A stretch of 64,000 nt of DNA from positions 110,454-174,453 of the forward strand of contig CAZUVH010000002.1 of assembly GCA_964623775.1 (NCBI GenBank). The letters run 5' to 3'. This DNA comes from an uncultured Candidatus Saccharibacteria bacterium (lineage in GTDB: Bacteria; Patescibacteriota; Minisyncoccia; Phycocordibacterales; UBA2100). Positions within the stretch are counted from its first letter, which is position 1. Each line of letters starts with the position of its first letter. The notes below the pieces were generated by a model. That model was given only the letters and a program-made list of their open reading frames with translations. It was not told the DNA's origin and made no database searches. Shown here one piece after another: positions 1 through 64,000 of the stretch. A program made the translations under genes and the position numbers.

Positions 1-264
1 CAGAATCCGGATGCCATCAAGGTAGTGCAGCTCGAGGAGACTTTTGCATCAGAGACCGCGTGTCAGGCGGCCATGGAAGACACGATTAGAGCATTTGTAC
101 TCAAGCCTACGGGTAACACGATTGCAGGTGGCCGCATAAATTTTTTCAACATCGAGCAGTCGATCTGTCGTCCCGTTGGGTTTAAATAATCGCAGCGCCG
201 CATGTATGCGGCGCTTTCTCTTTGCCCAAAGCGCAGTCTGATGGTTTTGTGGTACATTTTATAT

Positions 265-717
265 ATGCTCATACAACAAATCCGCGAAGACATGAAGACC
301 GCAATGAAAGCAAAAGATCAGGTGCGACTCGATACTCTACGAGGCGCCATCACCGCTTTTACCAACGAGTTGGTCGCCAAGGGCAAGAAGCCGACTGACG
401 AGGTGGATGATGCGATGGCTATCACCGTACTCAAGCGCCTCGCCAAACAGCGCAAGGATTCTATCGAACAATTCACTTCAGGTGGCCGCGCAGAACTTGC
501 CGAGAAAGAATCGAGCGAGCTGAAGGTCATTGAAGCGTACCTCCCGGCAGGTGTCTCAAAGGAAGAGATCGAAAAAGTCGCGCGAGCCAAAAAAGAAGAA
601 ATGGGTATCAATGACGCAGCCGGTATCGGCAAGCTGATGGGTGCTGTGATCAAAGAATTCAAGGGCGCAGCTGATGGCGCAGATGTAAAGACAGTAGTCA
701 CAGCCCTCCTCTCTTAG
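265..717 (+). CDS. GatB/YqeY domain-containing protein
   Basis: ORF 202..717; internal Met at 265 gives N-terminus MLIQQIREDMKTAMKAKDQVRLDTLRG, typical of the YqeY family; C-terminal GatB_Yqey-like region. Confidence 0.7.
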   Translation: MLIQQIREDMKTAMKAKDQVRLDTLRGAITAFTNELVAKGKKPTDEVDDAMAITVLKRLAKQRKDSIEQFTSGGRAELAEKESSELKVIEAYLPAGVSKEEIEKVARAKKEEMGINDAAGIGKLMGAVIKEFKGAADGADVKTVVTALLS

Positions 718-791
718 ACTCTTCCACATCACTAGACAAACTTGCCACTTGGTGGTATAATTCCGCCCAGTTACCACTGGAGAATTTCACC

Positions 792-1061
792 GTGCCCGAA
801 CACAAAGAGCCTTTTGTGAATCGAAGTGATTCCGAACTCCTCGGCTCGGGAATGCATAAGCAAGCTTTGCATTCCCCTCGCCCTACGTCGTTCGTGAGCG
901 GTGCGTACGACCTGAAGGATGACGCCCAAAACCGTCCCCTTCCGTCGATCCGAAGTATTGTGAATGCGGCAATCAAGAAAAAGAAAGTCCGTCGGCACTA
1001 CAGTGCCGAAAGGACTCCTGAAGTTGTTGCTGCCGAAAAGCGGAGGTATCCGGATGACTGA
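792..1061 (+). CDS. hypothetical small basic protein (GTG start); overlaps the next gene by 8 nt
   Basis: ORF-track entry; GGAGAA upstream; stop overlaps ATG of the 1054 gene (ATGACTGA), suggesting translational coupling; no recognisable domain. Confidence 0.2.
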   Translation: MPEHKEPFVNRSDSELLGSGMHKQALHSPRPTSFVSGAYDLKDDAQNRPLPSIRSIVNAAIKKKKVRRHYSAERTPEVVAAEKRRYPDD

Positions 1062-1386
1062 TATCTTCGACGACCCATTTTTCATCGCGACGGTGAATGC
1101 CCAGACACGCGCGATGAACAAATTCGAGGTGGACTATGTACATCTCGAACGAGAGACGACGAAGAGACTCTACAATGACTTCATTGCGAATCTCACGCGC
1201 ATTGGAGACGTGGCGAAAACGCTCGAGTTCGTCCTCGACATGAACGAACCGTTTGTAAGTAATGCCGAGCGCGGAGGATACAAAATCGCGATCGGAATGG
1301 CCTGGCATGAAGTGCGACGTGCCAGAAAATTGCAGTTAGAGGAATTTGAGCGGGCGCACCCGCTTCACGGAGAGCAGGACACGTAA
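1054..1386 (+). CDS. hypothetical protein
   Basis: In-frame Met (MTDIFDDPFF...) inside ORF 964..1386 preceded by GGAGG 9 nt upstream; no recognisable domain. Confidence 0.45.
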   Translation: MTDIFDDPFFIATVNAQTRAMNKFEVDYVHLERETTKRLYNDFIANLTRIGDVAKTLEFVLDMNEPFVSNAERGGYKIAIGMAWHEVRRARKLQLEEFERAHPLHGEQDT

Positions 1387-1407
1387 TGCGTACCTGCTCT
1401 TTTTTAT

Positions 1408-2577
1408 TTATATATGGGCATGCTTCTGCCTTGAGAAAAAAACTGAGGTGCCGGACGCTACAGCGGCGATCAGAAATACGATGATGAGCGTGACCGGCAA
1501 CGACAGTACGGCCGCGCACAATATGCCGATGGCACAGATAGTGATTTTACCGAGGGCGAGTGCCATCTCTTTGAGTGTCGTGTATTCATCGATATACGAG
1601 CCGTGATCGGCCAATTGATCGAAGGTCAGCGTACTGATCCCTGTCCCACGCATCTGTGTCCCGGTATAGAAGTATGAATCTACAAGCACGACCCCAAGCG
1701 GCGTCGCAACCACAAGGCGCAGTATCCACCCTGACATTGTGAGAAAAGCATGCACAATAGCGGAGCTTTCGATACGTGCTTTTTTGAAAAAACCGTGCAC
1801 GTACGAGCGCATAAAAAAGACGAGTAGATACGTGACCGACATTACAAGGCCAAGCATCGCATACGACCAGCCGACAAGAAGAAATATCGCTATCGGCCAG
1901 AAAAGGAGGAGCGCCGCGCCCGATACCCCATCGAGGAATGCGGCGGTCACGAGTCTGTGGTGTTTCTTTGCGCGAAGCATACGGAAGCTTTCGGCATACC
2001 CCCATGAATACCCTTCGTGAACATCATTCACGTGTCTCAGTGGCACAATCGATATGAGTGCCAAAGTCGCTGCGCCTAGAAATAGGAGGTTGAGGCCGCC
2101 GAGTCCAAACGTGAGGATGAGGCCCGCGACCGCGGGGACGAGCGCAAGCATGCCCTCTTGCATGAATCGCGCAAGTGGATGTCTTTGGCCAGATCTCAGC
2201 GAATCAACGCTATAGGGCACCCAGTAAAGCGCATGGTAGAGACCCCGCAACAGAGCGAAAAGTATAATACCGGCCGTTACATTCGCGCCAAAAAATCCCG
2301 TAAAAGCGTACGCAAGCACCGCATAGGCAATCGCCGCAAGGGCAACGCCTTCGGTCATGGGGGCAACGATGCCATTGCGCAAGCGCCGCGCTGAAAGCGG
2401 CGTCACAAAAAGCACCACGAGATGCACGAGTACGTATACCGATACGCATGCAAGGAGCGCATGGGAAAGATCGCCCGTGCGTACGAAAAAATACTGAAAT
2501 ATGAAGATCCAGGCAAAAAGATTGACTGCGGCGAGCGCTACGCGCATCAGAAAACGATGCGTCTGGAGTGCGGACAT
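1408..2577 (-). CDS. multi-pass membrane transporter, MFS-like
   Basis: 389 aa with about 12 hydrophobic helices and internal two-fold organisation; resembles major facilitator superfamily permeases. Confidence 0.5.
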   Translation of the reverse strand: MSALQTHRFLMRVALAAVNLFAWIFIFQYFFVRTGDLSHALLACVSVYVLVHLVVLFVTPLSARRLRNGIVAPMTEGVALAAIAYAVLAYAFTGFFGANVTAGIILFALLRGLYHALYWVPYSVDSLRSGQRHPLARFMQEGMLALVPAVAGLILTFGLGGLNLLFLGAATLALISIVPLRHVNDVHEGYSWGYAESFRMLRAKKHHRLVTAAFLDGVSGAALLLFWPIAIFLLVGWSYAMLGLVMSVTYLLVFFMRSYVHGFFKKARIESSAIVHAFLTMSGWILRLVVATPLGVVLVDSYFYTGTQMRGTGISTLTFDQLADHGSYIDEYTTLKEMALALGKITICAIGILCAAVLSLPVTLIIVFLIAAVASGTSVFFSRQKHAHI

Positions 2578-2690
2578 CGCTTAATTATGCGCGATTACTT
2601 CAATTCCGCAGACGAACGTGTGTGGATAGTTACGCCACTCATACGTGCCTGCCCCGTAGCCAGCGCGGAGCGCTGTGGTACCGGGGTGGA

Positions 2691-3884
2691 TTAGTCGCCG
2701 ACGTTGATCCGAATCACGTTTTCAATCGTACGCTCTCCTTTTTGTGTCTCTTCTCCCTCAGATTTCTCGTCGCTTTCGTGTGTGTCAGAGTTGCCAGCTG
2801 AGGTGTCAGATGTGAAATCGATATTTGCGGCGCGAGCGTTATCGTGCAGATTTATCTGCACCTTCAGACCAACTCTCGTCTCCTCGGTCGTACGGATCGC
2901 CTTTTCCAAATCCTGCAACACCCTCGATTGATCGCTCTCAGTCATACCTTTTGTTTCGATAGTGATTGTCGCTTCTGTCGTACTCGCCCTCTGTTGAAAG
3001 CGAGCATAAGTGGAGGTGCCAAGCTTGTTTTTTTCTTTCGTAGCGAGCGTGCGCACCCCCTTCAGTCTCTCCGAGAGTTTCTTCTTCTTTTCGGTCACTT
3101 TCTTTTCGAATGCATTGGTATCGCTCATCACTTTCGCTGCAGTGCTACTGGCAGCCGCTACCGTCGCCTTTTCTACATCACCTCCCTTACTACCTGCTCG
3201 CGAGGCGCGCGCGCTTTCAGCCTTTTTTTGCACGTTGGACAAAATGGGCTTGATCGCCTTGGAGACATCAGGTAACTCGGTACTCAAGGTGGTGAGTACA
3301 TTCGCGTGTGCGACAAGGGATGCCTCGAGGGTGGATTGGGCATCTGCAATAATCTCAGTGTTGTCAGGCGCACCAGAGAGCACCGCAACGCGCTTCTCGA
3401 AGTCATTGGCCGACGCATCGATGAGCGATGCGATTTTGTCGCTCGCATACGGTGTCAGCTCTCCGCGTGCCGCGAGGATCTCGGCCTCTTCGAGACGGCG
3501 CTCGGTCAATTCCCTACTGAATTCTACTTTTTCAACATCGGAGAGCGCCAGCGCTCCTTCGAATTTTTCATTGATACTGATTTTTACGGGATAGAGTACA
3601 TCGCCCGGCAAGGCTCCTCCAGCGGCGTACGCGGTACCGACGCCAAATACAAGCACAAGCGCGAGCGTCGCTGTCGCAAAACCATGGGAACCGACATAGC
3701 CAAAAGCCGCCGTATCGATCGCGTGCATGTACTCTGCCGCCCGTATATGGAACGGCACCTTGAGTGGATGCTCCTTCATGAGGAGCTCAAGCTCCTTACG
3801 CATGACAAAACGCTCTCTCTCCGAGAGTCGCTCATTTTGCAAAGCATCAAATATTTCCTTGATTTTTTTCTCCTCCATACGCAC
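2691..3884 (-). CDS. membrane-anchored DUF5667-like protein (anti-sigma-factor-like architecture)
   Basis: Charged cytoplasmic N-terminus, single TM (LALVLVFGVGTAYAAGG), then LPGDVLYPVKISINEKFE motif typical of DUF5667 and a long low-complexity Lys/Glu/Ser-rich tail. Confidence 0.5.
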   Translation of the reverse strand: MRMEEKKIKEIFDALQNERLSERERFVMRKELELLMKEHPLKVPFHIRAAEYMHAIDTAAFGYVGSHGFATATLALVLVFGVGTAYAAGGALPGDVLYPVKISINEKFEGALALSDVEKVEFSRELTERRLEEAEILAARGELTPYASDKIASLIDASANDFEKRVAVLSGAPDNTEIIADAQSTLEASLVAHANVLTTLSTELPDVSKAIKPILSNVQKKAESARASRAGSKGGDVEKATVAAASSTAAKVMSDTNAFEKKVTEKKKKLSERLKGVRTLATKEKNKLGTSTYARFQQRASTTEATITIETKGMTESDQSRVLQDLEKAIRTTEETRVGLKVQINLHDNARAANIDFTSDTSAGNSDTHESDEKSEGEETQKGERTIENVIRINVGD

Positions 3885-3989
3885 GCGATTAGGGGTATCA
3901 TACCTCCTCTTCTCGCATAGATACAGACGTTTTAGGGTGTCACCTATTACAAAAGATGAAGCCCCACCGTGTTGCGGCGGGGCTGCACA

Positions 3990-4277
3990 TTACCTCCAAG
4001 CAAGAACCTTCCAGCCGTCGGATTCGTAAAGGCCGATCCCATCCGGGCCCTCGCACACTTCGACCCAGGTGTTTTCACTGTGCGACCATACGAAGTCGCC
4101 GTACGCGACGTTGCCACGGGAATCTTGATACTTGAGTCGGACTGGCCGCTGCGTCCTTTTGGGAGGCGACGAGGTTTTGAAGCGAGCCCGCTTTTTTGTG
4201 CTCGATTTTTTTGACTTCTTTTTCTTTCGTCCCAGCAATCCAAACGCACCGGAGCCGCCTTGAAATAAGTGGTCCAT
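3990..4277 (-). CDS. hypothetical protein with Lys/Arg-rich N-terminal region
   Basis: ORF with strong SD (GAAGGAGACAGG ATG on minus strand); no known domain. Confidence 0.45.
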   Translation of the reverse strand: MDHLFQGGSGAFGLLGRKKKKSKKSSTKKRARFKTSSPPKRTQRPVRLKYQDSRGNVAYGDFVWSHSENTWVEVCEGPDGIGLYESDGWKVLAWR

Positions 4278-4334
4278 TTCCTGTCTCCTTCAGTTGGCTG
4301 CCGACACCATACTTCAGTTAAATAAAAAAGAAAA

Positions 4335-4361
4335 GACCCACTTTCGCGGGTCTTTTCTTTT
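4335..4361. terminator. intrinsic terminator, bidirectional hairpin (gacccactttcgcgggtc) flanked by A-run and T-run
   Basis: Perfect stem-loop followed by ttttctttt on + and preceded by aaaaagaaaa; sits 15 nt downstream of the RRM gene stop (minus strand). Confidence 0.55.
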
Positions 4362-4379
4362 GGAGTTCCAAAAATGGAA

Positions 4380-4730
4380 TTACCAGCTGCGTCCGCCGCC
4401 GCCATTGCCGCCGCGTCCACCGCCGTAACCGCCATTTCCTCCGCCGAAACCGCCGCCGCGAGAGTCGCGTCGTGGGCGTTCCTCCATCGGACGAGCCTCA
4501 TTTACCGTGAGGGTACGACCGCCGAAGTCCTTGCCATTCCACTGCTCGATTGCCGCCTGAGCTTCCGCATCGGAAGCCATCTCGACGAAACCGAAACCCT
4601 TGGAGCGGCCGCTCATCTTATCCATGATGATTACAGCAGACTCAACAGACCCGCTCTGCGCAAACGCATCGCGGAGTTCTGTATCGGTAGTTGCGTAAGG
4701 CAAACCACCGACGTAAAGCTTCTTAGCCAT
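4380..4730 (-). CDS. RNA-binding protein with RRM domain and Gly-rich C-terminal tail
   Basis: RNP1/RNP2-like motifs (KLYVGGL, KGFGFVEM) and a GGGFGGGNGGYGGGRGG tail; classic bacterial Rbp-type protein. Confidence 0.85.
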   Translation of the reverse strand: MAKKLYVGGLPYATTDTELRDAFAQSGSVESAVIIMDKMSGRSKGFGFVEMASDAEAQAAIEQWNGKDFGGRTLTVNEARPMEERPRRDSRGGGFGGGNGGYGGGRGGNGGGGRSW

Positions 4731-4861
4731 GATTCTGAGAATTGTTTTCCTTTAATTATGTAAACCGACCTTCTCCTCTGCCTCCAGGTCGATTCGACCC
4801 CCCAGCGTTGGAAAACGTATTACATGAGTAGCGTACGCTATCCCATAATTCTGTCAAGCAA

Positions 4862-4890
4862 ATAAAAACCCCGAGATTTCTCCCGGGGCG
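4862..4890 (-). terminator. intrinsic terminator-like hairpin (ccccgaga..tctcgggg + U-run on minus strand) inside the leader upstream of the RRM gene
   Basis: On minus strand: ccccgggagaaatctcgggg followed by tttttattt; lies about 130 nt upstream of the RRM start codon. Confidence 0.45.
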
Positions 4891-5110
4891 GGCCTTTTAC
4901 AAATGACCCTTCGCTCCTTTATGCAAGTCGGTTTATCCATTGGTTTTGCAGCCTTTGACCTGGACCCTACGCGTCACATGAGGTCAATCCAGGGCAATTC
5001 AGCCGCAATTAATCCGCAGGCCGACAGGTGGGGATGTAGAGCGCGTCCGCATGGAACATCCACCGTTCCCATATAAGACCATAGCATATTACAGAGCCAT
5101 GTCAAGGCGG

Positions 5111-5139
5111 GAAAAAAGCCCCGGTCATCGACCGGGGCT
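5111..5139 (-). terminator. intrinsic terminator of gene 5148..5546
   Basis: gccccggtc-atcg-accggggc hairpin followed on minus strand by tttttt. Confidence 0.6.
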
Positions 5140-5147
5140 GCGTGGTC

Positions 5148-5546
5148 TTATTTCACGATATCGCCATACTTTCTGTCGAAATGAAGGTAGGGCTCCATGC
5201 TATAGCTCCCTGTCCAGCCCCAAGTGCACCATTCACCATCTGCAATGCCGACTGCAACAAAGCCCGGTTGTCCGCGACGCTCTGGTGTAGACTCGGGTCC
5301 ATAGGTGTAGAGTGCACCGATAACTTTATCGCCGAAATGCTCCCGAAGGAGCGGCAGTACCCGTGAGAGATCCTCGCCTTCGAGCTTAATTACTCTCGTG
5401 CGCAAAACCTTATCTACTTCCTTGCGGTAAGCTGGATCACAGTAATGGAGTCCGGTCGTTTCAAAAAGCCTGGCGGGATCTCCTGTTTGCGCTGACGCTG
5501 GCAGTGCCGCCATCAACAGAAACAAAATCACTAAGAGTGCGCGCAT
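5148..5546 (-). CDS. secreted hypothetical protein (signal peptide)
   Basis: N-terminal MRALLVILFLLMAALPASA signal sequence; no recognisable domain; immediately downstream of ECF sigma gene. Confidence 0.5.
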   Translation of the reverse strand: MRALLVILFLLMAALPASAQTGDPARLFETTGLHYCDPAYRKEVDKVLRTRVIKLEGEDLSRVLPLLREHFGDKVIGALYTYGPESTPERRGQPGFVAVGIADGEWCTWGWTGSYSMEPYLHFDRKYGDIVK

Positions 5547-5578
5547 GCTCTATCTCCTTTTGTGCTCCGCCGATAGTA

Positions 5579-6181
5579 TCACTTCAGCATACCCGAGTCA
5601 CTTGATGGCGGATCTTTGCGCATTTTACCCTTCAATCGTTCAATGCCGCGGTGGATACGGACGGAAACGACATTTTCGGTAACGCCGAGTGCTCTTGCTA
5701 TTTCTTTGGGAGAGAGTTCGTCCATATATCGCATGGTGATGACGACTCTGTAACTCTCGTCCAGTTCATCTAGAAGCTTGAGTGCTTCTTTGAGTGCGGG
5801 TGTATCGAGCGGTGCTCGTATTGATTCATCGCGCACCTCAAATCCATCGTCCTCCATCATCGCGTCGAGTGATGAGGATTTCTTGCGGCGCGAGCCGTCC
5901 ACGATTAAATTGTTGGCGACACGGTAAAGAAAGGCGCGGATGTAATCGATTTCTTTGCCTTCCGACATATAGAGCCATGTGCGACTAAATGTCTCTTGCG
6001 CAATATCTTTTGCTATTTCTCGATCACGCACTCGCAGGAGGCAGTGACGAAAGAGTGCGTCCGCGTGCTCGTCATGAGCCGCGAGGAATTCCGCCTCACG
6101 TTTTTTGATCCATCGCTCTTTTGGAGATGGTTTATGGATACCCATATACGTACAAACACGCTTACGCGCGCTTAGAGACAA
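5579..6181 (-). CDS. RNA polymerase sigma-70 family, ECF-type sigma factor
   Basis: Region-2 motifs (FRHCLLRVRDREIAKDIAQETF) and region-4 HTH (SPKEIARALGVTENVVSVRIHRGIERLK); true start may be the internal ATG at 6145. Confidence 0.8.
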   Translation of the reverse strand: MSLSARKRVCTYMGIHKPSPKERWIKKREAEFLAAHDEHADALFRHCLLRVRDREIAKDIAQETFSRTWLYMSEGKEIDYIRAFLYRVANNLIVDGSRRKKSSSLDAMMEDDGFEVRDESIRAPLDTPALKEALKLLDELDESYRVVITMRYMDELSPKEIARALGVTENVVSVRIHRGIERLKGKMRKDPPSSDSGMLK

Positions 6182-6196
6182 CTATACATTATCGGC

Positions 6197-7219
6197 CTAT
6201 GCTGTCTCCATTTCCCTGCCGTAGAGACCTTGCGATGCAAGGGAGTTCATCTGCATGCGGAAAAGAAAGGTCATCTGTGCATCGAGTACATTTTCCGGTT
6301 TGCCCGCCCACTTTTCGAGTGCGGCGTTTTGCAGCGCTCTGCTGTAAGAGAACGTGATGGGCCACGGATGCGGCCCGCGCTCAACTACAGCACTGAGATT
6401 GTCCGTCGCACTGATGTCATCCTGCCCCCCCGAGAGAAAAACGATGCCTGGAAGCGTGGGGGGGACTACTTTTTTGAAATGCGCAATCGTCGCTTCTGCG
6501 ATTTCTGCAGCCGTCTTTTTCTCTGTACTCTGTGCGCCTGGAATCACCATGTTGGATTTGAGGATCACCGCCTCGATCACAACTCCGGCCGACTTCAGCT
6601 CCTCAAAAAGCGCCGTCTGCATCCGCTCGGTAGCCTGCCTGCACTGATCCATTGTATGCGCACCGTCCATAAGTACTTCCGGCTCTACCATTGGCACGAT
6701 TCCGGCCTCCTGACAGGCCTTTGCGTACGCAGCGAGGTCCTTCGCGTTCTGACGCATATTGGCGTCGGTCGGCGTGCCGCTCGGGCTAATCGTGATGACT
6801 GCGCGCCATTTTGCAAAGACAGCTCCCATCTGCGCATATTCTTTCAATCTCAGAGCGAGACCCTCGCGACCCTTGGTAAGCTTCTCAATCAATGAGCCTG
6901 GCATGTCGATGGTGCCCTGATCTACTTTGATTCCCGGCATGATACCCACGTCTTTGAGAACCTTGAGAAATGGGGTACCGTCCTGTGCATTTTGTCGGAA
7001 TGTCTCATCGAAAAGAATGACGCCCGTGATGTAATCGCCGATGCCCGGCGTACGGAAAAACATCTCCCGGTACGCGCGACGATTATCCTCGGTGTTGGCT
7101 ATGTTGAATTTTGCGAATCGTTTTTCTATCGTATTGGCGCTTTCATCTGCTGCGAGAATACCTTTGCCGGGCGCAACGAGCGCGCGAGCAGTACTCTTCA
7201 GTTTTTCGACATCTGGCAT
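6197..7219 (-). CDS. fba: fructose-bisphosphate aldolase, class I (eukaryotic-type)
   Basis: GILAADES..., IPGIKVDQG, LSGGQ motifs; near full-length alignment by eye to class I aldolase. Confidence 0.9.
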   Translation of the reverse strand: MPDVEKLKSTARALVAPGKGILAADESANTIEKRFAKFNIANTEDNRRAYREMFFRTPGIGDYITGVILFDETFRQNAQDGTPFLKVLKDVGIMPGIKVDQGTIDMPGSLIEKLTKGREGLALRLKEYAQMGAVFAKWRAVITISPSGTPTDANMRQNAKDLAAYAKACQEAGIVPMVEPEVLMDGAHTMDQCRQATERMQTALFEELKSAGVVIEAVILKSNMVIPGAQSTEKKTAAEIAEATIAHFKKVVPPTLPGIVFLSGGQDDISATDNLSAVVERGPHPWPITFSYSRALQNAALEKWAGKPENVLDAQMTFLFRMQMNSLASQGLYGREMETA

Positions 7220-7251
7220 ATGGTCAATTATATACCCTGCACACTACCCAC

Positions 7252-7824
7252 TCACTGATCCTCTGTGATTTGCGTATCCAAAAAACCGAGTGTGCTTTGC
7301 TGGTAGAGTGGCAGGGTAGCGATGATCCGGTGCGTAATTCCGAATTCCTTTGACTCATCGACGCTCATGATCTTGCCGCGCCGGAGCATTTGCGCCACTA
7401 CCTCAGTGTCATTGCCCGTCTCTCTGGCGATAACAAAAATGAGCTCCTGCAGCTCACGTTTGAATATCGCGATCGCCTCTTCGTGCGCATGCACAGGCGC
7501 GGTCGGGTCGAGAATTGTGTATTTGCCTTCGCGGAAAATAAATTGGCAGTTTTCGAGCGCCGTGCGCGTCTTTCCTGCGAGAAAGGTGGTCGCAGCTGCA
7601 GTATCCAATTCGCCAAAAGCGATCGTCTCCACCTCGATCGGGAGTGCCTTCAGGTATGTGTACATGTTGATGCCGGCGTCGATTTCGCCACTCATTCCAC
7701 CTGAGGCGATTAAAAAGCGAAGACTTTTTACAGGCTTGGAATACAAGTCCTCATTGATCGTGCGAATCGATTCTTGTACCACTTTACGCTCCAGTAGTCC
7801 GGTGAGTGCGTGCCAAATTTCCAT
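7252..7824 (-). CDS. ClpP-family (peptidase S14) homologue with apparently substituted catalytic Ser/His (ClpR-like)
   Basis: Collinear with ClpP over about 180 aa (e.g. ARETGNDTEVVAQMLRRGKIMSVDESKEFGITHRII vs ClpP C-terminus) but GxAASMG -> GELDTAA and MIHQP -> FIFREG. Confidence 0.55.
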   Translation of the reverse strand: MEIWHALTGLLERKVVQESIRTINEDLYSKPVKSLRFLIASGGMSGEIDAGINMYTYLKALPIEVETIAFGELDTAAATTFLAGKTRTALENCQFIFREGKYTILDPTAPVHAHEEAIAIFKRELQELIFVIARETGNDTEVVAQMLRRGKIMSVDESKEFGITHRIIATLPLYQQSTLGFLDTQITEDQ

Positions 7825-7911
7825 CCCACAACTATGGCTGCACCTCTGTAAAAAACAAATGAACTTTCGCCGTCCTAGGAAGGCCGGCCCCCGCCGACCT
7901 TCCCACCATCT

Positions 7912-8118
7912 CTATTCGTCTTCCAATTCCGAACGATTGCTCTGTCCACCTTTGCGTCCCGCCTCAGATGCGCGTTCAGGGTCATTTGCGAAGTTGCCGG
8001 GATTATTTTCCTTTCCCTGACTTTGTCCGCCCTTGCGGGCAATCTCGCGCTGCTGTTCCTCGTCCATCGCGGCGAATCCGCGGTTGCTGCTGCTCCGGTC
8101 TTTGTCTTTGTTTGCCAT
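7912..8118 (-). CDS. KGG-repeat general stress protein
   Basis: 68 aa with two RKGGQS / KGGQ repeats, highly charged; typical stress-induced KGG domain protein. Confidence 0.7.
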   Translation of the reverse strand: MANKDKDRSSSNRGFAAMDEEQQREIARKGGQSQGKENNPGNFANDPERASEAGRKGGQSNRSELEDE

Positions 8119-8535
8119 ACGAGTTTTGTGTTACGAGCCACTAAAATAGGCCTGCCTGCGTGCATCGCACAGGCAGACAACGCGTTCGACCAGAATGATT
8201 TGTAACAAACTCCGGTGAACGAATTGTTAAGCGGCACCGCTGAAGATACGGGCATCTTTGCACCGCTTGCCCCACAAACCTGTTTTTTTCGTCACGAGCG
8301 ATTTGTGCTTCGTCGACCGCCACCATGACTTGCTTTGCCGCCCATTGATGCGATCTTTCGTTGTGTCTCCTTATCCATTGCAGCAAAACCTCGCTTACTC
8401 GTGCCTTTTGTACGTGCCATAGATTTGATTGGTTACACCCCTCTTGTAAACCGACCTGGCATCATTCTCCAACAATGGCATGAACCCATTGTTAAGCGTG
8501 GCAGGGATACCTGCGCGACGTTCTCGTTATTTTTG

Positions 8536-8607
8536 TGGACCGGCGGGGGATCGAACCCCGGACCTCCTCATTGCAAATGAGGCATTCTACCACTGAACTA
8601 CCGGCCC
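8536..8607 (-). tRNA. tRNA-Ala (anticodon TGC), CCA not encoded
   Basis: Minus-strand cloverleaf GGGCCGG-TA-GTTCAGTGGTAGAAT-G-CCTCA-TTTGCAA-TGAGG-AGGTC-CGGGGTTCGATCCCCG-CCGGTCC-A; G3:U70 alanine identity pair; 3' end followed by CAA. Confidence 0.85.
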
Positions 8608-8731
8608 AAATGAGGGATAAAGAGGATGCTAGCATACTCTTTTCCCGAGTGCAGGGCCGGAATGAGGAACGATTACCGGCCCTTTCGCAAACAGAAAGAG
8701 AATAGCATCTATTCTTGTTTTAATCGAGTGG

Positions 8732-9700
8732 TTACGCGCGCGCCAGCTTGATCGAATGCTCCAGAAACTCCCGCACATTCGAGCCGACAGATTCGAGCAT
8801 TTGCGGAAATGCGGCACCTGGATAGAGGCCGGGAATTGCGTTGACTTCAAGGAGGTAAGCGGCACGCGGGGTCACAATGAAATCCGCTCGGGAGAAATGC
8901 GACATATCGAGTGCGCGGTGCGCAGTGCGCGCCGCGTCCATAAGGAGCTTCTTTTGGCCCATGCTGAAATTACTCGGGACACTGTGATGCGCGAGTGCTT
9001 GATGATGGTAATGCGGCTCAAAAATACGCGAGCCTTGGGGCAATTTCACGTGCACGGGCGGCAGCACGTACAGATCTTCGTTGCGGAAATTTTCAATCAC
9101 ACCCACCGTCGCTTCTTCGCCGATGACATATTCCTCAACAAGCGCTGATCCGTATGCATCCAGCACGTCGCCAATTGCATCAGGCAGATCGGTGAGCGCA
9201 CGCGCAATGCGGATGCCGAGTGAAGCGCCGTCATTGGGTGGCTTCACGATGTACGGCGGGCCGATAACCACGAATACATGCTTCGCCATCTCGCCCGTCG
9301 TCATATCATCTTCGAGCGAGAACCACATACCCCGCGGGATGCGCACACCAGCTTTGTCCAATATCTCGCGGGCCCGAATCTTGTTGAGAGAAAATGCGGC
9401 AGCAAGCGGCCGTGCACCCGTGTACGGCACACCCGCCCGCTCAAGTATTCTTTGTACCGAACCATCCTCCCCTACGCCGCCGTGTAAGCCATTCAAGACG
9501 ACATCGATCTGCGAGAGTGCTCGTGCTGGATCAACCGGCATACCACGCATATGCCAGTACCCGCGCTTGTCGATAAAAATATCTCGTGCATCATACCGGT
9601 CTTCCGGCAGACTTGAGAGCATCGTGGCTCCCGTCTTGAGCGAGAGATCGTATTCGCCGGATGTGCCTCCGCGCAAAACACCCACAGTCGTGCGTGACAT
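8732..9700 (-). CDS. ddl: D-alanine--D-alanine ligase
   Basis: ATP-grasp ligase; N-terminus MSRTTVGVLRGGTSGE (internal Met of ORF 8732..9745), C-terminal EVNAIPGL motif typical of Ddl. Confidence 0.85.
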   Translation of the reverse strand: MSRTTVGVLRGGTSGEYDLSLKTGATMLSSLPEDRYDARDIFIDKRGYWHMRGMPVDPARALSQIDVVLNGLHGGVGEDGSVQRILERAGVPYTGARPLAAAFSLNKIRAREILDKAGVRIPRGMWFSLEDDMTTGEMAKHVFVVIGPPYIVKPPNDGASLGIRIARALTDLPDAIGDVLDAYGSALVEEYVIGEEATVGVIENFRNEDLYVLPPVHVKLPQGSRIFEPHYHHQALAHHSVPSNFSMGQKKLLMDAARTAHRALDMSHFSRADFIVTPRAAYLLEVNAIPGLYPGAAFPQMLESVGSNVREFLEHSIKLARA

Positions 9701-9784
9701 ATACAAGAAATTGTAACACCCCTCAAGAGCGGTGCTGGAGCACAATCTTGAAAACGCGACGCCATGCCAACCGAAATGAGTGTT

Positions 9785-11026
9785 CTAGTCCCCCAATCCC
9801 ATAGCATCCCTCCTTCGTCGACGATGCCATGTGATACCAAATCGGTGCGCCTCGGCGTTGGCGAGGAGGATATCCTTTTCGTACGCTTCAATGGATCTTT
9901 TGTCACCGATGAGACGTTCAGGCTTATGGAATTCATTCTTCACAACACCAACGATCGGGATCATGAGTCCTGCTTCTTTCAGAATGCGCTCTGCCGCTCG
10001 CATTTGCCCCTTGCCGCCGTCGACGACGAACACTCGTGGTAGAGGCCATTCAGTATGATTGAGCCGACGATTCAATACCTCCTTCAGTGAAGCGACATCG
10101 TCGTTGGTCGCGCTTTGGATTTTGAATTTCCGGTACGCTGCCTTAAAAGCTTCGCCGCCGTGCACAACGGTCATTACGCCGACAGTCTCAACCCCCGACG
10201 TATGAGCAATATCGTACGCTTCGATGCGCACACCTCCCCCCGCTGATACATGACTCTCGTTTTTTATGAGAGACACATCTTTGATATGCGTAAGTGCGTC
10301 AATTTGTCGGCGCACGCGCGACGCATCCTCGAAGCGTTCCGCCTCGGCAAATTCTCGCATCTCATTTGTAAGTTGGCGCTTTAGTCCCTTGAAATTGCCC
10401 GAGAAAAGCTCCTTGATGTGAGCGACCACGCCCGCATATTCCCCCTTCGATATCTCTCCAGTGCATGTGCCCGGACAAAGCCCAATCTGCCGATTGAAAC
10501 ACGGCTTGCAGGTCTTATTTTTTCCCGTGCCACACGGTATGCACTTGGAATCACGGAACGGGAATATTTTTCGAACGATCTTGCACGCCTCTTGGAGGGC
10601 CATGCCGCCCGGAAATGGTCCGAACAGATATTTAATGTCTTTATCATTCCACTTCAAGAAAAGTTCGCGTCCACGCACGACGATCACACGCGGAAATTCT
10701 TCCCTGGTGATAACGAGATAATTGAAGCTTTTGTTGTCCTTTTCGTCGACATTGGCAGGCGGCTGATACTGCTTGATCAGATTGGCCTCGAGGATAAGCG
10801 CTTCAAGCACCGAATCAGTTTTCTCATAAGAAATAGTGTCGGCCTCCTCTACCATTTTCACAATCGCAGGCGAACGACCCTCCGCAAGATCATGAGAAAA
10901 ATAGCTGCGGACCCGATCGCGCAGACTCGCCGCCTTGCCGATGTAGAGGATCTTCTTCCCCTTCTTGAAGAAATAGACACCCGGCTCATCGGGAAGATTG
11001 TATTTTTTAATGTCTTCGCGTTGCAT
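9785..11026 (-). CDS. uvrC: excinuclease ABC subunit C, lacking the C-terminal (HhH)2 domain
   Basis: N-terminal GIY-YIG (GVYFF...ILYIGKA), UVR motif region, RNase H-like endonuclease domain ending AEAHRFGITWHRRRRR; ORF stops about 10 aa later, no HhH2. Confidence 0.85.
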   Translation of the reverse strand: MQREDIKKYNLPDEPGVYFFKKGKKILYIGKAASLRDRVRSYFSHDLAEGRSPAIVKMVEEADTISYEKTDSVLEALILEANLIKQYQPPANVDEKDNKSFNYLVITREEFPRVIVVRGRELFLKWNDKDIKYLFGPFPGGMALQEACKIVRKIFPFRDSKCIPCGTGKNKTCKPCFNRQIGLCPGTCTGEISKGEYAGVVAHIKELFSGNFKGLKRQLTNEMREFAEAERFEDASRVRRQIDALTHIKDVSLIKNESHVSAGGGVRIEAYDIAHTSGVETVGVMTVVHGGEAFKAAYRKFKIQSATNDDVASLKEVLNRRLNHTEWPLPRVFVVDGGKGQMRAAERILKEAGLMIPIVGVVKNEFHKPERLIGDKRSIEAYEKDILLANAEAHRFGITWHRRRRRDAMGLGD

Positions 11027-11096
11027 AGAGGTACTATACCTGCCTGAGACAAGCAGGCAAAAAAGAGAGCCGCGGCCAATATAGGCCGCGGCGACA

Positions 11097-11519
11097 TTAT
11101 TTCAGATACGACGTTACGCGTCTCGCAATGATTCCCTGTGAGCGCAGTGCGCGCATCTCTTCGGCCCGAATTAATTCGGCGCCTCGCTCAAGCGCAATCA
11201 AGGGAAGCCTCCCGCAGAGCGTATACTCAAGTACGTCCCGCTTGATTGAGATACACCCCTCTTCAGTCCAGCATGGTATCCCATTTTTTACGTATCTGCG
11301 TCGACCTTTCCAGTCTGCTCCGTAAGCATGGCGAAGCGCACCCTTCATGCCCTGTGCGCGATGCACCGCAATAAGAGTACGGTACTGCCACGATCGCGAG
11401 TAGACAGGATTCCTCATCCCGTAATAGACGGAGAGGACATCCATCATTTCACTCGTCTCAAAAAATCTACCCGCGGTGCGTTGTTTTTCTCGTAACGGAG
11501 GCGAAGGCGGAAAGCGCAT
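11097..11519 (-). CDS. hypothetical protein; weak resemblance to L,D-transpeptidase (YkuD) catalytic motif
   Basis: His ... EGCISIKRDV arrangement loosely resembles HG...SHGCIR; no signal peptide, so assignment is weak. Confidence 0.3.
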   Translation of the reverse strand: MRFPPSPPLREKQRTAGRFFETSEMMDVLSVYYGMRNPVYSRSWQYRTLIAVHRAQGMKGALRHAYGADWKGRRRYVKNGIPCWTEEGCISIKRDVLEYTLCGRLPLIALERGAELIRAEEMRALRSQGIIARRVTSYLK

Positions 11520-11605
11520 GTGCCCGTATCCTTTTCGAGGAGAACTCTAAAAACCTAGAGTATCACAAAAAGAAAACCGCAGCCAGGTGAGGCCGCGGTT
11601 CGATA

Positions 11606-12526
11606 TTATGTGACGTCTTGGAAATACTGTTTGAAGGGCTCAACCATCTCGAGCAGATCCTTGCCTGTGTACAACTTCTTCACGAGCGGCTGCCAAGGGA
11701 TATTCCACTTCGGATCATCCGGATGGGCAGGATTCACAAGTCTGAAGCGACACAGGGTGGGAGACCAGGAGCCATCTTCACGTTCGCAGGTGTATTGGAC
11801 AATGCGAGTATTGATCATCTGATTCTGCGTATCATGCGCAACGCCGTGTTTCTTTGCATACTCTTTTTCGGTGTTGAGAATCATCTGCGCGAGCTGACGC
11901 GGATGCCAACCCTCGATCATAAAGCGCTTGACCCACATCACTTCACCGTGATCAATCTCGAGCACGTCGCAACCGCGGTGCCTTTCCCAGATGTCGCGAA
12001 AATGTGCACTCAGACGGCCACCGGCCATATCCTGGAAGGTCTCGCCATTGCCCGCACGGAAAAAATACGACTGCTTGGCACGAAGCTCACGCTCTTCTTC
12101 GGTAAAAAGATGCAGACGTTCTTCGTACGAAAGTCTGTCGAGATCACCGTAATTTCGCTCGACGAGCCGCGGGTCAAGTTCCCAAAAAATGGGAAGTTTC
12201 GCATGCTCCGTCGCATGACCCGCCGTTTCGACTGCTCGCGCATATGTCGATACGATCGCGCGCACATTTTCAAACGGCTTCTCAAGACGCCGCTGCGCCA
12301 ACTCTCGGAAATCCTGGTCAATCCAGCTCCCCAACCGTCTTCCCTGCGTGACACCTTTCGGAGTGAGCCGTGCTTCCGATGTATGCGTATTGAGAATATC
12401 CCGCATAAATACAGGGTAGTTGTTGTTCTTGAGCTCGATACGCAGATTATTGCGATCGCTGTTGCCGTGCCTCGCGAAGGTAAGGGTGCGCGGCCCCTCA
12501 AAATAATCTCTACCTTTTTTTGACAT
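11606..12526 (-). CDS. histidine phosphatase superfamily protein (phosphoglycerate mutase-like)
   Basis: N-terminal LTFARHGNSDRN (RHG catalytic motif). Confidence 0.65.
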   Translation of the reverse strand: MSKKGRDYFEGPRTLTFARHGNSDRNNLRIELKNNNYPVFMRDILNTHTSEARLTPKGVTQGRRLGSWIDQDFRELAQRRLEKPFENVRAIVSTYARAVETAGHATEHAKLPIFWELDPRLVERNYGDLDRLSYEERLHLFTEEERELRAKQSYFFRAGNGETFQDMAGGRLSAHFRDIWERHRGCDVLEIDHGEVMWVKRFMIEGWHPRQLAQMILNTEKEYAKKHGVAHDTQNQMINTRIVQYTCEREDGSWSPTLCRFRLVNPAHPDDPKWNIPWQPLVKKLYTGKDLLEMVEPFKQYFQDVT

Positions 12527-12590
12527 CTCTACCTCTCTCTATCTTTTTCCACTCTATTCATAGACACCTCCGTGTCAACCTCGTGCACTC

Positions 12591-13025
12591 ATGTCGCTGG
12601 ACGAAAAGGGCGCGTGCCGTACAGTTAATACAGAAGAAAGGATACTCCCAATGCCTACGCTACGAGACGAAATTCTCGTAGTGTCACGCTACGAGAAAAG
12701 TGCACGATCCGGTTTTGATCTCTTGAGAAAGGTTCGGAAATTTCGAGCAAGATGCGGCGATAGACGTCCCGTGCTCGAAACCGAATTCGCAGGAACAATC
12801 TTGAGCATGACTGAGGAGGGCGTTTTTAACCCGTGGGTCAAGTTGCGCGCACCCAAGGGACTGGAGCAAGTGGAGGATATCGATGAATACGACCCTCTCT
12901 ACACGATATTTTTTCAGCTCACCTATCGAGGTCACCTCGAACATTTCGAAGCGGTTGATCGCATCGCCGAGGAACGAGGAGACTTTCGCAAGCTTTTAAG
13001 TAAGAAACCAGGCCAATCGAAATGA
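12591..13025 (+). CDS. hypothetical protein
   Basis: ORF-track entry; stop codon embedded in a strong intrinsic terminator; no recognisable domain. Confidence 0.4.
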   Translation: MSLDEKGACRTVNTEERILPMPTLRDEILVVSRYEKSARSGFDLLRKVRKFRARCGDRRPVLETEFAGTILSMTEEGVFNPWVKLRAPKGLEQVEDIDEYDPLYTIFFQLTYRGHLEHFEAVDRIAEERGDFRKLLSKKPGQSK

Positions 13026-13041
13026 TTGGCCTAATTTTTTT
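13011..13041 (+). terminator. intrinsic terminator (ggccaatc-gaaat-gattggcc + T9)
   Basis: Perfect 8-bp stem, 5-nt loop, followed by taattttttt. Confidence 0.65.
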
Positions 13042-13276
13042 AGCAAAATAAAAAAGCCCTCGTCCCTTTTAGGCTTCCGTAGGTCGACAACATCGTGGCG
13101 ACCATCCGGGAATCCGTATTAGGAGTCATCGGGCTGCATAATGATCAGACTTCGTGGGGGAATCGGAGGCCAACCCCCTGTTCCTCGGCTCGATCGCATC
13201 TCCTCCGAACAGCGCGACCTTGGAACACTGGAATTATATATTCCTTATAGGAACTTGTCAAGTGCCTTAAAACGCC

Positions 13277-15916
13277 TTATTTTTTGGCCTTTTTAAGGAC
13301 ACGCTTAAGGTAATATCCCGTATGTGAGCCGTCCGTCTTCGACACCTCTTCCGGCGTGCCTTTTGCGACGACCTTGCCGCCACCGACACCGCCCTCGGGA
13401 CCCATGTCGACAATGTAGTCCGCGCACTTGAGTACATCGAGATTGTGCTCGATCACGACGACCGTGTTTCCACGATCAACCAATTTCTGGAGAATATCGA
13501 TCAATTTCTGGACGTCATCGTAATGCAAACCGACAGTCGGCTCGTCGAGGAGATAGATTGTCTTGGTCATGAGCGGTCGATAGAGCTCCGACGCAATCTT
13601 TACACGCTGCGCCTCTCCACCCGAAAGCGTCGTCGCGCTCTGGCCGAGCTCCAAGTATGAGAGGCCCACGTCTACGAGCGTCTGCAAACGGTCGGAAATC
13701 GCGGGGATGTCCTCAAAGAATTTAAGCGCTTCCTCGACCGTCATTGTGAGTACGTCGTGAATGCTTTTTTTCTTATACTTCACTTCAAGTGTCTCTTTCA
13801 TAAATCGCTTACCGTTGCACACGTCACATGTCACGTAGACGGTCGGGAGAAAGTGCATTTCCACAGCGACAAGGCCATTGCCCTGACACGCCTCGCAGCG
13901 TCCGCCTTTTACATTGAACGAAAATCTGCCTGGGCCCCACCCACGCGCCTTGGATTCCTCGCTCATCGCGAAGAGATCGCGGATATGCGTCCACGCGCCG
14001 GTATACGTAGCTGGATTCGAGCGTGGAGTACGGCCGATCGGAGACTGATCGATGAGAATGGAGCGGCCGAGATATTCTGTACCGCTAAATTCTTTAACAT
14101 TGTAGATCTTGGCGGTACGGAAACGCTTATCGAATCGCGCGAGCAAATTGCGGTGAAGCATCTCATAAAGGAATGTTGATTTGCCCGATCCCGATACACC
14201 TGTGATCGCCACGAGCTTGGCGAGAGGGATGTCGATATTGATATTCTGTAGATTGAATTTGTTGCCACCGCGAATTCTGATCTTGCCGCGCTCTGCGGTG
14301 CGTCGCTTCTCCGGGACGGCAATGGCCGATTCTTCGCGCAAATACGAAAGCGTGCGCGAACCTGATTTATTGGTCTTTGCGGTGAGCAAATCTTCGAGCC
14401 ATCCTGAAGCGACGATGGTGCCACCATGTGTCCCGGCACCAGGTCCGATATCGACAATGTAATCGGATGCGTAGATCGTGTCTTCGTCATGTTCAACGAC
14501 GAGCACGGTATTCCCGAGGTCACGAAGGTGCTTCAGTGTCTCGATGAGTTTGTCGTTGTCACGTTGGTGAAGGCCGATCGTCGGCTCATCGAGCACGTAG
14601 AGCGCGCCGACGAGTCCGCTGCCAAGCTGCGATGCGAGACGGATACGCTGCGCCTCTCCCCCAGAGAGTGTATTCGCCTTACGATCGAGCGTGAGGTATT
14701 CGATACCGACGTTGAGCATGAATTGAAGGCGGCTCGTGATCTCCTTGACCACAACCTTCGAGATTTCCTTCTCCTTTTCGGTCAATTTGAGCTTGTTGAA
14801 GAAATCCATCGCGTCCTGGATGGAGAACGACGCGAGCTGCACGATGTTGGTGCCTACTGCAGGACCTTCATGACTTTCCGGCTGCTTTACAGAGCCGAGA
14901 AAAACATTGAGCGATTCGGGGCGAAGACGCGCACCATTACATACGGTGCACGGGTCATCACTGAAGAGGAAGAGGGTGCCGAGACCTTTGCATTCCGGAC
15001 ATGCACCATATGGAGAATTGAAAGAAAAGAGTCGCGGCTCGATCTCTGGGAATGAGAAGCCGTCGTATGCGCACATAAATTTTGCCGAGACGATATGTGA
15101 CTCTCCACTTGCATCGGTGATGCGCACGAGGCCCTCCGATTCATTGAGTGCCCGCTCTATCGCCTCGCTTGCGCGCTCGCGTGCGCCTTTTGGATCATCC
15201 TTGAATTCAGAGACAAAGATCTCGTCCACCACGACATCGATCGTGTGTTTAAAATTCTTTTGAAGCTCGATACGCGACCGCAATGATTTCTCCTCACCAT
15301 CGATGACAACTTTTTCAAAGCCCTTCGCGAGGAGGTCGTAGAGGAGCTGGTAGTATTCGCCCTTGCGTCCGACGACCACAGGCGATGAGATCCGGACCTT
15401 CGCGTCTGATACGCCTTTTGTGAGTTTTCCCGTTTCTCCCTTTTGTTGCTTGCCCGCCTTATCGACAATACGAAGAACGGACTCTAGAATTTCTTCATTT
15501 GAGAGTTTGCGTACTTCCCTACCGCAAATTGGGCAGTGTGCGTGGCCGATGCGCGCATAGAGCACTCGGAGATAGTCGTAAATTTCAGTGATTGTCGCCA
15601 CTGTCGAGCGAGGATTGTTGGAGCGACTCTTCTGATCGATTGAAATTGCAGGTGAAAGGCCAGTGATCTCGTCGACATCGGGCTTCTGCATTTGTCGCAA
15701 GAATTGACGGGCATATGCCGAGAGCGACTCGACGTACTTACGCTGTCCCTCCGCGAAAATGGTATCAAATGCCAAAGACGACTTCCCTGATCCGGAAAGC
15801 CCCGTAAAAACGACCATCTTATTACGCGGGATCTCAACACTCACGTCCTTCAAATTGTGCGTGCGAGCGCCTTTGACGATGATTTTATCCGTGTTGTTGT
15901 TTTTTTGTGGTGACAT
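13277..15916 (-). CDS. uvrA: excinuclease ABC subunit A
   Basis: 879 aa, two ABC ATPase modules ([18 protein letters not shown]), zinc-finger Cys clusters. Confidence 0.95.
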
Positions 15917-15984
15917 ACAAACAGATCCGACCCCCGCTTTGCGCTAGGGGTTGGGTAGGAGGACTATATCATGAGGATTCGATT

Positions 15985-16905
15985 TTATAGAATCGCCGCC
16001 TCTTCCTGGAGAGTGATGTTGAACATCTCTCTTACCGCGACTTTTATCCTTTCCGCAAGTTCTCGCACGTCCGTTGCCTTCGCGGAGCCCATATTCACAA
16101 TGTAATTCGGGTGTTGGAGGCTCGCGATCGCGCCACCCACCGTCGCACCCTTCATGCCCGCCTTTTCGATCAGCCATCCAGCTGGCACCCGACCTTCGCG
16201 TGACTTCACACCTTTTTCCTTTTCAAACATTTCTACGATTTCTGATGGCGCGACAGGGTTCATAAAAAAACTACCGGCCGCTTTCACATTTTGCAGGTGT
16301 CTTTTTTCTCGTTCAGCGATCGTCTCTTCAATTGACTTCGTTATTATCGCAGGTTCTAGTTGTGCAAGCTTAGCTTGCACAACAGTGATTATCCACTCAG
16401 AGTGATCTTTGAAAAAACTGTGGCGATAAGAAAAGTCACATGCGTCGTTCGTAAAATCCTGACTCTCCCCTGTTTCTGAATGTAACGCGCGAACTTTTGT
16501 TACAAAATCCTTGATCTCCGGTCCAAATGCTCCCGCGTTGCCACGCACTGCGCCGCCGATCGTACCGGGAATGCCGCTTAGCTTTTCCCACCCTCCGAGA
16601 CCATTTGTCGCCGCTGCGCGGATAAGTGCGAGAAGATTGCAACCCGCATCAGCGGAAAGCTCTGACCCCGCGAATGAAAAATCCTTGGAGACGAAATGGA
16701 TCACGAGACCCTTTATTCCCTCATCTGGAACAAGTGCGTTACTCCCCCCCGCAAGTACGACGTACGAAATCTGCTTCTCGCGCGCATAGCGAATGGCCTC
16801 GCGCAGCTCGTCCTCCGTCTTCACATCGACAAAATACTCGGCTTCGCCGCCGATCTGAAAGGTGGTCAACGGCGCAAGCGGTACAAATTGCTGAACCTCA
16901 ATCAT
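15985..16905 (-). CDS. murB: UDP-N-acetylenolpyruvoylglucosamine reductase
   Basis: FAD-binding domain and conserved MurB C-terminal region (GGAIASLQHPNYIVN). Confidence 0.9.
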   Translation of the reverse strand: MIEVQQFVPLAPLTTFQIGGEAEYFVDVKTEDELREAIRYAREKQISYVVLAGGSNALVPDEGIKGLVIHFVSKDFSFAGSELSADAGCNLLALIRAAATNGLGGWEKLSGIPGTIGGAVRGNAGAFGPEIKDFVTKVRALHSETGESQDFTNDACDFSYRHSFFKDHSEWIITVVQAKLAQLEPAIITKSIEETIAEREKRHLQNVKAAGSFFMNPVAPSEIVEMFEKEKGVKSREGRVPAGWLIEKAGMKGATVGGAIASLQHPNYIVNMGSAKATDVRELAERIKVAVREMFNITLQEEAAIL

Positions 16906-16921
16906 GTATGTATTTTACCTT

Positions 16922-18916
16922 TTATTTTGCCTTTTCTTCGAGTATGCGTATCTCGTCGCGCAAGATGGCTGCAGTTTCGAAATCGAGATCGTCGGCCGCC
17001 TGATGCATTTGGCGACGCTTTTCCTTGATCACCTTTTTCATATCTCCGCCGAACGCATTAGCATCGAATTCTGCGAGTTCCTTCACGACGCGCTTGCGCG
17101 ACTTTTCGATCTCGCCGGTAATGTCTTTGATGCGCTTGATGATCGTCTGCGGTGTAATTCCGTGCTTCTTGTTGTATGCGATCTGCACATCCCTGCGACG
17201 ATTTGTCTCGCCTATCGCCCGCTCCATTGAGCCCGTCATATTGTCGGCATAGAGAATGACACGACCGTTCACATTGCGTGCGGCACGGCCGATCGTCTGG
17301 ATGAGCGATGTTGTCGAGCGCAAGAATCCTTCTTTATCAGCATCGAGTATACCGATGAGTTCCACCTCTGGGAGATCAAGTCCTTCGCGAAGGAGGTTGA
17401 CCCCTACGAGCACGTCGAAGACTCCTTTGCGAAAATCGGTAAGTATCTCAATACGCTCGATCGTCGTAATGTCGCTGTGGATATAGCGCGACTTGATGTC
17501 TTTCTCCTTGAGAAAAGCACTGAGATCTTCTGCCATTTTCTTCGTAAGCACGGTGACCATCGTGCGCGCGCCTTTTTTGGTCGTGGCTTCCGCCTCGACG
17601 ATAAAATCCTTTACTTGTCCTCCATAATTGTCACCACTAATGATCGGTCGTACCTCAAGCTGCGGATCAACAAGCCCGGTCGGACGCACGACCATCTCTA
17701 TGGGCGGGCCACTGCGTTCAAGCTCATACTGCGATGGCGTAGCTGTCGTATAAATAGTTTGGCCGATCCGAGCTTGGAACTCCTCAAATTTGAGTGGGCG
17801 ATTGTCGAGAGCGCTCGGCAAGCGGAATCCGTGCTCGATAAGCGTCAGTTTGCGTGCGCGATCGCCCGCATACATTGCTCCAATCTGCGGTACCGTTACG
17901 TGCGACTCGTCGATCACTGTAAGAAAATCCTTGGGGAAATATGAGAGCAATGTATAGGGCGGTTCGCCGGCAGAGCGCCTATCGAAATGCCTCGAATAAT
18001 TCTCGATGCCGTTGCAGTAACCGAATTCTTTTATCATTGCTATGTCTTGCCTTGCACGACGCTTCAGGCGCTCGTGTTCAAGTATCTTCCCTTCGTCATT
18101 GAGTTTCTTGAGCTGAGCCTTCAGCTCCGCTTCAATGTCCGCCACAGCCGCGTCCTGCACATCCTTTGGGGTTACGTACTGCCTTGCGGGAAAGATAAAT
18201 ATCGAATCGTGCTTGTTCACAATCTCGCGCGTGATGGGATCGAGCTCCTCGATCTTCGCAATCTTGCCGCCCGTAAGATCGACACGATACAGTATGCGCT
18301 CGTTGGCCGGCATGATCTCGACTTTAGCGCCGAGTGCACGAAAAGTGCCCGGCGAAAGGTCACCTGCGACACGTTCAAAATAAATCCCGACGAGCTTTCG
18401 AGTAAGGTCGGCACGGGTCATAGGCGAACCTTTTACAAGCTTCAGGTTCACCTTTTCATATTCGATCGGACTTCCCAATCCATAAATGCATGAAACCGAT
18501 GCGACCACGATCACGTCCTTACGCGTGAGGAGCGATTGTGTGGTGGCATGACGCAGGCGCTCGATGTCTTCGTTGACCATCGCCTCCTTCTCGATATAAG
18601 TATCGGATACCGGTACGTATGCCTCCGGCTGGTAGTAGTCGTAGTACGAGACGAAATAATGCACCGCAGCATCGGGGAAAAATTCTCGGTACTCCGACGC
18701 AAGCTGTGCAGCAAGAGTTTTGTTGTGGGCGATGACGAGGGTCGGACGCTGCACCTTTTCGATAATATTGGCAATGGTAAAGGTCTTGCCCGAACCGGTA
18801 ACGCCGAGCAGCGTCTGATCACACTTACCCTCCTTAAGCCCTTTTACGAGTGCATCAATAGCCCTGGGCTGGTCACCCTCCGGCTTGTATTCTGACTTGA
18901 GTTTGAATAAGGCCAT
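16922..18916 (-). CDS. uvrB: excinuclease ABC subunit B
   Basis: 664 aa; helicase motifs (GVTGSGKTF), C-terminal UVR domain (AADDLDFETAAILRDEIRILE). Confidence 0.95.
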   Translation of the reverse strand: MALFKLKSEYKPEGDQPRAIDALVKGLKEGKCDQTLLGVTGSGKTFTIANIIEKVQRPTLVIAHNKTLAAQLASEYREFFPDAAVHYFVSYYDYYQPEAYVPVSDTYIEKEAMVNEDIERLRHATTQSLLTRKDVIVVASVSCIYGLGSPIEYEKVNLKLVKGSPMTRADLTRKLVGIYFERVAGDLSPGTFRALGAKVEIMPANERILYRVDLTGGKIAKIEELDPITREIVNKHDSIFIFPARQYVTPKDVQDAAVADIEAELKAQLKKLNDEGKILEHERLKRRARQDIAMIKEFGYCNGIENYSRHFDRRSAGEPPYTLLSYFPKDFLTVIDESHVTVPQIGAMYAGDRARKLTLIEHGFRLPSALDNRPLKFEEFQARIGQTIYTTATPSQYELERSGPPIEMVVRPTGLVDPQLEVRPIISGDNYGGQVKDFIVEAEATTKKGARTMVTVLTKKMAEDLSAFLKEKDIKSRYIHSDITTIERIEILTDFRKGVFDVLVGVNLLREGLDLPEVELIGILDADKEGFLRSTTSLIQTIGRAARNVNGRVILYADNMTGSMERAIGETNRRRDVQIAYNKKHGITPQTIIKRIKDITGEIEKSRKRVVKELAEFDANAFGGDMKKVIKEKRRQMHQAADDLDFETAAILRDEIRILEEKAK

Positions 18917-18951
18917 CCGGCCATCCTATCAGAAACATCTGTCCAATTGAA

Positions 18952-18984
18952 TAAAAGGAGCCGGCATCGCGATTGATGCCGGCT
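18952..18984 (-). terminator. terminator-like hairpin (agccggcatc-gcgatt-gatgccggct) downstream of the YHS-like gene
   Basis: 9-10 bp perfect stem; on minus strand followed by cctttta ttc. Confidence 0.4.
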
Positions 18985-18994
18985 TTAAAAGAAC

Positions 18995-19180
18995 TCAGGC
19001 CTTCAGGATCGAGTGTCCGAAGGTTTCCTTGCACCCATCAGTGCAGAACAGGAAACCATTCCAGCCGACCTTCGCGGATTCGCGGTCGACATTGTCGTTG
19101 CAGTTACGGCACTTGACCACCGAGGAGTCTTTGTCCACTGGGGCCGTAGCTGGCGTCTCTTTTGCTGCGAGTACGATCAT
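18995..19180 (-). CDS. small YHS/TRASH-like Cys-rich metal-binding protein
   Basis: KCRNCNDNV...NGFLFCTDGCKETF resembles YHS domain (DPVCGM...YYFCSEECKEKF); AAGGAAG SD upstream of internal Met. Confidence 0.5.
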   Translation of the reverse strand: MIVLAAKETPATAPVDKDSSVVKCRNCNDNVDRESAKVGWNGFLFCTDGCKETFGHSILKA

Positions 19181-19247
19181 GTATCTTCCTTCAATGTGGT
19201 CAAAACGACCAAGTTGCGCAGGCAGCACTATGCCTCAAGGCAACATT

Positions 19248-20501
19248 CTACGCAAGTATCAATACAAAGACTTTCCTTCCGCCTCGGCGGAGGATAGCAA
19301 TACCATTTTGAAAATCGCCCAATGCCAACGTGCGCTCCGGTTCTTGCACAGTCTCGCTTCGGAGGCTAATGCCTTTATCTGAAAGAAGCTGACGCGCTTC
19401 ACGCTTCGAGCTTGCAAGACTGGAGCGCACGAGCACGTCTATGATACTCTCACCCTCGTGGACCACGCATGAAGGAGCCTCTTTTTTCAACATCTCAAGC
19501 TTTTCGTCATCAAGTTCACCCACATCCTTACCGCCAAAAAGCACTTCCGACACCACCTTTGCGGTCTCCGCGACCTGTGCCCCATGCACCATCGTTGTTA
19601 TCTCGCGTGCGAGGAATTGCTGCGCGTATCGCTCTCCTTTATTTCTACGGTGCATTTCGAGCACCGCATCGATCTCCAATCTCGTAAGCATCGTCATCTT
19701 GAGAAGATACTCTTCTGCTGCTTCATCATCTGTATTTATCCAAAATTGGTAGAAGGCGTACGGTGACGTCTTCGCCGCATCAAGCCACACAGTCCCCGCT
19801 TCGCTCTTACCAAATTTCTTGCCCGTCGCTTTATTGATGAGGAGTGGCCAGGTGATCGCATATACAGTGTCACCCGTCTTGCGGCGTATGAAATCCACAC
19901 CTGAAACGATGTTGCCCCACTGATCTGAACCGCCCACTTGCAGGTCGCAGCCAAATTCCTGATGGAGATGGAGAAAGTCGTATGATTGCAAAAGTGCATA
20001 CGAAAATTCTGTGTAGGAGATACCTTCCTCTTCATTTTTTATACGATCTTTTACAAAATCCTTACTGAGCATTGAGTTGACCGTGAAGTGTTTGCCGACG
20101 TCTCGGAGGAATTCGATCATCTTCAGATCTGTAAGCCAGTCGGCGTTGTTTACCAGCGTGAAATCTGCGGAACCAAAAAGACGTTTCGCCTGTTCCGCAA
20201 TTTTCTCGGCATTCGAAGTGACTGTCTCGGCATTCAGAAGAGGACGCTCCACGCTCTTGCCGCCCGGATCACCGATCATGCCTGTGCCGCCACCGATGAC
20301 AAGAATCATTTTGTGACCATCCTCGAGAAACCTGCGAAGGAAAAGAAAACTCATGAGTTGTCCTACCTGCAGTGAATCAGCTGAAGGGTCGATGCCGAGA
20401 TAGAGCGTGCGCTTTTCACCGTCGGTAATCTCTTCGACAGTTTTCGACGAGTGCTGATTTATATACCCGCGCTCTTTGAGGATTTCAGATAAATTTGCCA
20501 T
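19248..20501 (-). CDS. tyrS: tyrosine--tRNA ligase
   Basis: Class I aaRS; KFGKS (KMSKS) motif, C-terminal S4-like domain. Confidence 0.95.
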   Translation of the reverse strand: MANLSEILKERGYINQHSSKTVEEITDGEKRTLYLGIDPSADSLQVGQLMSFLFLRRFLEDGHKMILVIGGGTGMIGDPGGKSVERPLLNAETVTSNAEKIAEQAKRLFGSADFTLVNNADWLTDLKMIEFLRDVGKHFTVNSMLSKDFVKDRIKNEEEGISYTEFSYALLQSYDFLHLHQEFGCDLQVGGSDQWGNIVSGVDFIRRKTGDTVYAITWPLLINKATGKKFGKSEAGTVWLDAAKTSPYAFYQFWINTDDEAAEEYLLKMTMLTRLEIDAVLEMHRRNKGERYAQQFLAREITTMVHGAQVAETAKVVSEVLFGGKDVGELDDEKLEMLKKEAPSCVVHEGESIIDVLVRSSLASSKREARQLLSDKGISLRSETVQEPERTLALGDFQNGIAILRRGGRKVFVLILA

Positions 20502-20513
20502 GGCGTCAGAATA

Positions 20514-20554
20514 TCATAAAAAATGAAGTGCCGGACTTCTAGAGAAGCCCGGCA
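20514..20554 (-). terminator. intrinsic terminator (gtgccgg...ccggcac) of gene 20561..21451
   Basis: 7-bp stem with 14-nt loop, followed on minus strand by cattttttat. Confidence 0.5.
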
Positions 20555-20560
20555 CGAAAA

Positions 20561-21451
20561 TCAGACGAGAGAGACTTTCTTGTCTGCCTTAAAGATCTTT
20601 TTTTGTTCACGAGGCTCTTTCGGCCACTGTTGGATCACGTCCTCGATCATATCGAGCGATGTGCGGAAATCGCACGCGACCGACTGAATGCCAGCCGAGA
20701 GACAAAGCGGATCACCGTCCTCGCCCACAAAGGATACACTCCACTCGTTGACGATCAGGTCTTTACCCTCTTTGTAGTGGCTCGGCTTCGACGTATCGAT
20801 TCGTTTGGCAAAGGTGAACATAATACGACCAGCCACGATGCATGTGCGAAGCACGGTCTCGCCGAATTTTCCGCTCATTCCTTTCAGGTCACATTTGTCA
20901 GCCATCTCTCCAAGTCCGCGGCGATACACAAGACGCAAGAACTTGTCGAATGTCTGCTGGAGAACAATTTGCTGCGCATTGCAATATGAATGGATTTGAT
21001 TCGCGATCCAATCATTATCGAGCACGTCCTTCAGTGTAAATCCGAGCGCGGTCTGAACTGCTGACGTCTGGTCGAGAAGATTGCTTGCACCGAGGTCAGT
21101 GATATTGGGCACCTTGTGGCCCGTGCTCGCTTCGTACATCTTTCGATATTCAACCGCGTTGACATCGGTCCCTGTACGCAGATGTTCAAAGGCCTCAACC
21201 GCAAGCTGCGGAAGATGCGGCTCAATTCGCCAAAAGTCGTATTCCTCGTCCGCAGGTATTTTCACGGTCTTTAGATATTCCGCAAAAAATTCTGCAAAAG
21301 TCCGTTGACCCTTCCAGCGTGGAGTTTTACCGCCCGGCTTTCCACGGTTTAGGAGTTCGTAGTTCTCCTCATCGGGACTGTGCGAATTGGCGTACAGCTG
21401 CAATTTGTTGATCAACTCCTGCTTATGCATCGAATCCTCCTTTAAGGACAC
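20561..21451 (-). CDS. hypothetical protein
   Basis: 296 aa, no recognisable motif. Confidence 0.45.
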   Translation of the reverse strand: MSLKEDSMHKQELINKLQLYANSHSPDEENYELLNRGKPGGKTPRWKGQRTFAEFFAEYLKTVKIPADEEYDFWRIEPHLPQLAVEAFEHLRTGTDVNAVEYRKMYEASTGHKVPNITDLGASNLLDQTSAVQTALGFTLKDVLDNDWIANQIHSYCNAQQIVLQQTFDKFLRLVYRRGLGEMADKCDLKGMSGKFGETVLRTCIVAGRIMFTFAKRIDTSKPSHYKEGKDLIVNEWSVSFVGEDGDPLCLSAGIQSVACDFRTSLDMIEDVIQQWPKEPREQKKIFKADKKVSLV

Positions 21452-21491
21452 TGTGGGCTGACAAACTTATATTACAGAAGCTGAAACGAGT

Positions 21492-21878
21492 CTAGCTGTC
21501 GCGTTGTTGTTCACGCTCACGAACCTCGTGCTCATCCATACCAAAATGGTGGGCAAATTCGTGCCAGATGGTCTCGGCGACGACATCCTGCACGTCCTTC
21601 GCGTCTTCAATCGCAGCTTCCTGGATCGGCAGTTTGTAGAGTGTAATCGTATCCGGCAGCGTCGCGCCCACCCCATACATATCGCCCCGGGCAGTGAGCG
21701 GAATGCCGCGATAGAGCCCGAGCAGAGTCTCGTCGTCTTCGAGTCCCTCTTCGCGGCGCACCTCTTCCGACGGAAGGTCTTCGATCAAAATCGCGACATT
21801 CGAGATTTTCTTGCGTACCCACTCGGGAAGGCGTGCGTACCCTTCGGCTACCATTTTTTCAAACTCCTCGTGCCTCAT
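21492..21878 (-). CDS. minimal zinc metallopeptidase-like protein (HExxH; DUF1025/zincin-like)
   Basis: TIWHEFAHHFG motif near C-terminus; about 129 aa from internal Met MRHEEFEKM. Confidence 0.55.
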   Translation of the reverse strand: MRHEEFEKMVAEGYARLPEWVRKKISNVAILIEDLPSEEVRREEGLEDDETLLGLYRGIPLTARGDMYGVGATLPDTITLYKLPIQEAAIEDAKDVQDVVAETIWHEFAHHFGMDEHEVREREQQRDS

Positions 21879-21934
21879 AGCACGACTATAGCAAAACTTT
21901 GTTATAGTTCTCTCCAGGCAAACGGAGGTTACAA

Positions 21935-22423
21935 ATGAGAAATCTTTTGCATTCTTTGCGAACTGCAGCACTTTCTGGTGCCGTGATCCTTTCCACACTC
22001 TCGATTGCACATGCTTCCGGACCTTTCGACGCTCTCACGGGGCGATGGAGTGGGTCGGGCAGAATCAACTTCGATGACGGTAGTGGTGAGAGACTACGCT
22101 GTAATGCCAACTACAGCGTCAGTGGCGACCAGCTTCGGCTGGACCTGACCTGTGCGAGCGACAGCTACAAGATCGAGGCCCACTCAAATGTTCGCTACAA
22201 CAGCGGGTTCATCAGCGGCAATTGGAACGAATCGACGCGAAATCTCGGCGGTGAAGTCTCAGGTTCTGCAGGTGGAAATACAATCAGGGCAAATCTCGAA
22301 AGCGGTGGAAGTACGCTCCTGAGTATGACAGTGGTCACCAACGGCGCCGCGCAGTCGATACGGATTGCACCACAGCAAGGCACGGGTATCAAAAGCGTGC
22401 AGATCAATATGACGCGCAAATAA
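21935..22423 (+). CDS. secreted hypothetical protein (signal peptide)
   Basis: N-terminal signal peptide LSGAVILSTLSIAHA; Gly/Ser/Asn-rich beta-like sequence. Confidence 0.5.
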   Translation: MRNLLHSLRTAALSGAVILSTLSIAHASGPFDALTGRWSGSGRINFDDGSGERLRCNANYSVSGDQLRLDLTCASDSYKIEAHSNVRYNSGFISGNWNESTRNLGGEVSGSAGGNTIRANLESGGSTLLSMTVVTNGAAQSIRIAPQQGTGIKSVQINMTRK

Positions 22424-22430
22424 CATCAAA

Positions 22431-22457
22431 GCCCGACAGATGTCGGGCTTTTTCTTT
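22431..22457 (+). terminator. intrinsic terminator (gcccgaca-ga-tgtcgggc + T-run)
   Basis: Perfect hairpin followed by tttttctttt. Confidence 0.65.
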
Positions 22458-22809
22458 TCCTACAAAGATAAACCCCCACATTCGCTAGGTTCGCGAATGC
22501 GGGGGTAGGTTCTTTACCGGGGCCAAACCCTAATGCGAGCAAATCGGCCTCGACGGCATCGGCCTACATAGGCCGCGCCTCTGCCGAATCTGCCCTGCCT
22601 GGCCGACGATCAGGAGATCGCGGCGCCGGCGCCGATGACGGTGCTGGTGCGGTTATCCAAAAACAATCTCTGATTCTTCACGCCTGGACACCTCCGTGTG
22701 GGGCAGCCTTGCCCGTTTGGATAAGGAACATATCGGCAGATTATCGGCCGACGTCGAGCAATATAAACTATAGTGAAATACTTGTCAATACCCCCAAAAA
22801 TGGCCTGAT

Positions 22810-23343
22810 TTAGGCCTGCTGCACGAGCTCGTAAAAGCGCTTTTTTACCTTTTCGATCTTGGGCTCGATGATGATCTGGCAATACGGGGCGCTCTTGTTC
22901 TCATTGTAGTAATTGGCGTGGTACGACTCGGCAGGAAAGAATTGCCCGAGTGGTACCACTTGCGTGACGACGCGCGTGCCGTCTTTGAGTGATTCGTCAA
23001 CATCCTTGATGATCTTCTCCGCAACCGCCTTCTCTTCAGTAGTCTCATAGAGAATCACGGATCGGTACTGCTCGCCCACGTCGTTCCCCTGCCGGTTGGG
23101 TGTCGTCGGATCGTGAGAGCCGAAAAATACAGTGAGCAAATCTTCATATGAAATAATCGCAGGATTGTATGTGACGCGGATCACTTCTGCGTGGCCCGTG
23201 CTGCCACTACTGACTTGCTCGTATGATGGGTTCTCAACCTTCCCGCCCGCGTATCCTGATTCTACTTTTGAGACGCCTTTCAACATCTGAAACACCGCCT
23301 CGGTGCACCAAAAGCATCCACCACCAAAGACAGCCGTTTTCAT
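22810..23343 (-). CDS. msrA: peptide-methionine (S)-S-oxide reductase
   Basis: GGGCFWC active-site motif at N-terminus. Confidence 0.9.
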   Translation of the reverse strand: MKTAVFGGGCFWCTEAVFQMLKGVSKVESGYAGGKVENPSYEQVSSGSTGHAEVIRVTYNPAIISYEDLLTVFFGSHDPTTPNRQGNDVGEQYRSVILYETTEEKAVAEKIIKDVDESLKDGTRVVTQVVPLGQFFPAESYHANYYNENKSAPYCQIIIEPKIEKVKKRFYELVQQA

Positions 23344-23384
23344 GCGTGCATTGTATCAAAAAACCGCAGCATGAGACTGCGGTC

Positions 23385-23765
23385 TTATTGTGTCATTCCC
23401 CTAAAGATGAGGAGGGTGATGTATATCCACGCAAGTGAATGCCCCGCGAAGACGAAAAGGTCCCCAACACTCACGAGCCACCACTTTTTTCCTATAGAAA
23501 TGAGGTGGCGATCAGCGAGCCAAGAACTGCGCACTTTTTCATCGATCGATATGTAGTCACGCCTTTTCTCTACGAATGAAGCGTTCTGCTCGATTATTTT
23601 CGCGGGCATCCGGGCTTGCTGATCGAGCATATTCGCATTCATGACGTACCTATTCATGAATACGCCGATGACAACTATCGGAAACATGAGCATGAAGACG
23701 TAATCACCGTTACTCATCGCCACTATAGGCATGATGAGTATCACCATGAAGTGAATTGGGAACAC
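23385..23765 (-). CDS. hypothetical membrane protein
   Basis: 126 aa with 3-4 hydrophobic helices. Confidence 0.4.
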   Translation of the reverse strand: MFPIHFMVILIMPIVAMSNGDYVFMLMFPIVVIGVFMNRYVMNANMLDQQARMPAKIIEQNASFVEKRRDYISIDEKVRSSWLADRHLISIGKKWWLVSVGDLFVFAGHSLAWIYITLLIFRGMTQ

Positions 23766-23800
23766 TGGGAGATCCTCCTTCTACCTCAGAAAAGAATACA

Positions 23801-25240
23801 CTATATTTTCGGGCGCAAAAGTGGGAAGAGCTGCGTTTCGTGCGCTGGCTTGTTCTCAAGAAAAGCGAAGAGGCGTTCGGAGACGCCAAAGCCAAATGCG
23901 GGCGGCATGCCGTATTCCATCGCACGGACGAAACCCTCATCGAGGCGCTGGGCTTCGTCGTCTCCGGCGTCGCGCATTTTCTGCTGCTCCTCAAATCGTG
24001 CACGCTGGTCAAGTGGGTCGTTGAGTTCACTATAGCCTTTGCCTACTTCACTTCCGGCGATAAGCACCTGCAGTCGCTCAACTGTCTCTGGGTTGCTGCC
24101 ATTGCGCTTCGCAAGCGGCTCAAGAAAGACCGGAACGCCTACGAGAAATGCGGGACCAGAGATCGTCTTGCGGATCGATTTCCAGAGGTGGTCGATCGCG
24201 CGAGCCTTATTGAGCTTTTCACCTACCTCGATCTTGGCATCACGCACTGCCTGTATTGCCTCGTCTTCACTGCACGACTGTGGATCGATGCCGAATTTAT
24301 CCCTGATAGTGTCGCAAAAGCTGATCACCTTCCACTCGTCGGCAAAATCCACCGTATGACCATTGATCTCAAACGTGTATTTTCCGTACACCTCTTTTGC
24401 GACATGGCGATAGAGTTCTTGCACAAAGTCTCTGCCCTTTTTGAGCGAACTGTATGCCTCATAACTCTCAAGCTGCGTGTAGTCCTGCAGGTGCTCACGC
24501 GACTGGCCTTCATTGCGGAAGATGCGGCCGATCTCAAAGACTTTCGGGAATCCGGCGACGAGCAGCTCCTTTTGCCACAACTCGCCTGCTGAAATACGGA
24601 GGTAGACGTCGATATCGAGTGCATTGTGATGTGTGACAAATGGCCTAGCATCCGCGCCACCCGGAGAATTCTCCAAGATAGGAGTCTCGACTTCCATGAA
24701 GCCGCGTGCGAGATAGAAATCACGGATCGCCTTCCAGAATTTCGCCCGACGATCAAAAATCGCGCGTGTCTCGGGACTGAGGAGGATGTCGAGATAGCGC
24801 TCGCGAAGTCGAAGCTCCTCATCCTTGATACCGAAGTGTTCGGTCGGCATCGGTGCAATGGATTTTGCGAGCATTTTCCATTTCGTGACCTTGAGTGATT
24901 CTTTGCCACGCTGCGTCTTGAATCCTGTGCCTGAAAATTCTACAAAATCCCCCGCGTCGGCAGTCTTTTCGAAAAGTTCGATTTTATCGGTCGTGTCTGC
25001 CTGGAGTACCGCCTGGCCGCGACCCGTGCCGTCGAAAATATCGGCAAACATAATGCCACCCTGGCCGCGGAGTGACATGATGCGACCAGCAAGAATCGCA
25101 TTTTTTCCCTCCTCAAAATTATTGAAAAAATCGCCCACGGATGTATCGCGCTCGGTCTCAGCCGGATACGCCTCCATCCCCGCCTCCTTTAAAAGTTCTA
25201 ATTTTTTGAGCCTCTCAGCCCTGATATCAGCTTCACTCAT
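23801..25240 (-). CDS. lysS: lysine--tRNA ligase (class II)
   Basis: Anticodon-binding OB fold then class II motifs (FRNEG, GGADARPF, GIGIDRL-like); start taken at MSEADIRAERL. Confidence 0.9.
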   Translation of the reverse strand: MSEADIRAERLKKLELLKEAGMEAYPAETERDTSVGDFFNNFEEGKNAILAGRIMSLRGQGGIMFADIFDGTGRGQAVLQADTTDKIELFEKTADAGDFVEFSGTGFKTQRGKESLKVTKWKMLAKSIAPMPTEHFGIKDEELRLRERYLDILLSPETRAIFDRRAKFWKAIRDFYLARGFMEVETPILENSPGGADARPFVTHHNALDIDVYLRISAGELWQKELLVAGFPKVFEIGRIFRNEGQSREHLQDYTQLESYEAYSSLKKGRDFVQELYRHVAKEVYGKYTFEINGHTVDFADEWKVISFCDTIRDKFGIDPQSCSEDEAIQAVRDAKIEVGEKLNKARAIDHLWKSIRKTISGPAFLVGVPVFLEPLAKRNGSNPETVERLQVLIAGSEVGKGYSELNDPLDQRARFEEQQKMRDAGDDEAQRLDEGFVRAMEYGMPPAFGFGVSERLFAFLENKPAHETQLFPLLRPKI

Positions 25241-25346
25241 GCGAGCAATAATACCATTCAATCTGTGAGTATTCGCAAGTTTTTCAGAAATTTGACACAA
25301 TACATTCTCCGTTTTAATCTGCGTTCGGAAACAGAAAGGACTTCAC

Positions 25347-25928
25347 ATGTCAAAAGGCGTGACTATGTTTCTTATTCTCCTTGCACTGATTTTTGGCGGA
25401 ATCGCCGGAGTGCTCGGTGGTCAGGTCTATTACGACTCGAAGAGGGTACAGACACCACAAACCGAAGAACGACAATCCTGGGAACTTCGACTCGAGCAGC
25501 AAAGAAAAGTTGCGCGAGTTAAACATGCGAGTGAACTCGGATTGCCGGCTGACGCTACTGACGAGGCTATCGAGGCGGCCGAAGCAAAAGCTGCCGAACG
25601 GATACGCATAGCAGATGCCGAGAGGCTGGGCCTTCCCCAAACAGCGACAGCCGAAGAAATCCGTGAGGAAGACGAACGCCAAGAGGATATGAAAAGTCGT
25701 GGCTTGCCCGCTGCAACGAAGGCGGAAGAGGCCTACCTCGCCGATGAACTCCTCAAGCGTGCAGAGGTCGCAGAAAGTCTGGGTCTTCCGGCTCATTCTT
25801 CATGGGAGAAGATCGAGGCAAAGAAAAATTTTGGGCTTCGAAATCTGGCCGGGCGTCTTGGCCTCTCACCGGAAGCTTCACTGGATGCAATCGAGATTGA
25901 GCTCGTTCGTCGCCAATCCAAGAATTGA
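25347..25928 (+). CDS. membrane-anchored protein with tandem LGLP-containing repeats
   Basis: N-terminal TM (MFLILLALIFGGIAGVLGG) followed by 4-5 degenerate about 27-aa repeats (..LGLPxxATxEEI..). Confidence 0.5.
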   Translation: MSKGVTMFLILLALIFGGIAGVLGGQVYYDSKRVQTPQTEERQSWELRLEQQRKVARVKHASELGLPADATDEAIEAAEAKAAERIRIADAERLGLPQTATAEEIREEDERQEDMKSRGLPAATKAEEAYLADELLKRAEVAESLGLPAHSSWEKIEAKKNFGLRNLAGRLGLSPEASLDAIEIELVRRQSKN

Positions 25929-25972
25929 ATTTCAACGCACAAATCCCGTCACCGACAAACGTGGCGGGATTT

Positions 25973-27076
25973 TTATATATTTTCCCGTACTAATATCCGA
26001 GTCGCTATCGCCGTCGTGATTGGTACCGCAAGTACAAGGCCGATAGAGCCGATGACCGCGCGCACGATCTCGGTCGCAAAGAGTTCACGATTGAGCGCCA
26101 TCGCTATACCACCCTCGCCAAATCCGTAGAAAAGGAGGAGGAGCGGAAGGGATGCGCCCACGTACGCAATCGCGAGAGTGTTTACGAGCGCACCGATGTG
26201 CTCGCGTCCGATACGCACGGCCCGGCGATACACTTCCCTGCGAGAAAGATGCTGTCCCGCAGACTCAAGCTCTTCTACCGACACCGCTTGTCCGATCGCC
26301 GCGTCGTAGAGCACGCCGAGCGTACCGATGAGAATACCGCCGATCAAAAGCCCGGCGAGATCGAGCGCGCCACGCGTATTGAGATTGAGATACGTCGTCT
26401 CTTCGGCGGTAAATCCGCTCAGATATGTAAACGGTATAGCCCAGTACGCGAGCGCTCCCGTGAAGATGACGGTCGTCACCATGCCGAGTACGGCGGTCGA
26501 CGTGGTCTTATTGAATCCATGTGTCACATACGAACCAAGTACAACAATGATCGAGGACACGCACACGGAGACGAGTATGGGTGAGTACCCCTGAAGCACG
26601 CCAGGCAGCAACATGAAGACAATAAAGAAGAGACTCCCAATCAACGCGATGAGACCGCGAGCACCCTGCCAGCCACCGAAGATAAGGACAACGGCGACGA
26701 ACATCGCAACGAGGAACGCGAGTTGCGGGAGACGGTACGGCTCCGACACCGTGTAAAAATCAGTGCCATCGAGATCACTCTTGGTGTGGGTGAGGTAAAA
26801 AATCTGTCCCGCTTTCATGTTGAGAAAGTCGTTTTCAATATCTATGACCTTCCCTTTCTCGGGACCGTCAATTATTTCTACCTTGATTGTTTGATAGGAG
26901 GTCTCTACATCTGTGCCGGGAATTTGGCGCCTTTCTTCGGAAATCACCTCAAGAACCTTGCCTTTCATCGTTACAACCGAATCTTGTGCTAGCTCCTGGG
27001 CTCCCGCCATATGCGGCGAGAGAGCTGAGAGCAGAATGCAGAACCCGATGAGGAATCGTTCGAAAGTCACGCTCAC
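25973..27076 (-). CDS. YibE/F family membrane protein
   Basis: Signal/anchor, soluble N-domain, then multi-TM region typical of YibE/F. Confidence 0.65.
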   Translation of the reverse strand: MSVTFERFLIGFCILLSALSPHMAGAQELAQDSVVTMKGKVLEVISEERRQIPGTDVETSYQTIKVEIIDGPEKGKVIDIENDFLNMKAGQIFYLTHTKSDLDGTDFYTVSEPYRLPQLAFLVAMFVAVVLIFGGWQGARGLIALIGSLFFIVFMLLPGVLQGYSPILVSVCVSSIIVVLGSYVTHGFNKTTSTAVLGMVTTVIFTGALAYWAIPFTYLSGFTAEETTYLNLNTRGALDLAGLLIGGILIGTLGVLYDAAIGQAVSVEELESAGQHLSRREVYRRAVRIGREHIGALVNTLAIAYVGASLPLLLLFYGFGEGGIAMALNRELFATEIVRAVIGSIGLVLAVPITTAIATRILVRENI

Positions 27077-27888
27077 ACTATATCTCGGACAACCCGATCT
27101 TGAAATACGATTTCTTCATGAGGCGGTTCCTCGTGAGGCAGATACGTAACGAGTAGAAACATGAGCACAATACCGATGATGAAGTAGAAAAAGTGTCTTA
27201 AATAGTGCGCTGACGTATGTGCAGAATTGAGCGAGTGCGGGATGAGATCGTGAAAAACTATAATCAGGTACCCGCCGACCGAGAGGCCGAGGAGCGGTAC
27301 TTCCAAGTATTCAAATTGATCGAGTAGAAAATACGCGCCGATCGTACCTATGAGTATCGTTGATGAGGAGAGGAAATTGTATACAAGCGCTCGCGTCACA
27401 GAGAGTCCCGACTGACGCAACACGAAGAACTCTGAAATTTCCTGCAAGCTCTCATGCAGGAGAATACTGAAGGTCGTCGCCATACCGACAATGGGCGAAG
27501 CCACAAATGAAGCAACGATAACAACACCGTCGCCGATATTGTGAATACCATCACTCACGAGTACTCGATTCGCATCGAGGCGCATATGCTGGTGATCAAG
27601 CGCGCCAGCGTCGTGGTGGTGGTGAAATTGTGGGATATAGCGAAATCCGATAAGCACAACCACCGCACCTATCGCTATCCATGGAAGGCCCGCGGCAAAT
27701 GAGCCCGCGTGCTCGATGATTTCCCGCGAGAGATTGAACGCAATAACAAGAAGGACGCCTGCGGCAAAGCTGACAAAGAAGTGAAGATTGCGGTCTATAA
27801 AAGGGCCGGCGATTCTCCACGTGACGAGCTTGCCCGAGAGTGATACGAGCATGACGAGAAGCGATGCGAGAAGTACGGTGACGAGCAT
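27073..27888 (-). CDS. ZIP family metal (zinc) transporter
   Basis: HNIGDG and HESLQE / HDLIPH motifs, His-rich loop (QFHHHHD); overlaps neighbours by 4 nt at both ends (operon). Confidence 0.75.
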   Translation of the reverse strand: MLVTVLLASLLVMLVSLSGKLVTWRIAGPFIDRNLHFFVSFAAGVLLVIAFNLSREIIEHAGSFAAGLPWIAIGAVVVLIGFRYIPQFHHHHDAGALDHQHMRLDANRVLVSDGIHNIGDGVVIVASFVASPIVGMATTFSILLHESLQEISEFFVLRQSGLSVTRALVYNFLSSSTILIGTIGAYFLLDQFEYLEVPLLGLSVGGYLIIVFHDLIPHSLNSAHTSAHYLRHFFYFIIGIVLMFLLVTYLPHEEPPHEEIVFQDRVVRDIV

Positions 27889-27890
27889 AC

Positions 27891-28403
27891 CTATTTAGTG
27901 GCGCACGAATTGCATGTGCCAAAAAATTCAAGCGCATGCGTATTGATCGCGGCAAATTTCTTTGCACTTTTCAGTACCTTGGATTCGACACGTTCGCCGA
28001 TGCATTCCTCCACATCTTCCATGATCCCGCAGTTGTTGCAGACAACGTGATGATGATGGTGCCCATGCAGCATTTCATAGTGCGCTCCACCTTGGCGGAG
28101 ATCACTACGAGAAAGAATCCCGGCTCTCGTGAGGGCCTCCAAAGAACGATATACGTTGGTCTCATCGAGGTTGCCTGTAATTCTTGCGGTGATCTGTGGC
28201 ACCGACAATGGGTGTCTCGCGCCTTTTAATATCGACAAGAGTTCCAGACGCCCCTCAGTTGAATTGAACCCATGATCACGAAGTGCGGATTGAAGGCTTT
28301 CCCGATCCGCTCCCTTGTAGAATTTTGACCGTTCCTTACGAAAAAATTCCCTTGTTGTCTTGAGATTTCTTTCAAAGGCTTTAATTGTCCGTTGCGCTCT
28401 CAT
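27891..28403 (-). CDS. Fur family transcriptional regulator, Zur-like by context
   Basis: Winged-helix N-domain, HGHHHHHVVCNNCG...C..C metal sites; first gene of operon with ZIP transporter. Confidence 0.8.
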   Translation of the reverse strand: MRAQRTIKAFERNLKTTREFFRKERSKFYKGADRESLQSALRDHGFNSTEGRLELLSILKGARHPLSVPQITARITGNLDETNVYRSLEALTRAGILSRSDLRQGGAHYEMLHGHHHHHVVCNNCGIMEDVEECIGERVESKVLKSAKKFAAINTHALEFFGTCNSCATK

Positions 28404-28428
28404 GAAAGCAGTGTAGCGTACGCAAGCC

Positions 28429-28497
28429 AAAAATGCAAGTTTCTTGCATTTTTGAAACCCTGGGGTAGTATGCCGCAATTGCAAGAAACTTGCATTT
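28429..28497. promoter_or_regulatory. two palindromic operator-like sites (AAAATGCAAG-TTT-CTTGCATTTT and TTGCAAG-AAA-CTTGCA) in the divergent promoter region
   Basis: Perfect 10-3-10 and 6-3-6 inverted repeats sharing the TGCAAG/CTTGCA core, about 46 bp apart, flanking a TAGTAT -10-like element. Confidence 0.55.
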
Positions 28498-28525
28498 ATT
28501 ATCAAGATACCTCGTAGTACTTCAT

Positions 28526-29011
28526 ATGCGTACATCCTTACTGTATTCGTTCATTATCATTGGTACGTTTCTCCTCGGCATAACGCCGGCCGTGTACGGA
28601 CAGTCCAATATCCTGTCTCCTCGCCTTGTGGTGAGTAAACCAACACAACCCTCTGAAAGCCTCGCGCTACCAGGTGCACTGCATGTCCCCTTCACGACAG
28701 TGGACCTGACTGCTCGTAATACAGACATCACAGTGCACAGTATTACAGTGATGCGTACAGGCCCTGCTGTCGATGCTATATTCGATGAAATTCTACTTAT
28801 TGATGATTCAGGGGAAGAGCTTGGTGGCGGCTCACTCGACGCCGATCACCTTGTTCGATTTACCGAGCCAATTTTCATTCCGGTCAATACAACACTCCGT
28901 ATAATCGTGGCCGCAAACATTGCGGATGAGCTCGCCGAGTTTGATGGCCAAAAACCGTCGCTCACAATCACCGAGATCAGCGCCACTGGCTACACCGAGG
29001 TAAGTCTCTGA
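28526..29011 (+). CDS. secreted hypothetical protein, divergent from the Zur-like operon
   Basis: Signal peptide (LLYSFIIIGTFLLGITPAVYG); start overlaps second operator copy; no known domain. Confidence 0.5.
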   Translation: MRTSLLYSFIIIGTFLLGITPAVYGQSNILSPRLVVSKPTQPSESLALPGALHVPFTTVDLTARNTDITVHSITVMRTGPAVDAIFDEILLIDDSGEELGGGSLDADHLVRFTEPIFIPVNTTLRIIVAANIADELAEFDGQKPSLTITEISATGYTEVSL

Positions 29012-29065
29012 TCGCTTGGCTGATCGGTTAATGTCTTATATTTTCCGTTGTACAATAGGGCCACT

Positions 29066-29425
29066 ATGGGACACAAGAGAATCCTTTCGTTCGGGCATGC
29101 GCTCAGTGGTATACGAATTGCCTGGCGCGAAGAGGTACACTTCAAATTTCACGTCGCGACCGGTCTTATCGCAATTATGGCGTCGTGGGCATTTCGTATC
29201 ACCACGACCGAATTCCTTATTGTACTTACGATGATCGGCATGGTCATGACTGCGGAAATATTTAATACGGCACTCGAGGAACTCTGCGACAAGTTCTCCC
29301 CCACCCATGACCCGCATATTGGAAAAATTAAGGATCTCGCAGCGGCCGCAGTACTCGCCTCATCTGTCACCGCATTTACGGTCGGGCTGATCATTTTCTA
29401 CCCGTATATACTCACAATCGCATGA
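29066..29425 (+). CDS. dgkA: diacylglycerol/undecaprenol kinase family protein
   Basis: Three-TM prokaryotic DAGK fold; conserved ...EIFNTALEELCD... motif. Confidence 0.75.
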   Translation: MGHKRILSFGHALSGIRIAWREEVHFKFHVATGLIAIMASWAFRITTTEFLIVLTMIGMVMTAEIFNTALEELCDKFSPTHDPHIGKIKDLAAAAVLASSVTAFTVGLIIFYPYILTIA

Positions 29426-29958
29426 CGGGATGGGATGAGAGTATATTGTTTGCGCTCTATTCTATTCGCACGCCAGGCGGGGTTGATTTTTTTTCGACAC
29501 TGTCCCATCTCGGCGGTACCGTGATGGTGATCGCTGTGTGCATTTCCGCCGCGATCATTCTTTCTCGCGGTCGTGTATGGGCGCATGCACTCGGCATGAT
29601 CCTCGCACTCGCCGGAAGTGTCGGGACTGCGCATTTTCTCAAACTCCTACTGCAATACTCAAGACCGGACGATTTTCTGCACGCGATACCGGCAATCGGC
29701 TACGGCTTCCCAAGCGCACATGCAGCGGCTGCAATGGCTCTCTATGGCTTTCTTGCCTGGTACGTAGGGGAAAAGTCCTTGCGCTTTCGCATTCTGGCGA
29801 CGGCCCTTGCCGGACTTATCATCATTCTCGTCGGATTGAGCCGGATGTATCTCGGTGTACATTTTGTTACAGACGTCGTTGGTGGATACTTGATCGGAAT
29901 AATTTTTGTGTGGATCGGCGTGCGTGTCACGCGCACACTGGAGCGTTTTGAGGAATAA
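29422..29958 (+). CDS. PAP2 family lipid phosphatase
   Basis: KLLLQYSRPDD, FPSAHA, SRMYLGVHFVTD: the three PAP2 signature motifs. Confidence 0.8.
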   Translation: MTGWDESILFALYSIRTPGGVDFFSTLSHLGGTVMVIAVCISAAIILSRGRVWAHALGMILALAGSVGTAHFLKLLLQYSRPDDFLHAIPAIGYGFPSAHAAAAMALYGFLAWYVGEKSLRFRILATALAGLIIILVGLSRMYLGVHFVTDVVGGYLIGIIFVWIGVRVTRTLERFEE

Positions 29959-29964
29959 AATAAT

Positions 29965-30735
29965 ATGACAATTCTCGACAGCGTAACACTCGGCATCATA
30001 GAAGGAATCACTGAATTTCTTCCGATCTCATCGACCGGCCACCTCATCCTCGCCAATGAAATTCTCGGTATACAAAGTACGGAATTCGTAAAATCGTTTA
30101 ATATTGCAATCCAGTTCGGCGCGATTCTCTCCGTCGTCGTTCTCTACTTCAAGTCATTTCTCAACGTCGAAATACTTAAGCGACTTGTTATCGGATTTAT
30201 TCCGACGGGAATTATCGGTCTTGCGCTCTACCAGGTAGTTAAAACGCACCTACTCGGTAGTCACACTGTCGTACTGTGGGCACTTCTTCTTGGTGGTATC
30301 GCACTAATCCTATTTGAATACCTGCACCGTGAGCCGGAAGATGCTGCGGATTCCATCGAAGCGATATCATACAAACAAGCGGCGCTTGTCGGATTATTTC
30401 AAAGTATTTCCATCATTCCTGGCGTATCACGCTCGGCGGCCACCATCATTGGCGGTCTTCTCCTCGGGATAAAACGCACGACGATCGTGGAATTTTCCTT
30501 TCTGCTCGCCGTACCGACAATGCTCGCTGCGACGAGCCTCGATATCCTCAAAACGTCGGCGTCCTTCACTGGTAGCGAGATTCTCTCTCTATGTGTGGGA
30601 TTCATCACGGCATTCTTCGTCGCGATGCTTTCGATACGATTCCTGCTCTCATACGTGCGCAAACACTCCTTCGTACCATTTGGTATTTACCGCATTGTGA
30701 TAGCGATCGTATTTTTCCTCTTTATCATCTATTGA
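29965..30735 (+). CDS. uppP: undecaprenyl-diphosphate phosphatase
   Basis: BacA/UppP signature (EGITEFLPISSTGHL, PGVSRSAATIIGG). Confidence 0.9.
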   Translation: MTILDSVTLGIIEGITEFLPISSTGHLILANEILGIQSTEFVKSFNIAIQFGAILSVVVLYFKSFLNVEILKRLVIGFIPTGIIGLALYQVVKTHLLGSHTVVLWALLLGGIALILFEYLHREPEDAADSIEAISYKQAALVGLFQSISIIPGVSRSAATIIGGLLLGIKRTTIVEFSFLLAVPTMLAATSLDILKTSASFTGSEILSLCVGFITAFFVAMLSIRFLLSYVRKHSFVPFGIYRIVIAIVFFLFIIY

Positions 30736-31641
30736 TCAGTCTTTACCTAAAATCGTCTTGAGAAGCGCCATGCGCACCAAGACGCCGTAGCGCGCCTGCT
30801 TGAAATAGACCGCGTGCGGTGAATCATCGACTGCCGGCTCGATCTCCCCAGCTCTTGGGAGCGGATGGATGAGAATTGCGCCTTTTTTCATAGCATCGGT
30901 CATTGGCCTCGTGATTATGAACTGATCCTTGAGCCTCTTGAATTCGCTCTTGCTCATCCACTCTTTCTGCATGCGTGTCTGGTATACGACCTCCGCCTTT
31001 TTCATGGCGTAAGAGAGATCGTCAGTCTCCTCGAACGAAATTTTATGCTCCTTGAGATGGTCTTTTATGTCGTCTTTCATGCGGAGCTCCCTGGCAGATA
31101 CAAAAATTATCCGTATATCGTCAAATTTGCTCAAAAGATACGCGAGCGAACGTGCCGCGCGATAGTATTTGAGATTGCCGACAATGGCGACAGTAAGATC
31201 GTCGACGCGGCCAATCTCGCGGCGGATCGTATAGAGATCCAAGAAGGCCTGGGTGGGATGCTGGCCAGTGCCATCGCCCGCATTAATGATCGGCACACTC
31301 GATACTGATGCGGCGCGCTCGGCAGCACCTGCCTCCGGATGACGCAAGACTATCGCATCGGCATAGCCGCCGACGATGCGCACCGTGTCTTCGATGGTCT
31401 CCCCTTTTGTAGCTGAAGACGACTCGCTCGCATTTTCCATGGATAGCACATTGCCACCGAGGCGCATCATTGCTGACTCAAATGAGAGGCGCGTACGCGT
31501 CGATGATTCATAAAAAAGGGCGGCGAGGATTTTACCCTTGAGAGAATCGTCGCGCTTTTTCTCGAGCTTGTCGGCAAGCCTGAAAAGACGATTGAGGGCT
31601 TCTCGATCGAACTGCTGGGTCCCGATGAGATGCTGCATCAA
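30736..31641 (-). CDS. pyrB: aspartate carbamoyltransferase catalytic subunit
   Basis: STRTR, HPTQ, HPLP motifs. Confidence 0.9.
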   Translation of the reverse strand: MMQHLIGTQQFDREALNRLFRLADKLEKKRDDSLKGKILAALFYESSTRTRLSFESAMMRLGGNVLSMENASESSSATKGETIEDTVRIVGGYADAIVLRHPEAGAAERAASVSSVPIINAGDGTGQHPTQAFLDLYTIRREIGRVDDLTVAIVGNLKYYRAARSLAYLLSKFDDIRIIFVSARELRMKDDIKDHLKEHKISFEETDDLSYAMKKAEVVYQTRMQKEWMSKSEFKRLKDQFIITRPMTDAMKKGAILIHPLPRAGEIEPAVDDSPHAVYFKQARYGVLVRMALLKTILGKD

Positions 31642-31658
31642 AAGTTAAGTATACCCTA

Positions 31659-32282
31659 TTATCCCAAATGGGCGTGATCGTTCCATACCCACAACTTCCA
31701 GGGATTTTCACGACCGTCTTCATAGTATCGAAAAACGGAAATATGGGATTTTTCGGTGTTGGGAATCGCTCTAACAATACGGCCGAGTTCGTGAGCATTA
31801 AATGACGGGCCAAAGATAACGTGAGCAAGAATTGTGCGCATAAAATATCCGTGCGTCACGACAAGCACGTGATCCTCAGGACGACTCTCAAGACATGCGA
31901 GCGCGCGTGCGGCACGCTCTTTGACGCCGGAAAATTCCTCTGTATCCATGAGGATTCCCTCCTCCCACTCCTTTAAGATACGGCTGGCTTCCTCGTCCTT
32001 ACGAAGGCGTCCGTGGAGCACGGAAGGAACCGGTCGTTCGACAAAATCTCGAGAATACTCGACTGGTATATTGATGCTCCTGGAGATCGTTTCGGCTGTT
32101 TCTTTTGTGCGTAATAATGGGCTCGCAAGAATCGCATCGATCCGCAGCCGCTGACATCGGCGGGCGAGCGCATCGGCTTGCCCCCGACCCTTCTCGGTCA
32201 GCTCTGCCATTTCATCATCAACAAATTTCTCCCCCACATTGGACTCACTCTCTCCGTGACGCACGAAATAAAACGTCTTCAT
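31659..32282 (-). CDS. histidine phosphatase family protein
   Basis: FYFVRHGESESN (RHG motif). Confidence 0.7.
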   Translation of the reverse strand: MKTFYFVRHGESESNVGEKFVDDEMAELTEKGRGQADALARRCQRLRIDAILASPLLRTKETAETISRSINIPVEYSRDFVERPVPSVLHGRLRKDEEASRILKEWEEGILMDTEEFSGVKERAARALACLESRPEDHVLVVTHGYFMRTILAHVIFGPSFNAHELGRIVRAIPNTEKSHISVFRYYEDGRENPWKLWVWNDHAHLG

Positions 32283-32289
32283 TTCTCAA

Positions 32290-33528
32290 TTAGAGCACAA
32301 AATTACCATCCTTGTAGATTATCTTCTTGGAGCCGTTTTTGAGATGCGCGGTCACGGTACGGCGCGTGGTAGAGATAATATCGGTGTGTACCGATGAATC
32401 ATTGAATCCAAGACGTTCTGCCTCTTTTTTTGAGAGCTTCGCGACATTGCCGCTGTACGTATCTTTGTACGACATGCCGAGCGCCATGTGTGTGTTGCCA
32501 TACTTTCCACCCATGTTTTCGTCGAAAAGCGTCTCTGCCATGAATTTGGTGATGCGCGAATGCCGACTGTCGGTAAGAGAGTACTCACCAAGCATGTCGG
32601 CGCCCGGTGTCGCGATCATTTCCTTGAGAACCTTTTCATTTTTCGTCGCACTGCTTTTTACCACCTTGCCATCCTTGAACCATAGCTGGATGCCTTCGAT
32701 TTTGTTGCCGTAGCGATAGAGTGGCTGGTTGAAACGCACCCATCCTTCCGTGCCACGTTTATCCGGCGAGGTGAAGATCTCAAAGCTCGGCACATTGTAT
32801 CCGCGGCCAGAAAGCCACTTTCTTTTCTCGCCAATATTGATCCAGAGATCAGCGTCGGGACCTTCGAGATGCAGTCGGTGAATCTGCGGCGTGAGTTTGT
32901 TGAGTTTCGTGCGGTAGCTCTCCATTTGTTTGTACACCTCGCGCCACTTTTTTATCGGATCAGGGAGATCGAGGAAGCATGCCTTGATGATTTGGTCCCA
33001 GTACGCTTTTTCCGAGAGTCCGGCCTCCTTGGCCATAGCTGGCGTGCCGTACATGCAGATCGTCCAGCCGAATTTACCCGCATGCTGCTTTTCGTTGCGC
33101 CAGTCCATGAAAGGCTTCATTGCCTGTCCGCGCATCATGATCTTTTTTGGATCAATGCCGTCCATGAGGTGCATGTCCTTATCTGCAAGGATATAGATGG
33201 AGTGATCCATTTGATCGATCACGCCGCGCAAATATTTTGCTGGGAAGAATTTGATCTGATCATCCGAGGCGTGTTGATAGAAATAGCGACTCGTCGAGGC
33301 ATTGCGTCGCATATCGCCCGCCTCTTCGTCGGGTGCGTAGTGCGAGAGGACGTGCCCACCGGCATCTATGATCGCGTTGTGGATCGCGAAGAAAAGTGGT
33401 TTGCAAGACTCATTGCCGGAGAGCCTCACGACTTCGCCCTTCTTGATCCCTTTGCCCATATTGAGGGCGAAGTTGACCATGACGTCCGCGTATTTTTCTA
33501 AAATTTTCTGAGATGGTGTATATGACAT
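32290..33528 (-). CDS. aminopeptidase, M29 (AmpS/PepS) family
   Basis: Length and conserved blocks match the thermophilic-metalloprotease M29 family. Confidence 0.75.
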   Translation of the reverse strand: MSYTPSQKILEKYADVMVNFALNMGKGIKKGEVVRLSGNESCKPLFFAIHNAIIDAGGHVLSHYAPDEEAGDMRRNASTSRYFYQHASDDQIKFFPAKYLRGVIDQMDHSIYILADKDMHLMDGIDPKKIMMRGQAMKPFMDWRNEKQHAGKFGWTICMYGTPAMAKEAGLSEKAYWDQIIKACFLDLPDPIKKWREVYKQMESYRTKLNKLTPQIHRLHLEGPDADLWINIGEKRKWLSGRGYNVPSFEIFTSPDKRGTEGWVRFNQPLYRYGNKIEGIQLWFKDGKVVKSSATKNEKVLKEMIATPGADMLGEYSLTDSRHSRITKFMAETLFDENMGGKYGNTHMALGMSYKDTYSGNVAKLSKKEAERLGFNDSSVHTDIISTTRRTVTAHLKNGSKKIIYKDGNFVL

Positions 33529-33577
33529 GGAAATAGACTACAGGCGCAATGCTGATTTGTCCATGAAAACCAGCACT

Positions 33578-34183
33578 TTATTTGGTAAATGTAAATGTCT
33601 CGGCAATCGCTTCGAGCATCGAGGAGAACTTCGCCTTATCAAATTCTACGACCACGCCTTCGGGGTAATTGCCGATATTGCCCGAATGTAGGAGCTCAAC
33701 GATCTCAAAACACACTTCTCCATGGACGGTGCGATATGACTTCGTCTCGTAGAGATTGCCAGCGGCGGCACCGGTCGAGGAAAACACATTCCATGATACG
33801 CCATTGATGGTCGTCGTCCCCAGAGAAGTCTCTGACGTGTCTTTGGACGGTTTCGCGCAAGCTATTTTTGCATTCGGGGAGGATGAGGCTCCGATAAATA
33901 CGCCGGCTTCAAGCAAATTCGTTTTGTCGAAAAGTTGTTTGGGAAGTTCGAATGCGACGATTGGGGTAAGGGTGGTGGGCAAGAAGCCTTCAAAGCCATC
34001 GGGCTTCATTTCGTCTTTTTGCTGGTACGTGATTTTGAAGCCGAATATATCATCTTGATAGAGCACGGGTGTCTCAGGTGAGGTGGTGACCGGCAGATCG
34101 CGTATTGCAGGACGTTCCTGATTTTTATACACGGCAAAGGCACTGATTCCAAGTGCTATGAGTAAAATAATGACCCATCGCAT
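33578..34183 (-). CDS. hypothetical membrane-anchored/secreted protein
   Basis: Start at MRWVIILLIALGISAFAVY (internal Met of ORF 33578..34315), TM anchor then soluble domain. Confidence 0.45.
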   Translation of the reverse strand: MRWVIILLIALGISAFAVYKNQERPAIRDLPVTTSPETPVLYQDDIFGFKITYQQKDEMKPDGFEGFLPTTLTPIVAFELPKQLFDKTNLLEAGVFIGASSSPNAKIACAKPSKDTSETSLGTTTINGVSWNVFSSTGAAAGNLYETKSYRTVHGEVCFEIVELLHSGNIGNYPEGVVVEFDKAKFSSMLEAIAETFTFTK

Positions 34184-34313
34184 AGTGCCTAGTGTACCAC
34201 TACACCAATAACTGTGATTGTTCGTAATGGAATCAAATACGTACTCATATTGAAATTTGAGATCGTGACATGATCGGCAACTATTGGTGTAGTGGTGTAT
34301 CATTCTGACGTGC

Positions 34314-34350
34314 AAAAACGACCCGCCTTACGAGAAGGCGGGTCGTTTTG
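34314..34350 (-). terminator. intrinsic terminator (acgacccgcctt-acgag-aaggcgggtcgt)
   Basis: 12-bp perfect stem; flanked by A5 upstream and TTTT downstream, effectively bidirectional. Confidence 0.65.
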
Positions 34351-34366
34351 TCCAAAAATTAGATTG

Positions 34367-35197
34367 CTACTGCGTACCCCCTGCCGTATTTACTTCGGAA
34401 TTCATCCCGGCATTCGCCTCCAGACCGAGCGACTTTAAAGCCTTGATGATTGATCTCGCGTCAGCGCGAGCGTCGTCTATAGCTTTCAGGCCGGCCTTTA
34501 TTTTTGCCTTAGCATCCTTGAGCGCCTGATTATTTGCGTCCATTGTTGTCTTGTCGCCGTTATCGGGTTTGAGATTTGCAACGAGGGATACAGCAGCGTC
34601 AGCCTGCACTTTGGCATCAGCTATCGACGCATTCATTTCGTTGTAGCTCGCTGTCATCGCGCTCACATCCTTGCCTGCCGATGCTGCTGCATCGATCCTG
34701 GCCTTGAGCTTGCTCGCGAAGGTCGTGAGAGAGCCCGTCACCGTTATGATCTTATCGGCAGCGACCTCAATGCGGCCCTGCGGAATAACGAGCATGAAGA
34801 TACGGTAGCTCTTGGTAATCGACTGGATGTCGGTTTTTAGGGTCTGCAGATCGGTGTCGGCCTGGATTTTCGCCTTGAGCGCCGTGAGATTTGCAACCTC
34901 CGTCGTAACAGTAGCGGCCACGGTCGCTTTTTGTGTAGCTGAGACGCGCGTCATCGCCTGCACTTTTGTATTGAGCTCATTGAGCTTTACGACGCGGCGA
35001 TCAATCTCCTGGCTCGCGCGCTCCTTTGCTTTTGTGATGCGCAGCTCGATCTTCGCATCCGCATTTGCAGCAACTCCCACACCTCCGGCTGCCGCACCGG
35101 CACCCGTGCTTACGCCCGCCTCAAGTGCGAGTACTGGCGTCGCTGCAAGAAGAATGAATGCCATGAATCCCGCAGCTGTTTTTTGAATTGAAATCAT
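34367..35197 (-). CDS. secreted alpha-helical/coiled-coil hypothetical protein
   Basis: Signal peptide then Ala/Lys/Thr-rich heptad-like sequence. Confidence 0.5.
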   Translation of the reverse strand: MISIQKTAAGFMAFILLAATPVLALEAGVSTGAGAAAGGVGVAANADAKIELRITKAKERASQEIDRRVVKLNELNTKVQAMTRVSATQKATVAATVTTEVANLTALKAKIQADTDLQTLKTDIQSITKSYRIFMLVIPQGRIEVAADKIITVTGSLTTFASKLKARIDAAASAGKDVSAMTASYNEMNASIADAKVQADAAVSLVANLKPDNGDKTTMDANNQALKDAKAKIKAGLKAIDDARADARSIIKALKSLGLEANAGMNSEVNTAGGTQ

Positions 35198-35245
35198 AAT
35201 GAAATAGTTATTGGATAATTACTTCTTATATAGTCTGTTCTCGAA

Positions 35246-35527
35246 CTACTCTGTCTGCTCCACGGGAGTGTCAGAGGAGTTGGCCGAAGCTGATGCATCG
35301 GATGCGGCAGCTGCCTGTGAATCAATGGCCGAGAGATCAGCGTCAAGCGATGAGTCTGCCTGAATTTGCGTACCATTTGAACCGTTGTCTGCTGGCGGCA
35401 CTACCTGCTGATTCTGATCCTGTACAACCATCTCTTGCGAAGGTGCGGATGAGCGGGCGAAGTAATACCATGCGCCGCCGACGACCACGACAACTGCGAG
35501 AAGAGACAATATTGTTTTTATAGACAT
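35246..35527 (-). CDS. small membrane-anchored hypothetical protein
   Basis: N-terminal TM (ILSLLAVVVVVGGAWYYF) and acidic low-complexity tail. Confidence 0.4.
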   Translation of the reverse strand: MSIKTILSLLAVVVVVGGAWYYFARSSAPSQEMVVQDQNQQVVPPADNGSNGTQIQADSSLDADLSAIDSQAAAASDASASANSSDTPVEQTE

Positions 35528-35775
35528 AATGAACCAAATATTTCTGAATTAATAACGTATAAAGTACTTGCAATCCTAGCCTTGCCACGGGCTTTTGCCA
35601 ACAGAGCTTCGTGGGGACAGCTCTTCATGAATAGACGCTGAAACAGAGATTCTCTTACGGGCGACGTAGAACATGAGAAATTCAAAAGCTCGCTTTTGAA
35701 TTTCCGAGTCGAGGAGCCCGAAACCAATTTATTGGTTTACAGATGAAGTACGGCGGCGAAATCTGGCGATCTACG

Positions 35776-36168
35776 TCAGAATAACGTAGATTTCACCGCA
35801 TTTTTCTGCTGCATACGGGTGAGCGCGAGGTAGAGCGCCGCCGCAGCTATCGAGAGATCGCGAAAAACCACCTGCATCTGCGAGAAATCGAAAAAGACAA
35901 TCGCAAGAAGGAGGCCAGCCGCTGCAAGGGACGGCAGAACAATTTTCCAACCCGACAGAATCCAGAGAGCGATCAACACCTCAATGATGCCAAATACGTG
36001 CAAGAGGACTAAGTCGTCTACATATCCGCGGGTGAAAGCCGGAAAATATCCAATCCATGAGTATGGATCGGAAAGCGCATTGATCGGTGGATACAAGAAG
36101 GCGAAGGCGACCCCACCGCGCAATATCCAGTCCGCGATTCTATGCAAATCCATACTATTATTTTCCAT
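35776..36168 (-). CDS. DoxX-like membrane protein
   Basis: About 130 aa, 3-4 TM helices; start tentatively at MENNSMDL overlapping upstream gene stop by 11 nt. Confidence 0.35.
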   Translation of the reverse strand: MENNSMDLHRIADWILRGGVAFAFLYPPINALSDPYSWIGYFPAFTRGYVDDLVLLHVFGIIEVLIALWILSGWKIVLPSLAAAGLLLAIVFFDFSQMQVVFRDLSIAAAALYLALTRMQQKNAVKSTLF

Positions 36169-36667
36169 TATCCCGTTCGACCTCGTGGAGAATTTGTTTG
36201 ATATCGGTCTCACTCTCCATATCATCCAATTCGGCATCGTGGACTATGGGCACATTGAGATGGCGCGCGATTTTCTCTTGAAATACAAGGACTTTTGAAA
36301 TCTCTTCCTCTGCACGCACATTCACTTCGAAATCGATCTGCTCGCGGATATCGGCGTTGCGAATCTGACGACTCTGGCTGATAAGAACGATTATCGCAAG
36401 GAGAATTGCCTCCAAAGACACAACCATCGTCAATAAAATAAACGGATATGGATCAAAGACCGGCACGAGCGGCAAAGTGGCTGTGTTGATGAGAAGCCAC
36501 ATGAGGAAAAAAGCAACGTTGATTCCGAAGAAGGTAAGCGAGCCGAATTTTGACGTAAGGAAATCGGCTGTATTATCCTGCCAACTACTCTTGAACTTCA
36601 GATCCGCGCGGAGCTTCTCGTGTCGTGCGCGACTTCTACTTTTCGACGTGCTCCTTGTGTGATTCAT
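36158..36667 (-). CDS. DUF1003 family membrane protein
   Basis: SKFGSLTFFGINVAFFLMWLLIN ... FDPYPFILLTMVVSLEAI ... QSRQ motifs characteristic of DUF1003. Confidence 0.6.
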   Translation of the reverse strand: MNHTRSTSKSRSRARHEKLRADLKFKSSWQDNTADFLTSKFGSLTFFGINVAFFLMWLLINTATLPLVPVFDPYPFILLTMVVSLEAILLAIIVLISQSRQIRNADIREQIDFEVNVRAEEEISKVLVFQEKIARHLNVPIVHDAELDDMESETDIKQILHEVERDNGK

Positions 36668-36743
36668 ACAATGCTCCCCATTGTACTACGATTTTTTCGA
36701 CGGTTTGCCGAGCGTGATTTGACAAGCATTAATTTATGATGTA

Positions 36744-37292
36744 TTGATATTCCAGGTTAGAACGCCCACAGCAAAGGATCCGGATATGCTGACTCTCGCA
36801 TTCATCGTGTACATCATCACGGCAGTGCCATGCTTCGTGTACATCTACACACTCGGTCTCGAGAAAAAGCGCTGGCGGCTCTCGATTCAATTCGACCAGA
36901 AAAAGAGCGGCTGGCAGAATTTCCGAGCGCAATTACATGAGGCGCCCGGTCATATGATGGACGAATTCCTCAAGATCCACTGCCCGTGGAGCAAGGAGCT
37001 AAGCATCCATCACCGGGTAAAGGACGTGAAGTGGATGCTCGAGCGCGCCCCAGGCACAACGAGAAAGTGGTCAAAGGACTGGACACTTATGGATTGCAAA
37101 TCGCCGACATACCATCCGCAAATTGCGAACGACTGCTTTGAGCGACGTTCAAAGTTCTGGCTCAGGAACATCGGCGCCTTCCTGATAGCTCCTATCTGGG
37201 TACTGACAATCGCTGCATTATGTGTCGCTTCGTTATCGATAACCCGGGGCTATAAGTTCTTTACGGGAAAGCCTATCCACCCGCAGCTGTGA
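36744..37292 (+). CDS. hypothetical membrane protein
   Basis: Hydrophobic helices at both ends; TTGACA-type promoter upstream; no known domain. Confidence 0.4.
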   Translation: MIFQVRTPTAKDPDMLTLAFIVYIITAVPCFVYIYTLGLEKKRWRLSIQFDQKKSGWQNFRAQLHEAPGHMMDEFLKIHCPWSKELSIHHRVKDVKWMLERAPGTTRKWSKDWTLMDCKSPTYHPQIANDCFERRSKFWLRNIGAFLIAPIWVLTIAALCVASLSITRGYKFFTGKPIHPQL

Positions 37293-37297
37293 CATTC

Positions 37298-37329
37298 GAC
37301 CCCGTGCTCTGCGCGGGGTCTTTCTTTTG
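37298..37329 (+). terminator. intrinsic terminator (gaccccgtgctctgcgcggggtc + T-run)
   Basis: Hairpin followed by tttcttttgg. Confidence 0.55.
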
Positions 37330-37330
37330 G

Positions 37331-38590
37331 TTAGTTTAGTCGCTTGAGTGCCACGATGTACGCAGCATCTCGCAGCGAGACCTTGTGAAGCAGGGATTGA
37401 GCGTAGACTTCTGTGGTCGCCGATCGCATTTTTGTACGGAGCTTTTTGAACACCTCTTCTTTTTTCCATTTCTTCTTATTCATATTTTGGAACCATTCAA
37501 AATAGCTGACGATCACTCCCCCGGAATTTGCGAGCACATCGGGAATCACGGTGACGCCGTGCTTACGCAGAATCTCATCGGCTTCGCGTGTTGTCGGACC
37601 ATTGGCGAGCTCAAGTACGAATTTTGCTTTGATCTTGCCCGCGTTTACGTCGGTAATCGCATTCTCGAGTGCGGCAGGCACGACGATGTCGACCGCGAGC
37701 GTGAGGGCTTCGTCGGGAGAGATGTCTTGCCCGCCGAGCTTTTCCATATTGTTGAGATCACACACCGATCCGATGCAGTAGCATCCGGCGAGCTTGCCGC
37801 TTTTTTCTTTGCATTGCGCGACCGCTTCTAAATTCTCGATCCCATTGGGAATATAAATGCCGCCTTTTGAATCCGAGAGGGCGACGATCTTCATGCCGGC
37901 TTCTTGTGCGAATTTTGCGAAATAACTTCCTACATTTCCAAAACCCTGGATTGCGACGGTCATGCCCTTTGGCGACTTTCCCATTTTTTCAAGCAGTGCG
38001 AGCAGCGCGTAGAGACCACCGAGACCCGTCGCTTCCGGACGACCCAGGCTTCCGCCATCTTCGACGGATTTACCGGTGATGACAGCGGGGGCTTTTTTGC
38101 CGATCGCTTTTTCGTATTCGCTTTTGATCCAATGCATGATCTTGGCATTGGTGTTTACATCAGGCGCAGGCACGTCGAGTGTGGGGCCGATTACGGGCAC
38201 GAGTTTCCTCGCAAATTCGCGGGTGAGACGTTCGAGCTCCTTTTCGGAAAGTTCTTTCGGATTCACCGCGACACCGCCCTTACCGCCGCCAAATGGCACA
38301 TTGGCGATTGCATTTTTGATCGTCATCCAGAAAGCAAGTGCTTTCACTTCGTCCATGTCCACTTTCGGATGGTAGCGGAGGCCGCCTTTGTACGGACCAT
38401 TTGTATTATCGTGCTGCACGCGAAAACCACTGAAAACACGTACTGTGCCGTCGTCCATTTTGACGGGTACCGACACCTCTATCACCCGATCTGGATGCTC
38501 GAGCTTGGCGACAAGGAGAGGATCAAGATCGATCTCCTCTGCGGCAATCCGGAGCTGCTCCTTCGCCCGCTCCCAGGGGTTGTTGTTCAT
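37331..38590 (-). CDS. gdhA: NAD(P)-dependent glutamate dehydrogenase
   Basis: GGGKGG nucleotide/substrate motifs, full-length Glu/Leu/Phe/Val dehydrogenase family. Confidence 0.95.
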   Translation of the reverse strand: MNNNPWERAKEQLRIAAEEIDLDPLLVAKLEHPDRVIEVSVPVKMDDGTVRVFSGFRVQHDNTNGPYKGGLRYHPKVDMDEVKALAFWMTIKNAIANVPFGGGKGGVAVNPKELSEKELERLTREFARKLVPVIGPTLDVPAPDVNTNAKIMHWIKSEYEKAIGKKAPAVITGKSVEDGGSLGRPEATGLGGLYALLALLEKMGKSPKGMTVAIQGFGNVGSYFAKFAQEAGMKIVALSDSKGGIYIPNGIENLEAVAQCKEKSGKLAGCYCIGSVCDLNNMEKLGGQDISPDEALTLAVDIVVPAALENAITDVNAGKIKAKFVLELANGPTTREADEILRKHGVTVIPDVLANSGGVIVSYFEWFQNMNKKKWKKEEVFKKLRTKMRSATTEVYAQSLLHKVSLRDAAYIVALKRLN

Positions 38591-38681
38591 GGCGCCATAT
38601 TATCACCAAAAAGACTAGTTTACATATAGCGGACACAGGACATACTGCTTTCAGGGAATCAACCCTGTAGAGGAGAGTTCG

Positions 38682-39440
38682 ATGTCGAACACGACACTGC
38701 AACCGCCGCTCAAGTGGGACGCCCCCCTTGAAGCACACTCGCTTTGGTACAAGTACAAGACGGCCGTCTGGGGTCGCGAGACCCCGACTTCAGCGACCAT
38801 TCATAACACCATGCGGGTACTGAGAAGTATCCGTAATACTGGCCCGCTCGCGTACATCAGCGTTCCAATCACATCGGGCCAAAAATACTACGAACTGAAG
38901 CAGGTGGATCCCAACATGGATCCGAAGGAATTCATGACCGCCGTTATGCGCGCCAATTATCATATTGGCTGGGAACAGGTCGAAAAGGTGCAGGAGCGAA
39001 GGAAATGTAGCGTGCTCTACCCCGCCGATCTCATCCCCGCTCGTCAGAAATGGCAGCAGGAGGAATTCCAAGCGCTCTGGCTCAACATAATCGCGGAGAT
39101 GTGCACTGAAGTACACATGTGCCGCGGATGGAATCTGAGCAACGGTGGCATCGAAGAGCTTATTCACTCATTCCAACTTCAACTCGGTGTCCCCAAGACA
39201 ACGGCGAACTGTATTTTCTTCAATACAAAAGGTAACGAGTCGCAGGAGCGTGATCGAATGCGACGTATTGCAATCTTCGATCATGAAGGTCGGCCCGTCA
39301 CCATGGATAATGCGGCGCGAGAGATCGAAAAAGCCATCAACTGGCTTCGTAACAATCACTTTCCGACCGAACATCATACCAATTGTCTTGCGATCCTTTT
39401 GTGGACGCAGGATATGGTCAAAAAAGGATTCTATCAGTAA
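38682..39440 (+). CDS. hypothetical protein
   Basis: 252 aa; no secure family match (a YISVPITSG motif is loosely reminiscent of nucleoside 2-deoxyribosyltransferase-like folds). Confidence 0.45.
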   Translation: MSNTTLQPPLKWDAPLEAHSLWYKYKTAVWGRETPTSATIHNTMRVLRSIRNTGPLAYISVPITSGQKYYELKQVDPNMDPKEFMTAVMRANYHIGWEQVEKVQERRKCSVLYPADLIPARQKWQQEEFQALWLNIIAEMCTEVHMCRGWNLSNGGIEELIHSFQLQLGVPKTTANCIFFNTKGNESQERDRMRRIAIFDHEGRPVTMDNAAREIEKAINWLRNNHFPTEHHTNCLAILLWTQDMVKKGFYQ

Positions 39441-39450
39441 GCATCACAAA

Positions 39451-39480
39451 GCCCCGGACAAAAGTCCGGGGATTTTTTTA
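39451..39480 (+). terminator. intrinsic terminator (ccccggac-aaaa-gtccgggg + T7)
   Basis: Perfect 8-bp stem followed by gattttttt. Confidence 0.65.
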
Positions 39481-39672
39481 TACGGTGCCGCCTTCATCAT
39501 GCAACAGCAATGGGATGTCACAGGATCAGTGTGTTTTTGAGCATCATGATTTTTTAATGATTCAGCTCCACTTCACCGCCGTTTGTATATTGTCCCGCTC
39601 AATAGGTCGATAACAAATGATTATCAATCCCTCTTTATAAGCATATATAAAGCGTAATTCTTAAATAAATCC

Positions 39673-40743
39673 ATGAACACACTTAGAAAACTTGCATCGC
39701 TCTCTACTATCGGGGGCATGCTCTTGATCGGATCTCCGGCACTCGCGGATTCGACATACACGGTTACAAATGCAAATTCTGCCACTGTAACGAATTCGAT
39801 TTCTCTCTCAGCCAACACGGGCGGTAATTCTTCGATCGGCGGCGACGCCGGATACGGAGGCGGGGGCGGCTCTGTCACGACGTCTACTACTGACGACGAC
39901 ATGGCTGCTGCGGGCGGAAACGGGGGCAATGGAGGCAATGGAGGCGACGGCGGCTCTATCGAGACCGGCAGCGCCAACATCGAACTCGCATTGGTCAACG
40001 ACGTCAACAGCACTGAAACAACCATTGAAGACAACAGTGCAGAAGATCAGTACGACGTAACGCTCGACTACACACGCGAGACCGGCTCGTCTTCAAGCGA
40101 AGAGGGCGTCTCGATGACTCACGACGATGAGCAGAGCAGCTCATCCAACTCGGAAGAGCAGCAAAGCTCGTCATCTGATTCGGAATCGAGCTCGTTCAAC
40201 CAGCAATCAGCAAGCTTCGGCGAAGCATCTGCCGAGGATGGCGATTCGGGCGACAGCTCATGGAGCCAGTCGGTCGAAGACTTCGAAGAGACTTCTGCAA
40301 GCAACGAGAACCACGAGCAGCAGCAAAGCTCGAGCGCGAGCAACGATCAGCAAAGCTCGGAAGAGCATTCGTCTCTCGATGCGTGGGACAACGATGAGGA
40401 GGAGCATGACAACGTCAGTCTCCACTACACGAGGACCTACGCTGGCGGCAACACGACCGTAGCGGTGGTCAACGCAAGCTCGAACGCAGTCGTCAACGCA
40501 GCATCGATCGAGGCAGAGACGGGCAGCAACCACTCCGGCGGCGGAGCGGGCAATAACGGCGGCGAAGGCGGCGACGTCACCATGGCGATCTCCGGCTACA
40601 GCAACAACTCCGGCACCGGAGGCAATGGAGGCGACGGTGGCGAAGGTGGTATGGGCGGCGACGTCATGACGGGTTCTTCGAACCTCTCTGGCGGCATCGT
40701 CAATGTTGTCGGACGCGTGATTACACGCATCATCCGCAACTAG
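39673..40743 (+). CDS. secreted acidic low-complexity protein (Ser/Asp/Glu/Gln-rich core between Gly-Asn-rich repeat ends)
   Basis: Signal peptide (LLIGSPALA); N- and C-terminal segments are repeats of each other and of the N-terminal region of the next gene; central SSSSEE/QQSSS acidic stretch. Confidence 0.6.
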   Translation: MNTLRKLASLSTIGGMLLIGSPALADSTYTVTNANSATVTNSISLSANTGGNSSIGGDAGYGGGGGSVTTSTTDDDMAAAGGNGGNGGNGGDGGSIETGSANIELALVNDVNSTETTIEDNSAEDQYDVTLDYTRETGSSSSEEGVSMTHDDEQSSSSNSEEQQSSSSDSESSSFNQQSASFGEASAEDGDSGDSSWSQSVEDFEETSASNENHEQQQSSSASNDQQSSEEHSSLDAWDNDEEEHDNVSLHYTRTYAGGNTTVAVVNASSNAVVNAASIEAETGSNHSGGGAGNNGGEGGDVTMAISGYSNNSGTGGNGGDGGEGGMGGDVMTGSSNLSGGIVNVVGRVITRIIRN

Positions 40744-40878
40744 TTTTGTTCTTTGCTCGCGGCGTTCCTACAAACGCACGGGCTTCGAAAACAGGGATCC
40801 ATCCTGTTTTCGAACGAGCCCTCCCAAGCTGAGGTTTCGTCCGAAAACGGGATTGCTTAGAAGCTAATAAAGAAACGT

Positions 40879-43563
40879 ATGTCATCACAAACGTACAAAG
40901 CAGTGACTTCCTTAATCCTCCTCGCGAGCCTCTGGTCGCAGCTCGTTGTATTCCCTTTCGTGTATGCCGACGAAGTGCCTGTCGATACTCCCCAATCGAC
41001 AACTGCCCCTGAGGAGCCCGCATCTCCCTCCGTCACCTCAGAAAGCGGGGGTGAATCGTCGGAGAGTGCGACAAATACGCAAACGCATGAAGAGCAATCA
41101 TCCTCGAGCTCAGAGGCCAGCGAGTCCAACACTTCATCGTCACACTCCGTAGAAGCAACCATTTCGGAAAGTGAGGAGCACGACAACACAGATGTCCACG
41201 CGACCATTACTGGTGCGCTCGACATGGGAGAAACGGGATCTTCCACCGGGACTTTGGTAGACGACTTCCTTTCGGATATTCCTCTGTCGTCATCGACCGT
41301 TATGGAATCAATTTCGGACATCGCGAGCACGACTGTAAACGGTTTTCTCGGACTTGATTTTGTTTCCGGCTCGAGCTCGGCGACGACCTCGGGAGAGACC
41401 GAAAACGCATCTTCGACCTCGGGGACAGGTTCTGGATCTGGTAATCCTCCGGCGAGCTGCCCGGCATCGAGTGGCCCCTCCACGTCGACGAGCACGACTC
41501 CACAGATCTCAAATCCGACCATCCGCTCAGGTTCTGCGACCGTCCTCGCCAACGTCCTCAACCTCCTCAACACGACCTTTATCAATTCACCTGGCGGCAT
41601 TCTCTTTTCCAACTTTACCGACACCGCACCGACCATCGATTTGCGCGACGCATCGCTCCTCACCAGCTGCGATGAATCTATCTGCAACGGACAAGAGGGA
41701 TTGGAGGTCAATATCGTGGGAGACGCAACGATCGACAATGATCTCATACTCGACGCATCGAGCGGTCGCAATCTTGTCTCGGAGGGAGGCGCGGCGACGA
41801 GCAGCATCGAGACGGGCGACGCGATCGCGGGCTTGAATCTCGTCAACATAGCCAATACGACCTTCATTAATTCGCAGTACCTGATCGTCACACTGAACGC
41901 ATTCAGCGGGGTAAATGGCGACATCGTGTTTCCGAGTCTTCTCAATTTCTTTGCCTCAGGCGGCGACTCGTCACTCGCGAGCGGGTCAACGATCTCGAAT
42001 GCCGCGACGGTCCACAATGACGTCGCCGCTGCAGCCGACTCCGGGAGCAACACGACAGACGGCAGTGATATGTCGGTCATCTCGACCGGCACAGCCGATG
42101 CGCACACCAACGTCTTCAACCAAATCAATTCCATCCTGCCCGATAGTCAGATCTCAATCCTTTTCAGAATTTCAGGCACATGGAATGGCCAGATATTCGG
42201 CATGCCTTCCAACGTCTCCCAAGTACGCGGACCAGATGGGAGCGTCTATATCTTCGGCAATCCTGAAGAACAGGGGCACATCGACACACCCACTCCCCTT
42301 TTGAACAGCACGACGACAGCAGAGATCAACAACAACGTACTTCTTGACGCGCTCTCCGGCCAAAACGCGATCGAGAACGCCTCAACATCAGTGATTTCCA
42401 CAGGCAACGCAATCGCTTCGGCAAATATCGTCAACATCGCGAATCAAAACGTAATCGGTCGCAATTGGATTCTCGCCATCATCGACATTTTTGGCGATTT
42501 CACCGGCAATATCGCATTCGGCCGCCCTGATCTATGGGTCGGCGATCAAGTGGAGGCACCCGGTTTCGTACAAAACGGCAGCACGCTTACCTACAAAATC
42601 ACCGTCATCAACAACGGCGACTCTCCTGCAAACAACGTCATCGTGAGAGAATCCCCCGCACTTTCTCATCTCGATATTCTCGGCATGTCTCTCCCACAAG
42701 ATCCCTGTGTCACCGACGGAATCGCCTGGAATCTCGGGACACTGCTACCAGGAAATGCGGTCGAAATTACCTATACGGCAAAGGTAAAAAATACATCTCC
42801 AGGCGACCGTATCACCAACTCAACGACGGCGGCAGCGACGGAAACTGACAATAATACGGAAGACAATACCGATGGGACGACTGTGACCGCCACGGTGGTC
42901 GTGAGCGGTGGAGGTGGTGGCGGAGGTTCATGCTGCACCAACGCAGGCTCCGCATCATCAGGAGGCGGTATAATCTCGACCTCGACGCTCATGGTGGAGC
43001 GCCTTACAGCCAACATGACGCTTGAGGGGACGACGACAGCCTCGCAGCGCATTGTCGTCAAAAACACATCAAACTCCCCGATCAACAATGTTGTTTTCCA
43101 CGATTACCTACGTGATCCAACCACTCATCTCGTCCACGAGGAGCGATGGAATCTCGACACAATCGCGGCACACGAGGAAGTTACGATCCAGTATTCAATC
43201 GTGTTTGAGCCGGGGGCGATGAGCGGCACATATCGATTGAGTACGGTACTTGAAGGCAAAAATTACCCGACGACAATAGCGGGTAACGGAACCATAGTAC
43301 TCAAGGCGACACCGCAATTGCTCGCCGTCAGCGCAACGGAGATCCCGAGCGTGCGCGTCATTAATAGAGGCGCCGTACAAGACGGACCTATCCTCGTGAA
43401 AGCCACGAGCACGCTCCCGAAAATACCTCAGACTGCCGCCGTCGCCGCAGCGGATTCAGGAATAAGTATGAAATTCGTATATCTCATACTCTTCCTCCTG
43501 CTCTTTGCGGCAAGTTATGGAGCGTTGCGCGTACTCAATCCGGAGAAGGAGTCGGGCCGATAA
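40879..43563 (+). CDS. large secreted surface protein with DUF11 repeats and a C-terminal membrane anchor
   Basis: Signal peptide, acidic Ser-rich region, three copies of sTGnAiA.aNivNiaNt.fI motif, two DUF11-like repeats (LTYKITVINNGDSPANNVIV...), C-terminal IPQTA + hydrophobic helix + charged tail. Confidence 0.7.
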   Translation: MSSQTYKAVTSLILLASLWSQLVVFPFVYADEVPVDTPQSTTAPEEPASPSVTSESGGESSESATNTQTHEEQSSSSSEASESNTSSSHSVEATISESEEHDNTDVHATITGALDMGETGSSTGTLVDDFLSDIPLSSSTVMESISDIASTTVNGFLGLDFVSGSSSATTSGETENASSTSGTGSGSGNPPASCPASSGPSTSTSTTPQISNPTIRSGSATVLANVLNLLNTTFINSPGGILFSNFTDTAPTIDLRDASLLTSCDESICNGQEGLEVNIVGDATIDNDLILDASSGRNLVSEGGAATSSIETGDAIAGLNLVNIANTTFINSQYLIVTLNAFSGVNGDIVFPSLLNFFASGGDSSLASGSTISNAATVHNDVAAAADSGSNTTDGSDMSVISTGTADAHTNVFNQINSILPDSQISILFRISGTWNGQIFGMPSNVSQVRGPDGSVYIFGNPEEQGHIDTPTPLLNSTTTAEINNNVLLDALSGQNAIENASTSVISTGNAIASANIVNIANQNVIGRNWILAIIDIFGDFTGNIAFGRPDLWVGDQVEAPGFVQNGSTLTYKITVINNGDSPANNVIVRESPALSHLDILGMSLPQDPCVTDGIAWNLGTLLPGNAVEITYTAKVKNTSPGDRITNSTTAAATETDNNTEDNTDGTTVTATVVVSGGGGGGGSCCTNAGSASSGGGIISTSTLMVERLTANMTLEGTTTASQRIVVKNTSNSPINNVVFHDYLRDPTTHLVHEERWNLDTIAAHEEVTIQYSIVFEPGAMSGTYRLSTVLEGKNYPTTIAGNGTIVLKATPQLLAVSATEIPSVRVINRGAVQDGPILVKATSTLPKIPQTAAVAAADSGISMKFVYLILFLLLFAASYGALRVLNPEKESGR

Positions 43564-43573
43564 TCATCGGAGT

Positions 43574-44212
43574 CTATCGCGTCTTAAGGACGCCTGAGAC
43601 GACTTGAAATGATTTTTGTCGCTGCACCGTCGGCTTGGCACTCGTCGGCTCACCGGGATTGCGATCAAGATATACCATGGAAATATCGCCTGTGCCGATT
43701 CCGACATTGATCGGTTCGATGTTCTCGCCGATCAAGATAGCATTGGTGATGCGATATCCGTTGTTGTTCTTGATTGCAGCGACGAGATAAAAGAATGGGC
43801 TACTTTCGGGAGTCTGTTTGATGACGAGCGCAACGTCGTAAATCTTATCGTTATTTAGATCTCCGGTAGCCTCAAATGCAGGCAATATCTCGGTCTTGCC
43901 GCTTGCAGACTTACCCGTAGTGAGTGAGACCGAATTTCCTCCGAGTACGTATGTCGCATTCCTGTAATCCTTGAAGGTCGTCCCCGTGGCAGGCTTGGGG
44001 GCGGGTGGAGGCGGAGGAGTCGTCTTTTGTACCGTCGGCTGCGCCTTTGGCGTGGCGCTGTTGAGGTCATTCAATATCACCTGAGGATCTGTGTCACTAC
44101 TTTGCTGCGCATTCTCAGGCGCTTTTGTGCTACCGACCCACATAATGCCCAATACAACGACGACTGCGGCGATACCGATCTCAATTGTCCTGCGATTAAT
44201 GGTGATTTGCAT
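43574..44212 (-). CDS. membrane-anchored hypothetical protein with Pro-rich linker
   Basis: N-terminal TM, TTPPPPPAPKPATG linker, then soluble domain. Confidence 0.45.
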   Translation of the reverse strand: MQITINRRTIEIGIAAVVVVLGIMWVGSTKAPENAQQSSDTDPQVILNDLNSATPKAQPTVQKTTPPPPPAPKPATGTTFKDYRNATYVLGGNSVSLTTGKSASGKTEILPAFEATGDLNNDKIYDVALVIKQTPESSPFFYLVAAIKNNNGYRITNAILIGENIEPINVGIGTGDISMVYLDRNPGEPTSAKPTVQRQKSFQVVSGVLKTR

Positions 44213-44412
44213 ATACTTTCATAGTACCTAAGTTCATGAAGTTGACTATACACCTCGGTGGAAAATGAAGATGTGTATAGACAGACTCGCGAATGTAAAT
44301 ACGATGAAAGAGCATGTGGAAGTTTGTGTGCGTTGTGCTCGCCCCGTCAGTAGAAAATAGCATTGCGAAGCGAGTCGTTGCAGGTGGGTCCGACATCTAC
44401 ATCAAGTAGCAA

Positions 44413-45150
44413 ATGTTTGATTCATCTTCAAAATCTAAAGGCTTCGCAAAAGCAACGATGCTATTTTTCACTGTGGGGCTCGTCGGGATCTCGCTTGCAA
44501 TCGTGATCCCAGGAGTTATCGGGGGCGAAACTCTTCGCAGTAGTGCGGAGGCGTCCTCCCCCGTCCCCCGGTCGGTTTTTGCCGACAACTATATCTCGGT
44601 CTCGTCACCCGACGAACCCTTGCCGCCGAATACGGCGAACGACACAAATCCTGAAAGTGAGGTGGCGTCAGTACCCCTGGACCTCACCCTCGCCAAAATG
44701 CCTGTACGCGAGGACTCATATCCGATGCGCGTCATTATTCCTTCAATTAATCTCAACGACCCGATCGAGCCGATGGGTTTAAACAACCTAGGCGAGCTCG
44801 ATGTACCGGATGGCAAGACAAGTAACATCGGCTGGTGGAAAGATGGCCCCGTCCCTGGAGAAATCGGTAGTGCCGTTTTCGACGCGCACGTCTATGCCGC
44901 TTTTAAAAATCTAAAATACGTAAAGGTGGGCGACGATATACACGTACAGACTGCGGATGGAAGAACATTGCAATTTGTCGTGACAGATACCCGCGTATTC
45001 TCACTTGCCGAGATCACAAGTGAAATCCTCTTTGGCGATCACGGGGAAAGACGACTCAACCTCGTCACGTGCGCGGGCACATTCATGCGCGATCGCGGCA
45101 CGTACGATCACCGTCTCGTGGTCTTTGCAAAGCTCGTCAGTGACGAGTAG
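44413..45150 (+). CDS. sortase family transpeptidase
   Basis: N-terminal TM anchor, catalytic TLxTC signature (RLNLVTCAG) and conserved His (DAHVY). Confidence 0.8.
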   Translation: MFDSSSKSKGFAKATMLFFTVGLVGISLAIVIPGVIGGETLRSSAEASSPVPRSVFADNYISVSSPDEPLPPNTANDTNPESEVASVPLDLTLAKMPVREDSYPMRVIIPSINLNDPIEPMGLNNLGELDVPDGKTSNIGWWKDGPVPGEIGSAVFDAHVYAAFKNLKYVKVGDDIHVQTADGRTLQFVVTDTRVFSLAEITSEILFGDHGERRLNLVTCAGTFMRDRGTYDHRLVVFAKLVSDE

Positions 45151-45543
45151 TTATTTTGCCGGCTCCTCAAACTGCGCGCTGATTTTCTTAAGGACGTTTT
45201 CCATCGTGGTGTCACCTTTAACGATATAGTGGAACGTATTTTGGCGCATGGCTTCGTCGATACTCTCGACATCAGAGACATTCGTCAGGATCATCACCTT
45301 CACATTGGCGCCCCAGGAGTCTTTGCGCAGTTCAGCGATCATATCGAGACCGGACATCTCGGGCATGCGCAAATCGGCGAGGATGAGATCAGGGTGTTCG
45401 GCAAGCGCCATGCGCAAACCGTCTTTGCCATTGGTGGCTTTTGAGATGATATATCCTTCGTGTGCAAGCTTGTCGCCAAGTGCGAGCGCGGTCGGTAACT
45501 CGTCTTCAACGATAAGTATTTTTTTCTTTGAATTGGTATCCAT
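45151..45543 (-). CDS. response regulator, stand-alone receiver domain
   Basis: CheY-like fold: KKILIVEDE, DLILADLRMP, K in MILT..K region. Confidence 0.85.
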   Translation of the reverse strand: MDTNSKKKILIVEDELPTALALGDKLAHEGYIISKATNGKDGLRMALAEHPDLILADLRMPEMSGLDMIAELRKDSWGANVKVMILTNVSDVESIDEAMRQNTFHYIVKGDTTMENVLKKISAQFEEPAK

Positions 45544-45592
45544 GTACGCGAAAAGTAATAAATTATTAAAAATCGTCTATCAACTATACCAC

Positions 45593-46909
45593 CTAGCCCG
45601 ACTTCGCCCACGCATTGGGGAGCGTCACGTAGAAGGTCGTCCCCTTACCCTCCGTCGATTCGAAACTAATGCCTCCGTGCACTTTCTCGATGATCGTCTT
45701 GATGACATAGAGCCCGAGGCCCGTGCCATCGACGACTGTCTTTTGTGCGTTGTCTGCGCGATAGAGCTTCTCGAAAATATGCTCACGTGCCGCTTTTGGA
45801 ATACCGATACCGGAGTCGGCGACGCGGATGAAGGTCTTGCCGTCGTCGCGGCCGTGGGATATCTCGAGCTCGACCGCACCGCCAGGAAGCGTGTATTTGA
45901 TCGCGTTGGTGAGGAGATTTTGGAAAATCATGCGCAGCAGATTTTTGTCGACCCTGACGCGCGGCAATCCGGCTTCGTACGTCTCTTTGATGGTGATGTT
46001 GCGTTCACGCGCAGAGTGACGCAGGCCGTCCACCATGCCTTTCCCGAATTCGATAATATCGAGATCCTCTGGCCGTACATCGAGCACATTGAGTTCGATG
46101 CGGGAAACGTTCAAAAGATCGTTTACGATCGCGATCATTTGCCTATTAGTCTCGTGGATACTGTTGACGTAGGTCTGTTGCTCTGGAGTAAGTGTGCCCT
46201 TGTCTCCCGAGAGTAGACCCTCGGCAAGCCACCCCACCGCAGTGAGCGGCGTCTTCAATTGGTGCGATGCGAGCGAGACGAATTCGGTCTTCGCACGATC
46301 GACTTCCATCTCCTTGGTGACGTCGTGCGCGATGCCTTGGATTTTTTGGGGCTTCTTGTCCGGCCCGAGTACCGTCGCGCCCTGGATGCGCAGATAACGT
46401 ACCTGACCAGAAGGAAGAGTCACGCGAAACGCGGGTATAGAGAAATCACCCGGCTGCGTCTGTGCCTTCTGCCAAAATTCGGTCACCATCGACCGGTCCT
46501 TTTCGTGCGTCATCGCGATAACCCTTTCGATCGTTGGTGCGTTTTGTTTGGGCACCAATCCGAAAAGGATGAACATCTCTTCAGACCAAAAGGAAAATCC
46601 GTTTTGAAAATCCCAGGTGAAGCTCCCGAATTGGCCGAATTTTTCGGCCTCGTTCAGCTTTGCAGTCACGGTATTGAAGCCTGTCATCAAACGATCGAAG
46701 CGACGTGTGGCACGCCAGCTTCCTGTCAGAAAGAATAGAAATGCAACAATCGCCAGAAGTCCACTAACGAGGAGTATGAAGTGTGGATCTACTTTCAATG
46801 CGTATACGATGTTTTGCACGAGCGTGCCGATATTCATGTACATATATTGTAACAGGGGCAAGCCGCATGAAAAGAAAACCCCGACAATAGTCGGGGTTTG
46901 ATACTTCAA
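45593..46909 (-). CDS. sensor histidine kinase with PAS domain
   Basis: N-terminal TM, PAS-like region, H-box (SHQLKTPLTAV), N-box (NLLTNAIKYT), G1 (DSGIGIP), G2 (GTGLGL). Confidence 0.85.
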   Translation of the reverse strand: MKYQTPTIVGVFFSCGLPLLQYMYMNIGTLVQNIVYALKVDPHFILLVSGLLAIVAFLFFLTGSWRATRRFDRLMTGFNTVTAKLNEAEKFGQFGSFTWDFQNGFSFWSEEMFILFGLVPKQNAPTIERVIAMTHEKDRSMVTEFWQKAQTQPGDFSIPAFRVTLPSGQVRYLRIQGATVLGPDKKPQKIQGIAHDVTKEMEVDRAKTEFVSLASHQLKTPLTAVGWLAEGLLSGDKGTLTPEQQTYVNSIHETNRQMIAIVNDLLNVSRIELNVLDVRPEDLDIIEFGKGMVDGLRHSARERNITIKETYEAGLPRVRVDKNLLRMIFQNLLTNAIKYTLPGGAVELEISHGRDDGKTFIRVADSGIGIPKAAREHIFEKLYRADNAQKTVVDGTGLGLYVIKTIIEKVHGGISFESTEGKGTTFYVTLPNAWAKSG

Positions 46910-47985
46910 AGAAACTTTTCTGGTTCTACGTAGGGCAAACCGAATGCATCGGCTACTCCACGATGGGTCACGTGTCCGTCGCAGATATTGAGACCTTTTC
47001 TCAGTGCCTCATCATCGATAAGAGCCCAATCACACCCCTTGTCCGCGATCGCGGTGATGTACGGAAGCGTCGCGTTCGTGAGCGCGCGCGTCGATGTACG
47101 CGGCACAGCGCCGGGCATATTTGTCACGCCATAGTGAATGATGCCATCCACCTCGTATACGGGATTTTCATGCGTCGTCGGACGAATGGTCTCGACGCAC
47201 CCGCCCTGATCGATCGCGATATCGACGATCACCGAACCTTTGCGCATGAGACCGAGGTCTCGTTTGCGAATGATTTTTGGCGCTTTCGCGCCCGGGACGA
47301 GCACGGCACCGATCAAGAGATCGGCATGAGCGATGTGTTCGAGAATCGTCTCACGAGTCGAGGGAACTGCGTTGAACCCCATATTCTTGATGTAACCAAG
47401 ACGAGAGGGCGATGTATCGAGGACGGTCACGTTGGCTCCGAGCTGCGCAGCAGCAGTCGCGGCACTTATGCCTGCAGTACCACCGCCAATAATGACGACT
47501 GATGCCTGCGGAACGTCCAGCATCCTGTTCAAAAGCAGATCGAGGTAATGAGCACCCTCGCGGATGGCAACATAACCCGCAACTTGCGACATCGGTGTGA
47601 GGAGCGGCAGCTCACCGCTTGCGAGCTGAACTGTTTCGTACGCAATGCATGTGGCGTCAGATTTGAGCATTGCTTCGGTCAGGGCGTAATCGGCTGCAAG
47701 ATGGAAATAGGTGAAGATCACCTGACGCTTTTGTATCCGACGCCACTCTTCATGGAGAGGTTCTTTAACCTTCACAATGAGTTCTGATTCCGCCCATACG
47801 TGCTGCGATGCACATGCATGAGCACCGGCATGGTCGTAGTCGGTATTTGAAAAGCCGCTTCCTTCTCCCGCTTCATACGCCACGAACACCTCGTGTCCTC
47901 TCGATACAAGTGCCGATGCGCCCGCAGGAGTAAGGGCGACGCGACGTTCGGAATTCTTGATTTCCTTGGGTACGCCTATGCGCAT
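46906..47985 (-). CDS. ald: alanine dehydrogenase
   Basis: MRIGVPKEIKNSERRVALTP N-terminus and GGGTAG Rossmann motif. Confidence 0.9.
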   Translation of the reverse strand: MRIGVPKEIKNSERRVALTPAGASALVSRGHEVFVAYEAGEGSGFSNTDYDHAGAHACASQHVWAESELIVKVKEPLHEEWRRIQKRQVIFTYFHLAADYALTEAMLKSDATCIAYETVQLASGELPLLTPMSQVAGYVAIREGAHYLDLLLNRMLDVPQASVVIIGGGTAGISAATAAAQLGANVTVLDTSPSRLGYIKNMGFNAVPSTRETILEHIAHADLLIGAVLVPGAKAPKIIRKRDLGLMRKGSVIVDIAIDQGGCVETIRPTTHENPVYEVDGIIHYGVTNMPGAVPRTSTRALTNATLPYITAIADKGCDWALIDDEALRKGLNICDGHVTHRGVADAFGLPYVEPEKFL

Positions 47986-48054
47986 TTTTCTATCCCTTCG
48001 TATTTCGATGAACTTTCTGTCGACACAATGTGTCTAACGGGACACTAAGTCAAG

Positions 48055-48090
48055 ACATAAAAAAACAGCGCGGCCTTCGGCCGCGCTGTG
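48055..48090 (-). terminator. intrinsic terminator (cagcgcggcc-ttcg-ggccgcgctg) of gene 48101..48499
   Basis: 10-bp GC-rich stem followed on minus strand by T7. Confidence 0.6.
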
Positions 48091-48100
48091 TATTGATACA

Positions 48101-48499
48101 TTATGCAGCGTTCGCCGCATTCAGGTATGGTGCGAGCTGAGAGGAATTAATGACTTTCCTGCCAAGGAGCCCGCTCACGAGGCTGTGCAGCTCCGCATGC
48201 ACGCGTGCCACATCCTCCAAGCCAAGCCCGCCTGTATTTGAGTACAAGAGTGTCCCCCCAGTTCTCTCAAAATATTCGAGCCGATATCTTCCGTTAAGCG
48301 AAGACAGTATCCAATCACCCCTTTGACCGGGAATCATGTGTGAATGATAGTCCGTATCCTTGAAGATTCTCCGCTTGATCGCGAGACCGAGCACGATATC
48401 GGCGATCACTTTTATTTCTCGCTTCTTCCGATTGAACTCTTCGGATCCACGGATGAGCGTGGTGACGATGTCGGCGTTGCAACTTAGTTCCATTCCCAT
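48101..48499 (-). CDS. hypothetical protein
   Basis: 132 aa, no recognisable domain. Confidence 0.4.
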   Translation of the reverse strand: MGMELSCNADIVTTLIRGSEEFNRKKREIKVIADIVLGLAIKRRIFKDTDYHSHMIPGQRGDWILSSLNGRYRLEYFERTGGTLLYSNTGGLGLEDVARVHAELHSLVSGLLGRKVINSSQLAPYLNAANAA

Positions 48500-48594
48500 T
48501 CTCCTCTATCGAGGGCACGTGCATGCACGTGCGTTGATGGACATATCTGTCCAGGGTTCTTCCCAGAGAGATTCTACACAAATTTTCGCAAATT

Positions 48595-48627
48595 AAAAAC
48601 GGCGGTCCTTTTCGGACCGCCGTTTTC
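48595..48627. terminator. bidirectional intrinsic terminator (cggcggtcc-ttttc-ggaccgccg flanked by A5 and T4)
   Basis: Perfect 9-bp stem; serves small ORF 48638..48781 (minus) and possibly gene 48101..48499 antisense read-through. Confidence 0.55.
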
Positions 48628-48637
48628 GAATTTGAAA

Positions 48638-48781
48638 TTATTTAACGAGGGACAGGCAGCGAAGGCAGGCACTCTGGCGCGCGCGAGTCTTGATGTATTT
48701 GTTGCCGCACTCGCAAATGACAACCTTGGGGGCGTTGGGATTATCGATCCACTTACCGTCTTTCATAAAGTTTTTGACCAT
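48638..48781 (-). CDS. small (47 aa) zinc-ribbon-like protein, not in ORF track
   Basis: Minus-strand ORF MVKNFMKDGKWIDNPNAPKVVICECGNKYIKTRARQSACLRCLSLVK with CxC...CxxC; upstream TTGACG-17-TAATCT sigma70-like promoter; followed by terminator. Confidence 0.35.
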   Translation of the reverse strand: MVKNFMKDGKWIDNPNAPKVVICECGNKYIKTRARQSACLRCLSLVK

Positions 48782-48873
48782 ACCTGTTTTTTTGGCTTTA
48801 CTTAGCTAGATTATCACACTTTTCGACTTTCGTCAATGGGGCAAAAAGGTCGCCAGCAGCGCTGTGATAGAAC

Positions 48874-48896
48874 AAAAAACCCGCCTTTTGGGCGGG
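48874..48896 (-). terminator. intrinsic terminator (cccgcc-tttt-gggcggg) of M50 protease gene
   Basis: Hairpin followed on minus strand by tttttgtt. Confidence 0.55.
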
Positions 48897-48905
48897 CTAA
48901 TCTCT

Positions 48906-49445
48906 TTAGAGAAGGGCATCAATTACGCGTGCCCCATCTGTTGAACTGCCATCGTGCATGCGAATCGGTACCAGATTGAACACGCCTAGCGCATTACGAT
49001 ATATGAAGCATACGAAGAACGCTGTTGGGAAGAATTCAGCCCAGCTGAACGTTGTTGGATTCGCGAGCATCTGGGCCGCCAAATGAAAATCCGACCATCC
49101 GCGAAATATATACACGAGCAGTACTGCTACAATGTTCGCGGCGACGCCCGCTAGCGCGATAGCAACCTCCCTCGTCACTGTCGTCTCTTCGCGGTACGCA
49201 TCCATCGCGCCACCACTAATGTTCGCTGAAATACACAGATATGATCTGTTTCCGTTCAACATGAATGGAATTTCGCAGTATCGCTTTGCGCCCGGCGATC
49301 CTATCCAAACCTGATGGAGTCTATAACCACAGAGGACAGCGACACTCGCATGTCCCAACTCATGAATAGCAGTGCCGAGCAAATAGACTGGCAGATACAC
49401 AACAAACGGCGATACCAGCAGGGCCAGGGTAATACTCTCCGACAT
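48906..49445 (-). CDS. M50 family (site-2 protease-like) zinc metalloprotease
   Basis: HELGH in first TM region and NLVPIRMHDG (LDG-like) motif. Confidence 0.65.
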   Translation of the reverse strand: MSESITLALLVSPFVVYLPVYLLGTAIHELGHASVAVLCGYRLHQVWIGSPGAKRYCEIPFMLNGNRSYLCISANISGGAMDAYREETTVTREVAIALAGVAANIVAVLLVYIFRGWSDFHLAAQMLANPTTFSWAEFFPTAFFVCFIYRNALGVFNLVPIRMHDGSSTDGARVIDALL

Positions 49446-49549
49446 GTCCTACTCCTTTCCGTTCGAATGTATACCACAATAATTGTAGATGTAAACGGAT
49501 ACCGAGCGACGATTTGCAATGCATACCGATGTGCTAGCATAAGTCTGTC

Positions 49550-50593
49550 ATGCGCATCGAAGAGGACGTAAAGTTGGATTACAAAGACGTACTTATTCGC
49601 CCCAAGCGCTCTACCCTATCCAGTCGAAGAGAAGTCGACATTACACGTGAGATTAAATTTAAGGCATCCGGCCAATCAGTGATTGGTGTACCTATCATTG
49701 CCGCCAACATGGACGGCGTCGGCACCTTCTCGATGGCACGCGTATTTCTCAAGCACAAAATGTTTGTTGCGTTGCACAAACACTACTCGGTGCCGGAATT
49801 GAAGAAATTTTTTGAGTCACTGAAGCGCACAGAAGCGCCGTACGTTTTCTATACGATGGGTATCAAGGATGAGGATGTGAAGAAACTCGATGCGCTTCTC
49901 AAGGTATGCGACGAAAAGTACATCCAGAGTATTTGCATCGATGTCGCCAATGGCTACACCGAGCGTTTTGTGGAATTTGCAAAAAAGCTCCGTAAACGCT
50001 TCCCCAAGAAAATCATCATGGCTGGCAATGTGGTGACGGGCGAGATCGTCGAAGAGCTTGCGCTCGCCGGAGTGGATATCATCAAGGTGGGGATCGGCCC
50101 CGGATCGGTGTGCACGACGCGCAAAATGACAGGCGTCGGCTACCCGCAGCTCTCGGCAGTGATCGAGTGTGCCGATGCGGCGCACGGAATCGGCGCGCAC
50201 ATCTGTGCCGACGGCGGCTGCCAAGCGCCGGGCGATGTGGCAAAAGCATTCGGCGGTGGCGGCGATTTTGTCATGATCGGCAGCATGCTTTCCGCCCACA
50301 AAGAATCGGAGCAGTCGATCGTGGAGCGAGGCGGCACTCAATATATAGAATATTACGGTTCGTCCTCACGGGAGGCCATGATGAAACACCACGGCGGCAT
50401 CGCCGAATATCGGGCAAGCGAAGGAAAGTCTGTCGCTGTCCCCTACAAAGGCCACGTCGAGAATACCTTGCAAGATATCCTCGGCGGATTGCGCTCTGCG
50501 TGCACCTATGTGGGCGCAAAGAAGCTCAAGGAACTCCCCAAACGCACCACCTTCATCCGTGTCACCCAGCAACTGAATCCGCAATACGACTAG
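49550..50593 (+). CDS. guaC: GMP reductase
   Basis: Near-identity to GuaC over full length ([23 protein letters not shown]..., [28 protein letters not shown]). Confidence 0.9.
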
Positions 50594-51684
50594 TCAAAGC
50601 CTTCCAATTTTTGAGGAGGTTCCGTCGCGACATCGAGCGCGCCCTTGGTGTACGTATCGAGGTTTGGTACAAGATAGTGATCCGCTAGTCTCCGATGAAT
50701 CTGATAGACAGCAGCGACTACGCTTTCCGACTTTCCCGTCTCTGTCTGCACGCGTGCATCACGCGCCGGACATCCGAGACGCTTTTCTTCCGAAACTACA
50801 TAATGACGTCCTTCTATATACCGTTCGTATTGTTCTATCGCGGATTGGTCGAAGGCGAACTGGTACCTTTCGTCTGTCTGGTCAATGGAGAATAATTCGA
50901 GCGGAAACTCCAGGTGGAGCGACCTGCCGACCCCGGAACCGGCTTTTGCAAATTCCGAAAGACGAGCGAAGCTTGAAATGTGCATCGATGACAGTTCAAT
51001 AGCGAGCGGTTCCGCTGCAGCCGCAAAACCGGAAAATGCTTCTGGTGTTATAACGCGTCCATACTTTTGGTAAAAAGCTACCGGTATAGCGCGCATAATA
51101 TTCCAACTTACAATGGCGGAAGTATTTGCGCCGCGCAGCACAAAATTCCGAGTAAAATTTTCCTCTTCACTTGTCGACTTTACACGCCCGCGATATATAG
51201 TGTCCGTTAGCAACATCTGCATGCGTTTTTCTACCTTCGCATCGTAGCTGTCCGGATTCTCCTGTGTGCTTTTCCACCACATATCGAGAGCATCCGCAAA
51301 GGCGGATGGATACGCGGATTCAATTTCAATGACATCGTGAAAGAAACCTCCCGCATTTGCCGTGTCGAACTGCGGCGGAATACATTTGAATATCGTTTTG
51401 TTCAACGGCATCATTGCCCAGTTTGGATACATTTTTAGCCCGTCTCTTTGGTCGCCCAGTATTTTTGTAACCTCAGGATGCAATCGTTCGGTCACGTACG
51501 CCGTGAGCGCGTACAATTCTTTTTTTACCTCACCCGAGATATCAAGGGGATCAAGATTTTCTCGCGTGGTCGATATTTCCTGGTGCTCGCGAAGCGCCTT
51601 CAGTGAGCGCGCTATCGCATTCCCTCGCTCCTCCGGCATGAGTACGCGTGACATTCGTTCCTCCATGAAAGAAGTGTATATCAA
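50590..51684 (-). CDS. hypothetical protein
   Basis: 364 aa; no recognisable domain; 4-nt overlap with guaC stop on opposite strand. Confidence 0.45.
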
Positions 51685-51735
51685 CGATAAAAAAAGAGGA
51701 GGGCTAGATTGCTCTCCTCTGAAATATAGTTCGGC

Positions 51736-52077
51736 TCACGCGGCTTTCGGCGGCTGATTGTTCCTCTCAGCCAAAAGTTCGAGTTCGCGTTTTTCAAAAG
51801 CGGCGCACTGCATGTACTCGATCGAAGGCTCGTACTTCCCGTACCGCGCGATTTCAGAATCGGTGTCAAAATCGACAGATTTCCAGAACTTCTCAGGCGG
51901 CGGCGGGTTGTTGACGGGATCGATGGGATTCCGTGGATCGACCAACGGGTCGAACTCGTAACCAAGTGCCTTGGGCTTCATGACGCCCTCCTCGCGTGTC
52001 ACTGACCTTTTTATACTCCTCTTATCCGATCTGTAAAGAGTACATAAAGCACAGAGTACGGCATACCATGACACCAA
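51736..52077 (-). CDS. hypothetical protein
   Basis: ORF-track entry; likely start at MKPKALGYEF; Pro-rich; no domain. Confidence 0.3.
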   Translation of the reverse strand: MVSWYAVLCALCTLYRSDKRSIKRSVTREEGVMKPKALGYEFDPLVDPRNPIDPVNNPPPPEKFWKSVDFDTDSEIARYGKYEPSIEYMQCAAFEKRELELLAERNNQPPKAA

Positions 52078-52209
52078 TAGCGAACTATTAGCTCGATCGC
52101 CTAATCTATTTCAGACAGATGAATATTGTTCCAGAGCTGCAAATATACAACTATTGGTGTGATGGTATACTCTCGTCAGAGAATTTCACAAAAAAATGAG
52201 GAGTATCGG

Positions 52210-52824
52210 ATGACGATACTAATAGCGGCGCAGGCGACATTTGTTGTGGGTCTGATGTGTTTCTCAATAGGAGAATGGTCGATTCACAAATACATAATGC
52301 ATCAGGCGTTCTGGTTCATTACATTTCCCGCCTACGCACACGGCAAGGTTCATCATGGTGTCTTCGGGTACGATGAGACATATCACCTCGGGAACAGGTC
52401 GGCCGAAGATGTCGCGTACGCGAGGTCGAAGATTGCTGCTGCAAATTGGACTTTCGCTGTCGTTATTCCGCTCGGCACGATACCGTTCCTTATCGCGGCA
52501 GCGCCATTTTGGTATTTTGGTCTCACTGATATCGCTCTCACGATTGTGATTGTCGGCTCGCTCACCGCGACGATGTACTACATCACCTACGAGACGATCC
52601 ACTGGTGGATGCATCTGCCCAAGAAGCGACGTGCCGAGAGATCGAGATTGTTCATCTGGCTCAACGGCCATCACATCTTGCATCATCGCTACCACCACAA
52701 GAATCTCAATGTCGTGCTACCATTTGCCGACATTATTTTCGGTACAAAACTTTGGCGATCGCCCGTGCGCTTCGCGCAGGTGCGCGGAGATATGGTACCT
52801 GATCTGCAGCCACGCGGATCCTGA
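52210..52824 (+). CDS. fatty acid hydroxylase / sterol desaturase superfamily membrane protein
   Basis: His boxes HKYIMH, HWWMH, HHILHHRYHH on a 4-TM scaffold. Confidence 0.6.
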   Translation: MTILIAAQATFVVGLMCFSIGEWSIHKYIMHQAFWFITFPAYAHGKVHHGVFGYDETYHLGNRSAEDVAYARSKIAAANWTFAVVIPLGTIPFLIAAAPFWYFGLTDIALTIVIVGSLTATMYYITYETIHWWMHLPKKRRAERSRLFIWLNGHHILHHRYHHKNLNVVLPFADIIFGTKLWRSPVRFAQVRGDMVPDLQPRGS

Positions 52825-52830
52825 TCTCAA

Positions 52831-52864
52831 GCCGCCTTTCAGTAGTGAAGGGCGGTTTTATCTT
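52831..52864 (+). terminator. intrinsic terminator (ccgccttt...aagggcgg + ttttatctt)
   Basis: Hairpin immediately after stop of hydroxylase gene followed by T-run. Confidence 0.5.
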
Positions 52865-52937
52865 GCGAGGATAGCGAGGAGCATGCGAACATTTACGTTC
52901 GCATGCTCGAGCGACACAGCAAGCAAAGATGAAATCT

Positions 52938-53900
52938 TTATTTTTCTTTCTTGATGCTGTTTAAAATCTTCTGCACCTCTTTCATGCTTTTGTCGTCAAG
53001 GATCGAGATCGGTAATGCGGTCACCTTGGCCTTTTTGAGCGCTGCGACTTTTTTCTTGATTTCACCGGCATCCACCATGTCCGACTTCGTCAATAATACG
53101 TACTCCTTCTTTTCTTTGAGAGCGGGATTGTACGCGTGGAGCTCTTTGCGGATAATTTTGTAATCACGCACCGGATCATCGGATTCAGCGGAGATGAGAT
53201 GCAAGAGTGTCTTCGTGCGCTCCACGTGTTTGAGGAATTTGTCACCAAGTCCTTTTCCTTCTGAGGCGCCCTCAATGAGTCCCGGGATGTCAGCGATGAT
53301 TGTGCCGTAATAATCACCGAGGTGCGGCTCGAGTGTCGTAAAGGCGTAATTGGCGACTCTGCTTTTTGCAGCGGTAAGTTCATTGAGCAAGCTCGATTTG
53401 CCCGCATTCGGCAGGCCCACGAGTCCCACATCGGCAATGAGCCTGAGCTCTAGTATGTAGTCGGCAACATCTCCCGGCGTGCCCTCTTCATGCTCCATCG
53501 GTGTTGTATTCGTGGATGAGCGGAATTTAAAATTGCCTCGGCCGCCCTTGCCTCCGCCCGCCGCGAGGACACGCTCGCCCACCGCATTGATCTCCTTCGT
53601 AAATCCCGTCTCTTTATTGATGATGAGTGTCCCCGCAGGCACTTTGATGATTTTGTCTTCCCCACGCGTACCGTCGATGAATTGCCCACGACCATCTCCA
53701 CCTTTCTCTGCGCGGACCACCTTGTTGGCACTCATGCTCGCGAGCGCATTGATATCGGATACGCCCTCAAAATAGATATTGCCGCCATTACCACCATCAC
53801 CGCCCGTCGGGCCGCGATTGAGACGTACCTTTTGAAACGCCACGGCGCCGCGACCCCCCGGTCCGGCTTCGAGACGCATTTCTATGTGATCAACGAGCAT
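52938..53900 (-). CDS. obg: GTPase Obg
   Basis: Obg fold N-domain (Gly-rich GGDGGNGGN), G-domain motifs GLPNAGKSS, DIPG, TKSD. Confidence 0.95.
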   Translation of the reverse strand: MLVDHIEMRLEAGPGGRGAVAFQKVRLNRGPTGGDGGNGGNIYFEGVSDINALASMSANKVVRAEKGGDGRGQFIDGTRGEDKIIKVPAGTLIINKETGFTKEINAVGERVLAAGGGKGGRGNFKFRSSTNTTPMEHEEGTPGDVADYILELRLIADVGLVGLPNAGKSSLLNELTAAKSRVANYAFTTLEPHLGDYYGTIIADIPGLIEGASEGKGLGDKFLKHVERTKTLLHLISAESDDPVRDYKIIRKELHAYNPALKEKKEYVLLTKSDMVDAGEIKKKVAALKKAKVTALPISILDDKSMKEVQKILNSIKKEK

Positions 53901-53967
53901 ATGAGTCGCATGCTATCACAAACTAAAAAAATGACCCCGAAATGGTCGGGGTCGAATTTGCGAAAGA

Positions 53968-54339
53968 TCATTCAAGCGCGTGGTGATACCAGTGGCCCTC
54001 CCAACCTTTCACTGCCTCCTTCAGGAGTGGCGGGTTCGAATTGAGGGAAAGCTTGTACGTGTCGTCTCCACTCTTAAACGTAATTTCACTGTAACGCAAA
54101 TCGATATAGGTGACGTAGTCGAGTCCCAGATAGACTGCCCGATCCTTACCCACATCCTTGAAAGGGATGCTCAGACCGCGTGCGTTCGCATGAATATTGA
54201 GCTTGAGCTTGGCTGCAATATGGGTAAGAAGCGCAAAATCCAAACCATATTCATTCGGCTTTCGCAGACCATGAATCGTCATCTCTATATCAGCGATGAT
54301 GCGCGCTGGGTAATCGGGCAAGGGGCAGAAAGGTGCCAC
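53968..54339 (-). CDS. hypothetical protein
   Basis: 123 aa, no recognisable domain. Confidence 0.4.
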   Translation of the reverse strand: MAPFCPLPDYPARIIADIEMTIHGLRKPNEYGLDFALLTHIAAKLKLNIHANARGLSIPFKDVGKDRAVYLGLDYVTYIDLRYSEITFKSGDDTYKLSLNSNPPLLKEAVKGWEGHWYHHALE

Positions 54340-54565
54340 AACCGTCTCGTCGAGAACATTTTCATCAACAAGACGACAACGATGCGCGCCACCACTCTAA
54401 TACACATAGTTGGGGCACTCACCGCACGAGCTCACACAATCGACTATCTTCCGCATTTTCAAACTCCCTTTGAATCGCTGCGGAGAAGTTAATCGACCCC
54501 GACGATTGTGTCAAATAAAAAGGGCGAGTCGTGAGACTCGCCCTCGTGCTAAGTACTAAGCTAAC

Positions 54566-55690
54566 TCAGCGTGTGTAGTAATCCTTGAACGCTGCGACGG
54601 CATTCGTCGCGGCGGTGAGGAGATTGTCCCGCAAGCACAGCTCATCGCAGAGCATGAAATTGCGATAGCCGATCTCATACAGCCATGCAAGCTGCTCGAA
54701 GTCGGCGTCGGAAGGAACTTCATTGATCCCGATCGAATACTTGATCACGCCGTCGACGATCGAAGGAACCTTGTTGACCACCGAGAGCATCATGCGCGAT
54801 CCTGCGATCGCGTATGGATCTTTCTCGATGATCAATTTCTGTGCCTTGAGGATCTCGTGCGGCATATCGAGTTCGACATAGAGATCACCTTTTGCTGCAC
54901 AGAGCCGAAGATTGTCGCGTTTTTTGAATTCGCGCGCGACGTACTCCATACCCTGTTTACTCTCGATCTTGAGGACTACCTCTTCGTGCTTGCCGACGAG
55001 GTCCAGGAACTCATCGACGTCGCGCTGACTCTGCACATACGAGAGGAACCAGCGCACGATTCCGTGCTTTTTTACTTTCTGGATCTTCTCGAGCTCGAGA
55101 TCGGTAAATTGATTGCCGCCGACTCTGAGCGAGGCGTCGCGGATGTGCAACGATTCGCCCACACGCACGTCGTTGTACGGGCGGCAGTTGCCGGGAAACG
55201 CGAGCTGGTGGAACCAGCCGTCACCCGGTAGTGGCGCTTCAGGCGACCCATACCACTGCTTCCCGTCGCCGAGATTCGTCAGGAATCCACTGTCGGCACC
55301 AGCCTTAAAGAGGACGGGCGTCGGTACATTGACCCTGATCGGATGGTTGAGTTCGAATGCGAGCGCATTCGGATCATCGATGACCTTCGTGACGCGAAGT
55401 TGCCGACCCTTAATGTCGAAGTAGAGCGGCACTTTCACTCCCTGCGGAATGAGCGCGAGCTGTTTGTCAAGATCGAAGGTCGTAAGCATCGCACTGTTGA
55501 GACGGATGCCGGCAAGCCGCGTATCATTGATGAATTTCCCAAAGTGAGAAAAGCTCGGTAGAAGCGTGACCATGATCTCGAGTTCTTTCGGGATCAGCGG
55601 CGACTTCGGCTTGATGAGTGTAGTACTCTTCGTTCGCGGCTCTTGTCCAAAGATTCGGTCATACATTTTACTGCTGAATAAATCTTTCAT
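54566..55690 (-). CDS. divergent pyruvate-kinase-like TIM-barrel protein (no C-terminal PK domain)
   Basis: Collinear by eye with pyruvate kinase barrel: LYFDIKGRQLR ~ LLDTKGPEIR, VLKIESKQGMEYV ~ ISKIENQEGL, AAKGDLYVEL ~ VARGDLGVEI, AQKLIIEKD ~ AQKMMIEKC; AGGAGG SD before MKDLF start. Confidence 0.45.
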   Translation of the reverse strand: MKDLFSSKMYDRIFGQEPRTKSTTLIKPKSPLIPKELEIMVTLLPSFSHFGKFINDTRLAGIRLNSAMLTTFDLDKQLALIPQGVKVPLYFDIKGRQLRVTKVIDDPNALAFELNHPIRVNVPTPVLFKAGADSGFLTNLGDGKQWYGSPEAPLPGDGWFHQLAFPGNCRPYNDVRVGESLHIRDASLRVGGNQFTDLELEKIQKVKKHGIVRWFLSYVQSQRDVDEFLDLVGKHEEVVLKIESKQGMEYVAREFKKRDNLRLCAAKGDLYVELDMPHEILKAQKLIIEKDPYAIAGSRMMLSVVNKVPSIVDGVIKYSIGINEVPSDADFEQLAWLYEIGYRNFMLCDELCLRDNLLTAATNAVAAFKDYYTR

Positions 55691-55751
55691 GATGTCCTCC
55701 TGAATGAATTTGGGGAGGGCAACTTTGCCCTCCCCTTGTTGGTTTTCAATT

Positions 55752-56747
55752 TCACCATTCGTCGGTGGGCTTGCCGGCGCCAAGACCCTTGGTCGCCGAA
55801 TTTCCCGAACGCTTTTTGGTGCCCGATACTGTATCGGGCTTCGCAAGTGCATGAACTGTCTTCAAAGACCGATACACAGTGGCGACCTGTGTTGCATTCT
55901 GCCGCCCTTCGATCTCCTTGCGGAAATAGCCGACCTTGCCGACTTCCTGCGCGAGAAGTCCGAATATGACGTCGACAGCTCGATTTGCATCGGAGAGGAG
56001 TGCGATGCGTTCCGCGCCGACAAGAGTCTTCCAGCGGTCGTAGACTTGCTGCGTGACCGCCGGCAATGTATCGCCGGAGATCCGCTCGGAGCCATATGGC
56101 TTCAGAATAATGTATAGCGAATATTTCTCCATCGTCTGTTCGACGATCTCCTCGATCGTATGAGTCTTTTCGATGACGACCCTTGCATGCTTCTTTGCAT
56201 CCACTACCGTGATGCGTGCGCACGGCATTTCATCCGTGATGATGATGTACACCGGCTTGTTTTTCGCCTTTGGCATATGCGTATTGTGGATACGGTAGAG
56301 CATCGCGAGGCCATGAGCCTCGTGATACAGTGCCGACCCGCCTCCGCCGCCGACGTGCTGAATCTTGTCGAGTTCTTTCAGCATCTCCGGCCCATCCGCA
56401 AAGGGACGCATCTGAACAGGGTAGTCGTCCTCGAGATCGCAGAAGCCACCGAAACTGATCTTTGCGTCCTCGCCGAGATATTCTTTCTTCACCTCGTGCT
56501 CGAAGTACGGAGCCTTGACGAAGAACTGCTTGTCCCAGCCATCCATAGATCCGCTACCGTCCGAATCGATGCAGCACTGGCTGTCGCTGTCGGTCGAAAT
56601 GGAATCAGGTAGGAGCTTGGAAGCCGGTCCCGCTAATTGCGCTTTTGCGTAGCCTCGGCCGGCGTTTACGTCGTAATTTTGTCGTGCCTGATCGAAGTTG
56701 TGACCTTTCCAGTGCGTTGCCGGTGTGTAGTCGCCGTCTTCTGACAT
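55752..56747 (-). CDS. von Willebrand factor A (vWA) domain protein, TerY-like
   Basis: MIDAS-like IDSDGSGSM motif and Rossmann-like alternating pattern. Confidence 0.6.
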   Translation of the reverse strand: MSEDGDYTPATHWKGHNFDQARQNYDVNAGRGYAKAQLAGPASKLLPDSISTDSDSQCCIDSDGSGSMDGWDKQFFVKAPYFEHEVKKEYLGEDAKISFGGFCDLEDDYPVQMRPFADGPEMLKELDKIQHVGGGGGSALYHEAHGLAMLYRIHNTHMPKAKNKPVYIIITDEMPCARITVVDAKKHARVVIEKTHTIEEIVEQTMEKYSLYIILKPYGSERISGDTLPAVTQQVYDRWKTLVGAERIALLSDANRAVDVIFGLLAQEVGKVGYFRKEIEGRQNATQVATVYRSLKTVHALAKPDTVSGTKKRSGNSATKGLGAGKPTDEW

Positions 56748-56785
56748 GTCATTCTCCTTCTATTGTCAGATGTGGGTGGGTAGAC

Positions 56786-57814
56786 TCAGGATAACCAATC
56801 TTTCCAGTTCGAGCGCGCTCTGCCGAAACTTTTCTCGCGAACCTTGTCGAATTTGGCGGAAAGTTCCGCCGCATCCCTCGGCCGGTTGAGGACGTTGTAT
56901 ACGACGAGTGATTTGATGAATTCACACATCGCGTCCGGCACATTGCTCGGCACTTGCTTCAGCCGTACCGCATCAATCTTTCCCGTCAGCGCATAGATCA
57001 TACACATACCGAGACTGTAGAGATCGGATTCGGGTACGAGCGTCTTACCCTCGATCTGTTCCGGTGGCGAGAAGATCTCCGTATAACCCTTGCTGCCGGT
57101 ATCGGCCGTCGGCTTTACCGACGAGAGTCCGAAATCGACGAGTTGTGCAATATGTTTCTCCGGCTGGAGAATGATGTTTTGCGGCTTCAAGTCCCCGTGC
57201 AAGATACCGTGACGATGGAGCCAGCCGAGTGTGTTGAGAACTCGATCAGCTATGGATGCCACGATCTCGGGGTCCCGCTTACCGTGTTTTTCGACGGCCT
57301 GTTCGAGTGTTGGGCCTTCCACCCAACTCATCACGAGCGCGAGTGCGCCATTGTCGAGCTCAATCACATCTCTCATGATTGGCAGCCCGTAGTGGCTGAG
57401 ATTCCAGATGGATTTCGCCTCTTGCTTGAGGATCTCTTCCGCAACGGGAGAGATCTCAGAACAGATCTTGACGCATGAAAGCTCGTCCAGCAGCTGATGC
57501 TGGGCTTTGTACGTCACTCCGAATCCTCCTTGCGCCACTTTGGCGATCTTGCGATAGGGACCGATCATGCCGCTTGAGTTCGACTTCGTTTTCCGATATT
57601 CATCGTATTCGCGACGCGACTTTGGATTGGCGATGATCTCATACGCTTCTGCTATCCGCTTCACATTCGATTCGGTCGCACCCGCGATGCGTGGGGCGTG
57701 AATTTTCAGAAGCGCCTTGTGAGCCACCTCAATGATCTCAATCTGGGACCTTGGATGCACCTGGAGCACCTTATAGAGATCCATATCGTACGCTGACGGA
57801 AAGGCATGGGACAT
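56786..57814 (-). CDS. Hanks-type Ser/Thr protein kinase with N-terminal degenerate J-domain
   Basis: N-terminus DLYKVLQV...KIHAPRIAG...YEIIANPKSRREYDEY matches J-domain helices with HPD replaced by HAPR; kinase motifs GGFGVTYKA, VKI, HGDLKPQNIIL, DFGLS, SPPE. Confidence 0.85.
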   Translation of the reverse strand: MSHAFPSAYDMDLYKVLQVHPRSQIEIIEVAHKALLKIHAPRIAGATESNVKRIAEAYEIIANPKSRREYDEYRKTKSNSSGMIGPYRKIAKVAQGGFGVTYKAQHQLLDELSCVKICSEISPVAEEILKQEAKSIWNLSHYGLPIMRDVIELDNGALALVMSWVEGPTLEQAVEKHGKRDPEIVASIADRVLNTLGWLHRHGILHGDLKPQNIILQPEKHIAQLVDFGLSSVKPTADTGSKGYTEIFSPPEQIEGKTLVPESDLYSLGMCMIYALTGKIDAVRLKQVPSNVPDAMCEFIKSLVVYNVLNRPRDAAELSAKFDKVREKSFGRARSNWKDWLS

Positions 57815-57948
57815 GAGTATCTTTCCTTATGTAGGAATCAAAGTACCTGCGGCGATACTACATCAAGAAAATGGCTTTAGTCAACGGTATAATTTGACTT
57901 TTTGGACAGTTCGTGTTTGATGCGCGCAGATCAAAAAGGGAGACCGCC

Positions 57949-58764
57949 ATGCCTTTGCGAGGTATCGTGAAAAAGGCGCAGGATCAGGGGCCGCGCAGCT
58001 ATCAGGAGGATTTCATCGTTCACATTCCATTCGATCTCCCCCATGAACGGGGACACCTTATTGGCGTGTTCGATGGTCATGGCGGCGTAGATGCCGCCAA
58101 AGTGTGCGCAGCAGCGACGCCAAAATTCTTTTCTCCAAATGGCAATGACGACGCGGGAGAACTGCTGCGTCATCTTGTTGGTGAACTGAATGTGCTCACG
58201 TGCGAAATGCAATGCGGGACGACGGTGTCGCTCGCGTGCATCCTCGAAACGAGCCGTACGGTGGTAACTGCGACACTTGGCGACTCACCGATCGTCGTTC
58301 GTGATGTGAATGGATTGATCCGGACGAACAATCCGCACAATGTACGGTCGAATGAATCAGAGCGTCGAACGGCAATTTTGCGGGGTGGTTGGTACAACGA
58401 CGAGGATGGCTACCTCGTCGACGCCAATGACCGCGACGGTCCCGGTCTTCAAACGACGCGCGGTCTTGGGGACCGTTGGCTTGGTAAAGTACTCAGCCGT
58501 GAACCGGAGATCGAAACGTACGGCATTGGGGACACAAGCGCGATCATCGTCGGCTCGGATGGCTTAATGGAACCGGAACGTCTTAATCGCTACGTGCGAC
58601 GCAAAGGCACAACTGATGCGAAACTATTCCTTGAGATGACGAACGCTGCTACGCAGGTCTCGAGCGCACGCGGACTAATCGATTGGAGAAAATCTCAGGA
58701 TGAGCTTGACGACAACACCTCCGCGATCGTCTGGCGTCCACGCCGTTGGTGGGAATTGTTCTGA
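57949..58764 (+). CDS. PP2C family Ser/Thr protein phosphatase
   Basis: GVFDGHGG, LGDS, RGLGD, VGSDGL metal-binding motifs; GGGAG SD before MPLRGI. Confidence 0.85.
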   Translation: MPLRGIVKKAQDQGPRSYQEDFIVHIPFDLPHERGHLIGVFDGHGGVDAAKVCAAATPKFFSPNGNDDAGELLRHLVGELNVLTCEMQCGTTVSLACILETSRTVVTATLGDSPIVVRDVNGLIRTNNPHNVRSNESERRTAILRGGWYNDEDGYLVDANDRDGPGLQTTRGLGDRWLGKVLSREPEIETYGIGDTSAIIVGSDGLMEPERLNRYVRRKGTTDAKLFLEMTNAATQVSSARGLIDWRKSQDELDDNTSAIVWRPRRWWELF

Positions 58765-58777
58765 TAGAAAAATTTCG

Positions 58778-58814
58778 GCCCGCAGGATCTGATCCTGCGG
58801 GCTTTCTTTTTTTT
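58778..58814 (+). terminator. intrinsic terminator (ggcccgcaggatc-tgatcctgcgggc + T12)
   Basis: Perfect 12-bp stem followed by tttcttttttttt. Confidence 0.65.
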
Positions 58815-58815
58815 G

Positions 58816-58848
58816 AAAAAAAAGACCCCGATCAATTTGATCGGGGTC
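58816..58848 (-). terminator. intrinsic terminator (gaccccgatc-aattt-gatcggggtc) of kinase-like gene 58858..60594
   Basis: Perfect 10-bp stem followed on minus strand by T8. Confidence 0.65.
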
Positions 58849-58857
58849 AAAGAACAA

Positions 58858-60594
58858 TTACCTCATCCGCAAGCTCCACACGGCACCGTTGTGGATGTAC
58901 ATGACTTTGTCATCCCAATTGGCGAGTGCCATGTCGGTTGCAACCTGCTTATCCTTGATCTTGTTCACCGTACCGCTTCGCGGCACGAAGATCACAAGCT
59001 CGCCGTCTTCGACGATGGTAGCGCACACACCTTTTGGCAGTATCGCGATGTTCAGATCGGCATTGTCCGTGCCTCCCTGCCACAGCGTATAACTGCTGTA
59101 ATCAGCGCTGAAGCTGAGCTCGAATTTCCGGAATGCACCGGTTTTGTCGATTCCTGCGAGTGAGACGAAGCGGTTGCCCGCTTTGCCCGCAAGCAGCTTT
59201 ATGCCATCGAGCTCTCGCACACGCACCGAGATACAGGCACTTTCGCCAAATGGCAGCACGAGGAACTGTGCGCCGAGCGCATCCTGAACTCCGACGCCGT
59301 CGTACCATTTTGTGGACTGCGGCGAGAGAATCTGAGTGCGCCGTCCGATCGAAAGGAGCGGGCGACCCACCTGCAGAAGCTGCAACTCCATCAATTCGCT
59401 TTCGGCGACAAGGAACAGACGGTTTTCAAAACGCACCGTCTTGTAACCGTTTTGCGCGAGCGGAAGCGATTGCTGCACACGCGTGCGATCGTCGATGAAT
59501 GAGTATGCCGGTTTCCCGAGGACCCAGTCAGCGAGCAGCCATCCATTTTCGACTTTGACGACTTCGCCGTTGCCCGAGCTCATGCGTCCGATATCACGCT
59601 TGGTGGTGAGATCGACCACGATACCCGAGGCAAGAAGCACCGCACCGCACGGATAGATCCGTACGACAGCATCGCCTGCTTTTTCGAATATCTTTTCGAA
59701 CACGAGCGCTCCTGTAGCCGTCGTCGTGACCCTGAGAGTTCGGGCTGCCGCAGGAATTGCTGCGACGCCCTTATCGTAGGGTGATGGCGGCACTGTGCGC
59801 ACGCCTTTTTCAAATGTCGCTTCGTACCAACCGAGGAGGGCATTCGGAACGCATTTGAAATCGCGTACTGCCGCGTTGAGCCCTACACCATTGTGGAAGA
59901 CTGAGGCGTTCGCTTTCATTCGCGCTTCCATATCGCCCGGCTTAAATCCGCTGAGTGATCCCCGGTACGGATGGATGCCCGTGAATATCTGGAAGGTCAC
60001 GATTCCCCATGAGAACCAGTCAGAGAGTTTCGTGTATCCATTTGTATGCCAATCTTTGATGGACGGCATGATTGCTTTCGGACCAAATCGGCCGACAGCC
60101 CATGAATCCACATCAATGGCACGCGGCTCCGGGCCGTTTTTGCCTGCGAGGAACGCAATCCAGTTGAGCTCATTGGCATCGACCATGACCGCATTTCGAT
60201 CATGCGCGAAGACAGTCGTCTCGTGCATACGAGCGACAAGTGTATGTGCTTCACCATCACCAAACTTTTCGCGATTGCGAAACGCGTTGGTGAAGATGCG
60301 AGGCAGTGCCTCACCTTCCGCCCACGGCATGTAGATGCCGATCGGCTTACCCTTACCATCAGTCACGACGCCTTCCGGTGCCATGATGTACTGATGCTTG
60401 AGAGGCTTCAGCAGCTGGATCTTCTCCGCAATGCCGTCGCGTCGCATCTTGTCGGGATCAGTGTAGAGCTTAATGCTCGTACCCAAAGAGCGGTAGACCG
60501 ATGCTTCTCCGCCGCTCGCGACATAGTCGCTCGGGCGAAGTGTCAACGGTCCACGACCTTCGAGTTCTACTTTCAGGTTTCCACTTGGAGCCAT
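58858..60594 (-). CDS. atypical protein-kinase-like protein with about 330-aa C-terminal domain
   Basis: Gly loop ASGGEASVY, Lys in SIKLY, DANELN catalytic-loop-like, IDVDSW (DFG position), DWFSWGIVTFQIFTGIHPY (subdomain IX-like); C-terminal region of unknown fold. Confidence 0.55.
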   Translation of the reverse strand: MAPSGNLKVELEGRGPLTLRPSDYVASGGEASVYRSLGTSIKLYTDPDKMRRDGIAEKIQLLKPLKHQYIMAPEGVVTDGKGKPIGIYMPWAEGEALPRIFTNAFRNREKFGDGEAHTLVARMHETTVFAHDRNAVMVDANELNWIAFLAGKNGPEPRAIDVDSWAVGRFGPKAIMPSIKDWHTNGYTKLSDWFSWGIVTFQIFTGIHPYRGSLSGFKPGDMEARMKANASVFHNGVGLNAAVRDFKCVPNALLGWYEATFEKGVRTVPPSPYDKGVAAIPAAARTLRVTTTATGALVFEKIFEKAGDAVVRIYPCGAVLLASGIVVDLTTKRDIGRMSSGNGEVVKVENGWLLADWVLGKPAYSFIDDRTRVQQSLPLAQNGYKTVRFENRLFLVAESELMELQLLQVGRPLLSIGRRTQILSPQSTKWYDGVGVQDALGAQFLVLPFGESACISVRVRELDGIKLLAGKAGNRFVSLAGIDKTGAFRKFELSFSADYSSYTLWQGGTDNADLNIAILPKGVCATIVEDGELVIFVPRSGTVNKIKDKQVATDMALANWDDKVMYIHNGAVWSLRMR

Positions 60595-61442
60595 CAGACG
60601 TCTCCTTCTTGGTGTTCGACGCGCACCATCGCATAGGCGATGTCGTCGAGCGGCCCTTTGCCTACCTTGCGCGCGTCTTTAACAAACGCATTCAGGCGTC
60701 GTTTAACGAAGACGCCTTCGACACCTTTGAACGCGAGCAGTTGCAGCACTACGTCTTTCCAATCCACTCCCTCGACCTGCGTGACGCCGTCGCTGAATAC
60801 AGCGACAAATGAGACTTGTTCCGGTGACAGATTCAAGGTAACACCCTGAATTCCCGCCGCGACCGTCAATTCACTTGCGAATGACTCTCCGGTCGATTTA
60901 TTCCACGTTTCCCATCTGAGCGCCTGCTTATATGCACCACCGTGAGTCTTTATGAATGACTCGTATCCGTCGGTACTGTAGGCAGGATAGAGAGGAGTAT
61001 TGTTGGTCCAATCGAAACGATGGAGAAACATCTCCCCATTCCTAAAAATGACCGCAACGACACCGTCGCCGCGAACATTTACAACGCATGTCTCTTGTGA
61101 CATGGCCACATACGAACACGTGGCAAGCATGTCACTCGTCTCAAGCTGAAGCTTGTTTTTCACAGCGTTCATAGTGCTCTGCTGATGGTCATTGATGAAC
61201 CCTGCCGCATCAAGAGAGAGTAAAAACGATTGCCAATTCTTACGAATCGCCGTTGCCGTCGTATGGGTCACTATTCGCGCACCCACATCGGTGTGTCCAC
61301 CACTTGAGCACCCGTCGGAGACGATCGCGTATGCGACGCCATCGTGAATTCCTGAGAGCGAGTGATCCTGACATGGTTTGCCGGAGATCACGTGATGGTG
61401 ACCGATCAGGAAGTGATCATCCGTATGGAATTTCAACTTCAT
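60594..61442 (-). CDS. PP2C-like phosphatase
   Basis: CQD..., VSDGCSSGGHTD (DGxGG-like), VRGDGVV, VFSDGV motifs in PPM order. Confidence 0.55.
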   Translation of the reverse strand: MKLKFHTDDHFLIGHHHVISGKPCQDHSLSGIHDGVAYAIVSDGCSSGGHTDVGARIVTHTTATAIRKNWQSFLLSLDAAGFINDHQQSTMNAVKNKLQLETSDMLATCSYVAMSQETCVVNVRGDGVVAVIFRNGEMFLHRFDWTNNTPLYPAYSTDGYESFIKTHGGAYKQALRWETWNKSTGESFASELTVAAGIQGVTLNLSPEQVSFVAVFSDGVTQVEGVDWKDVVLQLLAFKGVEGVFVKRRLNAFVKDARKVGKGPLDDIAYAMVRVEHQEGDV

Positions 61443-61513
61443 TGCATTTCCCCTTCTTCAGAAAAGAATAAGGGAGGGAGCTGTGCCCCCTCCCCGTGGT
61501 TGCCGGCCATCGA

Positions 61514-62269
61514 TCAGATGGCGGCGGCGATAGCTTGACTTGGTCCGCCCGTGCCCTGCGCGAGCGCCTGGCTCGAGACAGACTGCGAGACGAACGCGGC
61601 GAGCTTCGCGAGATTGCGCTCGGTCGCGTCGCCGGCCTTCCGATAGTGCGTCATGCCGGTCTTCTGCTGGAACGCCTGCAACGTCGCATCGTACTGGTCG
61701 GTATTGATGCCGACGAGAATCGAGATCAGGGATTCGAGCTTCTCGCTCGTGACCGCCTGCTCGAGCGCCTTCTTCAGTGCCGCTTCCGTCATCGTGGAAT
61801 CGAGCTCTGCACCATCAGAGAAGGTGAAGAGGATTCCATTCGCTCCGTAGTCGTTCTTCGCAAGCTCCTCGGCGTAGGTCAGTGTCGCTCCGACGCCTGA
61901 ATAACAGCCGTCGATAAGCGGAGTGCCACCGCCGATCTTGATGGAATCGTAGACAGTTTCGTCGATGTCCGCGAGTGGCTTGAAGCCATGGATCTCGATG
62001 ACACCCTTGTCGGCTCGCGTGGTAAACACGATTGCACGCACCATGATGTTGTCGGACATCGGATTCTTGCGACAGGCACCGACGGCCATCTTGACCATCT
62101 TGATGATTTCACCCCGGTACGGGATGACCGAGCTGCTGCCGTCGATCGCGAAGGTGACGAGCGTGTAGGTGCTCGCGCCGAGCCTGTCGAAGCGAGCGCC
62201 GGTAAATGCGAATCCGCCTTTGCCCGCGATGTTGAATTCCTGCATATCGTCTTGGTCGAGACGAGGCAT
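61514..62269 (-). CDS. vWA domain protein, TerY-like
   Basis: Start at MPRLDQDD with AAGGAGAT SD; MIDAS VTFAIDGSSSV; vWA-like alternating pattern. Confidence 0.6.
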   Translation of the reverse strand: MPRLDQDDMQEFNIAGKGGFAFTGARFDRLGASTYTLVTFAIDGSSSVIPYRGEIIKMVKMAVGACRKNPMSDNIMVRAIVFTTRADKGVIEIHGFKPLADIDETVYDSIKIGGGTPLIDGCYSGVGATLTYAEELAKNDYGANGILFTFSDGAELDSTMTEAALKKALEQAVTSEKLESLISILVGINTDQYDATLQAFQQKTGMTHYRKAGDATERNLAKLAAFVSQSVSSQALAQGTGGPSQAIAAAI

Positions 62270-62352
62270 AGTGGTATCTCCTTGCTGTTGCTGGTAGGTA
62301 GTTCTGCTGCGGGCGGAATTGCCCGCAGCCGTTGTTGCGATTGTGATTCCGA

Positions 62353-63270
62353 TTACGCGAGGAAGTCGGTCGACTTCATCAGCGTCATGCCGCGCGCTTC
62401 CATGTCTTTCAGGAATTGCGCTGCGATGGCGGGGAAGTCGACGACATTCGGGATCGCCGGTACGGGCGACATACAGTCGGTGAGAAGAATCATCTTCTTC
62501 ACGTGCTCGTCGCCGATGTTGTCGGCGATCTGCTCGACGGTACGCTTCACACAATGACTCGATGCCCAGCCCGCGACGCCGATCATATCGGCCTTCTGGA
62601 GCGTAGTAACGAGTCCCCCGTTCAGCTGCGTCGAAGGATCGTCCGGATCGACGACTTCCGCCATGAGGCCGCCGAAGTGCTCGCGCCACACGTTGGAACC
62701 CTTGGTGACCTTATTGGCAACACCCATGTACTTGCGTTCCCAACGCGTAACGGCGGCTTCGACATCGGACTGGACTCCGTGGCCCCACGTGCCGATACGG
62801 CAGTGCGGCGGCCAGATCGTGTGCTTGAAGGGACTTGTTGCTTCGAGCGCGACAAGATATTCCTGCTGGCGTTTTTGGTAAGCCGGATTGCGAGCGCGCC
62901 ACATGCCGGCCTTCATGTTGTCGGCCGTGATCATGGTGAACGGCCCCGGCGGTCTGCCGTTGTCGTCGCGCCACATATCAGGATGTCCGATATGCATCAC
63001 ATGATGCGAGTCGAGCGTTTCGTGGATGTCGTTCAGTTTGTGACCGACGCGATCGATAAGCGCCGCGAGGCGCTTGGCATCGGAAACAGCGCCCTTGACG
63101 GGGAGTGCCGCGACGTTCAGGGTCGAAGGAAGATCCTTGACCTTCATGTCGGACGAACGGATGTCACCACTGAGAATCGTCTCGGTGAGCGGACTGCCGT
63201 CGTCGTTGCCCATGAAGTCGTTCTGCGGGTCGACGATGAAAAGGTCGACCTTGAGAGTGCCTCTCGACAT
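62353..63270 (-). CDS. isochorismatase-family cysteine hydrolase (nicotinamidase-like)
   Basis: DLFIVDPQNDFMG N-terminal motif and catalytic-Cys region GWASSHCVKRTV. Confidence 0.55.
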   Translation of the reverse strand: MSRGTLKVDLFIVDPQNDFMGNDDGSPLTETILSGDIRSSDMKVKDLPSTLNVAALPVKGAVSDAKRLAALIDRVGHKLNDIHETLDSHHVMHIGHPDMWRDDNGRPPGPFTMITADNMKAGMWRARNPAYQKRQQEYLVALEATSPFKHTIWPPHCRIGTWGHGVQSDVEAAVTRWERKYMGVANKVTKGSNVWREHFGGLMAEVVDPDDPSTQLNGGLVTTLQKADMIGVAGWASSHCVKRTVEQIADNIGDEHVKKMILLTDCMSPVPAIPNVVDFPAIAAQFLKDMEARGMTLMKSTDFLA

Positions 63271-63443
63271 AGTGCTTCTCCAAGCTTGCAAGACCCGTTC
63301 AACTTCGGTGGGTCTTATAACCGTTTGTATTTCAAAGAACCTTGGTCCATGCCATATGCACTGACCTAGTGTATAAAATACACTAAGTAAAATACATTGC
63401 AAGGAGCTGCAGAAATCTACAATATTCGTCTAAAATGTCAACC

Positions 63444-63482
63444 AAAAAGAGCGGCCGCCTTACGGAGAGTAAGGCGGCCGCG
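63444..63482 (-). terminator. intrinsic terminator (gcggccgcctta-cggagag-taaggcggccgc)
   Basis: 12-bp perfect stem followed on minus strand by tcttttt. Confidence 0.65.
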
Positions 63483-63491
63483 TATGTAAAG

Positions 63492-63989
63492 TTACGGGCG
63501 TTTTGCGACGAGACGTGCTGCTTCGGAGATGATCTGTGTTGTCGAGGTGTGCTCGACGACATCACGAATAATCTTGATCTTGCCGGCGTGTTCCCTCCCG
63601 ACGATTTCCGCTTCCCGACCGACAAAAGCATCGTTTTTGAAAATAAAGTCGGGCTTTATGATGCGCGAAATCGTCCCATGATCGGCAAGGGAATGCATGA
63701 TGAATGCGAAGGCGACAGGCTTCAGCGCGTCTACCATCTGGACACGACGGGAGTCGTAAATGATGGGACGCCCTTCACCTTTCCGCTCACGTACCAATTC
63801 ATCAGAATCGATCCCGACGAAAAGAATGTCGCAGTCGCGCCGGCACCGCGTGAAAAAAAGCACGTGGTGATAGTGCAGGAGATCGTACGAACCGGTCGCG
63901 AGGCCGACAGACTTGCCCGACATACGCGCCTGATTGAGATACGTCTCGATGACGCTGATAGCATCCGTGTCGTGAAGATCGAATTGCAT
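63492..63989 (-). CDS. cytidylyltransferase-like nucleotidyltransferase (HxGH family)
   Basis: GLATGSYDLLHYHHV (HxGH-type motif) in a 165-aa Rossmann-like protein. Confidence 0.6.
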   Translation of the reverse strand: MQFDLHDTDAISVIETYLNQARMSGKSVGLATGSYDLLHYHHVLFFTRCRRDCDILFVGIDSDELVRERKGEGRPIIYDSRRVQMVDALKPVAFAFIMHSLADHGTISRIIKPDFIFKNDAFVGREAEIVGREHAGKIKIIRDVVEHTSTTQIISEAARLVAKRP

Positions 63990-64000
63990 CTCTTTCTCCC

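Follow-up and report, generated by a model that had tools for sequence, protein, structure and literature searches.

Organization of the locus

On the minus strand of the window, i.e., the whole 64-kb stretch of DNA analysed here, we found a cluster of three genes that encode a J-domain Ser/Thr kinase, a vWA/MIDAS protein, and, last in order, a pyruvate kinase (PK)-like protein (Table 1). The genes are separated by gaps of 38 nt (kinase to vWA) and 61 nt (vWA to PK-like) and are bracketed by a promoter-like site and a terminator. The promoter match is weak when taken alone, since a single match was found where 2.6 were expected in shuffled sequences, and the hairpin within the 61-nt spacer is not a sense-strand terminator, as no T-run follows it on the coding strand.

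Table 1. Genes and sequence features at the locus, in window coordinates.
Feature	Position	Strand	Remarks
Intrinsic-terminator-like hairpin	54520..54545	-	11-bp stem and T-run, 20 nt past the PK-like stop; operon end
PK-like enzyme gene	54566..55690	-	374 aa; A-domain (beta/alpha)8 barrel and B-domain lid, without C domain
AGGAGG ribosome-binding site of the PK-like gene	55696..55701	-	5 nt 5' of ATG 55690; read directly from the sequence
G+C-rich hairpin	55712..55735		10 bp; inside the vWA/PK-like spacer (listed on the + strand)
vWA/MIDAS protein gene	55752..56747	-	331 aa; motifs D63-x-S/T-G-S67-M and ITDE (alignments)
J-domain and Hanks-type Ser/Thr kinase gene	56786..57814	-	342 aa; catalytic motifs intact
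Sigma-70-like promoter match	57855..57884	-	5' of the kinase gene; consensus match
PP2C phosphatase gene	57913..58764	+	divergent from the trio; Pfam PP2C E=1.3e-13; accessory in this sub-clade

The longest ORF listed for the PK-like gene on the minus strand would encode 428 aa (54566..55852). The start is likely the internal ATG at 55690, because the strong ribosome-binding site already pointed out in the preliminary description of this DNA lies five bases before it and a longer 5' version would run into the gene upstream. A protein of 374 aa is likewise obtained from an independent gene call made on a public contig.

The vWA protein has a conserved N-terminal peptide (MSExxDYTPAPW) and a C-terminal tail that is basic and disordered and contains a conserved G-x-S. 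Its AlphaFold2 (AF2) model (pLDDT 80.8) was matched best by Foldseek to integrin beta I-like, i.e., vWA-fold, domains (E ~1e-6). The signs of a TerY-like identity are mixed: the vWA fold and the DxS/TGSM and TDE motifs are present, but no Pfam or PADLOC model matched the protein. The kinase matches Pfam Pkinase (E=7e-30) and, at its N-terminus, DnaJ (E=4.8e-8, 33.4 bits against a cut-off of 27.8); the approximately 60 residues past the Pfam kinase match are too short for a recognised extra domain. The HPD tripeptide of J domains is needed to stimulate Hsp70. In the window kinase this motif is degenerate (HAPR), and it is retained in 32 of 55 kinase homologues and lost in the other 23, the window kinase included; therefore, a link to Hsp70 is not general. 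Immediately upstream of the cluster, a second triad is present in the classical order vWA-PP2C-kinase (58858-62278).

A divergent PK-type protein without a C domain

The PK-like gene encodes a real, very divergent PK-type protein that has lost its regulatory domain, and, judged from sequence comparison, its resemblance to PK far exceeds chance. The Pfam PK model (PF00224) matches it with E=1.4e-7 and 31.4 bits, a narrow margin above the gathering cut-off of 30, and the match is partial, covering only profile positions 172-270 of 328. All five NCBIfam pyk models score far below their cut-offs (e.g., 25.5 bits against 306.4 for TIGR01064). In BLASTP, residues 84-305 align with residues 58-285 of E. 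coli PykF (E=1e-6), and comparison of the family profile with PykF by hhalign gives a probability of 94.5%. The same profile matched 94 PDB sequences, and all 60 that were listed are PKs. Structural comparison points the same way: the AF2 model (pLDDT 91.1) has PKs as its best 50 Foldseek matches (E ~1e-16, 14-17% identity to solved PKs), the order of strands and helices is that of PK, and an all-beta insertion (residues 99-182) follows beta3, placing a B domain between beta3 and alpha3 of the (beta/alpha)8 A domain as in PK. An A barrel with a B domain after beta3 is thus common to the window protein and to PKs proper (EC 2.7.1.40; E. coli PykF, yeast, Leishmania). Membership in the HpcH/HpaI aldolase or CitE (citrate lyase beta) family, whose barrels belong to the same PEP/pyruvate superfamily, was considered and rejected: none of the HpcH/HpaI models matched in the Pfam search even at E<=10, and the barrel of that family has no B domain.

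The preliminary description had proposed a highly divergent protein collinear with the PK barrel that ends where the C-terminal regulatory domain would begin, and all of this holds. The motifs that it named are present, i.e., DIKGRQLR (92-99), KIESKQG (241-247), AAKGDLYVEL (265-274), and AQKLIIEK (283-290), and so are, in collinear order, the PK motifs TxxP, RLN, DxKGxxxR, KIE, [RK]GDLxVE, [ST]-x-M/L-L-S, and ML-x-x-E. The chain stops directly after barrel helix alpha8 in the AF2 model, and the terminator follows, which indicates that the C domain is truly absent rather than separately encoded. The protein has no PK_C (PF02887) match, and we found no conserved downstream gene among the homologue loci. 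A downstream ORF of 123 aa was rejected as a split C domain, as it has no Pfam match and is not kept beside homologues.

Residue invariance was judged on 40 members of the family, in which R63, N65, D92, K94, R99, K241, E243, D269, S298, and E350 are all invariant, the catalytic Lys, Glu, and Asp (K241, E243, and D269) among them. We take these residues to be equivalent, in this order, to R72, N74, D112, K114, R119, K269, E271, D295, T327, and E363 of rabbit PK, where Lys269 is the catalytic residue, Glu271 and Asp295 the Mg2+ ligands, and Arg72/Asn74/Asp112/Lys114/Arg119 the phosphate/nucleotide residues. K241, E243, D269, S298, and E350 map to K220, E222, D246, T278, and E314 of PykF (hhalign and BLASTP), with S298 a conservative T-to-S change, and D92-R99 aligns with PykF D66-R73 in BLASTP; the equivalence of R63 and N65 comes from the RLN motif, which closes predicted beta2, and is less well supported. 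Most of the invariant functional residues are also kept in a sister subfamily, in which G268 is replaced by D and E350 is not conserved. It is very improbable that the protein is a catalytically dead PK fold serving as a metabolite sensor or as a scaffold for the kinase. Extreme divergence, the loss of the C domain, and the signalling context would fit such a role, but the full catalytic set (R, N, D, K, K, E, D, S) is invariant across CPR, DPANN, and the sister subfamily, which is the signature of an active enzyme.

The K+ site is altered. The K+ loop reads DIKGRQLRV in the family and DTKGPEIRT in K+-dependent PKs. The K+ site positions are occupied by A67, I/V93, Q97, and V/I100 with an invariant R96, in place of the signature Ser76/Thr113/Glu117/Thr120; hydrophobic residues occupy PK positions 113 and 120, a trait shared with K+-independent PKs, and the residue at 116 is an invariant Arg (for the signatures of the two types, see PMC8835810 and PMC4374775). 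The family matches neither the E117 nor the K117 class of PKs (PMC8835810) exactly. The changes relative to PK comprise S76 to A, H77 to M, T113 to I/V, P116 to R, E117 to Q, T327 to S, and S361-G362 to C-D. Judged by alignment, PK residues H77 and K206 are not conserved in the family, and R96, Q97, Y271, R299, C348, D349, and C352, located in or beside PK active-site motifs, are invariant and family-specific; accordingly, the phosphoryl acceptor could differ from ADP.

Conservation and distribution of the trio

The association with the adjacent vWA and kinase genes, noticed in the window at the outset, extends to a conserved three-gene operon. The trio is complete and in the same order in 74 of 80 distinct loci, the vWA gene adjoins the PK-like gene in 77, and the kinase is nearby in 75, across CPR bacteria and DPANN archaea and thus two domains of life. 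There is no fourth conserved gene. The best candidates, which encode MetRS and a PhoU-like protein, were rejected, as even these most frequent of the other neighbour families reach only 11 of 93 loci and reflect local archaeal synteny. The pairwise-identity matrices of the three proteins are correlated (Mantel r 0.48-0.71, p=0.001), which suggests that the trio is co-inherited.

PK-like homologues share 42-64% identity with the window protein and are sporadic in Patescibacteria (CPR) and DPANN archaea. A search of 185,579 species genomes with two nearly invariant family motifs gave 98 pattern matches, and about 77 of these genomes carry the family; among 1.84 billion proteins, there are 147 cluster representatives at E<=1e-30. 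Archaeal and bacterial copies are cleanly apart in a rough tree. Contigs of 607 kb and 1.24 Mb are among those that carry the trio. The searchable literature, including that on Archaeon GW2011_AR15 (CP010425.1) and PDB 8iw2, yielded no account of the module.

Canonical PK is found in approximately one third of CPR genomes (PMC7304191) and in a minority of Nanobdellota, e.g., K00873 in 39 of 123 Woesearchaeales (bioRxiv 10.64898/2026.05.13.725050). The PK-like protein might therefore be a streamlined housekeeping glycolytic PK that fills this "missing pyk" gap under regulation by the kinase and the vWA protein, although we regard this as unlikely. In favour of such a role, the catalytic residues are conserved, and the authors of the CPR study considered that divergent enzymes may have escaped their HMMs (PMC7304191). 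No canonical pyk was found in the window or in the ±10 kb flanks of about 180 fetched loci, a search of low power. Short PKs may exist, as a 321-residue Entamoeba histolytica PK chain (PDB 8iw2) suggests, but this eukaryotic protein shows no greater sequence similarity than full-length PKs do and is missing from the 60 best listed PDB matches of the family profile. The Entamoeba enzyme is not known to have a vWA or kinase partner. Against a housekeeping role, the family is far too rare to account for such a gap despite its nearly invariant search motifs, and a fixed kinase/vWA linkage amid otherwise changing surroundings is unexpected for a glycolytic gene. In addition, the trio occurs on a contig deposited as Pacearchaeota (L057), and the Nanobdellota preprint reports that none of the complete genomes of Pacearchaeales encodes the greater part of the upstream pathway from which PEP would come (bioRxiv 10.64898/2026.05.13.725050). 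The PK-like enzyme is thus probably not an ordinary glycolytic pyk, and the proposal in the preliminary description that it might have a new specificity or be a non-glycolytic paralogue is compatible with these data.

The signalling partners raise a further possibility, i.e., a TerY-P-type conflict or stress system in which the PK-like protein is an effector that, once the kinase is triggered, drains PEP or nucleotides or makes or destroys a nucleotide-like signal. Triads of vWA, Ser/Thr kinase, and PP2C proteins are a known signalling/anti-phage module (PMC11090510). In the account of Anantharaman et al. (2012) given there, TerY-P consists of a TerY-like vWA protein, a PP2C, and a Ser/Thr kinase. 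Going by that account, the trio likewise co-encodes a vWA/MIDAS protein with a Hanks-type kinase, joined by PP2C in the window and four other loci; it differs in that the third partner is PP2C in TerY-P and the PK-like enzyme here, and in that TerY-P kinases carry a C-terminal zinc ribbon or OB fold, whereas the trio kinase has an N-terminal J domain instead. The adjoining triad of classical order, the sporadic distribution of the family, and matches of the kinase to PADLOC kinase models such as PD-T4-6 agree with a conflict role. However, these kinase matches are generic, and PADLOC matched none of the PK-like, vWA, and PP2C proteins, on which grounds a known defence system was rejected. Homologous PP2C genes lie within ±10 kb of the trio in only five of 80 loci (the window, L008, L013, L050, and L056), the flanking genes are mostly housekeeping genes rather than defence islands, and the clean split between archaeal and bacterial copies is unlike that of highly mobile defence genes. 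The presence of the trio on IMG/VR contigs would also be odd for host defence, if these contigs are truly viral. Overall, we consider a conflict role improbable.

Possible functions and related loci

The reading that we favour, with a probability of roughly 0.45, is that the PK-like protein is a minimal, accessory PEP-dependent phosphotransferase and that the vWA partner and Ser/Thr phosphorylation stand in, in trans, for its lost regulatory domain. In this reading, the trio is a sporadic accessory unit of CPR and DPANN rather than their general glycolytic PK. Built only of the A barrel and the B lid, the enzyme has most likely kept the capacity to bind Mg2+ together with phosphoenolpyruvate or pyruvate, and it would pass the phosphoryl group on to a nucleoside diphosphate, for example ADP or GDP. 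The K+ site is apparently replaced by a built-in positive charge, R96. In ordinary PKs, the C domain provides allosteric control and tetramer contacts; here, this role may pass in trans to the two co-transcribed proteins. The MIDAS metal site of the vWA protein could grip an acidic residue of another protein, for which the PK-like enzyme is the most plausible candidate, and the Hanks-type kinase with its J-like domain might switch the association or activity of the vWA-enzyme pair, opposed by the PP2C phosphatase in some lineages. We infer the substrate, the reaction direction, the K+ independence, the phospho-switch, and, from gene linkage only, the vWA-enzyme contact.

Systems in which a vWA adaptor acts with a remodelling partner include the CbbO/CbbQ Rubisco activase, NorD/NorQ, and MoxR-vWA pairs. 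As an analogy only, these likewise have a MIDAS vWA gene beside a putative target enzyme and a factor for conformational change. In the trio, this factor would be a J-domain protein that recruits Hsp70, together with phosphorylation. The trio includes no AAA+ ATPase, and in about 40% of members the J domain no longer has its HPD motif.

CPR and DPANN account for much of microbial diversity, and how they acquire ATP and control this process is poorly understood. The family defines a compact PK catalytic core that scarcely reaches standard annotation thresholds or falls below them and that, in bacteria and archaea alike, is tied into one fixed unit with a MIDAS adaptor and a kinase of eukaryotic type. 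Compared with PK, it is set apart by its tie to vWA and Ser/Thr kinase genes and its confinement to CPR and DPANN. It would offer a concrete and testable case of lost C-domain allostery being replaced in trans by a partner protein and phosphorylation, and it cautions that a gene labelled "pyruvate kinase" in these organisms need not point to glycolysis.

The sister subfamily is closer to PykF, i.e., more PK-like, than the window subfamily and is likewise paired with a vWA gene. Its members have NMNAT-like, NadE, NAD kinase (NADK), NUDIX, and adenylosuccinate synthetase (AdSS) genes as neighbours in several differing same-strand arrangements, such as NMNAT-like-vWA-PKL-NadE and NadE-NUDIX-NMNAT-like-STK-vWA-PKL-NADK. 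These NAD and purine neighbours consume ATP or GTP. Neither a phosphoribosyltransferase nor a riboside kinase was found among the hmmsearch matches or Pfam-annotated recurrent clusters in the sister flanks, a survey that covers labelled ORFs and the larger clusters. A corresponding NAD/purine link was rejected for the window subfamily, in which homologues of NadE, AdSS, NMNAT-like, NADK, or NUDIX genes occur in about 12 of 93 loci, not clearly above chance, and are absent from the window.

It is conceivable, though doubtful, that the PK scaffold was recruited to other chemistry, either with a non-nucleotide acceptor, which might be a pyridine or purine riboside but also a protein such as the vWA partner, or in a pyruvate/oxaloacetate lyase- or decarboxylase-type reaction in NAD/purine salvage. 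The invariant R96, R299, Y271, and C348-D-E-L-C352, the substitutions at G268 and E350 in the sister subfamily, and the embedding of the latter in NAD operons whose annotated flank genes include no phosphoribosyltransferase or riboside kinase are all in line with such a change. On the other hand, the PK residues for PEP, Mg2+, and phosphoryl transfer are all kept together with the nucleotide-closing B lid, unchanged chemistry is the simplest reading, and the NAD context is not conserved in the window subfamily.

In a more speculative extension of the phosphotransferase reading, to which we give little weight, the vWA and PK-like proteins would form an unrecognised two-subunit CPR/DPANN enzyme, gated by the J-domain Ser/Thr kinase, in which PEP drives nucleotide/NAD salvage from host-derived precursors. 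PEP could then regenerate GTP/ATP for adenylosuccinate synthetase, NMNAT, NadE, and NAD kinase, or the enzyme might directly phosphorylate a pyridine or purine riboside. The NAD/purine operons of the sister subfamily hint at a connection, possibly a new one, between PEP and the salvage of cofactors, and, if the salvage reading is true, the pair would be a new energy-coupling module tailored to ultra-small symbionts.

Finally, the PK-like query matched 19 contigs in IMG/VR (4-436 kb), 17 of which carry the full trio. These could be huge phages or misclassified CPR/DPANN DNA. The ±10 kb flanks of the IMG/VR loci contain no capsid, portal, or terminase genes, and the genes found there include those for aminoacyl-tRNA synthetases, EF-G, Thg1, DNA ligase, and ThyA.

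Identity and active site of the pyruvate kinase-like protein

By all available measures, the window protein is pyruvate kinase (PK)-like. PK (PF00224) was its sole Pfam match (E=1.4e-7; 31.4 bits, gathering score 30; profile positions 172-270), and neither HpcH/HpaI nor any other barrel family in Pfam matched even at E<=10. A phmmer search of PDB sequences led to pyruvate kinases, with yeast PK ranking first (E=9e-5), and a profile of 40 family members gave 94 PDB matches at E<=0.001, the best 60 of which were all PKs. Against E. coli PykF (reference sequence from NC_000913.3), hhalign gave the family a probability of 94.5%, and BLASTP aligned residues 84-305 with PykF 58-285 (E=1e-6), from the DxKGxxxR loop through the entire B domain to strand 7. 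The four PK motifs quoted in the preliminary description, DIKGRQLR, KIESKQG, AAKGDLYVEL and AQKLIIEK, were all found, at residues 92-99, 241-247, 265-274 and 283-290. The AlphaFold2 model, computed from the family alignment, is confident (pLDDT 91.1, pTM 0.87), and its best 50 Foldseek matches in the PDB were all pyruvate kinases (E ~1e-16). The elements of the model follow the PK order, beta1-alpha1-beta2-alpha2-beta3, an all-beta insertion and alpha3 through alpha8, and the insertion after beta3 (residues 99-182) is the B "lid", so that the fold is that of PK. Two insertions peculiar to the sub-clade of the window protein, a B-domain loop (residues ~140-160) and a beta-hairpin between strand 7 and helix 7 (residues ~303-325, predicted with high confidence), are absent from most homologues.

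The protein is thus a member of the PK superfamily, passing the Pfam threshold by a narrow margin, but it differs from bona fide pyk products in falling below the NCBIfam equivalog thresholds and in lacking both the C domain and the K+ signature. The NCBIfam pyk models were its only matches there, all far under their cut-offs. It is therefore a divergent PK-family variant and not a "pyruvate kinase" as annotation uses the term. The longest mechanical open reading frame (54566-55852, 428 aa) would run about 100 nt into the upstream gene; the 374-aa reading is also given by an independent gene call on a public contig that contains this very sequence, and the AGGAGG ribosome-binding site reported earlier lies just before its start (see table). 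The same description held that the protein stops where the regulatory domain would begin, and indeed the modeled chain ends at alpha8, with an intrinsic terminator 20 nt downstream of the stop codon. A 123-aa downstream ORF was considered as a separate C domain and rejected: Pfam gave it no match, and homologues of the PK-like gene do not keep it as a neighbour. The regulatory C domain is therefore genuinely missing.

Residues equivalent to the PK catalytic set are invariant across the 40-sequence family alignment. With rabbit-muscle PK numbers in parentheses, these are R63 and N65 (R72 and N74; a weaker assignment, from the RLN motif ending predicted beta2); D92, K94 and R99 by BLASTP (D112, K114 and R119; PykF D66, K68 and R73); and, by hhalign, K241 and E243 (K269 and E271; PykF K220 and E222), G268-D269 (G294-D295; PykF D246), S298 (T327; PykF T278) and E350 (E363; PykF E314). 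The catalytic Lys, Glu and Asp are thus present as K241, E243 and D269. R63, N65, D92, K94, K241, E243, D269 and S298 stay invariant even when a far more distant sister subfamily is added, which argues for an active enzyme that would use Mg2+ together with a substrate resembling PEP or pyruvate. A dead PK-fold sensor is accordingly very improbable, given this invariant set.

The K+ site has changed relative to PK (S76 to A67, T113 to I/V93, E117 to Q97), and an invariant Arg, R96, occupies the P116 position, where it may supply positive charge in place of K+. This is a third pattern, matching neither the T113/K114/E117/T120 signature of K+-dependent PKs nor the L113/Q114/K117/(L,I,V)120 signature of K+-independent ones (PMC8835810; PMC4374775). 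Within or next to the PK active-site motifs are further residues that are both family-specific and invariant (Y271, R299 and the C348-D-E-L-C352 motif), and by alignment PK H77 and K206 are not conserved. The phosphoryl-donor half of the active site thus looks unchanged, while the acceptor half is less certain; a changed chemistry on the PK scaffold, with the donor residues retained, is rather improbable.

A conserved kinase-vWA-PK-like gene trio

In the window, the PK-like gene is preceded by genes for a vWA/MIDAS protein and a J-domain Ser/Thr kinase. The gaps between them are short (38 nt for kinase-vWA and 61 nt for vWA-PK-like), and the group opens with a promoter-like site before the kinase gene and closes with a terminator after the PK-like gene, so that all three appear to be transcribed together. 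The protein encoded in the middle had no Pfam or PADLOC match, but its earlier label as vWA proved right: the family alignment contains D63-x-[ST]-G-S67-M and I-T-D-E motifs, and the best structural matches of its model (pLDDT 80.8) are integrin beta I-like domains. Its N-terminal peptide, MSExxDYTPAPW, is conserved, as is a G-x-S in its basic, disordered tail. In the kinase, all catalytic motifs are intact (G-rich loop, VCIK, HGDxKPxN, VDxG and PE).

Features of the window around the PK-like gene
Feature	Position	Strand	Remarks
Alanine dehydrogenase (pyruvate <-> alanine)	46906-47985	-	4-8 kb from PK-like gene
GMP reductase/IMPDH-family gene	49550-50593	+	4-8 kb from PK-like gene
PK-like gene	54566-55690	-	374 aa from ATG at 55690
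AGGAGG ribosome-binding site	55701-55696	-	5-nt spacer before ATG at 55690
G+C hairpin	55712-55735		10 bp, GGGGAGGGCA...TGCCCTCCCC
vWA protein	55752-56747	-	331 aa; directly upstream of PK-like gene
J-domain kinase	56786-57814	-	342 aa; Pfam N-terminal DnaJ E=4.8e-8, protein kinase E=7e-30
PP2C phosphatase	57913-58764	+	divergent from trio
Second triad	58858-62278	-	adjoins upstream
Second triad, kinase-like protein	58858-60594	-	578 aa; large C-terminal extension
Second triad, PP2C_2 phosphatase	60594-61442	-	
Second triad, vWA protein	start ~62278	-	MPRLDQ...; MIDAS-like D-G-S-S-S and SDG motifs
349-aa protein	62353-63402	-	DPQNDF and SSHC motifs
Cytidylyltransferase-like protein (PF01467)	63492-63989	-	165 aa; just upstream of signalling genes

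To count the trio, profiles of its proteins were run against six-frame ORFs of all loci fetched around homologues (±10 kb), 80 of which were distinct and had sufficient upstream DNA. The vWA gene lies immediately upstream on the same strand in 77/80, a J-kinase gene is nearby in 75 (same strand in 71 of these), and both accompany the PK-like gene in 74/80, bearing out the suspected link to the adjoining genes. PP2C occurred within the fetched flanks at only 5/80 loci. Clustering of all flanking ORFs gave no fourth conserved gene; the next commonest families, MetRS and PhoU-like, reached 11/93 loci, and other flanks vary by locus and are mainly housekeeping genes. The pairwise-identity matrices of the three proteins are correlated (Mantel r=0.56, 0.48 and 0.71; p=0.001 each), indicating that the trio is, on sequence divergence, inherited as a unit. 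As far as genomic context can tell, the linkage shows that the three proteins act together, and it is silent on binding and phosphorylation partners. The HPD tripeptide of the J domain is retained in 32 of 55 full-length kinases and lost in 23, including that of the window, where K-I-H-A-P-R (residues ~35-45) stands in its place, as in its two closest homologues (L008 and L077). A link to Hsp70 is thus plausible in many members but is not required of all.

A word-indexed search gave 916 relatives of 306-409 aa from Patescibacteria, mostly unnamed or "hypothetical" and in a few cases named "pyruvate kinase". When 1.84 billion cluster representatives were searched exhaustively with the profile, only 147 matched at E<=1e-30 and 1391 at E<=0.001, so the family is small and well apart from the bulk of canonical PKs. 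Scanning one genome for each of 185,579 species with two near-invariant motifs yielded 98 matching stretches, 77 of which code for a relative (75 distinct loci), nearly all with 42-64% identity to the window protein and 38% in the most divergent (L076). The hosts belong to many lineages of CPR bacteria (Adler-, Davies-, Nealson-, Uhr-, Falkow-, Collier-, Sungii- and Saccharibacteria, and Paceibacterota) and, unexpectedly, to DPANN archaea (Woesearchaeota, Pacearchaeota and Nanoarchaeota, besides Archaeon GW2011_AR15, where the gene lies on a complete chromosome). With a diphthamide-synthesis gene and genes for ribosomal protein S7, ribonucleotide reductases and ThyA as neighbours, the AR15 locus belongs to a real archaeal chromosome. 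A rough neighbour-joining tree splits the copies into an archaeal and a bacterial clade, which would fit a single old inter-domain transfer with patchy retention and not rampant recent exchange.

The PK-like query also matched 19 IMG/VR contigs classed as viral (4-436 kb; L083-L101), 17 with the full trio and two short ones with fragments only. Their flanks encode aminoacyl-tRNA synthetases, EF-G, Thg1, ATP-dependent DNA ligase, ThyA, tRNA nucleotidyltransferase and ADP-ribosylglycohydrolase, and no capsid, portal or terminase was found within ±10 kb; these contigs may represent either huge phages or CPR/DPANN DNA that was wrongly classified.

Among other features of the window, the strong hairpin between the vWA stop and the PK-like ribosome-binding site has no T-run 3' on the coding strand and may act in mRNA processing or stability or in translational coupling. 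The second triad has the classical TerY-P order (vWA, PP2C_2, kinase-like); its vWA protein has no Pfam or PADLOC match, and a homologue of its kinase-like protein also lies beside the trio at another locus (L033). The 349-aa protein has no Pfam match, and its motifs presumably resemble those of the isochorismatase/nicotinamidase family. There is no evidence for linkage of the alanine dehydrogenase and GMP reductase/IMPDH-family genes with the PK-like gene.

Proposed function

In canonical PK, the C domain contains the allosteric site and contributes half of the interface that forms the tetramer. The parsimonious reading is that the PK-like protein is a PEP:NDP phosphotransferase cut down to its catalytic core. 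Since the C domain is absent and two proteins that could exert control are fixed to the gene, we propose that the lost control might be replaced in trans by the MIDAS adaptor and the Ser/Thr kinase, with PP2C in some lineages. The vWA protein would bind or tether the enzyme via its MIDAS site, and phosphorylation would turn the association on or off, a reading to which we give a probability of about 0.45. The preliminary description had cautiously offered a new-specificity PEP/pyruvate enzyme or a non-glycolytic paralogue, possibly regulated by phosphorylation; its PK-like observation is confirmed, and profile, fold, invariant catalytic residues and conserved operon support its hedged interpretation; a new specificity or a non-glycolytic role is consistent with these data. 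What is new is a conserved three-gene module spanning Bacteria and Archaea, evidence against an ordinary glycolytic role, and the setting of the sister subfamily among NAD and purine genes.

That the gene is an ordinary housekeeping pyk seems unlikely. The idea has some appeal, as canonical PK is reported from only about one third of CPR genomes, with divergent forms allowed for (PMC7304191), but with ~77 carriers among 185,579 species genomes the family is much too rare to fill this gap, and so strict an operon is unexpected for a housekeeping gene. The trio also occurs on a contig deposited as Pacearchaeota (L057), and according to a recent preprint Pacearchaeales PK calls come from genomes unable to form PEP by glycolysis (bioRxiv 10.64898/2026.05.13.725050). 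The trio further resembles the TerY-P triad (PMC11090510), although its constant third member is the PK-like enzyme instead of PP2C and its kinase differs by the J domain. That the trio serves in conflict or stress in the manner of TerY-P, the PK-like enzyme being its effector, is in our estimate quite unlikely. PADLOC has no model that matches the PK-like or vWA protein, and the kinase matches generic kinase models only. No description of the module was found in the open-access literature.

The sister subfamily and its NAD/purine context

The exhaustive profile search also revealed the sister subfamily (~300 aa, 26-34% identity to the window protein), with motifs DLKGRQLR, KIES, LMAARDDL and ASRI, which is nearer to E. 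coli PykF than the window's own subfamily (phmmer E=1e-17 to 1e-10). Scanning metagenomes turned up 508 members, and in 80 fetched loci (metagenome contigs L102-L181) the enzyme was called in 69. A gene of the vWA sequence cluster is present in 58/69, typically ~1 kb upstream on the same strand, with a Ser/Thr kinase (STK) upstream in about 22. Same-strand arrays, with PKL for the PK-like gene, include NMNAT-like (CTP_transf_like)-vWA-PKL-NadE, STK-vWA-PKL-adenylosuccinate synthetase (AdSS), NadE-NUDIX-NMNAT-like-STK-vWA-PKL-NAD kinase(-NUDIX) and NadE-x-STK-vWA-PKL-AdSS. The recurrence of the same gene set in differing orders argues for a probable functional link of the vWA and PK-like pair to ATP-/GTP-consuming NAD/purine salvage enzymes, although neighbour conservation is partly synteny inside single lineages. 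This link is not conserved in the window's subfamily (~12/93 loci, none within the window), so the sister context is a hint about chemistry and not evidence on the window's gene. The 165-aa cytidylyltransferase-like protein of the window has no detectable homology to the NMNAT-like gene of the sister operons.

One locus deposited as uncultured Candidatus Saccharibacteria (L059), where no kinase was detected, carries both subfamilies in tandem: vWA-vWA-PKL (sister)-adenylosuccinate synthetase, then vWA-PKL (window's subfamily). The 321-residue chain of an Entamoeba histolytica PK (PDB 8iw2_A) aligns end to end with the sister subfamily and may be a naturally C-domain-less PK.

Follow-up and report, generated by a model that had tools for sequence, protein, structure and literature searches.

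A J-like domain with APR in place of HPD, fused to a Hanks-type kinase within a gene cassette of CPR bacteria, DPANN archaea and huge phages

Hsp70 is directed to its tasks by J-domains, which serve it as universal adaptors; natural fusions of a J-domain to a protein kinase are, to our knowledge, all but restricted to GAK and the cancer chimera DNAJB1-PKAc. The Saccharibacteria DNA analysed here (64,000 nucleotides, hereafter the window) raises the question of what a J-domain does on a kinase once the motif that engages Hsp70 has been replaced. A first-pass annotation had proposed, at positions 56786..57814, a Hanks-type kinase with a J-domain-like N-terminus. These positions correspond exactly to one ORF including its stop codon, located on the minus strand, starting with ATG and encoding 342 aa: an N-terminal HPD-less J-like domain followed by a Hanks Ser/Thr kinase. 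A plus-strand reading was ruled out, as the frame is full of stops. The strand, the vWA, pyruvate kinase (PK)-like and PP2C partners of the gene and the clade-wide fixed change of its motif, all described below, were absent from that annotation.

The N-terminus of the protein is a true J-domain homologue. The Pfam DnaJ profile (PF00226) matches residues 12–71 (57602..57781, minus strand) over its entire length (1–63 of 63), with 33.4 bits and an E-value of 4.8e-8 when the full ORF is searched, above the gathering cutoff of 27.8 bits, and the isolated N-terminus scores 36.5 bits (E-value 5.3e-9). Dozens of J-domains were matched in a phmmer search of PDB sequences, among them Sis1, DnaJ and CbpA, with a best E-value of 1.7e-7. 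The AF2 model of residues 1–88 (pLDDT 84.2) contains the four J helices, at residues 13–17, 25–38, 48–62 and 64–80, including the hairpin formed by helices II and III. All of the best 50 Foldseek matches listed from the PDB were J-domains or J-domain-containing chains; CbpA-J (3ucs_C) superposes with an rmsd of 1.4 Å and a TM-score of 0.81, and dnj-12 has a TM-score of 0.89. A search using the J-like domain alone as protein query returned no candidates. The proposed fusion is thus borne out by the Pfam and PDB matches, the predicted fold and the intact kinase motifs, and the profile and structural matches on which the first-pass annotation had staked its claim were both obtained.

The kinase catalytic core spans residues 87–280 (56975..57556, minus strand; Pfam Pkinase E-value 7.2e-30) and retains the GGFG loop, K116, E132, HGD (206–208), DFG (227–229) and PPE (250–252). 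In a 40-sequence family alignment (A1), G96/G99, K116, E132, D208, K210, N213, D227, G229 and E252 are invariant. With all of its catalytic motifs intact the kinase looks active, and the glycine that takes the place of the HRD arginine makes it a non-RD kinase. The protein ends in a 23-residue tail (56789..56857, minus strand) that lacks a cysteine cluster; in the same alignment the tail has the family consensus VRxKSFGRxRSGMKP, and R326, F330, G331, R332, S335, M337 and K338 are invariant or nearly so. Membership of the NCBIfam family MADS6 was rejected, the score being 94 bits against a cutoff of 460 for a match that includes residues 13–200. PADLOC returned only the generic kinase models PD-T4-6, mad6 and MkoA for the kinase core, and the neighbouring vWA, PP2C and PK-like proteins had no match, so that no known defence system was assigned.

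The HPD tripeptide, invariant in J-domains, is absent from the query, which reads KIHAPRIAG in this region (codons 57689–57700). In a gapless alignment with HPD-bearing orthologues and E. coli DnaJ, H39 corresponds to Y32, A40 to H33, P41 to P34 and R42 to D35, placing A40-P41-R42 (57689..57697, minus strand) at the HPD position in the loop between helices II and III. The first-pass annotation had described a replacement of HPD by HAPR: HPD is indeed gone, but the true register is APR at 40–42, and H39 is the residue before the motif. An H-(A)-P-R motif with an insertion was rejected given the gapless register and the variability of position 39, which is H, C or Y in the clade of the query and is equally variable before HPD in the relatives that carry it; HPD became APR. 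The same protein (P0001) was found in two independent assemblies, so the motif is not a sequencing error. Both essential side chains of HPD, the equivalents of His33 and Asp35, are therefore lost. Engagement of Hsp70 by a J-domain and stimulation of the Hsp70 ATPase depend on both residues, and in the canonical DnaK–DnaJ interface (PDB 5NRO) the D35 position faces R167 of DnaK. Since both are replaced, the domain is most likely uncoupled from DnaK. Of the two roles that had been suggested for it, a tether between kinase and chaperone is plausible for HPD-type relatives but less likely for the query, given its substitutions at the H33 and D35 equivalents, the latter by an invariant arginine; a helical docking module would be the better suggestion.

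The architecture had been called uncommon; it is not peculiar to this gene. The J-kinase family comprises at least 120 clusters at 90% identity, with proteins of about 335 aa, J-kinase status having been established for the best 120 of about 780 kinase matches. Its hosts are CPR bacteria, DPANN archaea and huge phages. A canonical HPD is present in 94 of the 138 J-bearing sequences examined, and the other replacements in the family are PPG/PPT, RGP, HTD, DAD, NLD, SKD, HHD, HPG and RPD. Literature searches retrieved no bacterial family combining a J-domain and a Hanks kinase. In a neighbour-joining tree of the kinase domain only, rooted on J-less kinases, the sequences bearing APR-type motifs (P0001–P0027 and L002) form a monophyletic group nested among HPD members, recovered in 37 of 40 bootstraps. 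The ancestor of the query domain was thus a bona fide J-domain with HPD, and in the query clade the change from HPD to [A/G/M]PR had a single origin and was then fixed.

This APR clade, of at least 28 clusters, is chromosomal, and HPD is replaced throughout. R42 is invariant (28/28), P41 is kept in 27/28 and A40 in 23/28; the clade-wide motif is [A/G/M]PR, with GAR in P0026 as the exception. R42 stays the same even though identity among these clusters is only about 57% in the J-like domain, which is untruncated in every member. The ratio of pairwise identity in the J-like domain to that in the kinase is 0.83 in the clade vs 0.80 among HPD members, and the domain is thus no less constrained than theirs. 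Charges have switched at several surface positions (29 K to D, 46 G to D, 66 K to E and 72 R/K to D/E), and in helix II the counterparts of DnaJ Y25 and K26, which serve in Hsp70 contact, are retained. A second APR-type lineage, P0059 together with L013 (as GVR), grouped with the APR clade in 0 of 40 bootstraps, and on these sequences APR appears to have been reached there independently. The separation of the two lineages argues for a selected alternative state rather than random decay.

The J-kinase gene is the first of a cassette in which a vWA protein and then a PK-like barrel follow. A vWA gene comes after it in 43 of 44 loci, and the PK-like gene is kept in 37 of 44. The cassette occurs in many unrelated chromosomal contexts and on contigs of huge phages, one of them the curated 485-kb genome LR745208. 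In the window, the second gene (55752..56747, minus strand) encodes 331 aa with a DxTGS MIDAS-like motif, of which D63 and S67 are invariant and G66 nearly so. The protein had no match in Pfam, NCBIfam or PADLOC (E-value thresholds from 0.01 to 1), and its family profile had none in PDB sequences. Its AF2 model (pLDDT 80.8) matches integrin beta-I (vWA) domains with E-values of about 1e-6 and a probability of 1.0, and this predicted fold identifies it as a putative vWA protein.

The third gene (54566..55690, minus strand; 374 aa from an internal ATG) encodes a TIM-barrel protein homologous to the A-domain barrel of pyruvate kinase and bearing its catalytic motifs. The Pfam PK barrel profile matches it with an E-value of 2e-7, and its family profile retrieves pyruvate kinases from the PDB, with an E-value of 4.7e-11 to 1a3w. 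The motifs RLN, DxKGxxxR, KIEN and A(R/K)GDL are invariant in the family, as are R63, N65, D92, K94, R99, K241, E243 and D269. Unlike pyruvate kinase, these proteins have about 310–370 aa, lack the C-terminal regulatory domain and are always linked to kinase and vWA genes. Matches to full-length pyruvate kinases cover, at best stretch, barrel residues ~150–380, and the NCBIfam score of about 25 bits lies below the PK cutoffs of 306–642; the protein does not have the full PK architecture. Operon signals and Shine-Dalgarno motifs are present in the query cassette. Sister cassettes are headed by J-less kinases, which indicates that the core module works without any J-domain. Apart from the J-kinases themselves, no DnaK, GrpE or other J-protein gene was found in the window or in 80 loci. 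The J-kinase/vWA/PK-like cassette, common to CPR bacteria, DPANN archaea and huge phages, appears to be previously undescribed.

Divergent from the kinase gene, a PP2C phosphatase is encoded on the plus strand (57913..58764; Pfam PP2C E-value 1.3e-13), with intact DGHGG and GSDG motifs. Such a gene adjoins the kinase in 7 of 8 APR-clade loci vs 3 of 52 other cassette loci; neither L002 nor the independent APR lineage P0059 has one. A general tie between HPD loss and PP2C gain was rejected, since P0059 and the HPD-less loci L012, L013, L017 and L020 are without PP2C and three HPD loci have one. The association represents a single phylogenetic event and is missing at L002 and P0059, and it gives no ground for reading PP2C as a causal replacement for Hsp70 input.

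How does this protein compare with known combinations of these domains? GAK (auxilin-2), which acts with Hsc70 in clathrin uncoating, is a eukaryotic protein with an N-terminal kinase and a C-terminal J-domain with intact HPD. Like the query, it is a natural Ser/Thr kinase with a J-domain, whereas in the query the J-like domain comes first and has no HPD. DNAJB1-PKAc (J-PKAc), the fibrolamellar carcinoma fusion (PDB 4wb7, 8fe5), likewise has its J-domain N-terminal to the kinase core, and the query J model superposes on it; however, it is a somatic accident rather than an evolved family, and its intact HPD recruits Hsp70, a recruitment abolished by H33Q (PMC6533061). A known example of an HPD-less J fold is mitochondrial Pam16/Tim16, whose J-like domain is an interaction and regulatory module and not an activator of the Hsp70 ATPase (PMC3237618). 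At the import motor, Pam16 forms a heterodimer with Pam18, which is a true J-protein, while the query is a kinase fusion with no linked gene for a partner J-protein.

The gene neighbourhood recalls the TerY-P triad, composed of a TerY-like vWA protein, a PP2C phosphatase and a Ser/Thr kinase and predicted to be a metal- and phosphorylation-dependent switch, in which the kinase has a C-terminal zinc ribbon or, in the defence variant, an OB fold (PMC10542128). The same adjacency is found here (vWA 55752–56747, kinase 56786–57814 and PP2C 57913–58764) and is repeated in 7/8 clade loci. However, the query vWA protein matches no TerY, vWA or PADLOC model and is recognised by its fold, and the kinase has neither zinc ribbon nor OB fold at its C-terminus, its extra domain being the N-terminal J-like one. 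Moreover, most cassettes lack PP2C and have the PK-like enzyme as their constant third member. Also close to the query are the uncharacterised HPD-bearing orthologues from the same cassette, for example those of Parcubacteria Gr01-1014_20 (P0040), Archaeon GW2011_AR15 (L010) and the huge phage LR745208, which are 40–52% identical to it and share its length, domain order, kinase motifs and downstream vWA and PK-like genes. They differ in their canonical HPD, in mostly lacking an adjacent PP2C and in being, in some cases, phage-borne, as opposed to the APR motif, divergent PP2C and chromosomal location of the query clade.

We consider that the query domain is probably a J-like helical module uncoupled from DnaK that regulates or docks the kinase within a four-gene phospho-switch. 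In its chromosomal clade HPD became [A/G/M]-P-R, with the charge of Asp35 reversed to an invariant arginine, and under this proposal the J-like module would have been kept after the uncoupling to regulate or dock the kinase. The J*-kinase, the MIDAS-bearing vWA protein and the PK-like enzyme would be co-transcribed, with the PP2C gene divergent from them, and the vWA and/or PK-like proteins may be the substrates on which kinase and phosphatase act. The homology and fold of the J-like domain, the replacement of its motif, the single origin and conservation of the change, the intact catalytic motifs of the kinase, PP2C and PK-like proteins and the kept gene order are the observations from which this proposal starts.

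Other explanations were weighed against these observations. The APR domain might still work with Hsp70 non-canonically, either binding DnaK without stimulating its ATPase, as a holder or inhibitor, or pairing with a co-evolved DnaK, so that the kinase would stay chaperone-tethered. The domain is strongly conserved, its ancestors and most of its relatives have HPD and presumably use DnaK, and a motif that arose twice could mean a specific new interface; in addition, the retention of the Y25 and K26 equivalents leaves room for residual or non-canonical DnaK binding. We nevertheless regard this as unlikely, as the equivalents of both H33 and D35 are replaced, an arginine at D35 would face R167 of DnaK, no Hsp70 gene is linked to any of about 100 cassette loci, and in a J-kinase fusion the single substitution H33Q suffices to abolish Hsp70 binding (PMC6533061). 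Neutral decay, in which HPD was lost by drift and the domain is a relic N-terminal extension, would fit the many losses of HPD in the family and the J-less sister cassettes, in which the domain is dispensable for the core module. It is very improbable in a clade where R42 is invariant in 28 clusters of about 57% identity, where the J-like domain has diverged no more relative to the kinase than among HPD members (0.83 vs 0.80), where the fold is predicted with high confidence and where no member is truncated.

It is also conceivable that the cassette is a mobile conflict module, for anti-phage defence or phage counter-defence, and that its HPD-less domain, rather than being a housekeeping regulator, senses phage or host J-proteins or is a decoy for them. 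Its occurrence in huge-phage contigs such as LR745208 and in many unrelated chromosomal contexts, the second vWA-like/PP2C/kinase-like group adjoining it in the window and a composition like that of the TerY-P triad, whose relatives act in defence (PMC10542128), would agree with this. Even so, we find it rather improbable: PADLOC gave generic kinase models and none for the partners, no nuclease or other obvious effector was seen, the PK-like third gene suggests metabolism, and the APR-clade loci lie among housekeeping genes and not in defence islands, with L116 (nearby SNF2/methylase) as a partial exception. As for a chance helical resemblance to J-domains, only the missing HPD speaks for it; the full-profile Pfam match above cutoff, the dozens of PDB matches, the 1.4 Å fold match and the continuous similarity to HPD-bearing orthologues have already refuted it, and its probability is negligible.

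A phospho-switch containing an uncoupled J-like module thus remains our preferred reading, and a broader scenario may tentatively be built around it, although we think it unlikely as a whole. In it, ultra-small cells (CPR and DPANN) and their huge phages would share a regulatory machine, as yet undescribed, in which the ancestral J-domain recruits host Hsp70 as an ATP-driven remodeller, the MIDAS vWA protein serves as adaptor and a minimal PK-like enzyme, and with it PEP/ATP supply, is switched on or off; in the query clade, an APR-loop interface and PP2C would have replaced the chaperone input. MoxR AAA+ proteins, the partners of other vWA proteins, offer an analogy for the ancestral Hsp70 remodeller. 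If true, the APR motif, having evolved twice, would represent a new way for the J fold to bind partners other than Hsp70.

The analysis reveals an evolved family of J-kinase fusions in a conserved three-gene cassette. Its HPD-bearing majority, its two APR lineages with the fold under selection and its J-less sister cassettes constitute a natural experiment, and a comparison of these forms would allow direct tests of the contribution of a J-domain to a kinase switch and of the role of the J fold once cut off from Hsp70. The cassette could also reveal how a PK-like enzyme is controlled in organisms with minimal genomes and in the phages that carry it.

Several smaller features of the locus were noted. 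A mis-binned phage origin of the window was rejected in view of its genes for UvrABC, two aminoacyl-tRNA synthetases, GDH and Obg. In the adjoining vWA-like/PP2C/kinase-like group, the vWA identity of a protein with a DGSSS motif was not confirmed by profile search. The 98-bp spacer between the divergent PP2C and J*-kinase genes holds, upstream of the latter, a candidate sigma-70-like promoter (57855..57884, minus strand; TTGACT-18-TAGTAT) that matches the consensus at 9/12 positions, one such match being found vs 2.6 expected by chance. The spacer between the vWA and PK-like genes contains a GC-rich hairpin with a perfect 10-bp stem (55712..55735, minus strand; RNA fold -22.9 kcal/mol, z -3.3), rejected as an intrinsic terminator since the sense strand has no T-tract. 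Just past the PK-like stop codon lies a terminator-like hairpin with an 11-bp stem and the tail TTTATTT (54520..54545, minus strand). Finally, the start of the PP2C gene may be a Met codon 12 codons downstream of the one given above, the copy at L001 being called as 271 aa.

J*-kinase, the protein with a J-like domain and a Hanks kinase domain, is encoded at 56786-57814 on the minus strand; this interval is exactly one ORF of 342 aa, with an ATG start and the stop codon included. A plus-strand reading was ruled out, as it contains many stops. The protein (cluster P0001) is identical in a 235-kb NCBI contig and in an independent Logan assembly, which rules out an artefact of assembly. The window comes from the chromosome of a cellular bacterium, and its genes include those for UvrA, UvrB, UvrC, two aminoacyl-tRNA synthetases, glutamate dehydrogenase, an M29 aminopeptidase, Obg, a GuaC/IMPDH-type enzyme, alanine dehydrogenase and a PAS histidine kinase. 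The closest genome-derived orthologue, in a Patescibacteria MAG, shares 57% identity.

The first-pass annotation had described the N-terminus as J-domain-like and proposed a DnaJ-profile search and a structural model as checks; both returned J-domains. All 63 positions of the Pfam DnaJ profile (PF00226) align with residues 12-71 at 33.4 bits (curated cutoff 27.8), and the isolated N-terminus scores 36.5 bits (E 5.3e-9). In a phmmer search of PDB sequences, almost all matches were J-domains (Sis1, E 1.7e-7; DnaJ, CbpA and the DNAJB family). An AlphaFold2 model of residues 1-88, computed from a 60-sequence alignment, has a mean pLDDT of 84.2 and the four canonical helices (13-17, 25-38, 48-62 and 64-80). 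Searched against the PDB with Foldseek, it retrieved J-domains only among the 50 matches listed, including those of CbpA (3ucs_C; rmsd 1.4 Å, TM 0.81), dnj-12 (TM 0.89) and DnaJ in its complex with DnaK (5nro_B). Profile, PDB matches and predicted fold agree, and a chance resemblance to J-domains is refuted.

The HPD tripeptide, said in the first-pass annotation to read HAPR, is indeed gone and the string KIHAPRIAG is present, with H39 set opposite the His of HPD in the pairwise phmmer alignment to Sis1. The alignment with about 120 orthologues, most of which carry HHPD or YHPD, gives a different register (E. coli DnaJ numbering in brackets): I28 (I21), A31 (A24), H32 (Y25), K33 (K26) and L35 (L28), followed at the motif by H39 (Y32), A40 (H33), P41 (P34) and R42 (D35). 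Position 39 is variable (H11, C9, Y8) in the query's clade, which carries [A/G/M]PR at the HPD position, or GAR in P0026, and is hereafter called the APR clade; the pre-HPD position of HPD members varies likewise (H47, Y29). Because of this register and this variability, H39 is placed before the motif and HPD is read as replaced by A-P-R, a change that removes both essential side chains and reverses the charge of the Asp. Since HPD is missing, the N-terminus is a J-like derivative and not a functional-class J-protein.

The remainder of the protein is a bona fide Hanks kinase. Pfam Pkinase matches residues 87-280 (E 7.2e-30), and the catalytic residues are complete and invariant in the family (GGFG loop, K116, E132, H206-G207-D208, K210, N213, D227-F-G229, P250-P-E252, D264 and R311). 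It is a non-RD kinase, because HGD replaces HRD. The last ~20 residues (56789-56857, minus strand) lie outside the kinase core and are conserved family-wide (consensus VRxKSFGRxRSGMKP; SFGRARSNWKD in J*-kinase); this tail could be a docking or pseudo-substrate peptide. PD-T4-6, mad6, PknB and other PADLOC/NCBIfam identities were rejected as generic kinase-core matches far below family cutoffs. The NCBIfam profile NF047741 (MADS6 defence-kinase) scores far below its cutoff (94 vs 460) and aligns residues 13-200, that is, the J-like domain and the kinase N-lobe, with profile positions 435-608 of 612; this odd placement might mean that the MAD6 C-terminus has a J-like or second kinase-like region.

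The fusion had been considered an uncommon architecture, yet it defines a family. Our search of 5.8 billion proteins gave 781 matches, the best 120 of which are all 327-349 aa long and nearly all annotated with DnaJ and Pkinase. As read from one-genome-per-species contigs, orthologues occur in bacterial MAGs of Patescibacteria, Parcubacteria, Saccharibacteria, Peribacteria and Uhrbacteria, in DPANN archaea, including the closed genome Archaeon GW2011_AR15, and in a few Spirochaetales, Omnitrophota and Obscuribacterales MAGs. In every informative locus, same-strand homologues of the next two window genes lie downstream of the kinase gene. When the flanking ORFs of 44 loci were clustered, the kinase, vWA and PK-like genes of this cassette were kept in 44, 43 and 37 loci, respectively, and were the sole consistent neighbours; the shortfalls were mostly contig ends. 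The next commonest neighbour, in 9 of 44 loci, is an ADP-ribosylglycohydrolase-family gene (phrog_6572, E 9e-50; e.g. L007 3211-4266 and L085 207-1196).

Gene 2 (55752-56747) is assigned as a vWA-fold partner by its fold match and MIDAS-like motif. It has no match in Pfam, NCBIfam, PADLOC or PDB sequences, and its AF2 model (pLDDT 80.8) matched integrin beta-I vWA domains with probability 1.0. A DxTGS MIDAS-like motif is invariant in its family; clustered at 50% identity, this family has 261 clusters with E <= 1e-30 and 973 with E <= 1e-10. Two tandem copies stand between the kinase and PK-like genes in L020 (8405-10288) and L023 (8839-10744), and the vWA ORF of L015 extends into a ~230-aa K/T/S-rich low-complexity tail. 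The distant relatives P0299 (385 aa; E 2.8e-18) and P0290 (432 aa) have a C-terminal U-box (E3-ligase), and P0292 shows a weak, below-cutoff likeness (E 4.3e-5) to DUF444/YeaH, the vWA partner of the PrkA/YeaG kinase. Gene 3 (54566-55690) encodes a homologue of the pyruvate-kinase A-domain (family profile against the PDB, E 4.7e-11) with the invariant PK motifs RLN, DxKGxxxR, KIEN and A(R/K)GDL. The PK C-terminal domain is absent, and scores fall far short of the curated PK cutoffs; this is a PK-like protein, distinct from standard pyruvate kinases.

More divergent versions of the cassette begin with kinases of 255-265 aa that have no J-domain (L022-L032), which makes the J-domain an N-terminal addition to a kinase/vWA/PK-like core. 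Nine of these kinases (L022-L025, L027, L028 and L030-L032) share 37-47% identity in the kinase core, and several are followed by divergent genes of the vWA-like and PK-like types; thus, a sister cassette works without a J-domain.

Full-length orthologues were also found on 23 IMG/VR contigs of 45-485 kb (L082-L104), nearly all with the vWA and PK-like genes downstream. Their flanks contain dense runs of short same-strand ORFs and matches to jumbo-phage PHROGs (tRNA nucleotidyltransferase, Thg1-like tRNA-His guanylyltransferase, NinI-like phosphatase, ADP-ribosylglycohydrolase and phrog_7313). One corresponds to the deposited 485-kb 'uncultured phage' LR745208 (LR745208.1, 132758-133705). The module is therefore common to ultra-small cells and huge phages. 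Some MAG assignments may represent mis-binned phage contigs; the window, GW2011_AR15 and the long-contig loci of the APR clade and of P0059 are clearly cellular. The N-terminus was read in 22 IMG/VR copies: HPD is present in 20 and APR in none.

Across 149 aligned sequences, J-less ones included, 94 have HPD, 24 APR, three GPR, one MPR and one GAR, while 11 have no J-domain; the remainder are scattered losses (PPG/PPT, RGP, HTD, DAD, NLD, SKD, GVR, HHD, HPG and RPD). A neighbour-joining tree of the kinase domain alone, with the J-less kinases as root, unites all clustered xPR sequences (P0001-P0027 and L002) in one clade nested among HPD members (bootstrap 37/40). A second lineage, P0059 (APR) with L013 (GVR), joins it in 0/40 bootstraps and likewise has Asp at position 46. 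The HPD-less state is thus fixed throughout one clade, and it has two origins. Getting from H-P-D to A-P-R takes several nucleotide changes, and its repeated origin therefore favours a selected alternative state over drift. Judged by its sequence, the J-like domain has not decayed in the APR clade: its mean pairwise identity is 0.566 and that of the kinase 0.679, a ratio of 0.83, while HPD members give 0.483 and 0.604, a ratio of 0.80. Conservation is 28/28 for R42, 27/28 for P41 and 23/28 for A40, and surface charges switch at positions 29 (K to D), 46 (G to D), 66 (K to E) and 72 (R/K to D/E).

Seven APR-clade members, the one in the window and six others from long contigs, have a divergently transcribed PP2C gene directly upstream, and APR-clade loci sit among housekeeping genes (UvrA/C, Ddl, homoserine dehydrogenase, acetate kinase and NAD-salvage genes). 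Within this clade, L002 has no PP2C next to the cassette. An HMM of APR-clade PP2Cs found a copy in 3 of 52 other cassette loci (L005, L007 and L029). PP2C as a general correlate of HPD loss was rejected, since these three are HPD-type and the independent APR lineage P0059 has none; the link within the APR clade is one phylogenetic event. The window cassette has GGAG-type Shine-Dalgarno motifs in its 38- and 61-nt spacers, a promoter-like site upstream of J*-kinase (57884-57855, minus strand) and a terminator-like site after the PK-like gene (54545-54520, minus strand), a layout consistent with a single J*-kinase/vWA/PK-like transcript. A perfect 10-bp GC-rich hairpin in the vWA/PK-like spacer (55712-55735; -22.9 kcal/mol, z -3.3) has no T-tract on the sense strand and a terminator-like score on the opposite strand.

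The HPD loop is 'critical for stimulation' of Hsp70 (PMC3237618), and a single substitution, H33Q, stops DNAJB1-PKAc, the only J-kinase fusion to have been studied, from recruiting Hsp70 (PMC6533061). HPD-less J folds such as Pam16 serve as interaction modules (PMC3237618). As the most likely mechanism, we infer that HPD-type members probably deliver DnaK, either to the kinase itself or to the vWA and PK-like proteins. This coupling would have been lost in the APR clade, and the J fold, its surface remodelled, more acidic and bearing the invariant Arg, would be kept under selection as a docking or autoregulatory domain; J*-kinase and PP2C would make phosphorylation of the vWA protein, the PK-like protein or both reversible. 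A non-canonical or compensated mode of DnaK binding is unlikely without being negligible. That the J-like domain is a neutral relic is very improbable, as the conservation data disfavour it, and a conflict-system role for the whole cassette is quite unlikely.

In composition, the APR-clade cassette is like a TerY-P triad (vWA, PP2C and kinase; PMC10542128) with a PK-like enzyme in addition. However, no model recognises the window vWA as TerY-like, and the kinase lacks a zinc-ribbon or OB-fold fusion; the locus therefore resembles TerY-P in composition and is not a member. We found no paper on a prokaryotic J-domain/Hanks-kinase family or on this cassette in an incomplete literature coverage, with the primary TerY-P paper outside it. 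J-like domains, J-kinase fusions and vWA/kinase/phosphatase switches are known kinds; the cassette is widespread and apparently undescribed. Beyond the initial observation, the altered motif is clade-fixed, twice-evolved and part of a conserved operon also found on phages.

A second group adjoining the cassette (58858-62270, minus strand) has the classic TerY-P gene order and is not conserved beside the cassette at other loci. Its first gene, probably starting at MPRLDQDD inside ORF 61514-62689, encodes a ~250-aa protein with a DGSSS MIDAS-type motif and no vWA match by Pfam or PDB sequence search; the second is a PP2C_2 (60594-61442, E 1.2e-17), and the third encodes a 578-aa protein with a weak kinase C-lobe match and a long C-terminal domain. 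Upstream of this group, a ~305-aa protein starting at MSRGTLKV (62353-63402, minus strand) has no family match. The same applies to a 123-aa ORF between the PK-like gene and obg (53968-54339, minus strand), which is called as a gene in L001.

Follow-up and report, generated by a model that had tools for sequence, protein, structure and literature searches.

The window, that is, the whole 64-kb stretch of DNA analysed here from an uncultured Candidatus Saccharibacteria bacterium, carries a gene for a kinase-like protein whose C-terminal part belongs to no recognisable family. Is this protein a kinase, with which genes does it act, and what might it control? The 578-aa ORF (58858..60594) is uninterrupted and lies on the minus strand, the plus-strand frame being full of stops; this bears out the first-pass annotation, which had placed an intact kinase-like ORF here. 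Each motif quoted in that annotation is found in the translation: the Gly loop SGGEASVY (aa 27-34), SIKLY containing K42, MVDANELN containing D139 and N144, IDVDSW containing D161 and D163, and the subdomain-IX-like stretch DWFSWGIVTFQIFTG (aa 192-206). As modelled, the product is a soluble two-domain protein with an N-terminal kinase and a C-terminal propeller:

59770..60594, minus strand: kinase domain (aa 1-275), predicted divergent Hanks-type Ser/Thr kinase of the YegI-like branch
59737..59769, minus strand: flexible linker (aa 276-286), pLDDT <50
58861..59736, minus strand: C-terminal domain (aa 287-578), predicted 7-bladed beta-propeller of 28 strands (7 x 4), no WD40 sequence repeats

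In the full-length AlphaFold2 model (mean pLDDT 85.5), residues 1-275 adopt a eukaryotic-type kinase fold, which is bilobal and has pLDDT values of 85-94 at aa 10-270. Foldseek matches the N-terminal half to eukaryotic-type kinases, e.g., ULK1, PknS, IRAK4 and PKA, and aligns the kinase domain with ULK1, FGFR2, CSK and CaMKII at a target-normalised TM of ~0.6 and a probability of 1.00. When the kinase-family profile is compared by hhalign, its similarity to Escherichia coli YegI (96.5% probability, E 9e-10, score 80.5; window aa 7-216 against YegI 2-226) exceeds that to the window's own canonical Hanks kinase (82.7%, E 1e-5, score 48.5), and the family profile matches solved kinases with E values of about 1e-4. 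The earlier proposal of a protein-kinase-like N-terminal part, for which structure prediction and a fold search had been suggested as a check, is thus supported both by the fold and by the profile matches to YegI and other kinases. A single-sequence search against PDB sequences matched the subdomain IX stretch alone (E 0.05). Pfam Pkinase (PF00069) scores 22 bits on the ORF, below the 31.7-bit gathering threshold, with only aa 184-212 aligned, and a precomputed PF00069 match is present in many relatives. All named relatives are annotated as 'hypothetical protein'.

Residue conservation was counted over 115 non-redundant relatives, which have 33-73% identity in the kinase domain. G28, G29, H131, D139, N141, D161, D181, D192, H208, P209 and R266 are invariant, and K42 is kept in 114, N144 in 110 and S164 in 108 of the 115; this degree of conservation argues that the listed kinase motifs are not due to chance. 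The landmarks comprise a GGE(A/G)SVY loop, K42, the catalytic loop VD139-A-N-E-L-N144, D161-V-D-S-W in place of DFG, and D192-W-F-S-W-G as subdomain IX; the protein-kinase-specific subdomains IX-XI (DWFSWG...HPY...R) are present. The absence of a canonical HRD had been correctly noted, as the catalytic loop reads M-V-D, and the metal loop reads D-V-D instead of the canonical DFG triplet. The alpha-C region contains no invariant acidic residue that would mark the alpha-C Glu; position 57 is E/D in 73 of the 115 relatives.

YegI, to which the kinase is closest, is a characterised active kinase that likewise lacks HRD and DFG. VGDxxQxS and DSD replace these motifs, and Asp occupies the alpha-C Glu position, yet YegI is active, prefers Mn2+, autophosphorylates on serine and requires Ser-162 for its activity (10.1101/819920). 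Both proteins have a GGEG-type glycine loop, lack His-Arg in the catalytic loop and carry D-x-D-S-[WF] at the DFG position. S164 of the window protein aligns with YegI Ser-162; the canonical Asn retained by the window family (N144) is replaced by Ser in YegI. Because the homologous YegI is active with the same deviations, the missing HRD and DFG are not taken as a sign of inactivity. Judging from these sequence features, the N-terminal half of the ORF is probably a divergent, active Ser/Thr kinase of the YegI-like branch. The hhalign alignment ends at aa 216/226. YegI contains two transmembrane segments (10.1101/819920) and a C-terminal region of its own, whereas the window protein has a propeller and no membrane helices in the model.

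The remainder of the protein had been described as a C-terminal domain of ~330 aa without recognisable family. Pfam indeed gives no domain there, and the domain is a separate one, but its structured part is about 290 aa (287-578). In the AlphaFold model, these residues form a 7-bladed beta-propeller in which each blade has four antiparallel strands. No Pfam repeat family matched this domain, and WD40 sequence repeats (GH...WD) are not detected in it by Pfam; identity with solved propellers is 6-12%. The best full-length structural matches in the PDB are LRRK2 and LRRK1, which combine a kinase with a WD40 propeller, and both domains align (Foldseek, E 1.7e-10). Sequence identity with them is only 10-12%, and they differ from the window protein in being large eukaryotic proteins of many domains, ROC-COR GTPase domains among them. 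The likeness is architectural and does not count as evidence for common descent of the kinase-propeller fusion.

The kinase-propeller gene is the last of four genes that, as read from the signals around them, form one operon running from a sigma-70-like promoter and an NrtR-type operator to an intrinsic terminator:

63414..63441, minus strand: putative sigma-70-like promoter (-35 TTGACA, 16-nt spacer, -10 TAGATT)
63366..63386, no strand: candidate NrtR operator, 21-bp palindrome CTAGTGTATAAAATACACTAA with a GT-N7-AC core
62353..63270, minus strand: gene 1, nicotinamidase (PncA)-like hydrolase of the isochorismatase superfamily, 305 aa
61514..62269, minus strand: gene 2, vWA protein, putatively TerY/YegL-like, 251 aa, assigned by MIDAS and tail alignment
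61471..61495, minus strand: GC-rich hairpin followed by a T-rich run (terminator-like scan), between the vWA and PP2C genes
60594..61442, minus strand: gene 3, PP2C-type phosphatase, 282 aa, Pfam PP2C_2 (PF13672) E 1.2e-17
58824..58848, minus strand: intrinsic terminator GACCCCGATCAAATTGATCGGGGTC followed by T8, starting 10 nt past the kinase stop

The promoter is a putative one, called by a scan from its consensus match (10 of 12 hexamer positions), and the terminator of the preceding gene (63451-63481) is located just upstream of it. The hairpin at 61471..61495 is possibly an internal attenuator. Base 60594 is common to the PP2C stop TGA and the kinase start ATG (...GGAGACGTCTGATGG...), and GGAG is located 8 nt upstream of this ATG. 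The same-strand PP2C-like gene with abutting start and stop codons, noted previously, is therefore confirmed by a 1-nt overlap and the PP2C_2 match. Translational coupling of the two genes, proposed at the same time as probable co-translation, is supported by this overlap and by abutting or overlapping junctions in other genomes. The E. coli yegI gene and the window kinase gene are both preceded by a vWA gene and a PP2C_2 phosphatase gene, with the PP2C stop overlapping the kinase start; the yegL-pphC-yegI triad lacks both a nicotinamidase gene and NAD neighbours, in contrast to the window cassette with its nicotinamidase.

Gene 1 carries a ~55-aa insert and a C-terminal extension. Its family profile matches solved nicotinamidases with E values of 5e-8, 3e-7 and 3e-5; of 16 family members, 10 match Pfam Isochorismatase, and the window copy has no Pfam match. 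In all 16 sequences, D14, K190 and C240, which align with the catalytic triad of PncA, and D87, H89 and H156, which align with its metal site, are invariant. The gene 1 product is thus PncA-like, and nicotinamide deamidation is its predicted activity. In gene 2, a complete MIDAS (D43-x-S45-x-S47, T116, D152) is seen in an alignment with 13 relatives and E. coli YegL, and the C-terminal tail is Ser/Gln-rich and conserved (FVSQSVSSQ...GTGGPSQ); the alignment also indicates that a Ser-rich C-terminal tail is common to gene 2 and YegL. The gene 2 profile matches that of YegL at a moderate 65% probability (hhalign, E 6e-5, 173 columns including the tail), and pairwise BLASTP between the two proteins gave no match. 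Pfam VWA/VWA_2 matches 3 of the 15 sequences scanned, E. coli YegL itself being among the 15. A 331-aa protein encoded in the second kinase set nearby was considered as a vWA protein of the same kind and rejected (hhalign probability 0.3%). The gene 3 family, PP2C_2, is the Pfam family of E. coli PphC/YegK, to which gene 3 has weak BLASTP similarity (E 0.006). Scans of the four cassette proteins with NCBIfam, PHROGs and PADLOC gave a weak mad6 match for the kinase as the sole match.

The four genes, in the order PncA-like nicotinamidase, putatively TerY/YegL-like vWA, PP2C and kinase-propeller, are linked in a near-obligate manner in both directions: nicotinamidase, vWA and PP2C genes accompany the kinase in 69 of the 70 genome loci that were seeded with the kinase and extend far enough upstream, and vWA, PP2C and kinase genes accompany the nicotinamidase in all 33 nicotinamidase-seeded metagenome loci with enough downstream DNA. 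A search for kinase homologues yields 740 matches, and the 120 listed all have >50% identity and a length of about 577 aa. The distribution is patchy, covering Patescibacteria, Proteobacteria, Cyanobacteria and Bdellovibrionota, with Bradyrhizobium embrapense SEMIA 6208 and Variovorax sp. SRS16 as cultured carriers. In Bradyrhizobium, the cassette is near genes for an integrase, a HerA-like ATPase and an exonuclease, and in another locus (L002) it is near AbiV/HEPN, SocA and Fic genes. Full-length homologues with the cassette are also found in the curated huge-phage genomes LR756511.1 and LR745208.1, where the genes between the cassette genes have no Pfam match, and in IMG/VR contigs of 100-470 kb, in which the cassette genes are often separated by NAPRTase, NadE and NadD-like genes. 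One 'viral' IMG/VR locus (L168) is on the same 411,618-bp contig as a metagenome locus (L145), and some of these 'viral' contigs may be misclassified small genomes. The window itself is cellular, as it encodes Obg, IMPDH and an M50 peptidase.

The neighbourhood of the cassette points to NAD metabolism. Among 80 loci, nrtR adjoins the cassette in 42, divergently in Rhodoferax for instance, and other adjacent genes are nadE (26 loci), NadD-like (15), NAD kinase (13) and NAPRTase (9). NAD genes are interleaved within the cassette at four loci (L083, L175, L179 and L186), and pncB is directly downstream of it on a Variovorax plasmid. NrtR boxes are 21-bp palindromes with a GT-N7-AC core (PMC2330246). 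The candidate operator in the window has the form TTAGTGTA-N5-TACACTAA, is located between the promoter and gene 1, and is unique in the 64-kb window at <=3 mismatches, with 0.06 sites expected from shuffles. In related loci totalling 2.1 Mb, the same palindrome occurs 100 times: 46 of these sites precede the nicotinamidase-like gene, 10 precede nrtR and five precede nadE, with further sites in front of NAD kinase and nadD-like genes. No nrtR gene was found within the 64-kb window, which ends ~600 bp past the operon promoter, with a cytidylyltransferase-like gene in between.

ADP-ribose is the established effector of the NrtR family. Cleavage of NAD would yield ADP-ribose, which would release the NrtR repressor and allow expression of the operon; we infer the same action of ADP-ribose at the window operator. 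The nicotinamidase would then supply the Preiss-Handler route (PncB, NadD and NadE) with nicotinate made from nicotinamide. The kinase and the translationally coupled PP2C would constitute a reversible phospho-switch, the vWA protein, with its MIDAS and conserved Ser-rich tail, being the likely phospho-target or adaptor and the propeller a sensor or docking surface. Together, kinase, PP2C, vWA protein and propeller might tune the activity of the nicotinamidase or its hand-off to the next enzymes. We lean, with slightly more than even confidence, towards this reading, in which the cassette is a TerY-P-like kinase/phosphatase/vWA phospho-switch dedicated to nicotinamide salvage; activity, substrates, propeller ligand and direction of control are what we infer in it. 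Several observations count against this reading: TerY-P has ties to defence, a role in conflict would also suit the patchy phyletic spread and the huge-phage copies, the E. coli yegL-pphC-yegI genes are away from NAD genes, the window has no nrtR, the Pkinase score is sub-threshold, the alpha-C Glu is not identified, and the tie between the vWA protein and YegL is moderate.

The TerY-P triad consists of vWA, PP2C and Ser/Thr kinase genes in one operon (Anantharaman, Iyer and Aravind, 2012; defence version, Gao et al., 2020) and is proposed to be a phosphorylation-dependent switch (PMC11090510; PMC4978471). According to these two sources, such triads accompany tellurite-resistance, McrBC/CoCoNuT and other DNA/RNA-restriction modules, similar modules are reported as stand-alone defence systems (PMC11090510; PMC4978471), and the kinases carry a C-terminal zinc ribbon or, in the defence version, an OB fold (PMC11090510). 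The cassette, like TerY-P, combines vWA, PP2C and kinase genes; in the window and at 69 of 70 related loci, these follow one another on a single strand. The differences are that the kinase is fused to a beta-propeller instead of a zinc ribbon or OB fold, that the triad has a further, obligatory partner, a nicotinamidase-like enzyme, within an NrtR/NAD-salvage setting, and that the neighbours in related loci are NAD-salvage genes instead of tellurite-resistance, restriction or DNA-processing genes. PADLOC models, those for TerY-P included, gave no match to the window vWA or PP2C protein.

In the described NrtR regulons, which include pncA-pncB(-nadE) salvage operons, all genes are metabolic or transport genes (Rodionov et al., 2008; PMC2330246). 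As in these operons, the nicotinamidase gene of the cassette comes first, behind a 21-bp GT-N7-AC palindrome, in many cases nrtR adjoins it or is divergent, and pncB and nadE come later, e.g., in locus L084 and in Variovorax. Unlike these regulons, the cassette has three signalling genes after the nicotinamidase gene, which separate it from pncB/nadE at loci where these are next in line, and its nicotinamidase has the extra insert and C-terminal extension. The identity of the unknown genes 'nrtX-nrtY' of Rodionov et al. was not found in the text of that paper, and they cannot be equated with the cassette. For phages, three NAD+ reconstitution pathways are described, NARP1 (Adps and Namat), NARP2 (Nampt and NMNAT) and NARP3 (PnuC and NadR-like), and jumbo phages carry salvage and Preiss-Handler NAD genes (PMC11662467). 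Like the NAD-rebuilding gene sets NARP1-3, the cassette with pncB, nadE and nadD-like genes is present in phages, namely huge ones; NARP1-3 contain no nicotinamidase, kinase, phosphatase or vWA gene, whereas the cassette has all four.

The likeness to TerY-P could mean that the cassette is an anti-phage or conflict system of that type, in which the kinase-propeller senses infection, the nicotinamidase-like enzyme is the effector, e.g., by draining nicotinamide so that the invader cannot rebuild NAD, and the proximity of NAD genes is secondary. The combination of vWA, PP2C and kinase is the defining architecture of TerY-P, similar modules are reported to act alone in defence (PMC11090510; PMC4978471), and the patchy spread and the Bradyrhizobium and L002 neighbours would suit such a role. 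We nevertheless consider it unlikely, as no PADLOC model matches the vWA or PP2C protein and the kinase has the weak mad6 match only, conservation is unusually high for defence genes (>50% identity in the 120 listed of 740), the operator is of the NrtR type, pncB, nadE and nadD-like genes are interleaved with the cassette, phages themselves carry it, and nucleases or other toxic effectors do not accompany it consistently. The phage copies suggest another explanation, in which the cassette is primarily a mobile unit of phage origin that reconstitutes NAD+ as a counter-defence: after the action of host NADases, huge phages would rebuild NAD with a regulated nicotinamidase and pncB, nadD and nadE, and bacterial copies, including that in the window, would have been acquired for the same emergency use, not for routine homeostasis. 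This is in line with the cassettes in LR756511.1 and LR745208.1, the IMG/VR contigs with NAD genes inserted, the established NARP1-3 pathways, the NAD genes of jumbo phages (PMC11662467) and a best BFVD structural match to a two-domain phage kinase (E 6e-29). Yet the window is cellular, the operator in the window and at most loci is common to housekeeping NAD genes, and some of the 'viral' contigs may be misclassified; moreover, the phage copies are the most divergent members (22-36% identity), which does not favour recent phage-to-CPR transfer. An origin of this kind is improbable in our judgement.

Two further explanations concern the kinase domain itself, and we regard each as very improbable because of the residue conservation and the protein-kinase-specific subdomains. 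A pseudokinase or scaffold would bind only nucleotide or partners while the PP2C acts elsewhere; the lack of HRD and DFG, the sub-threshold Pfam score and the alpha-C glutamate that is not identified agree with this, whereas all phosphotransfer residues (Gly loop, K42, D139, N144 and D161) are kept across the 115 relatives and YegI is catalytically active with the same deviations. Alternatively, the substrate might be a small molecule of the pyridine-nucleotide pathway instead of a protein, as in APH/choline-kinase-type members. The genomic context is metabolic, and the D-x-D-S-W motif may resemble the ID-x-D/E motif found among small-molecule kinases with this fold. Against this, subdomains IX-XI are protein-kinase-specific, alignments are with protein kinases only, the gene is translationally coupled to that of a protein phosphatase, and the closest characterised relative, YegI, autophosphorylates on serine.

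Known control of bacterial NAD salvage is transcriptional, by NadR, NiaR and NrtR. The literature searched contained no description of Ser/Thr phosphorylation controlling a nicotinamidase, nor any paper that links NrtR, pncA or a nicotinamidase to vWA, PP2C or kinase genes; a phosphorylation switch on NAD recycling is apparently undescribed so far. The phospho-switch dedicated to nicotinamide salvage, if it exists, might be part of a broader scheme, which we put forward only tentatively and hold to be rather doubtful: an unrecognised branch of NAD+ salvage under post-translational control, in which a kinase-propeller/PP2C/vWA switch, induced through NrtR by ADP-ribose from NAD cleavage, acts on a specialised nicotinamidase. 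CPR bacteria, scattered Proteobacteria and Cyanobacteria, and huge phages would have this module in common. In phages with pncB, nadD and nadE, it would represent a fourth, regulated, Preiss-Handler-type NAD+ reconstitution pathway against NAD-depleting immunity. The cultured carriers Bradyrhizobium embrapense and Variovorax sp. SRS16 make the cassette experimentally accessible. If the reading as a phospho-switch on nicotinamide salvage is right, it would provide a function and a testable substrate set for the poorly understood YegI/TerY-P kinase modules, account for a widely conserved 'hypothetical protein' family of Patescibacteria, and add a candidate regulated NAD-rebuilding module to the contest between phage and host over NAD.

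Translation of the window gives an uninterrupted ORF of 578 codons on the minus strand at exactly 58858..60594, and stops are abundant in the plus-strand reading of this interval. The kinase landmarks listed in the first-pass annotation are all present in the translation, i.e., the glycine loop SGGEASVY (aa 27-34), SIKLY with Lys42, MVDANELN with Asp139 and Asn144, IDVDSW with Asp161 and Asp163, and DWFSWGIVTFQIFTG (aa 192-206), and the absence of an HRD triplet is borne out. The upstream PP2C-like gene on the same strand, for which co-translation had been proposed on account of abutting start and stop codons, is a PP2C_2 family member (60594..61442, minus strand; Pfam E 1.2e-17). The kinase gene is translationally coupled to it: the PP2C TGA and the kinase ATG have base 60594 in common, and GGAG lies 8 nt upstream of the ATG. 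Beyond the kinase stop codon there is an intrinsic terminator. The original kinase finding is sound.

Sequence searches alone are weak for this ORF: the Pfam Pkinase match scores 22 bits, under the 31.7-bit cut-off, and covers subdomain IX only, NCBIfam and PHROGs scans yield no match, and PADLOC yields only a weak mad6 match. The AlphaFold2 model, built from an alignment of 35 sequences (mean pLDDT 85.5), contains two domains separated by a disordered linker (residues 276-286). In Foldseek searches against the PDB, the N-terminal half matches ordinary eukaryotic-type kinases (ULK1, PknS, IRAK4, PKA and FGFR2), the C-terminal half matches assorted propellers, and LRRK2 and LRRK1, in which a kinase is followed by WD40, match both. 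The protein-kinase-like fold predicted at first sight is thus upheld by structure prediction and fold search, and the product combines a propeller with a kinase fold whose active site is conserved.

Among 8000 scored candidates in 90% clusters, 740 are homologues; all 120 matches listed of these 740 are ~577 aa long and >50% identical, and those with a name are annotated as hypothetical proteins, from Paceibacterota, Parcubacteria and further Patescibacteria. When the 50% representatives are searched with a profile, 931 clusters have E values below 1e-30, and nearly all of them keep this architecture over their full length. Conservation was scored in 115 non-redundant members, drawn from CPR bacteria, Proteobacteria and phages (kinase-domain identity down to 33%); Gly28, Gly29, His131, Asp139, Asn141, Asp161, Asp181, Asp192, His208, Pro209 and Arg266 are invariant, and Lys42 (114/115), Asn144 (110/115), and Asp163 and Ser164 (108/115 each) are nearly so. 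The propeller evolves faster than the kinase domain, with 22-25% identity in distant members. Because the catalytic residues are invariant or nearly so in these members, conservation would indicate an active enzyme rather than a pseudokinase, and a pseudokinase scaffold is very improbable.

The family profile matches E. coli YegI with 96.5% probability (E 9e-10, residues 7-216), compared with only 82.7% (E 1e-5) for the canonical Hanks kinase 1 kb away in the window. YegI and the window kinase have in common a GGEG glycine loop, the lack of His-Arg in the catalytic loop, and D-x-D-S-[W/F] replacing DFG. YegI is an active Ser/Thr kinase which prefers Mn2+, DFG cannot stand in for its DSD motif, and its Ser-162, with which Ser164 of the window kinase aligns, is needed for activity (Rajagopalan and Dworkin, bioRxiv 10.1101/819920). 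In E. coli B and several pathogenic strains, but not in K-12, yegI and the 3' end of pphC, the PP2C gene, overlap at ATGA (bioRxiv 10.1101/819920). Beside this kinship with a Ser/Thr kinase, a role as a small-molecule kinase seems highly doubtful.

The actual unit is a four-gene operon, in which the following features lie upstream of the PP2C and kinase genes:

61514..62269: vWA gene, 251 aa, with a complete MIDAS (DxSxS, T, D)
62353..63270: gene 1, 305 aa, nicotinamidase-like
63366-63386: 21-bp palindrome CTAGTGTATAAAATACACTAA
upstream of the palindrome: promoter-like site TTGACA-16-TAGATT

The vWA protein has a conserved, Ser/Gln-rich C-terminal tail and aligns with E. coli YegL, tail included, although the profile comparison backs this only moderately (65%, E 6e-5). 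The gene 1 family profile matches solved nicotinamidases (E 5e-8, 3e-7 and 3e-5), and Pfam Isochorismatase matches 10 of 16 family members; the PncA catalytic Asp-Lys-Cys (Asp14, Lys190, Cys240) and the Asp/His/His metal ligands (Asp87, His89, His156) are invariant. The vWA and PP2C genes are separated by a GC-rich hairpin with a T-rich run behind it (61471-61495); this element could attenuate read-through, leaving nicotinamidase and vWA in excess over phosphatase and kinase.

Linkage of the kinase and PP2C with the MIDAS-bearing vWA protein and the nicotinamidase-like enzyme is near-obligate. A scan of one genome per species for relatives of the kinase gave 80 loci, 70 of which have enough upstream DNA; the order nicotinamidase-like, vWA, PP2C, kinase is found at 69 of these 70 loci. 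The sole exception, a Bacteriovoracaceae MAG (L083), has, in this order, vWA, NAPRTase, NadE, PP2C, NadD-like, small membrane protein and kinase genes, and the locus (L083:2551-9710) yielded no nicotinamidase-like gene. In the reverse test, a metagenome scan seeded with the nicotinamidase-like protein, 33 loci have 4.3 kb or more of downstream sequence, and every one of them carries vWA, PP2C and kinase genes. As the 80 loci are the closest of at least 549 relatives, the linkage holds for this nicotinamidase subfamily, not for PncA generally.

The cassette is embedded in NAD-salvage genes behind an NrtR-type operator. Near it, the 80 genome loci contain genes for an NrtR-type regulator (Nudix plus winged helix; 42 loci), NAD synthetase (26), a cytidylyltransferase-like (NadD-like) protein (15), NAD kinase (13), NAPRTase (9) and ADP-ribosylglycohydrolase (6). 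Transcription of nrtR diverges from that of the cassette in Rhodoferax, Agitococcus and other Proteobacteria, and in locus L084 the order is divergent nrtR, cassette, NAPRTase-like gene and nadE. On plasmid 2 of the cultured carrier Variovorax sp. SRS16 (L085; NZ_LR594667.1 609036-626373), the RefSeq annotation gives PP2C, then the kinase as a 'hypothetical protein', then pncB, and genes for a NADAR protein and NAD+ synthase are close by; the nicotinamidase-like and vWA profiles match no ORF in this 17-kb stretch, and a diverged partner may be encoded upstream of PP2C, where the product is a hypothetical protein of 304 aa. Just upstream of the window operon lies a 165-aa cytidylyltransferase-like gene (PF01467; 63492-63989) with its own terminator; its homologues adjoin the cassette in several loci (L013, L030, L038, L039, L046), and its product differs from the CTP_transf-like, NadD-like protein of the 15 loci.

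The palindrome downstream of the promoter-like site is unique in the 64-kb window (0.06 expected). In related loci totalling 2.1 Mb, 100 matches to the motif [TA]TAGTGTA-N5-TACACTA[AT] are found when up to 2 mismatches are allowed, against ~1 expected by a rough estimate assuming equal base frequencies. A recognised gene lies within 300 bp downstream at many sites: nicotinamidase-like (46), nrtR (10), nadE (5), NAD kinase (3) or nadD-like (3). At about 36 sites no downstream gene was recognised. NrtR operators are 21-bp palindromes with a GT-N7-AC core, and ADP-ribose frees NrtR from DNA (Rodionov et al., PMC2330246); judged by sequence, the motif fits this operator description. From the text of that study, its NrtR-regulon genes nrtX-nrtY could not be equated with the cassette. 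The palindrome TTAGTGTA-N5-TACACTAA recurs in loci L005-L167 (e.g., L034:11266, L043:5280, L044:5236, L112:5872) and marks a candidate NrtR regulon in Patescibacteria comprising the cassette, nrtR, nadE, NAD kinase and nadD-like genes. An nrtR gene was not found within the window.

A second kinase/phosphatase set (54566-58764) directly adjoins the kinase-propeller gene:

54566-55690, minus strand: 374-aa protein, weak pyruvate-kinase-barrel match
55752-56747, minus strand: 331-aa protein with a DSDGSGS MIDAS-like motif, matching phrog_2971 only
56786-57814, minus strand: DnaJ plus canonical Hanks kinase
57949-58764, plus strand: convergent PP2C (PF00481)

Kinship of the 331-aa protein with the cassette vWA protein was ruled out at profile level. 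The whole set also neighbours the cassette in L039; in L002/L012 this applies to its kinase and 331-aa-like genes.

Carriers are mostly Patescibacteria; others are Variovorax plasmids, Rhodoferax, Agitococcus and Thermosynechococcus MAGs, and cultured Bradyrhizobium, where WP_050400458.1 and its relatives all bear the name 'hypothetical protein'. In Bradyrhizobium embrapense SEMIA 6208 (cultured; NZ_LFIP02000001.1 124107-141843), radical-SAM, RNase T-like exonuclease, DUF1643, HerA-like ATPase and phage-type integrase genes alongside the cassette suggest a genomic island, and IMG/VR classes the corresponding regions of related isolates (L169-L171) as proviral. The curated huge phages LR756511.1 (595 kb) and LR745208.1 (485 kb) encode full-length kinase homologues (29% identity, 99% coverage): LR745208.1 has all four cassette genes, and LR756511.1 has the vWA, PP2C and kinase genes in the 19.7-kb stretch covered. 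In both, several unknown genes are inserted between cassette genes; NUDIX and GmrSD-N-like genes lie downstream in LR745208.1, and in the LR756511.1 locus (L086) a further kinase, of Hanks type, is encoded at 14840-16411. Of the viral proteins, a two-domain 'Ser/Thr kinase' from a Myoviridae contig is structurally the best match (E 6e-29). The kinase is encoded on 23 IMG/VR contigs, most with the full cassette; some may be misclassified small genomes, and the 411,618-bp contig of L168 also turns up as metagenome locus L145. NAPRTase, NadE or NadD-like genes lie between cassette genes in several (L173, L175, L179, L186); in the last three, as in L083, the run of vWA, PP2C and kinase genes is interrupted by those for NAPRTase, NAD synthetase and a NadD-like protein.

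In its working the module would resemble the E. coli YegL-PphC-YegI set and the TerY-P triad of vWA protein, PP2C and Ser/Thr kinase, to both of which it is related. From the YegI/PphC work and the concept of TerY-P as a phosphorylation switch, as summarised in PMC11090510, the kinase and PP2C would set the phosphorylation state of a partner, most plausibly the Ser-rich vWA tail or the nicotinamidase; the propeller would serve as a sensor or docking platform, and the output would be control of nicotinamide-to-nicotinate flux during NAD consumption. On balance we favour this overall reading with moderate confidence; the structural and contextual statements by themselves are held with high confidence.

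The same kinship might point to a TerY-P-type defence system with a nicotinamide-draining effector, an alternative that is unlikely. The cassette lacks the accessory features of the known sets, i.e., membrane segments, a zinc ribbon, an OB fold, a restriction neighbourhood and a PADLOC match. Given the huge-phage and IMG/VR carriers, the module could instead be primarily a phage-derived one for NAD reconstitution, which we likewise regard with considerable doubt. The phage NAD+ reconstitution pathways NARP1-3 use different enzymes and include no kinase, and the jumbo-phage NAD survey and the phage G paper describe Preiss-Handler genes or a PncA-like protein without kinase, phosphatase or vWA partners. 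The cassette resembles NrtR-controlled pncA-pncB operons, with three signalling genes in addition. In the literature searched, no description was found of an association of kinase/PP2C/vWA with nicotinamidase or NAD salvage. The interest of the cassette lies mainly in this coupling to NAD salvage, through which the function of this kinase type becomes open to direct test.
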